This document shows, piece by piece, positions 1-23,885 of a DNA stretch of 23,885 bases. How positions within the stretch are numbered: position 1 is the stretch's first letter; each line of letters begins with the position of its first letter. The stretch comes from Octopus sinensis (Eukaryota): assembly GCF_006345805.1 (NCBI RefSeq), contig NW_021836510.1:1-23885 (forward strand). The letters run 5' to 3'. The translations under genes and the position numbers were made by a program. The notes beneath the pieces are model-generated. The model ran no database searches, was not told the origin of the DNA, and saw only the letters and a list, made by a program, of their open reading frames with translations.

Positions 1-132
1 CCAAATCGGCTCAGAAAATTTGTCCCGCCCGGGCCTATAGTAAAAGACACTTAGCCAAGGTGCCGTGCAGTAGGACTGCACCCGAAATCACGTTGTTGGT
101 AAGCAAACTTCTGACCGCAACAGCCACGCCTG
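1..132 (-). mobile_element. tRNA-derived SINE head (family A), truncated by the window edge
   Basis: Reverse complement gives caggcgtggctgttgcggtcagaag... with A-box and B-box-like motifs; homologous to 1127-1285. Confidence 0.8.
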
Positions 133-478
133 TTGCCTAAATGAGGAATTTATTCATGTAACCAAATGTTAAGTAGTGATATTGAGAACATAATGTTTTT
201 AAATTTAAGAACCGGAGTCTTACAAATAAATAGAAAGTTCCTGTTATTTGCCGGTCGCCATTATTGCCAGAAGCTATTAAAACTGAATACCTAGAAAATT
301 AGTCAAGAGACGAAACTCTTCTTTCGTTATTGAACTACAATTGAACTAACGAGCATCTATAAATATAACATCGGCTGAAGAGATGGAGAAAATTTACACA
401 ATGGTTTCGTAAGGGGGGGGGATAAAAATAAATGAATTCTTAATATAAGCTAAAACTTAGAAACAAGTAGTATTATAT

Positions 479-532
479 GCCTTGTGAGTGGATTTGGTAG
501 ACGGAAACTGAAAGAAGCCCGTCGTATATATG

Positions 533-563
<31 letters not shown>

Positions 564-783
564 ATGTGTGTCTGTGTTTGTTCCCCTAGCATTGCTTGAC
601 AACCGATGCTGGTGTGTTTACGTCCCCGTCACTTAGCGGTTCGGCAAAAGAGACCGATAGAATAAGTACTGGGCTTACAAAAAGAATATGTCCCGGGGTC
701 GAGTTGCTCGACTAAAGGCGGTGCTCCAGCATGGCCACAGTCAAATGACTGAAACAAGTAAAAGAGTAAAAGAGTAAAGAGTA
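479..783 (+). mobile_element. Composite SINE (A head 3' part, microsatellite slot, B body, AAAGAGT tail), 5'-truncated
   Basis: Homologous to 1127-1444, 3029-3222 and 12392-12826; tail (aaagagt)x3. Confidence 0.88.
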
Positions 784-1126
784 TATCTTGGCTCACGAGA
801 GACACTGTGTTTAGATTAGCTGTGTTTGATCAAAAATACTCTAGGGTCATGTGATGTGGCTTTATTGATGTTAAATACTCGAGATGTTAAACAAATTTAT
901 CGAGCAAAGACTCAGAGAATGGTTACTCATTCTTCCATTTCATACGTCCAGTCATGGAGATAGCTCTACAAATACAAAACTGGATGGATGTTTAACGATC
1001 GCTTTCTTTCAATCTCTCTCCCACTCACCCTCTCCCTTTCTCTCCCTTTCTCTCTCATTTTCTGTCATTCTCTCTCTCTCTCTCTATTTTTTTCTCTCTC
1101 TGTATCTCCATATGTATATATATACA

Positions 1127-1444
1127 CAGGAGTGGCTGTGTGGTAAGCAGCTTGCTTACCAACCACATACTTCCGGGTTCAGTCCCACTGCGGGAAACCT
1201 TGGGCAAGTGTCTTCTACTATAACCTCGGGCCGACCAATGCCTTGTGAGTGGATTTGATAGACAGAAACTGAAAGAAGCCCGTCGTATATATATATATAT
1301 GTCTATGTTTGTCCCCCCAACATCGCTGGCGTGTTTACGTCCCCGTAACTTAGCGGTTCGGCAAAAAATCCCGATAGAATAAGTACTAGGTTTACAAAGA
1401 ATAAGTCTTGGGGTCGATTTGTTCGACTAAAGGCGGTGCTCCAG
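1127..1444 (+). mobile_element. Composite tRNA-derived SINE (A+B), 3'-truncated
   Basis: A box tggctgtgtgg, B box ggttcagtccc, (TA)7 slot, B body. Confidence 0.88.
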
Positions 1445-1532
1445 AACACAACACGCAGCCCAGTCTGGGATTCGAACGCAGAACCTCACGATCGTAAGCT
1501 CGACGCTCTAACCACTGAGCCATGCGCCTTCA
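1445..1532 (-). mobile_element. tRNA-derived SINE head (family C)
   Basis: Reverse complement gaaggcgcatggctcagtggttagagcg...gttcgaatcccagac; homologous to the head of 16745-17001. Confidence 0.8.
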
Positions 1533-1995
1533 CATAGTATGTAGAGTATATAAAGAACGAAAAGCCAAAGCAAAAAAAGGAGAAAGAAAAAATGCACTTA
1601 GCACCAGAGCTGAAGGCACCTCCGAAATTGGGGGCCCCTCCACGTCGAAAACGGTAGAGGAGTAGGGGCCGAAACCGGACGTGGTTCTTCCTGATGATGT
1701 CTTTAGCTACTGGATCCTCCCACAGCTTTCGATAACAGTATGTAGAGTAGTAAATGAGACAAGTATAATAGCATCGAAAATTAAGAAGATTATTAGCATC
1801 AACATGTAATCAAGCGAACAATAATGTTTAGAGATCAACGTTAGCAACACGAAGACCAATTAGAATAAACATAAATTAATGTTAGCAACACAAATACCAA
1901 ATAAGATTTAAACAATGCAGTAGCAAAAGTTTACGAATGAGAACATGAGCCGTTGCAGCTGTGACAACACCAACAACATTACAACAATAGCAACA

Positions 1996-2185
1996 TGGCG
2001 AAATGGCCCAGTGGTTAGGGCAGCAGACTCACAGTCGTAAGAGCGCGGTTTCGATTCCCAGACCGGGCATTGTGAGTGTTTATTGAGCAAAAACACCAAA
2101 GCTTCCCGAGGCTCCGGTGGGGTGGTGGGGTGAACCCTACTGTACCCCTTCACCACAACTTTCTCTCACTCTTTCTTCCTGCTTC
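1996..2185 (+). mobile_element. tRNA-derived SINE (family C-related)
   Basis: tggcccagtggttaggg A box and ggtttcgattccc B box, followed by a non-tRNA body. Confidence 0.8.
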
Positions 2186-2240
2186 TGCCACAAAGCAGAG
2201 GAACTATGCTGTAGCCCACTAAGGTTTTTTTTTCTTTCAG

Positions 2241-2373
2241 ACCCTAGTCTAGATTGTGAATCCTCCGTACCCCAGGATGGTTCAGCTCTCCACCCGTTAA
2301 AAAGCCACCGTTTACGGAATGAGAATAACAACGTAGCTTTCGCGCCCGTGCAGCCGCCAGTCTATCGCGTGTG
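2241..2373 (+). CDS. Candidate 133-nt internal coding exon of an unidentified host gene
   Basis: Branch-like ccactaag (about 2216-2223), T-rich tract, CAG acceptor (2238-2240) and TG|GTGAGT donor (2374-2379). Only one frame is open: (D)PSLDCESSVPQDGSALHPLKSHRLRNENNNVAFAPVQPPVYRV(W), phase 1 to phase 2. Confidence 0.55.
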
Positions 2374-2562
2374 GTGAGTGGAACTTGAAGTTGCCACACG
2401 CGTTCTTAGTAGCTTAGAGTAGGCTCGAATTAGAGATTATTCTTTGTGGCTAATGGCGCGGGTCCTGATTGGAAGAAGAAGAAGAAGAAGAAGAAGAAGA
2501 AGACAACATCCATCAGCTTTGACAGTAGTAATAACAATGCAATGATATACGAGTCGTTGTAA

Positions 2563-2770
2563 GGCGACGAGCTGGCAAATATCGTTAGCTCTCCGGATAA
2601 AATGCTTAACGGCATTTCGTCCGTCTTTTACGTTCTGAGTTCAAATGCCGTCAGGGTCGATTATGCCTATTATCCTTCTGGGGTCGATAAAATAAGTACC
2701 AGTGGAATACTGGGGTCGATCTAATCAACAAACCATCTCCCCCGAAATTGCTGGCCTTGTGTCAAAATTT
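2563..2770 (+). mobile_element. Family D (Nin/Deu-like) SINE
   Basis: Homologous to the reverse complement of 9312-9544. Confidence 0.82.
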
Positions 2771-2819
2771 AAAATCAATAATATACAAGTTTTTTCCTAT
2801 TATCATATTCAACAACATA

Positions 2820-3222
2820 TTTGGGTCTCTGGGCGAATTGGGGAGACGAGAAGTGTGTGGGATCCAGTCGTAGGTAGGTAGGTAGGTAGGTAGGTAGGTA
2901 GGTAGGTAGGTAGGTAGGTAGGTAGACCACGGCATGCCCAGTCCTCCTTTTAACGGGTGTTGACAGCAAATGGATCGCCTGACCATCGGGACGCATCCTT
3001 TCGACAAGAAGCGAAAGAGAATGCGTTCGTCCCCCCAACATTGCTTGACAACTGATGTTGGTGTGTTTACGTCCCCGTAACTTAGCAGTTCGGCAAAAGA
3101 GACCGATAGAATAAGTACTGGGCTTACAAAGAATAAGTTCTGGGGTCGATTTGCTCGACTAAAGGCGGTGCTCCAGCATGGCAGCAGGCAAATGACTGAA
3201 ACAAGTAAAAGAGTAAAGAGAA
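2820..3222 (+). mobile_element. Composite SINE variant with (TAGG)n slot and embedded LINE fragment
   Basis: gtgtgtgggatccagtcg (2861-2870 end), then (TAGG)n 2871-2925, the L1-like fragment, and B body 3029-3222. Confidence 0.8.
2926..3028 (-). mobile_element. Short L1/Tx1-like ORF2 fragment
   Basis: Minus strand reads ERILFRFLSKGCVPMVRRSICCQHPLKGGLGMPW, resembling the post-RT F.W.G...P..GGLG motif of L1/Tx1 ORF2 (from recall). Confidence 0.6.
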
Positions 3223-3846
3223 TATGAAGCATCGTAGATCCAGTGAGATTTGATATTCATAGAGAATTAGTACACGCGTTTCGTAGGATTTTCTCTCGGC
3301 TTACCACCTCCTGCCAGAAATAAATATAAGAAGAGCATCGTAGGTACAAGGCCGTGACTTTATAGGACATGAGTGTATTTTTAGAGTTGAATAAACCGTA
3401 GGAAGAGAGTAAAAAACGACACAGAGCAATGGCGGATAAACATATGGTTAATATTTCTGACATTAAAAATTTACCAAAAAACAAAAAAGAAAAACAAAAA
3501 AAATCCCTGTGTTGGTTAGAACAATGGGGTTTTAGTATGTTTTAATGCGGATAATCCAGAACTAGGGTACCACCACTACCACCACCACCATAACCACTAC
3601 CAACAACAACAACAACAACAACTACGAAGACGGCGACGAACCCAAGGGAGGGGAGCTCGAGTGGAAGTAGGAACATCTCTCATTGGTGGTATGATGATGA
3701 GTGTGGAGGTTTTAGGGGGTTTTAGGGGGGTTTTTAAAATAATTTTTGTTAAGTGTGGTAATTGTTATTTTATGCATGCGTTATTCAGTGCCATGTCTCA
3801 GTTGGGGTTATTTGCATTAGTTCATTAGCTTATCGTATTACCTCTA

Positions 3847-3867
3847 TGTGCGTGTGTGTGTGTGGGT

Positions 3868-3918
<51 letters not shown>

Positions 3919-3930
3919 ATATATATATAC

Positions 3931-3979
<49 letters not shown>

Positions 3980-4040
3980 TATGTATATATGAGTGTGGAT
4001 ATATATATATATAATAATATATATAGTATATTTATATTAT
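3847..4040. repeat. Compound (TG)n/(TA)n microsatellite
   Basis: Directly visible. Confidence 0.95.
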
Positions 4041-4521
4041 CATATTATTATATATAATATTACATAAAGACATTATTGTTAACAACTATTTTTACATCTT
4101 GTTTAAATTGTAAAATATCAAATTATCGAGAAAAACATAACTACCTCACCAGGGGAACAAAGGAAAAAAATACCAAGGGAAGTAAACAACAGAATATGGT
4201 GGGGAGGGGATAAGGAGCTGTACACCCCAGACCAAATGCCCTGTTCAGCCGACTATCGCGGACATGATTGCAAAAGCGTTGCCACCGGGAATGACCAACA
4301 ATACTCGTTGCAACAGCCATCCCAGGTCGCAGGACTCATTCTCAGACGGGCCGCAGTTATCCCGATTTTGTTTTTAAGGCACCATAGTGGTCATTCGACG
4401 TGGTAGAAATAGCGACCGAATTTACCTCAACGCATCAGAAGTACGTGTGTGTGTGTGTGTGTGTGTGTACGTATGTATGTGTATTGATATATATAATATA
4501 TAAATATGTATATATATATAT

Positions 4522-4655
4522 ACAGGAGTAAGCACATAAATGTGAAACAAGGTGGGAAACAGAGTACTCAAATACCAGAGATAGAGTAATATGGTTTATT
4601 TGAGAGCAGCAGAAATATAACAAAAGCTGTTACTCAGAGTTTCACGTTCCCGACA
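4522..4655 (-). mobile_element. Probable third PLE-type terminal fragment carrying the 3' half of a hammerhead
   Basis: Minus strand reads gggaacgt-GAAAC-tctga-GTA-acag at 4627-4651. No CUGANGA is present. Flanked by (TA)n on both sides. Confidence 0.4.
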
Positions 4656-4666
4656 ATAAAGTATAT

Positions 4667-4718
<52 letters not shown>

Positions 4719-4721
<3 letters not shown>

Positions 4722-4933
4722 GGAATAAAAAATGGAGTCAACGCAGGTTTAAACAAGTATTTTTTCTTTCTACATATGTTTCAAAAATTCCACTGATACT
4801 TATTCAAAAGAATAAAAGGTATAAACAATGCAATCTTCTCTTCGGGAAAGTGAAAAAAACGAAACTTGTCAATACGACATTTTAGCAAAAAATGATGGAT
4901 TCGTATAGCGATAGACAGAACGCTATTAATATT
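4719..4933 (-). repeat. Inverted pseudo-LTR arm (left), reverse complement of 7034-7247
   Basis: Direct comparison shows three 1-nt indels and no substitutions over about 214 bp. Confidence 0.95.
4766..4850 (-). ncRNA. Minimal type-I hammerhead ribozyme motif in the inverted arm
   Basis: Minus strand reads ctttc-CCGAAGA-stem II-GAAAC-ATAT-GTA-gaaag, with a perfect 5-bp stem I. Confidence 0.75.
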
Positions 4934-4935
4934 CT

Positions 4936-6914
4936 ATGGATACTATGTTGGTTCAATCTGATAAGACTGGTAATCTGTACAAACTTTATAAAGACTATTA
5001 TTTGGAATTACTTGAAAAAGAAATTCAGAAAAAGTATTAAATTGCTGATAAAAGAATACTTAAGAAAGCCAACATCGAGGCTATGAAAATCATGGAGAAT
5101 ATAACCTACAAATGAAGACAGAACACTTGTTCCTAAGCAACCTAGGTTTATTTTGAAGGATCACAACCAAATTTTTTTACTAACCCAACATTAAGGCTTA
5201 TCTGCCCTTCTAGCTCTGACATCGGTATCCTTAGTAAAAATATACTAGATAAATATATTCCTAATCTAATCAAAACATTAAAACTTAGCTTATGGACTAA
5301 TTCATTTGACGTAGTTGACTGGTTTAGGTCTATTAACAGTAAGGTGAGTACGAAGTTATCCAGTTTGATATTTCCAATTTTTATTCGTCTATTAATCCTA
5401 TAGTACTTAATAAGGCACTTTGGCTTGCTCATAACAAAGCTGGTCTCACCCGAGAAGAAATTAATGTTGTGTTGGCAGCCAGAAGATCTATTATTAAATT
5501 TGATGATAAGTTTGGGTCCGTAAAGACACACCAGATAGTTTCGATATACCTATGGGAAGTTCTGATTCAGCACAGATAGCTGATTTGGTCTGTATATACA
5601 TTCTTTTTGAAATGGCTGAAGAGTTCCCTAACATTTATGGAGGTCTATATCGTGATGATTGTTTACTTTACCTCCAAAATGTTTCTAACCAAAAGGTACA
5701 AAAAGTTAAGAACAGTTTAGTTAATTTTTTCAGTAGAATGAGCTTAAAAATCGTTTTTGATGACGATCTGACGAAGGCCAACTTTTTAGATATTACCCTT
5801 AATTTACACAGTGACTTTTACTTCCCATATCATAAACCGTTGACCAATCTTAAGTACATTAGCAAATTTAGTAATCATCCTGGAGCAATTACTAAGAATT
5901 TAGTTAAGAATATTTCATTTAGATTATCTAAATTATCTGCTAATGTTGATATTTTCAATAATAACGCTGAATTCTATAACTCTGCCTTAATCAAAGCAGG
6001 TTATACAGAAAAAAATTTCTACATTGATTCTACTCAGTCTAATTGTAAGTTCAATAATGTAGATAAGGTTTCTAGTCGTAAAAGAATTATTGATAACAAA
6101 CATAACTTACGCACCGATACAAAGCGAATGAAGGCAGATAACCCTTATTTATTCCCCTATTACCGATCTAAAAGTAAATATAACACCTTCAAAAGTAATT
6201 ACGCTATGAATACTAGTAAAAATATTTGGTTAATAATTCCTTACGGGAGACAAATTAAATCTAATCTCCCACTGCTGTTTCGTCAAGCTATTGCTAGGAA
6301 TTTTCCAAATAATTCTAGATATTACTCTATAATTAATTCACATAAGGTTAGGATAGGTTTTTCAAACACAAAAAATCTCTTGCAAATTATATCTTCTCAT
6401 AATAACAAACTGTTAAATATTAATACATTTACTAATACTAACATTAATTTAGCTACTACCATCCAACCCTCTAGAAATATTAATAACAAGGTTATTGTAT
6501 CTGAAGTCAATCCCAATAGAATTAAATTTATGTCAAGTAACTCTAAGATTAAAAATTCTATATACCAGTGTATAATCAGTACTCGTAATAAAGTACGATT
6601 TTACATTGGAAGCACATCGTTAGAGTTATCTAGAATTCTATCCATTACTCAACATTTAGAGATAGAAATAAACGGAATAGTACCGGTCTCAGCAAACTGA
6701 TTTGGAATTTAAAAGACCACAATGAACAATTTCATTTGGAATGGTTGATCCCTCAATTTCGATACCATATGACAAAGGCAAGAAATTCTGTCTTCTCTGC
6801 AATTCTGAGCTATTTTTCATTATTTTTTCTAAAAATACTCTAGTAAACACGGTTATAGAACGAGCATACAGATGTAAGCATTGGCAAAAGCATACTTTTA
6901 GTGCATATAAGTAG
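4936..6914 (+). pseudogene. Frameshifted PLE polyprotein ORF (RT-thumb-linker-GIY-YIG); includes track ORF 5552-6700
   Basis: Stitched translation: MDTMLVQSDKTGNLYKL... / LVPKQPRFILKDH / FFTNPTLRLICPSSSDIGILSKNILDK...WTNSFDVVDWF / IQFDISNFY / WVRKDTPDSFDIPMGSSDS...YRDD...IYQC...YIGST / IHYSTFRDRNKRNSTGLSKLIWNLKD / SIPYDKGKKFCLLCNSE...RCKHWQKH, stop at 6912-6914. Six frameshifts and one in-frame TAA (5038-5040). Confidence 0.88.
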
Positions 6915-7033
6915 TCTCTATCATTATATATAGTTTAGACTTTAATTTCCTTTATATTTAACATTCACTATTAATATCCCTACTCTTTCTGTTAGCTACT
7001 TATGACGTTATATCATATAACGTTTTTTTAAAC

Positions 7034-7247
7034 AATATTAATAGCGTTCTGTCTATCGCTATACGAATCCATCTTTTTTGCTAAAATGTCGTATTGACAA
7101 GTTTCGTTTTTTTCACTTCCCGAAGAGAAGATTGCATTGTTTATACCTTTTATTCTTTTGAATAAGTATCAGTGGAATTTTTGAAACATATGTAGAAAGA
7201 AAAAATACTTGTTTAAACCTGCGTTGACTCCATTTTTTTATTCCTAT
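7034..7247 (+). repeat. Pseudo-LTR arm (right, sense), followed by a ~148-nt extension to the (TA)n tract
   Basis: Reverse complement of 4719-4933; lies downstream of the ORF stop at 6914. Confidence 0.93.
7116..7199 (+). ncRNA. Minimal type-I hammerhead ribozyme motif (variant CCGAAGA core, GUA cleavage triplet)
   Basis: cttc-CCGAAGA (7120-7126), long stem II (gaagattgcattg/cagtggaattttt capped by ttattc-tttt-gaataa), GAAAC (7183-7187), ATAT, GTA (7192-7194), gaaag. Stem I is one T short compared with the left arm. Confidence 0.72.
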
Positions 7248-7395
7248 TATTCAAATATTCAACGTAAACACGAAGTTTCAACCTTTATAAACAAGGAGTT
7301 ACAACATCTTTACTTGTGAGATTTTGCTGCCCTGGTAACTATTCATTCATTTATCCGTGTTAATTGTTAACAAGGTAAAATACACTCATCTATTT

Positions 7396-7400
7396 AATAT

Positions 7401-7446
<46 letters not shown>

Positions 7447-7495
7447 ATATATATATTATATACTGTTTGACAATATATAATATATATAATATATG
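7396..7495. repeat. (TA)n microsatellite at the PLE 3' junction
   Basis: Directly visible. Confidence 0.95.
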
Positions 7496-7694
7496 TCTCT
7501 ACTACACTATATACAGCTTCCTGTTAAACCACCATATAGATAAGTTTTTTTATTGGCCACACAGGGCTGCACACAGATGGGACAAGTTACAAGGTAGAGC
7601 TTTTCTTTTGGGGGATGAAAAAAAGGGGGTGGCGTAGGTTTTCGATCAAGAGGGATCGTAAAAGGGAAGAAAAGAACAACAAAGATTGACAGGC

Positions 7695-7763
<69 letters not shown>
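7695..7763. repeat. (AGAT)n microsatellite
   Basis: Directly visible. Confidence 0.95.
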
Positions 7764-7764
<1 letters not shown>

Positions 7765-7859
7765 ATTCATAGGTAGATAGATAGATGTACATGATTGTAT
7801 AGGAGCGTGTATATATGTGTATTCGTATATAGCACGGAGGAAATGAAAACATCATGGCC

Positions 7860-8870
7860 ACTACCCCCTACTACACCTGCTACTTCCACTACCACCACCT
7901 GTCCCCTTATGAATAAGTGCCGAAAATAGTTCAACATCTCCGCCACCACATCCACAAACCTTTCAGCACCTACACCATCATCACTAGTTCTACCACCCTA
8001 CTATTACCATCGCCACCGCCGTACCACCTCACAACACCCATAGCTACCACTACCACTGTCATCACTATCACCACCACCACCACCATCACCACAACAACCA
8101 CCACCACACCACTACCACCACCACACCACTATCGCCACCACACCACTACCACCACCACACCACTACCACCACCACACCACTACCGCCACCACACCACTAC
8201 CATCACCACACTACCACCACCACCACCACCAGTGTCATCACCACCACCATCACCCCAACAACCACCACCACACCACTGCCACCGTGGTACCACTACCACC
8301 ACCACCATCACTGCTACAAAGAGCACCGTACCACCTCACAACACCCACAACTACCACCACCGCTGCCATCACCATCACTATCACCACCATCACCACTGCA
8401 ACTACCACCACACCACTACCACCACCACACCACTACCACCACCACACCACTACCACCACCACACCACTACCACCACCACACCCTTACCATCACCACACCA
8501 CCACCACCAGTGTCATCACCACCACCATCACCACAACAACCACCACCACACCACTACCGTACCACCTCACAACACCTACAACTACCACCACCAGTGCCAT
8601 CACCGCCACTATCACAATTACCACCACCATCACCACTGCAACTACCACCACACCACTATCGCCACCACACCACTACCACCACACCACTACCATCACCACA
8701 CTACCACCACCACACCACTGCCACCGTGGTACCACTACCACCACCACCATCACCGCAACATCCACCACCGTCGCCACTACCACCAGCACCATGCTATTAT
8801 CAGAGCCACCACCACAGTCACCACTGCCACCCGCATTGGTTCGCCATCTACGCCACAACCTCCGCTAAAT
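7860..8870. repeat. (ACC/CAC/CAT)n low-complexity tract with higher-order repeats
   Basis: About 1 kb that is C/A-rich on +; gtaccacctcacaacacc recurs at about 8021, 8328 and 8560. Confidence 0.92.
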
Positions 8871-9096
8871 ACTAACATACGCCCTTACTAGCTAAACATG
8901 CCCACATCATTTTTCAGTCGTTTAAGCAATAACAATTTGAAAATTCGACTTACTAAGACAAAATGCTTTGACTCGTATTATAACCCGTCGCTAGATGTGG
9001 GAGTGTTTGGGTAAGGGTGACGGTAGTGTGTGTCTGTGTGTCTATGTATATGTGTGTATGTACCTTTATCATAAGGGAATAAGTATGTATAAACAC

Positions 9097-9190
9097 ATTT
9101 ATTTACTCTTTTCTGCTCTTTTACTCTTTTACACGTTTCAGTCATATGACTGAGGCCATGCTGGAGCACAGCCTTTAGTCGAACAATATA
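9097..9190 (-). mobile_element. 3' tail fragment of the composite SINE (B body)
   Basis: (ttactcttt)n-gtttcagtca...ggccatgctggagcac is the reverse complement of the 720-783 tail. Confidence 0.8.
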
Positions 9191-9237
9191 ACGGACATAA
9201 TGGAAATCAATATGCACAAGTCAAATTTGCAACACTA

Positions 9238-9878
9238 CTACATCAAAAAAAATGACATCGCTTAAATGGCAGCCATTTCCGGGTTCGCACGCCCGTGCTC
9301 TTTTCAAAACCTGTTTCTTTACTACCCACAGGGGGCTAAACACAGAGAGGACAAACAAGGACAGACAAACGGATTAAGTCGATTACATCGACCCCAGTGC
9401 GTAACTGGTACCTAATTAATCGACCCCGAAAGGATGAAAGGCAAATTCGACCTCGACGGAATTTGAGCTCAGAATGTAAAGGCACACGAAATACCGCTAA
9501 GCATTTCGCCCGGCGTACTAACGTCTCTGCCAGCTCGCCGCCTTTTCAAAAGGCTCTTTTCAAAACCGGCACCATAACACCCTCAAGTGTTTCAGACCCC
9601 GCTTCTCTGATTTCTCTATTGATGTTCTCCTTCAGTTGCATCAGGGCCTCCAGTTTGTTGACGTAAACCCTCTTTCAGATATCCCCACAAGGCAAAATCC
9701 GGACTAGTCAAGTCTGGGAAACGTGAAGGCCAGTTGACATTGCCGTAACGGAGATTATTCTCTCTCTCAAAGCACTGCCGTAGCAACTGCATTGTTTCTC
9801 TTACGGTATGAGGAGTTGCCCCATCTTGCTGGAACCATGTGTGAGGTCTACTTTGAATAGTCTTCATGACTAGCCTGA
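9238..9878 (-). mobile_element. Tc1/mariner DD41D (rosa-type) transposase C-terminal remnant, interrupted by a SINE
   Basis: WFQQDGATPH...WPSRFPDLTSPDFALWGYLKE with 41 residues between the second and third Asp. After a frameshift it reads RVYVNKLEALMQLKENINREI...VLKRA|RACEPGNGCHLSDVIF across the SINE. Confidence 0.88.
9312..9552 (-). mobile_element. tRNA-derived SINE with Nin/Deu-like central domain (family D here), 15-bp TSD
   Basis: Head ggcgagctggcagag...; core ggtcgaatttgcctttcatcctttcggggtcgat; TSD gctcttttcaaaacc at 9297-9311 and 9553-9567. Confidence 0.88.
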
Positions 9879-9879
9879 A

Positions 9880-9982
9880 TGACTAGTCCGGACTTTTCTA
9901 CTAGGGATATCTAAAAGAGAGGGCTTCACGTCAACAAACCAGAGACCCTCGTGCAGCTGAAGGAGAACATCAATAGAGCAAT
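9880..9982 (+). repeat. Inverted, diverged second copy of the transposase segment 9613-9710
   Basis: tgactagtccgga...ggatatct...cgtcaacaaac...gaaggagaacatcaatagag matches the reverse complement of 9613-9710 at roughly 80-85% by eye. Confidence 0.85.
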
Positions 9983-10240
9983 ACATACATTAGTCATGTC
10001 TGTCGGGCATGTGGAAGAGAGTGTAATTCGGCAGGAGGACTTAAACGACATGCAAAGGTACACGAAGCCCAGTTACAACTACAGCCGGCTATTACCAGTA
10101 AAGGTTTTAGTTGCCAATTCTGTACAAGACATTGTAGATCTTTAGCTGGGCTAAAAAGTCACATTCGATCACAGCACCAGTAACAGTTAAGCTTCGTGCA
10201 ATGGCCATACTCGATAACGAGGGGACAGCCATAATATATA
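9983..10240 (+). mobile_element. 3' end of an RTE-type non-LTR retrotransposon with two C2H2 fingers
   Basis: Frame open from 9977 to stop 10181-10183: CRACGRECNSAGGLKRHAKVH...CQFCTRHCRSLAGLKSHIRSQH. Short 3' UTR with a ctcg-ataa-cgag hairpin and ggacagcc, running into a TA/TG tail. Confidence 0.7.
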
Positions 10241-11196
10241 TGTGTGTGTGTGTGTGTGGTGTGTGTGTGTGTGTGTGTATACACCCGTATTCGCGCACAC
10301 TCTTAGCCAAGTTGATTGCTTTTTTTACACCAGTTTACACGTAGCCCACTTGGGCATAATCTCGTATACATTGGTGACTTGATTATAAACATTTTGCTGG
10401 ATCTGAAGAGAAGCCTACTCAGAAAAATTATGTTATCGATCATACTACGGAATAAAATGTGTCTTCGAGTCCACGTACGTAATTCAGTTACATCTTTGAA
10501 GTTTTGAAGTCATAGATAAACCACTGTTTGCTATGTCAAATCTTATTCTAACCTCATCTTCGGAATATTGATAAAATGTATTTACTGTGATGAAAGCGAA
10601 GAATGATGAAAGAGTGTTTACACGTATCAATGTACATTATAGATGCTTGCATGCATCAACAGCATATACCTATAAATAACAACACCCACACCTCCCACGG
10701 GACACTTACTAACAAAAATAAGTTCACTTCGAGAATGACCAAATGGATGGACCGTGATGAGGTTGCGGTGACAATATTGCAAAGCTGTATTTGTAACAAT
10801 GAGTTATTCACTGAAGCGGAAACACGTGTAGGCCGTTATAATATGCTGTATATAATTTGTAAAACACATGTTGTGGATGTGCAAGTCTCCATAGTCTTTA
10901 TTATAAATATTAATATACACTCCTGACAATTTTTACAGTCCGGCGAAAAGAACAGGGAATATATATTTATATATATATATCACATCGGAAGAATTCACGG
11001 AGTAACTAACGATTAAATGCAGTCAACGAATAATTCCTGGAGGTCGCTTTGTCCGACTAAAGGCGGTTCTCCATATATATATATATATTTATATATAAAT
11101 AGGTTATAAAAAATACTAGTTGTACAATAAATAGAATAATACAAAATTGGTTATATATTACAGTAAAAGCTACCAGCATGGCTGTAGTCTAATGAC

Positions 11197-11241
<45 letters not shown>

Positions 11242-11750
11242 AATAAATAGAACATATGCATATATATAAACATATATGTACGTACCTACCTCTACATGTA
11301 CATATACACGCATATATGTGTACAGGACACCAAAAAGACGTCGAACACATAGAGAGACGAAACACATAGACACAAACCAAGGAACAAGACAAGCAAAAAA
11401 GAGAGAGATACAGGACAATAAGCACAACGAAAAAACCCCTTCTTCAGTCGCTAAGATTTCATCTACTAACGTTTCGAAGGATAAAGCGAGACGTATACTT
11501 CGAAGAAAATTCCTTCCCGCGAAAAGCAAATCAATTAAAATTCTGAGATCTTTTCGCAGAGGGGTAAAAAAAAAAAAAAAAGCAGACGGTAACGACAGTA
11601 CAAACATTAAACAGTAAAAAAATATATATATAAACAGTGGAAAAATAAATATATAACAGTGAGAGACAGGACAAGGAGAACAAGATAAGAAGGGCTGTTA
11701 ACGCCAGACGAAAAAAGTATTGCAACGCTGGATTATCGTGGACGACGACA

Positions 11751-11786
11751 TATACATATACATACATACATACATACATACATACA

Positions 11787-11817
<31 letters not shown>

Positions 11818-11937
11818 GTACATATATTATATACATATACATATATCATATATCGTGAAATTTGATTTAGTATTATTAATTGAATTTTCCCTGTAAGATT
11901 GGAATAATATTCCCTAATATTATATATATATATATAT

Positions 11938-11983
<46 letters not shown>

Positions 11984-12103
11984 TATATGTATATATATAT
12001 GTATACATGTATGTATGTATGTATATATATATATGGTGTGTGTGTGTGTGTGTGTGTGTGTGTAGGTAGGTAGGTAGGTAAGCATGTAGGTAGGTAGGTA
12101 GGT
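11751..12103. repeat. Compound (CATA)n, (TA)n, (TG)n, (TAGG)n microsatellite region
   Basis: Directly visible, with a short unique spacer at about 11850-11915. Confidence 0.92.
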
Positions 12104-12391
12104 GTGTTCAAACTTTACCAATCTTCTAGACTTTATATTGACTATATAAAACTATTTTTAACAAAGAAATGCCATAACAAGATGAGTGATAGGTTGGCCA
12201 ATAAACTGACAGCTGTCAGCAGACGATAGCTCCAGTATTACAAACGATGGAACATCTCAGAATTTGTCTTCAGTTGCAATATAAAAAAAAGGTTTTTGAA
12301 TCATTCTGAAAATTCAAATTTATTGGAATTCTTATTGGTATTTCCATCAAGTGCTTTATTTTCTCTTTAAAATATTACATTCTTTTAATCC

Positions 12392-12826
12392 TTTATTCTT
12401 TTACTTGTTTCAGTAATTTGAATGCGGCCATGCTGGAGCACCGCCTTGATAAAAGTTTTAGTCGAATGTATCGACTGCAGTACTTATTCTCTTTACTTAT
12501 GAGCCCGGCACTTATCCGATCCGTCTCTTCAGCCGAACCGCTAAGTTACGGGGTCGTAAACACACCATCAAGCGGTGGAGGAGGGACAAATACAGACACA
12601 AAGACACACACACACACACACATACACACACACATATACACACATACACGCACACACATACATATACACGACGGACTTCTTTCAGTTTCCGTCTACCAAA
12701 TCCATTCACAAGGTTTTGGTTGGCCCGAGTCTATAGTAGAAACTTGCCCGAGGTGCCACGCAGTGGTACTGAACCAGAAACCATCTGGTTGAGAAGCAAG
12801 CTTCTTACCACACGGCCATGCCTGTG
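12392..12826 (-). mobile_element. Full-length composite SINE (A+B)
   Basis: Head, CA/TA slot at about 12595-12668, body and tail are all present on the minus strand. Confidence 0.88.
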
Positions 12827-12924
12827 CCTACATCTGAGGCATTGTTTAAAACGGAAATCATGACTCTCTCCACTCTACGAATAAGCCACAATTGAAAATT
12901 TTTATAACAAAGAAAAAAATCATA

Positions 12925-13152
12925 CAGTAACCCATCGACCATCGCGGTTGTTACGTTCCAAACCCCACCTCCGCGATAGGTGAAAATCCGCGAAGTAGAA
13001 ACAGTATATATTTTGTATATATTTTTTAAAGTATTTTTATAATTTGCATATATTCATTTTATTATAAATGCAAAACAACACCACGGAGGAATCGACGTAA
13101 GCTTAAATAATAAACCGCGATAAGTGAACCGCGATATGGCGAAGGATTATTG
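12925..13152. mobile_element. pogo/Tigger-like MITE
   Basis: Imperfect TIRs cagtaacccatcgaccatcgcggtt and (reverse complement) caataatccttcgccatatcgcggtt; TA at 12923-12924 and 13153-13154; subterminal ccgcgata repeats. Confidence 0.78.
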
Positions 13153-13344
13153 TATTATGTTTGTTCTCAATGCTAAATTTACAACACGGTATCGCATTTT
13201 TTGTTTGTTTGTTTGCTTTTGCTTGAGTCCCAGAACTCATAAGACATGTTACTCCGTTTACATGGTGCATGAGTAACCGAGACCGCAACATTTACTTTGA
13301 ACGAGACGCCTGTCTTTCGCAGGGTCTAAGACCAATAATTTGAG

Positions 13345-13515
13345 GTCAAGTCGATTACATCGACCTCCAGACGTGATCGTTACTTTATTTTATGGAACGT
13401 GAAAGGATTATAAGAAAAATTGACTTCAGCGGGATTTGAGCCGCAAACGTCAAGAACCTAAAAGAAAATTGTTTAATATCTTGTCCAGCCTGCTAACGAT
13501 TCAGCTAGCACACCA
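13345..13515 (-). mobile_element. Degraded family D SINE
   Basis: aagtcgattacatcgacc...gaaagga...gctaacgatt match family D. Confidence 0.6.
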
Positions 13516-13660
13516 TCTTGTTATCAGACGTGGGTTCAGAAAAGGCTTCAATAATGGGGGGAAATACAAAAACATTTTTAATCAATTTCTCCTACATAAG
13601 CTGAAAATATTAATGAACACAACTTTTGATAAAATTAATGGAAAACATTGACGTGCAGGG

Positions 13661-14186
<526 letters not shown>

Positions 14187-14271
14187 AACCACTAAGGCTA
14201 ACTCGGCTTACTGTTTTTTAAAAAGAAACCCAACATTGCCCGACATAGAAAAACGACGTACAGCCTTAAAT

Positions 14272-14917
14272 CAGTGGTTCTCCATCATTTTTTTTTTTTT
14301 GCCTATGAACCCTTTTGATCCCTATTTTACTCGGGAAGACCCTCATAGCCATTCCATGTTTTAAAAAATCAAATTATATTTTTATACTTAAATATTATAA
14401 AGAATTGTATTTAAAAACTAGCAGTATCGTCCGGCATTGCTCGGGTTTGTTTCGACCCTTTAGAATTGGAATTTTTTTAAAATTTTGCATTATGTAGCTT
14501 GTTATTCTCTTTAAGTGAACATTTTTCTGGTTGAAATACACCGAAAAATGGCGACATAGCAGTCAAAAAATCGTAAAAAATAGGGATTTTCATAGAAAAA
14601 AAAGCACCTTTTTGATGTAAATAATTTTTGGTGTTAACATGGTCCGATTTGAATTTTTTGTTCTAAGGAAGGAAGAGCAAGCCTTCTTCTATTATACTCT
14701 TAATTTTGGTCAACGTGCACCGCAGGGTCTCGGAGGAGATAGTGTTATTTGAAGGCTACCAAACCTGCCACACACAGACAACTTCAGCTTTATATAGAGA
14801 GAGATTGCTAAAATATTTTGAGCATAGTAGAAGTATAAGCAATTTAATGGACATAAATTTTTACAAGAAAATCTAAGGACCTTCAAGGGCCATATGGACC
14901 CCTACTGAGAACCATTG
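14272..14917. mobile_element. hAT (Charlie-like) non-autonomous element with a nested insertion
   Basis: TIRs cagtggttctcc and tgagaaccattg; 8-bp flanks ccttaaat (14264-14271) and ctctaaat (14918-14925). Confidence 0.7.
14417..14805. mobile_element. Non-autonomous Helitron/Helentron-like (Lep1/DINE-1-like) element nested in the hAT element
   Basis: Starts actagcagtatcgtccggcattgctcggg (subterminal hairpin) and ends with a caca/gaca run then ctttatatagagagagat. No TSD seen. Family call from recall of terminal patterns. Confidence 0.5.
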
Positions 14918-15272
14918 CTCTAAATCAAGAATGTAATGAATTTAGAGACCGGATTCAATTCGCGATTTCTAGAACTCCTTTTACAGAGAATATTACAGAA
15001 ACAACAGGCAAGAAATCAAATTTTCAGTAAAATGTTTGAAAAATTAATAAATGACAAATGTGTAATATAATTAAGAAAGCTTCATTAATTTTAAGGAATT
15101 CTAAATTTGTGATTTATTATTTTTTCTAAAATATGAATTAGATTATTGTTCGACAACAATTTTTTTCTTGATTTAGTAAAATTGAGAAACAACTTCAGCA
15201 GAAGATATTTATAACGTTAAATGATGCGGGATTTGACACAAAATATTTTAATGAAAAGTGTTATAACGTTTT

Positions 15273-16077
15273 GCTCTTTTCTACTCTAGGCACAAGGCCC
15301 GAAATTTGGGGGAGGGCCCAGTCGATTAGATCGACTCCTGTACGCAACTGGTACTTAGTTTGTCCACCTCGAAAGGATGAAAGGCAAAGTCGACCTCGTC
15401 GGAATTTGAACTCAGAACGTAGCGGCAGACGAAATACCAAGGGGCTAAACACAGAGGGGACAAACAAGGACAGACAAACGGATTAAGTCGATTATATCGA
15501 CCCCCAGTGCGCAACTGGTACTTAGTTTATCGACCTCGAAAGGATGAAAGGCAAAGTCGACCTCGGCGGAATTTGAATTCAGGGCGTAAAGACAGACGAT
15601 ATGCCGCTAAGCATTTCGCCCGAGGTGCTAACGTTTCTGCCAGCTCACCACCTTAATAAGTGACGAAAGAAGTGCCACGTTTGGTGAAAATCGTAAGCAC
15701 GCTGGACGAAATGCTTAGCAGTACTTCACTCGCCGCTACGTTCTGAGTTCAAATTCCGCCGAGGTCGACTTTGCCTTTCGTCCTTTCAGAGTCGATAAAT
15801 TAAGTAGCAATGAAAAACTGGGGCCGATGTAATCGACTCAATCTATTCCCCCAAATTTGAGGCCCTGTGCTTGCAGTAGGAAAGAAATGTTTGCGCGTCG
15901 GGTAAAATTCTTAGCGGCATTGTGTCCGTTTTTTACGTTCTGAGTTAAAATTCTGCCAAAGTCGACTTTGCCTTCCGGGGTCAATAAAATAAGTACCAGT
16001 TGAACACTGTGGTCGAGGTAATCGACTTAACCCCGTCCCCCAAACTTGGTGGCCTTATACCAAAATTTGAACCCATT
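15273..16077. mobile_element. Cluster of four family D SINEs: 15273-15438 (-), 15439-15654 (-), 15681-15888 (+), 15893-16077 (+)
   Basis: Each carries the gttctgagttcaaattccgccgaggtcgactttgcc core or its reverse complement. Confidence 0.88.
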
Positions 16078-16260
16078 ATTTGAAATTGCAGTTTGTTTTA
16101 AACGAGGTTAGTAAGAAAACAAATGAAATAGATCGTTACACGATTTGTAACCTTTAGTTATATATCGTAGAGTATCTGCGTCGTTGAAAAGCTAGAAGCT
16201 GTAGTTTTACGTCCGGGAAAAAAAATCCCTCTGTAGATGTATTGTGTTAGAATATTCACA

Positions 16261-16440
16261 ATACTCCAGAACTAGCCGAAACGAAATTTAGCCGAGGAGA
16301 GCGCGACCGCGAGAGCAACTGGCTGATTCGGTCTCGTTTCGGAAGTGACACAAGTACGTGATATTGAAAAGCCGCAAAAACGGTGAAATATGTTTCTGGC
16401 GCTCTTGCAGGCGCTTCCGGGGAGATTTCGTTTCACCTAA
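16261..16440. promoter_or_regulatory. Possible promoter-like CpG-rich patch with ETS-type motifs
   Basis: CpG-dense, non-repeat-looking patch with cggaagtg (16340-16347) and cttccgg (16414-16420). Confidence 0.3.
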
Positions 16441-16744
16441 CTCTGAAGTATTTTCTGAGTTTTTTTTTTTTTTTCAACACGATACGTCAATAAAGGAACT
16501 TTTCCTGGACGAAAAACTGCAACTTCTGACTTTTCAACAACTCATATACATTAAGTATATCATATAGATAAAGCTTTTACTCTAGAACTGCTTTTATTGC
16601 ATAACTAGAAGGCTGTGATATATTCTTCATCAACCAGATAAAAGTTAGATGCGGCTTTTAAAAATCTACTATAATTCTCTGCATTGAATTAATCAAAATA
16701 AGCCGTATTTTTTCCTTCGTTCACGACAGGTTTCTTGTGACATA

Positions 16745-17001
16745 AAATAAAATAAATGCGCCCTTTTATAGCCTAGCCAGGCATGGGCCCGGTTTCCAGG
16801 TTTAAATGGCGTATGTGTTCCCCAGCTGGACGGGACGCCAGTTCATCGCAGCGTTACTCATTTTTGCCAGCTGAGTGGATGGAGCAACGTGAAGTGAAGT
16901 GTTTTGCTCAAGAACACAACGCGTCGCCCGGTCCAGGAATCGAAACCACAATCTTACGATCATGGTGCTGACACCCTAACCACTAAGCCACGCGCCTCCA
17001 C
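16745..17001 (-). mobile_element. Full-length family C SINE with (TTATT)n tail and 58-63-bp flanking direct repeat
   Basis: Head ggaggcgcgtggcttagtggttaggg, B box ggtttcgattcc; direct repeats at 16687-16744 and 17002-17064. Confidence 0.9.
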
Positions 17002-17085
17002 AATTAATCAAAATAAGCTGTATTTTTTTTTTTCCTTCTTTCACGACAGGCTTCTTGTGACATAGTAACTGCTAAAATGGTATAT

Positions 17086-17511
17086 TTTCTTTTATTTGTT
17101 TTAGTCTTTCAACTGCGGCCATGCTGGGGCACCACATTGAAGGGTTTTAGTCAAACAAATCGACCCCAGTACTTATTTTAAGTTAGATACTTATTTTATC
17201 ATTTCCCATTCTCGAACTGCTAAGTTACGCGGATGAAAACGAAGCAACACCGGTTGTCAAGTGGTGGGCAGGACAAACAGACATGAATACACATACACGT
17301 ATATATAAGTATGCGTGTATGTGTGCGCTCACGCGTGTGTATGTATGTATATATGTAACTGGCTTCCATACTGTTTCCGTTTGCCAAATTTACTTCCAAG
17401 CGTTAGTCGGCCCGAAACTAGTGAAGACAGTTATCCAAATTGCCACGCACTGAAACTGAATCCGAAACCTCGTGGTTGCAAAGCATGCTCCTTAACCACA
17501 CAGCCATGTGC
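17086..17511 (-). mobile_element. Older composite SINE (A+B)
   Basis: Diverged head, mixed microsatellite slot, body and tail. Confidence 0.8.
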
Positions 17512-19461
17512 AGTTAAACCCCTTGTGCGTCTCGTATTTCTCCAACGATAAGAAAAGTTTCAAAAAGAAAGAATTTATAAACGAATTAGTTTCAACAATC
17601 GCCATTTTCGATGAATTTGTGTTATTATTACTAGCAATTTTTCCCCAGAGAATGCAATTAAATTTTTCACAAAAGCAGATAACCCCATCAAGCGTATGGC
17701 TATATTTTTTTTCATACGTAATTAAAAATAGTTTTGTTTTGCAAGAAAATATAATTAATTAACTCGCACAAATTAATGCATTGGAATGGATAGAATTTTT
17801 TTTTATCAAAGATTTATAAACCATAGAGCGAAAAATAGTTATGGTGTGTATTATTGATAGAACGGAGGCAAGTTTACTAAGAGACTAACATTCTACGATT
17901 GAAGAAAGGATAATTTTAGATGAAGCAACACGTGAGTAGTCCACTACACTACTTCCCATAACTCAATTTGGCGTGGTATTTGGTCTGGAGTGCTACTGTT
18001 GAGATATTACTACTGTTGTTCGTGATAAGCTGTAGAGTTAGCGCAGAGCAATAAACCTGACCCGTGGTTCAATGCCCACATCTTAACTATGTGTAAGGTT
18101 AAATCGAAAGTTCTCAATGTGTGTGGAGGTTCTCAATGAGAGGAGATTACTATGGTGGTATGCTGTCCATCTAAATGAAATAAGTGGAAAAAATTAATAT
18201 CTGTAGTAACTTAACAGTAACCTCCCAGGATACCTAGATGTTTCAGTAACTGCTCGCTCCTTCAGCCGGTGTTGAATGAGGCAGATATTCGTGAAGCTAC
18301 ACAAGAAATAGCAGTTGACTGCGAAACAGTGACTGTAAAGCGGCAGAGACGCAGGAACGGAATGAAGCAAGCAGGTTTTTATATGATCAGTAAAATCTTG
18401 ACTAGAAGAACTAAAAATCTGTCCGTTCATCGCAAGCTCCCGATGCCCCAACTCCAGAATATGGAGGAATTCATCTCGTGGTTATTCAAACTGTATATCG
18501 TACACAATTCAACACACTTGTATAACATGTGACAGCTAATAAAACTGTTCCACACGAGCGTACAACTACCCTTTCAATGTAGATGTACTTCCCATTACGC
18601 TGTCCAATCAGACATCCAATATGTGTCTATTTCTATGCGTATGTGTGTGTGCGTATATGTATCTACGTGTATGTGTATATATGCGTATATTTGTGTTAAT
18701 TTAGCGAGCATGCTGTTCCGTTGATCGGATCAACAGGAACCCTCATCGTCGCAACCGACACAGTGCCAGTGTGTGTGTGTGTGCGCACGCATGCGTGTGT
18801 GTGTCCTTTCAGTCCTCTTCTACCACATATATAGATCCAATTCCAGAACTGTATCGTTATTGCAAGTCTACACACAACTGAGAGTAATTTAGTGATTAGC
18901 AGTCCATTTTTTCCCGGTGATTCTTTGTCTAAGTGGTTTTTTTGTTACCTTAGTATTTTCTGTTATTTTTGTGGGAAGTAAAGATTCTTTTTCCCTCCAA
19001 GCTCTGAAATTTCAGCTCTACACCTGGATAAACAACTTCCAATTAAATACCAAATGTCAGCCATAAATACGCTGTTAAGACGAACACATCATCTACATGT
19101 CAGAACGTTGTGTAACACAGAAGAGATAAAACACCTGACAAGTAATGATATCTTATACCGACACGCGTTTTTATTTGTTTATGTATTACACCACATTACA
19201 AGGGATCTTATCAGCTTTGTAAATGTGATCATAGTTTTGCTATGGAGATTATTTTCGCTTAAAATCTAAGTTAATTGCTATACAATACAGACCGATCGGA
19301 AATAGATTTTGAAGCTGGTGGACCTTACCGCCAGGGCAAAATTATTTTCGGAAGATATACTATTCGACGTTCGCGTAAATTCGCATACAGTGAATTAAAA
19401 CCGTTGTTTAATATATTTTGCAGAACGCAAATGTATGTAATTATTTTTTAGGTAGTTTTTA

Positions 19462-19650
19462 CCTTTTATTCTTATGTTTCAGCCATTGGAGTACGTCCAT
19501 GCTGGGACACTACTTTGAAGTGTTTAATTGAACAAATCGATCCCAGTACGTATTTTTGGAAGTCTGGTACTTATTCTATTGGTCTTGTTTTTGTTCAGCT
19601 GCTAAATTACGGGGACGTAAACAAACCAACATCAGATGTCAAGCGGTAGA
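19462..19650 (-). mobile_element. B body of the composite SINE
   Basis: ccatgctggg...gctaaattacggggacgtaaac...gtcaagcg. Confidence 0.78.
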
Positions 19651-19692
19651 CACAGACACACATACATAAATACATACATTCATATGTATATG

Positions 19693-19727
<35 letters not shown>

Positions 19728-19884
19728 ATATATTGCTGTGTGGTAAGAATCTTACTTCCCAACTATACGGTTCTGAGTTCAGTCCCACTGCGTGACACCT
19801 TGGACAAGAATCTTCTACTACAGCCTCAGGCCGACCAAAGCCTTGTGAATGGATTTGGTAGACAGAAACTAAAAGATGCCTGTC

Positions 19885-19917
<33 letters not shown>

Positions 19918-20179
19918 TACACACAACACACACACACACACACACACATACACACACACATATATATATGTATATATAATTGAGTAGTTGAATGAATTAT
20001 CTTATTATGGATAATTCGGCTAACCGATACCTGGGTAGCAAATTCACGTTAGAAAAACACGGTTGAAGCTACATGCCTAGGGCAGAGATCACGTGCTAAC
20101 GTGTGGAAATTTGTGTGTTTTTTTAAATACAAATAAATGAAAGAATGGAGTTGAACGATGAATTAACAAAATTCCTTTA

Positions 20180-20262
20180 TTTTCGACATATGTTTCGAAG
20201 GCTGCATATTCCTAATTTTGAAGGAATAAGGGGTGCATTATGCCGCCTTCTCATCAGGAAAA
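20180..20262 (-). ncRNA. Minimal type-I hammerhead ribozyme, canonical core
   Basis: Minus strand: ttttc-CTGATGA-gaaggc...gccttc-GAAAC-ATAT-GTC-gaaaa. All core positions match; predicted cleavage between 20185 and 20184. Confidence 0.9.
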
Positions 20263-20384
20263 ACAAGGAACTTATGTCAGCATCAACATGCACAAAAACT
20301 TTTAGATGACCCCTCGCTATGGGCTCCGTGTGGGCAGTCATCTAAAAGTTTTTGTGCATCTTGATGCTGACATAAGTTCCTTGT

Positions 20385-20467
20385 TTTTCCTAATGAGAAG
20401 GCGGCATAATGCACCCCTTATTCCTTCAAAATTAGGAATATGCAGCCTTCGAAACATATGTCGAAAA
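20385..20467 (+). ncRNA. Hammerhead copy with G5A core change (CTAATGA), predicted inactive
   Basis: ttttc-CTAATGA (20390-20396)-gaaggc...gccttc-GAAAC (20451-20455)-ATAT-GTC-gaaaa. Confidence 0.85.
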
Positions 20468-21304
20468 TAAAGGAATTTTGTTAATTCGTCGTTCAACTCC
20501 ATTCTTTCATTATTTGTATATATATATATATAATATATATATATTATATATATATATAAACACATATATATATATATGTATGTATATTTATGTGTTTGTT
20601 TATCCACTCACCATCGCTTGACAACTGATGTTGGTGTGTTTACACCTATGTTACTTAGTAGTTCGGCAAGGGATAGAATAAATACTAGGCTTACAAAGAA
20701 TGCGTCCTGGGGTCAGTTTCTTCTAGCCAGGACTATCCCATCTTCGACTGGTATCACTCTCACCAGTTCTTGAGGGCCTGTGAATGCCATACACCGCTCC
20801 TTCCTCCAGATACAGCAAGAAAAAGAAAAAAAGAAAAGTCAACGGACATAGGCATGGTGGTGTGGTATAAAATCCCGCCGTGCAGTTGAAAAGGGAGTAC
20901 CAGACTAGTGTTTATGCGGCCCTTTTTTCCCTCTTGTTGTCATATCTTGTTATTCTGCTGAGTTAAAGGATGGGCTGAAGTGCGACAGCTGAACATCGAG
21001 TGCGGCTACAGAGGCACTTGAAACATTTTATGTACCATTGTACACGTCACTGGGTTATAGATACTCGCGAGTAACAACTGTGGTCAGAATTACCATGAAT
21101 TAAGAGGGGAACTTTATCAATCAGGAAAGCTGGGGTCAGCAGAGTTATGCTTTGCATCGTTCATTGGCAAAGGTCCGGCTGGACTATTCCCTCTCGTTTT
21201 AGACTGCTCGCTAGAGTCTCGAGACCTTTGAACACTAACCTACAAGACAAGAAACAAATACTCACGGTCTCCCGTATGTTATCACTCAATATGTGCCAAT
21301 GATA

Positions 21305-21716
21305 GGCAGTGAGCTTGCAGAAGCGTTAGTACGCCGGGCAAAATGCTTTATATTCTGAGATCAAATCCCGCCGAGGTCGACTTTACCTTTCATACTTTCG
21401 GGGTCGATAAAATAAGTTCCAGTTGAACACTGTGGTTGAGGTTATTGGCTTATACCCTGTCTGAAGTTGTTGGCTTTCGGCCAAAATTTGAAATCAATAT
21501 ATGCCAATAATGCCTTCTACTTTTGGCACAAGGTGAGGGGGTCCAGTCGATGGCTTTGTCTACTGTGTTTGAATGGTACTTTATTTTATCGAACCGAAAA
21601 AATGAAAAGAAAAGTTTAGTCTGGTGGGTTTTGAACTCGGAACGTTATGAATAGGAAGAAATGTCGCTAAACATTTTTGTCCGATGCGCTAACGATTCGA
21701 ACAGCTCGCCGCCATT
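21305..21716. mobile_element. Tail-to-tail pair of family D SINEs: 21305-21497 (+) and 21507-21716 (-)
   Basis: ccgccgaggtcgactttacctttcatactttcggggtcgataaaataag, followed by a degraded reverse-complement copy. Confidence 0.75.
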
Positions 21717-23344
21717 AATAATGTTACGTAGACGAGTTTAGAAATCTAATTCAAGAATTTTACAAAATTATCAGATGCAACAACAGCGACCGGAAATGAT
21801 ATTTTACTAAAATGGCAGAATATTAAAACAGTATATTAGAAAAATAAAAGATTTGGTAACCTACTTCGTTATCAATAATTGATTTTGTTTTTCAGTAACC
21901 CCAAAGTCTATGGAACTAGTTATTTCCGTTGTCTGCAATTGTTATCGTCTAAACCACTCTAGATCAGCCATGATTGAGAACACTTACTGCCAATGGCGCT
22001 CCAACCGTGACTATTCCGTCTGTTTCCCGACCACAGAGCACCAAGGGCTACATCCAATATGTTCTTCTCAAAGATGGTAGGGTGTAAGTTGCGGAAGATT
22101 TTACAGTTATTTCTAGCAGTCTCGATGCTCCCCGTGAATGGCTCGGTTGGTGTCTGTAGTAATACTTGGAGAGAAAACAATTCTCTCCTTTAATAGTATG
22201 CAAGTCAACTGCAGTTAACTCTACAAGTAGATTCGATACGTAATACTTCCCAATTATAGTTGACACTCATTGCCTCCAACGAGATAAATTGGAGCAATAT
22301 ATAATCAAATGTTCTGTCCAGAGACAAACGAAACATTTGAAGTGAATTTGAAAGCGCCAACCATAAGATATTTAATTCACTACTATATCTAATCGGTTTT
22401 TCAAATTCAATATTACCGACAATGCTATGAACAAAATTTAACAAAAAACCAATAAAAGTCACATACAAACGTATATATTTGCTCGTGGGACAAGCAGTAA
22501 GCATTTAAAAGTGTCGCATTTTGATGGAGATCGAACGGGTTTAAACACTCACTTTTTTTTTTTAATATACTCAAAGGCAGAATAAATTACTGCTTCACTT
22601 GAACGGAAGTCGGTACTGCAGTATTTGTGTAGTGACTGTTTAAGTCATCCGAATAAAACAACCTAATTTCTTTTATTTATTTTTCGCTTTGTTTTGCTAA
22701 TGCTTTGCTCGAAGGTCTCAGCAAGCATCGACGCATCGTAGTTTTATTATTAGCGTTCGCTAGCACTTTAAAAGGAAAAATATTCACTTTATGAAATTAA
22801 AATCCTTCAACTCGCCTCTCACAAACTATTGTTGACAGCTGTTGTCGGCATTGCCGATTCCTTCTTTGAATCATGTGTACAATGGCCTGAATGAGCAGTA
22901 AGCTGTTAAATTTTTCTAGGCTTCTTTAGAAATAGGCATGCATATGCAACAATAAAAGACAATACCAGGAAGAACAATTTATTCAACTGAGTGTAATTTT
23001 TCGTTAATTGTACAAAAGGAAGCCAGTGGTTTTGAGGAATAGTAATACTGAAAGAATGACATTTTAATACGGTCCGCAAAACATCGATTTTGCCATTCTA
23101 AATAAAATGATTGGCAGATCTAACAAAAAATGGTGAATCTTTGAGGAATTGTTTTAAGTTTAACAAAGAACTTCACAAAGTACATTTGTTGTTGTTTTTC
23201 TTGTACAGCCCTAGGTCTGACCTGATCAAACAGACCAGTGATCAAAAATAATCCTGACATAACCACCACCCCCTGTCCTTTTTTGTATACTAGGAGCTAC
23301 GTTATCTAATGTGATTTTCTCTTGTTAAGACTGTTGGATGTGAT

Positions 23345-23389
23345 TTGAGGGAGAGTTTGGCAGCTATTTCTAGCTGGTCGAACGACTAC
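23345..23389 (-). repeat. Unclassified interspersed repeat, second copy at 4387-4430 (+)
   Basis: gtagtcgttcgaccagctagaaatagc (reverse complement) vs gtggtcattcgacgtggtagaaatagc. Confidence 0.55.
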
Positions 23390-23399
23390 ATAGAGACCC

Positions 23400-23565
23400 A
23401 CAGCCTTCCAACTGGTACTTAATTTATCGACCCCCGAAAGAATGAAAGGCAAAGTAATCTGTTTTAAATTTCTCAGTTATTAACCAAGAGAAAGTAAAGT
23501 TTATGTTTATGTTTTCCAGTTTCAGCTCTTGAGCTGTGGCCATGCTGGGGCACCGCCATTTGATG
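23400..23565 (-). mobile_element. SINE fragments (family D core about 23400-23458; B tail about 23490-23565)
   Basis: aactggtacttaatttatcgacccccgaaag and gtttcag...ggccatgctggggcaccgcc. Confidence 0.7.
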
Positions 23566-23785
23566 AAATGTATGAAAATGTATGAAAAGTATGAAAATAT
23601 TTTTTGTAATAAGAAAAAAAAAAATTTTGTTAATATCTGCAGATTCAGTTTTATTTTCGTATTTTTTTCTGTTCTTTTTTTTTTTGAGAATTGTCAACAA
23701 GAAATCTCATTCCACCACCCAAACCATACGATTCAATTATTGGCAGGAGATACTCGCTCGGGGATTTGATGCTATTGCAACATAT

Positions 23786-23885
23786 AGAAGAAGAAGAAGA
23801 AGAAGAAGAAGAAGAAGAAGAAGAAGAAGAAGGAGGAGGAGGAGGAGGAGGAGGAGGAGGAGAGTAGAAGAAGAAGAAGAAGAAT
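23786..23885. repeat. (GAA)n/(GAG)n polypurine tract
   Basis: Directly visible; runs to the window end. A shorter (GAA)n lies at 2472-2503. Confidence 0.95.

What the first reader, a model, noticed from the sequence alone, without database searches (positions are those of the whole stretch)
19980..20519. ORF-less fold-back mini-retroelement built from two hammerhead ribozymes
Seen: 184/183-bp inverted arms around a 26-nt spacer. Each arm holds a minimal type-I hammerhead (stem I ttttc/gaaaa, stem II gaaggc/gccttc, GAAAC-ATAT-GUC). One arm continues about 147 nt to a (TA)n tract and the other ends directly in (TA)n. Established: Penelope-like elements carry minimal hammerheads in their pseudo-LTRs and make inverted insertions. 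Inference: this is either a ~540-bp non-autonomous, MITE-like PLE derivative mobilised in trans by relatives of the 4719-7395 element, or a one-off extreme 5' truncation with inversion. A multicopy family with fixed structure would be a ribozyme-only mobile system. I do not know of such a family described in octopus, but cannot exclude it.
Basis: partly seen in the sequence, partly recalled or inferred. Interest (0 to 1): 0.85.

Follow-up and report, generated by a model that had tools for sequence, protein, structure and literature searches.

The report
Aborted head-to-head Penelope retrotransposon insertion
The 540-bp fold-back is most likely the dead stump of one Penelope-like retrotransposon insertion into a (TA)n microsatellite, copied inward from both cut DNA strands; it is an ordinary by-product of how these elements insert, not a new ribozyme-only mobile element.

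Summary
Arms 20127-20310 and 20337-20519 (184/183 nt) differ by 3 substitutions and 1 indel around a 26-nt spacer. Each arm carries a minimal type-I hammerhead. Only the left-arm copy (minus strand) has an intact core; the right arm reads CUAAUGAG (G5>A).

The "mini-retroelement" reading is not supported. The long copy (arm plus 147-nt tail) is homologous along its whole length to the 3' ends of ORF-bearing Penelope-like elements (PLEs): the one at 4719-7395 in this window and one in Octopus sinensis.

Four octopod PLE insertions share one plan. Both ends lie in (TA)n. One copy stops at a fixed "..TAT" site 53-66 nt past the ribozyme cut site. The other runs about 135-156 nt further (the "tail"). 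The two copies are head to head.

Published biochemistry predicts this plan: PLE protein nicks and extends both target strands and starts reverse transcription at two internal sites. Each fold-back copy holds sequence the other lacks, so they are two separate cDNAs, both aborted early.

Copy number in the source genome could not be tested here. A multicopy family therefore remains possible, at about 0.12.

The parts
19980..20126 (-). 147-nt 'tail' of the longer (tail-bearing) PLE copy. Its outer end (P2) merges into (TA)n. It contains the conserved motif TTTGCTACCCAGG (plus-strand coordinates 20030-20042).
   Evidence: It aligns along its whole length with the tails of the window PLE (7248-7397) and of the O. 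sinensis PLE in L001 (12311-12445).
20127..20310 (-). Left arm: the 3' pseudo-LTR segment of the tail-bearing copy, 5'-truncated at 20310.
   Evidence: About 70% identical to L001 12122-12430 over 325 aligned columns (arm plus tail), E 1e-34.
20179..20263 (-). Minimal type-I hammerhead with an intact core. Stem I is UUUUC/GAAAA, followed by CUGAUGAG. Helix II is a 6-bp stem with a 44-nt insert. Then GAAAC-AUAU-GUC, with the predicted cut after C20185. ACAUAUGU is a palindrome, which marks the dimer type.
   Evidence: RF00163, 23.5 bits (below the gathering score of 34), full-length model match. The descriptor hits once against 0 expected.
20311..20336 (+). The 'spacer'. At least 20319-20336 is the 5' continuation of the right-hand (tail-less) copy. 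20311-20318 is unassigned and may be junction filler.
   Evidence: ATGGGCTCC (20319-20327) matches L001 12100-12108 at the colinear position. 11 of 2000 shuffles do as well. The opposite orientation shows no match (1476 of 2000).
20337..20519 (+). Right arm: the tail-less copy. It ends at the P1 site ..TTTGTAT|(TA)n, 57 nt after the ribozyme cut position.
20384..20468 (+). Hammerhead copy with core substitution G5>A (CUAAUGAG, A at 20392). Probably inactive.
   Evidence: RF00163, 15.8 bits, E 0.19. Mismatch list.
20517..20591 (.). (TA)n target microsatellite, right side. The left side is (TA)n/(CA)n at about 19901-19979.
4719..4933 (-). Comparator in the same window: the inverted, tail-less 215-nt copy of the PLE 3' segment. 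It ends at ..TTCCTAT|(TA)n.
   Evidence: 98.6% identical to 7034-7247
4934..7397 (+). Comparator: the decayed, 5'-truncated PLE main copy. [quoted passage not shown] A degenerate hammerhead has its GAAAC..GUA end at 7183-7194. P1 lies at 7247. The 150-nt tail spans 7248-7397 and runs into (TA)n.

Best explanation
The fold-back is the product of a single, dead-on-arrival insertion of a Penelope-like element (PLE) into a (TA)n microsatellite.

Inferred sequence of events:
1. A PLE ribonucleoprotein nicked both strands of the AT-rich target.
2. Each 3'-OH primed reverse transcription of PLE RNA. One started at the distal start site (P2, the end of the 147-nt tail). The other started at the proximal start site (P1, about 57 nt past the hammerhead cut site).
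3. Both cDNAs stopped early, after about 331 nt and about 205 nt.
4. Their inner ends were joined head to head.

The hammerheads are passengers. They are present only because the ribozyme lies 53-66 nt upstream of P1 in the parent element's pseudo-LTR. After insertion the arms picked up 3 substitutions and 1 indel, and one substitution (G5>A) disabled the right-arm ribozyme.

The piece has no ORF and no evident promoter. If it were read through, it would fold into a 184-bp hairpin rather than an active ribozyme.

Basis of each step:
- Shown: the anatomy, the homology to PLE 3' ends, and the recurrence of the P1/P2 ends in (TA)n.
- Established elsewhere: nicking and extension of both strands, and two internal start sites that define the tail.
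- Inferred: this particular locus arose that way and only once.
For: (1) The long copy (arm plus tail) is homologous end to end to PLE 3' ends. It aligns with the window's own PLE (alignment A1). It is about 70% identical over 325 aligned columns, E 1e-34, to an ORF-bearing O. sinensis PLE.

(2) Four independent octopod insertions share the same plan: the fold-back, window 4719-7397, L001 copy 1, and Argonauta L021.
- Both outer ends lie in (TA)n.
- One copy ends at a homologous ..TAT|(TA)n site, 53-66 nt after the hammerhead cut site.
- The other copy carries a 135-156-nt tail.
- The copies are head to head.
- The inverted copy ranges from 36-42 nt (L001) through 215 nt (window PLE) to 2.9 kb (L021), so the fold-back sits inside a continuum.

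(3) Each fold-back copy holds unique sequence. The tail is only in the left copy. The spacer is colinear only with the right copy (9/9 match, 11 of 2000 shuffles). They are therefore two separately templated copies.

(4) Literature. PLE protein cleaves and extends both target strands, prefers AT-rich DNA, and starts reverse transcription at two internal sites whose interval is the 'tail'. The hammerhead is dispensable for insertion in vitro (PMC11167929). An inverted 5'-truncated copy, a one-sided tail and a (TA)n bias are described PLE features (PMC8557442).

(5) PLE coding remnants in the window lie only at 4933-6911. The fold-back has none.
Against: - Copy number in the source genome was not measurable, because no octopus DNA collection is searchable here. 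Uniqueness is therefore inferred, not shown.
- The tails here are about 150 nt. The literature describes 30-40 bp, so equating P1 and P2 with the two published start sites is an analogy.
- No parent copy more than 70% identical was available. The assignment of the spacer rests on a 9-nt match (about 0.6% of shuffles do as well).
- The tail-less inverted copies of the two window elements are oddly similar in length (about 205 and 215 nt). A purely random stop does not predict that.
- A (TA)n target hides any target-site duplication, and no empty site was available.
Confidence: 0.75

Rival explanations
1. The fold-back is one member of a multicopy, ORF-less family derived from a PLE 3' end. Transcripts carrying the P1-tail-P2 module at their 3' end would be recognised and copied in trans by PLE reverse transcriptase.
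For: - The tail-bearing copy keeps the whole region between and around the two putative start sites, including the motif TTGCTRCCCWGG conserved in all four tails.
- It also keeps an intact hammerhead.
- Non-autonomous PLE derivatives exist elsewhere: retrozymes and non-autonomous Chlamys elements.
- The tail-less copies are similar in length in the two window elements (about 205 and 215 nt).
Against: - No second copy turned up in the window or in about 77 kb of other octopod DNA fetched. That sample is tiny.
- Nothing in the structure needs a family to explain it.
- The spacer is ordinary parent sequence.
- A 184-bp perfect hairpin is a poor reverse-transcription template and a likely RNAi target.
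- No promoter was identified.
Confidence: 0.12
2. A single short 5'-truncated PLE insertion was later turned into a palindrome at the DNA or cDNA level. Possible routes are snap-back self-priming of the first cDNA, replication fold-back or hairpin repair, or an assembly artefact from a fold-back chimeric read.
For: The short 26-nt centre and near-perfect arms resemble snap-back or fold-back products.
Against: - Neither copy is a subset of the other. The tail is unique to the left copy, and the spacer is colinear with the right copy only.
- The tail-less end falls at the same homologous ..TAT|(TA)n site as in three other PLE insertions.
- The 3 substitutions and 1 indel between the arms argue against a read or assembly artefact.
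Confidence: 0.08
3. The hairpin has been co-opted as a small-RNA precursor (a hairpin or endo-siRNA or miRNA-like locus), whatever its origin.
For: - The predicted hairpin has a free energy of -343.7 kcal/mol, z-score -39.
- It gives sub-threshold hits to generic miRNA hairpin models: mir-561, 49 bits against a gathering score of 90.
Against: - All Rfam hits are below threshold and reflect only the presence of a long hairpin.
- There are no expression data.
- No conservation could be tested.
- A 184-bp stem is not miRNA-like.
Confidence: 0.05

Closest known systems
Canonical (C-terminal GIY-YIG) Penelope-like element insertions with an inverted 5'-truncated copy and a one-sided 'tail' (Evgen'ev & Arkhipova 2005; Arkhipova 2006; Craig et al. 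2021, PMC8557442)
   Same: - Head-to-head inverted copies.
- Heavy 5' truncation.
- A tail on one end only.
- A hammerhead in the pseudo-LTR.
- Insertion into an AT-rich microsatellite.
   Different: - Both copies are truncated to 0.2-0.33 kb, so no ORF is left.
- The tail is about 150 nt, against the described 30-40 bp.
- In that paper a (TA)n bias was highlighted for Naiads. Here it is seen for a hammerhead-bearing element with a C-terminal endonuclease.
PAc (Poseidon, Anolis carolinensis) in vitro insertion system (Frangieh et al. 2024, PMC11167929)
   Same: It supplies the mechanism:
- Both target strands are nicked and extended.
- AT-rich sites are preferred.
- There are two internal reverse-transcription start sites, and their interval is the tail.
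- The hammerhead is not needed for insertion.
   Different: - It is a different clade and host.
- Its start sites are tens of nucleotides apart, not about 150.
- Nothing here was tested biochemically.
Non-LTR retrozymes of animals (Cervera & de la Pena 2020, PMC7229834; Li, Clavereau & Pollet 2026 preprint, 10.64898/2026.07.22.740005)
   Same: They are ORF-less sequences derived from PLE pseudo-LTRs. They carry type-I hammerheads with a short palindromic helix III. They occur in molluscs (mussel).
   Different: Retrozymes are direct tandem repeats. Their same-strand ribozymes excise a unit-length RNA that circularises. Here the two ribozymes are inverted, one is mutated, and there is no tandem array.
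L1 5' inversions by twin priming (Ostertag & Kazazian 2001; from my own knowledge, not checked in the paper library here)
   Same: Two cDNAs are primed from the two target strands and joined, giving an inverted 5' part.
   Different: In L1 the two segments are adjacent, non-overlapping parts of one RNA. Here they overlap almost completely. That implies two templates, or re-use of one, and defined internal start sites.
MITEs and fold-back DNA transposons
   Same: Short, ORF-less, with long terminal inverted repeats.
   Different: There is no sign of a transposase-type terminal repeat or target-site duplication. The arms are reverse-transcribed PLE 3' ends, and the ends are asymmetric because of the tail.

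Membership tests
Penelope-like element (fragment of an insertion) | Sequence homology to the 3' region or pseudo-LTR of an element that encodes a PLE RT and a GIY-YIG endonuclease | tested here: met
   - About 70% identity over 325 aligned columns, E 1e-34, to the 3' end of the O. sinensis PLE in L001.
- Full-length alignment with the 3' end of the window PLE.
- That element has YRDD and a YIG remnant, and its relatives carry PF01541 GIY-YIG and weak RVT_1.
Penelope-like element (fragment of an insertion) | Own ORF with RT and GIY-YIG endonuclease | tested here: not met
   No PLE coding similarity lies outside 4933-6911. Translations of the fold-back found no protein. It is therefore a fragment, not an autonomous element.
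Penelope-like element (fragment of an insertion) | Insertion architecture: an inverted 5'-truncated partner copy, a tail at one end only, and an AT-rich or microsatellite target | tested here: met
   The same architecture occurs in three other octopod PLE insertions. The features are as described in PMC8557442 and PMC11167929.
Hammerhead ribozyme, type I (Rfam RF00163; PLE minimal or dimeric variant) | Conserved core (C3 U4 G5 A6 N7 G8 A9, G12 A13 A14, A15.1-U16.1, H17) with helices I, II and III in type-I order | tested here: met
   Left arm, minus strand: all core positions are present and the model matches end to end. The descriptor hits once against 0 expected. Right arm: not met, because of G5>A.
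Hammerhead ribozyme, type I (Rfam RF00163; PLE minimal or dimeric variant) | Score at or above Rfam's gathering threshold | tested here: not met
   23.5 and 15.8 bits against a threshold of 34. There was no hit in the whole-window gathering scan. The penalty comes from the 50-nt insertion the model places in helix II and from the 2-bp helix III.
Hammerhead ribozyme, type I (Rfam RF00163; PLE minimal or dimeric variant) | Self-cleavage activity | not testable with these tools
   This needs in vitro transcription. PLE minimal hammerheads are reported to be weak and to depend on dimers or protein (PMC4209133; PMC11167929).
Non-LTR retrozyme | Head-to-tail tandem repeats, each with a same-strand type-I hammerhead | tested here: not met
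   The only two copies are inverted. There are no direct repeats of the unit.
Non-LTR retrozyme | Expression as unit-length linear and circular RNA | not testable with these tools
   No transcriptome data were available.
Multicopy non-autonomous (MITE/SINE-like) family | Many dispersed copies with the same termini and the same internal junctions | not testable with these tools
   - No octopus genome can be searched by DNA here.
- There were 0 extra copies in the window and in 4 octopod loci (about 77 kb).
- Metagenome scans found nothing, and the viral-contig scan gave only unrelated phage hits.
microRNA or hairpin RNA gene | A match to a curated hairpin family at its threshold | tested here: not met
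   mir-561 scores 49 bits against 90. MIR172 scores about 31 bits against 70.

The most novel reading that the evidence does not exclude
Fold-back 'double 3'-end' PLE stumps like this one are a recurrent class in octopus genomes that can be mobilised in trans. Each would keep the P1-tail-P2 recognition module and a live hammerhead. Their long hairpin transcripts would feed the small-RNA pathway against the parent PLEs.
Probability: 0.1. Interest if true: 0.6.

Novelty: new member of a known kind. Interest (0 to 1): 0.18.

Why it matters
The value is mostly in annotation. Short fold-backs with hammerhead motifs in cephalopod genomes should be read as aborted PLE insertions. They are not MITEs, microRNA hairpins or new ribozyme elements.

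There is also a modest point for specialists. The four octopod insertions compared here form a natural record that fits the two-strand, two-start-site insertion model proposed from one lizard element in vitro. They suggest that in octopods the two start sites lie about 150 nt apart, around a conserved TTGCTRCCCWGG motif. They also suggest that (TA)n is the usual target of a hammerhead-bearing PLE with a C-terminal endonuclease.

Tried and rejected
- Rfam scan of the whole window at gathering thresholds: no hit. The 611-nt E<=10 scan returned only generic hairpin hits caused by the inverted repeat. The hammerhead model surfaced only when each arm was searched alone.
- Search for other copies through their accidental ORFs. 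I joined all stop-free translations of the fold-back and searched 5.8 billion proteins: nothing at E<=10.
- Two exact-pattern scans of JGI metagenome contigs with ribozyme patterns specific to this family: 0 hits. One scan of viral contigs gave 17 hits. All were an unrelated phage coding region without a CUGANGA box.
- The third protein search, with P0001, returned only itself and one weak hit, so it yielded no more octopus PLE loci.
- Exact-protein look-ups of two window ORFs, to find the source contig or an orthologous empty site: not on record.
- The L002 'palindrome' at 8959-9185 is a run of N (an assembly gap), not a fold-back.
- ENA contigs L022 and L023 carry unrelated PLEs and do not match the fold-back.
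- Snap-back or DNA-level palindrome origin: rejected as the main explanation, because each copy has unique sequence.
- Retrozyme reading: rejected, because the repeats are inverted, not tandem.

Full report
**1. The observation**

The inverted repeat is real.
- The repeat finder reports ungapped arms 20136-20310 and 20337-20511 (175 nt, 98% complementary, 26 nt apart).
- A gapped alignment extends them to 20127-20310 (184 nt) and 20337-20519 (183 nt). They differ by three substitutions and one single-base indel.
- The left copy continues outward for 147 nt (20126 to 19980) into a (TA)n/(CA)n tract. The right arm runs directly into (TA)n at 20517-20591.

**2. The hammerheads**

On the minus strand of the left arm the sequence reads UUUUC-CUGAUGAG-AAGGC-[44 nt]-GCCUUC-GAAAC-AUAU-GUC-GAAAA.
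- This is a type-I hammerhead with every core position intact, a G10.1-C11.1 pair and a 2-bp helix III.
- The helix III box ACAUAUGU is palindromic. That is the signature of the minimal, dimer-dependent hammerheads of Penelope-like elements (PMC4209133).
- A strict descriptor hits once in the window, against none in 100 shuffles.

Rfam's Hammerhead_1 aligns end to end but below threshold.
- The left arm scores 23.5 bits against a gathering score of 34. The model places a 50-nt insertion in helix II, and that insertion and the tiny helix III cost score.
- The whole-window scan at gathering thresholds found nothing.
- The right arm, on the plus strand, reads CUAAUGAG. This is a G5>A change in the catalytic core at 20392, and it scores 15.8 bits.
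- So there is one intact ribozyme motif and one probably dead one, and they lie on opposite strands.

**3. What the arms are**

The window's other element (4719-7397) is a decayed, 5'-truncated PLE.
- Its nearest proteins come from Octopus sinensis, O. bimaculoides and Argonauta hians.
- Its relatives carry PF01541 (GIY-YIG).

Its 3' end aligns with the fold-back's longer copy over the whole length, tail included (alignment A1). The 3' end of an ORF-bearing O. sinensis PLE (locus L001, 12122-12430) is about 70% identical to the fold-back's arm plus tail over 325 aligned columns, E 1e-34. The fold-back therefore consists of PLE 3' ends. It has no PLE coding remnant of its own.

**4. The same plan in full-size insertions**

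| Insertion | Tail-less copy and P1 end | Cut site to P1 | Tail | Evidence |
|---|---|---|---|---|
| Fold-back | 183-209 nt, ends ..TTTGTAT\|(TA)n | 57-58 nt | 147 nt | |
| Window PLE | inverted copy 4719-4933 (215 nt, 98.6%), ends ..TTCCTAT\|(TA)n | 53 nt | 150 nt (7248-7397) | |
| L001 copy 1 | inverted piece 8757-8798 (36-42 nt, 100%), ends ..CTAAATATATA\|(TA)n | 66 nt | about 135 nt | |
| Argonauta L021 | main copy, ends ..TTTCCTAT\|(TA)n at 13012 | 54 nt | 156 nt (6646-6801, on the inverted copy) | |

- In the window PLE, the main copy runs on from the homologous position through its 150-nt tail into (TA)n.
- In Argonauta L021 two copies lie head to head. Their arms are 2741 nt long and 100% identical, and 729 nt unique to one copy lies between them.
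- In all four insertions both outer ends lie in (TA)n and the copies are head to head.
- The fold-back is the small end of a size continuum, not a distinct design.
- The four tails share a conserved block, TTGCTRCCCWGG (alignment A2).

**5. Mechanism**

Published work supplies the mechanism (Frangieh et al. 2024, PMC11167929). A purified PLE protein:
- nicks and extends both strands of the target, unlike R2 or L1;
- prefers AT-rich DNA;
- starts reverse transcription at two internal sites of the RNA.

The 'tail' seen at one end of genomic copies is the stretch between those two sites. The hammerhead is not required for insertion in vitro. Craig et al. 2021 (PMC8557442) describe inverted 5'-truncated partner copies, one-sided tails and a (TA)n bias as PLE hallmarks.

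The fold-back is what this model predicts if both cDNAs abort early. One is primed at the distal site P2 and copied for about 331 nt. The other is primed at the proximal site P1 and copied for about 205 nt. The two are then joined head to head.

**6. The spacer**

- Read on the plus strand, the spacer contains ATGGGCTCC (20319-20327). This matches L001 12100-12108 at the colinear position, just upstream of the arm homology. Only 11 of 2000 shuffles do as well.
- Read on the other strand it matches nothing (1476 of 2000).
- The spacer is therefore the 5' continuation of the right, tail-less copy.
- Each copy holds sequence the other lacks: the tail in one, the spacer in the other.
- This argues for two separately templated cDNAs. 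It argues against snap-back self-copying, later DNA palindrome formation or an assembly artefact.
- The call rests on a short match to a 70% relative and should be rechecked with a closer parent copy.

**7. Why it is not a two-ribozyme element**

- The ribozymes are inverted, so any transcript carries one sense hammerhead plus its exact antisense.
- The 540-nt RNA is predicted to fold into a 184-bp hairpin (-343.7 kcal/mol). The isolated ribozyme fold has -30.9 kcal/mol.
- One of the two cores is mutated.
- Known ORF-less hammerhead elements of animals, the non-LTR retrozymes, are also derived from PLE pseudo-LTRs. They are direct tandem repeats that release unit-length circular RNA (PMC7229834; 2026 preprint).
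- That defining feature is absent here.

**8. What could not be tested**

None of the searchable DNA collections holds octopus sequence.
- Metagenome scans found nothing, and the viral-contig scan gave only unrelated phage hits.
- The translated-ORF search found nothing.
- Exact-protein look-ups for the source contig failed.
- The window and about 77 kb of other octopod DNA contain no second fold-back, but that sample is far too small to count copies.

The arms do match the ends of longer ORF-bearing copies, and the spacer is ordinary parent sequence. The uniqueness of the junctions remains unmeasured.

One oddity stays unexplained. The tail-less copies of the two window elements are nearly the same length, about 205 and 215 nt.

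**9. Verdict**

- This is a new example of a known kind: a dead-on-arrival, doubly primed PLE insertion.
- Confidence is about 0.9 that it is made of PLE 3' ends in the standard PLE insertion architecture.
- Confidence is about 0.75 that it is a one-off.
- Interest is low (0.18).
- The residual novel reading is a recurrent, trans-mobilised fold-back family that feeds small-RNA pathways. I give it about 0.1.

Noticed in passing
window 4719-7397: A second PLE insertion has the same plan as the fold-back. Its parts are a tail-less inverted copy (4719-4933), a decayed 5'-truncated main copy with frameshifted RT and GIY-YIG, a degenerate hammerhead (CCGAAGAG ... GAAAC-AUAU-GUA) and a 150-nt tail. 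Both ends lie in (TA)n.
   Followed up: yes
window 20030-20042 (minus strand) and 7323-7336 (plus strand); L001 about 12375-12390; L021 about 6690-6705 (minus strand): The block TTGCTRCCCWGG is conserved in the tails of all four octopod PLE insertions, although the surrounding sequence is only 60-70% identical. It is a candidate recognition site for the reverse transcriptase, lying between the two putative start sites.
   Followed up: partly
L021 (Argonauta hians, BAAFZT010000013.1) 6646-13012: A head-to-head PLE pair has 2741-nt arms at 100% identity, and a 619-aa PLE protein is annotated in the main copy (10001-11860). This looks like a very recent insertion, so the family may still be active in Argonauta.
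   Followed up: partly
L001 (O. sinensis, CM016882.1) 12446-12515 and 8799-8855: The second PLE copy in tandem is preceded by an inverted fragment of about 40 nt from the tail end. This fragment is 78% complementary to the neighbouring tail and leads straight into the ORF start. Copy 1 instead begins with a direct copy of the last 18 nt or so of the tail. The 5' junctions of these elements are more varied than their 3' ends.
   Followed up: partly
window about 4719-4933 compared with 20311-20519: The tail-less inverted copies of two different PLE families in this window have nearly the same length (215 nt and about 205 nt). This could be coincidence or a preferred stop or template-switch point. 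It is unexplained.
   Followed up: no
window 19740-19880 and 20600-20720 (also 19599-19645 / 20615-20661): Sequences flanking the microsatellites look like fragments of a tRNA-derived SINE (GGTTC.GAGTTCAGTCCCACTG box). They lie in opposite orientation (79% complementary over 47 nt). The (TA)n target may be a SINE-associated microsatellite.
   Followed up: no
window 8069-8791: A 720-bp strongly C-rich tandem array (CAC)n with a 17-nt unit CACCACTACCACCACCA and GC skew -0.76. It creates spurious ORFs (for example 7917-8891).
   Followed up: no
proteins P0001, P0004, P0005, P0027 (NCBI annotations): Octopod proteins named 'myb-like protein I' and 'GATA zinc finger domain-containing protein 4/14-like' are fragments of PLE reverse transcriptase. 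They were probably misnamed because of low-complexity N-rich linkers.
   Followed up: partly
L002 8982-9168: An apparent 113-nt perfect palindrome is a run of N (an assembly gap) inside a (TA)n tract. It is an artefact of the repeat finder on masked sequence.
   Followed up: yes
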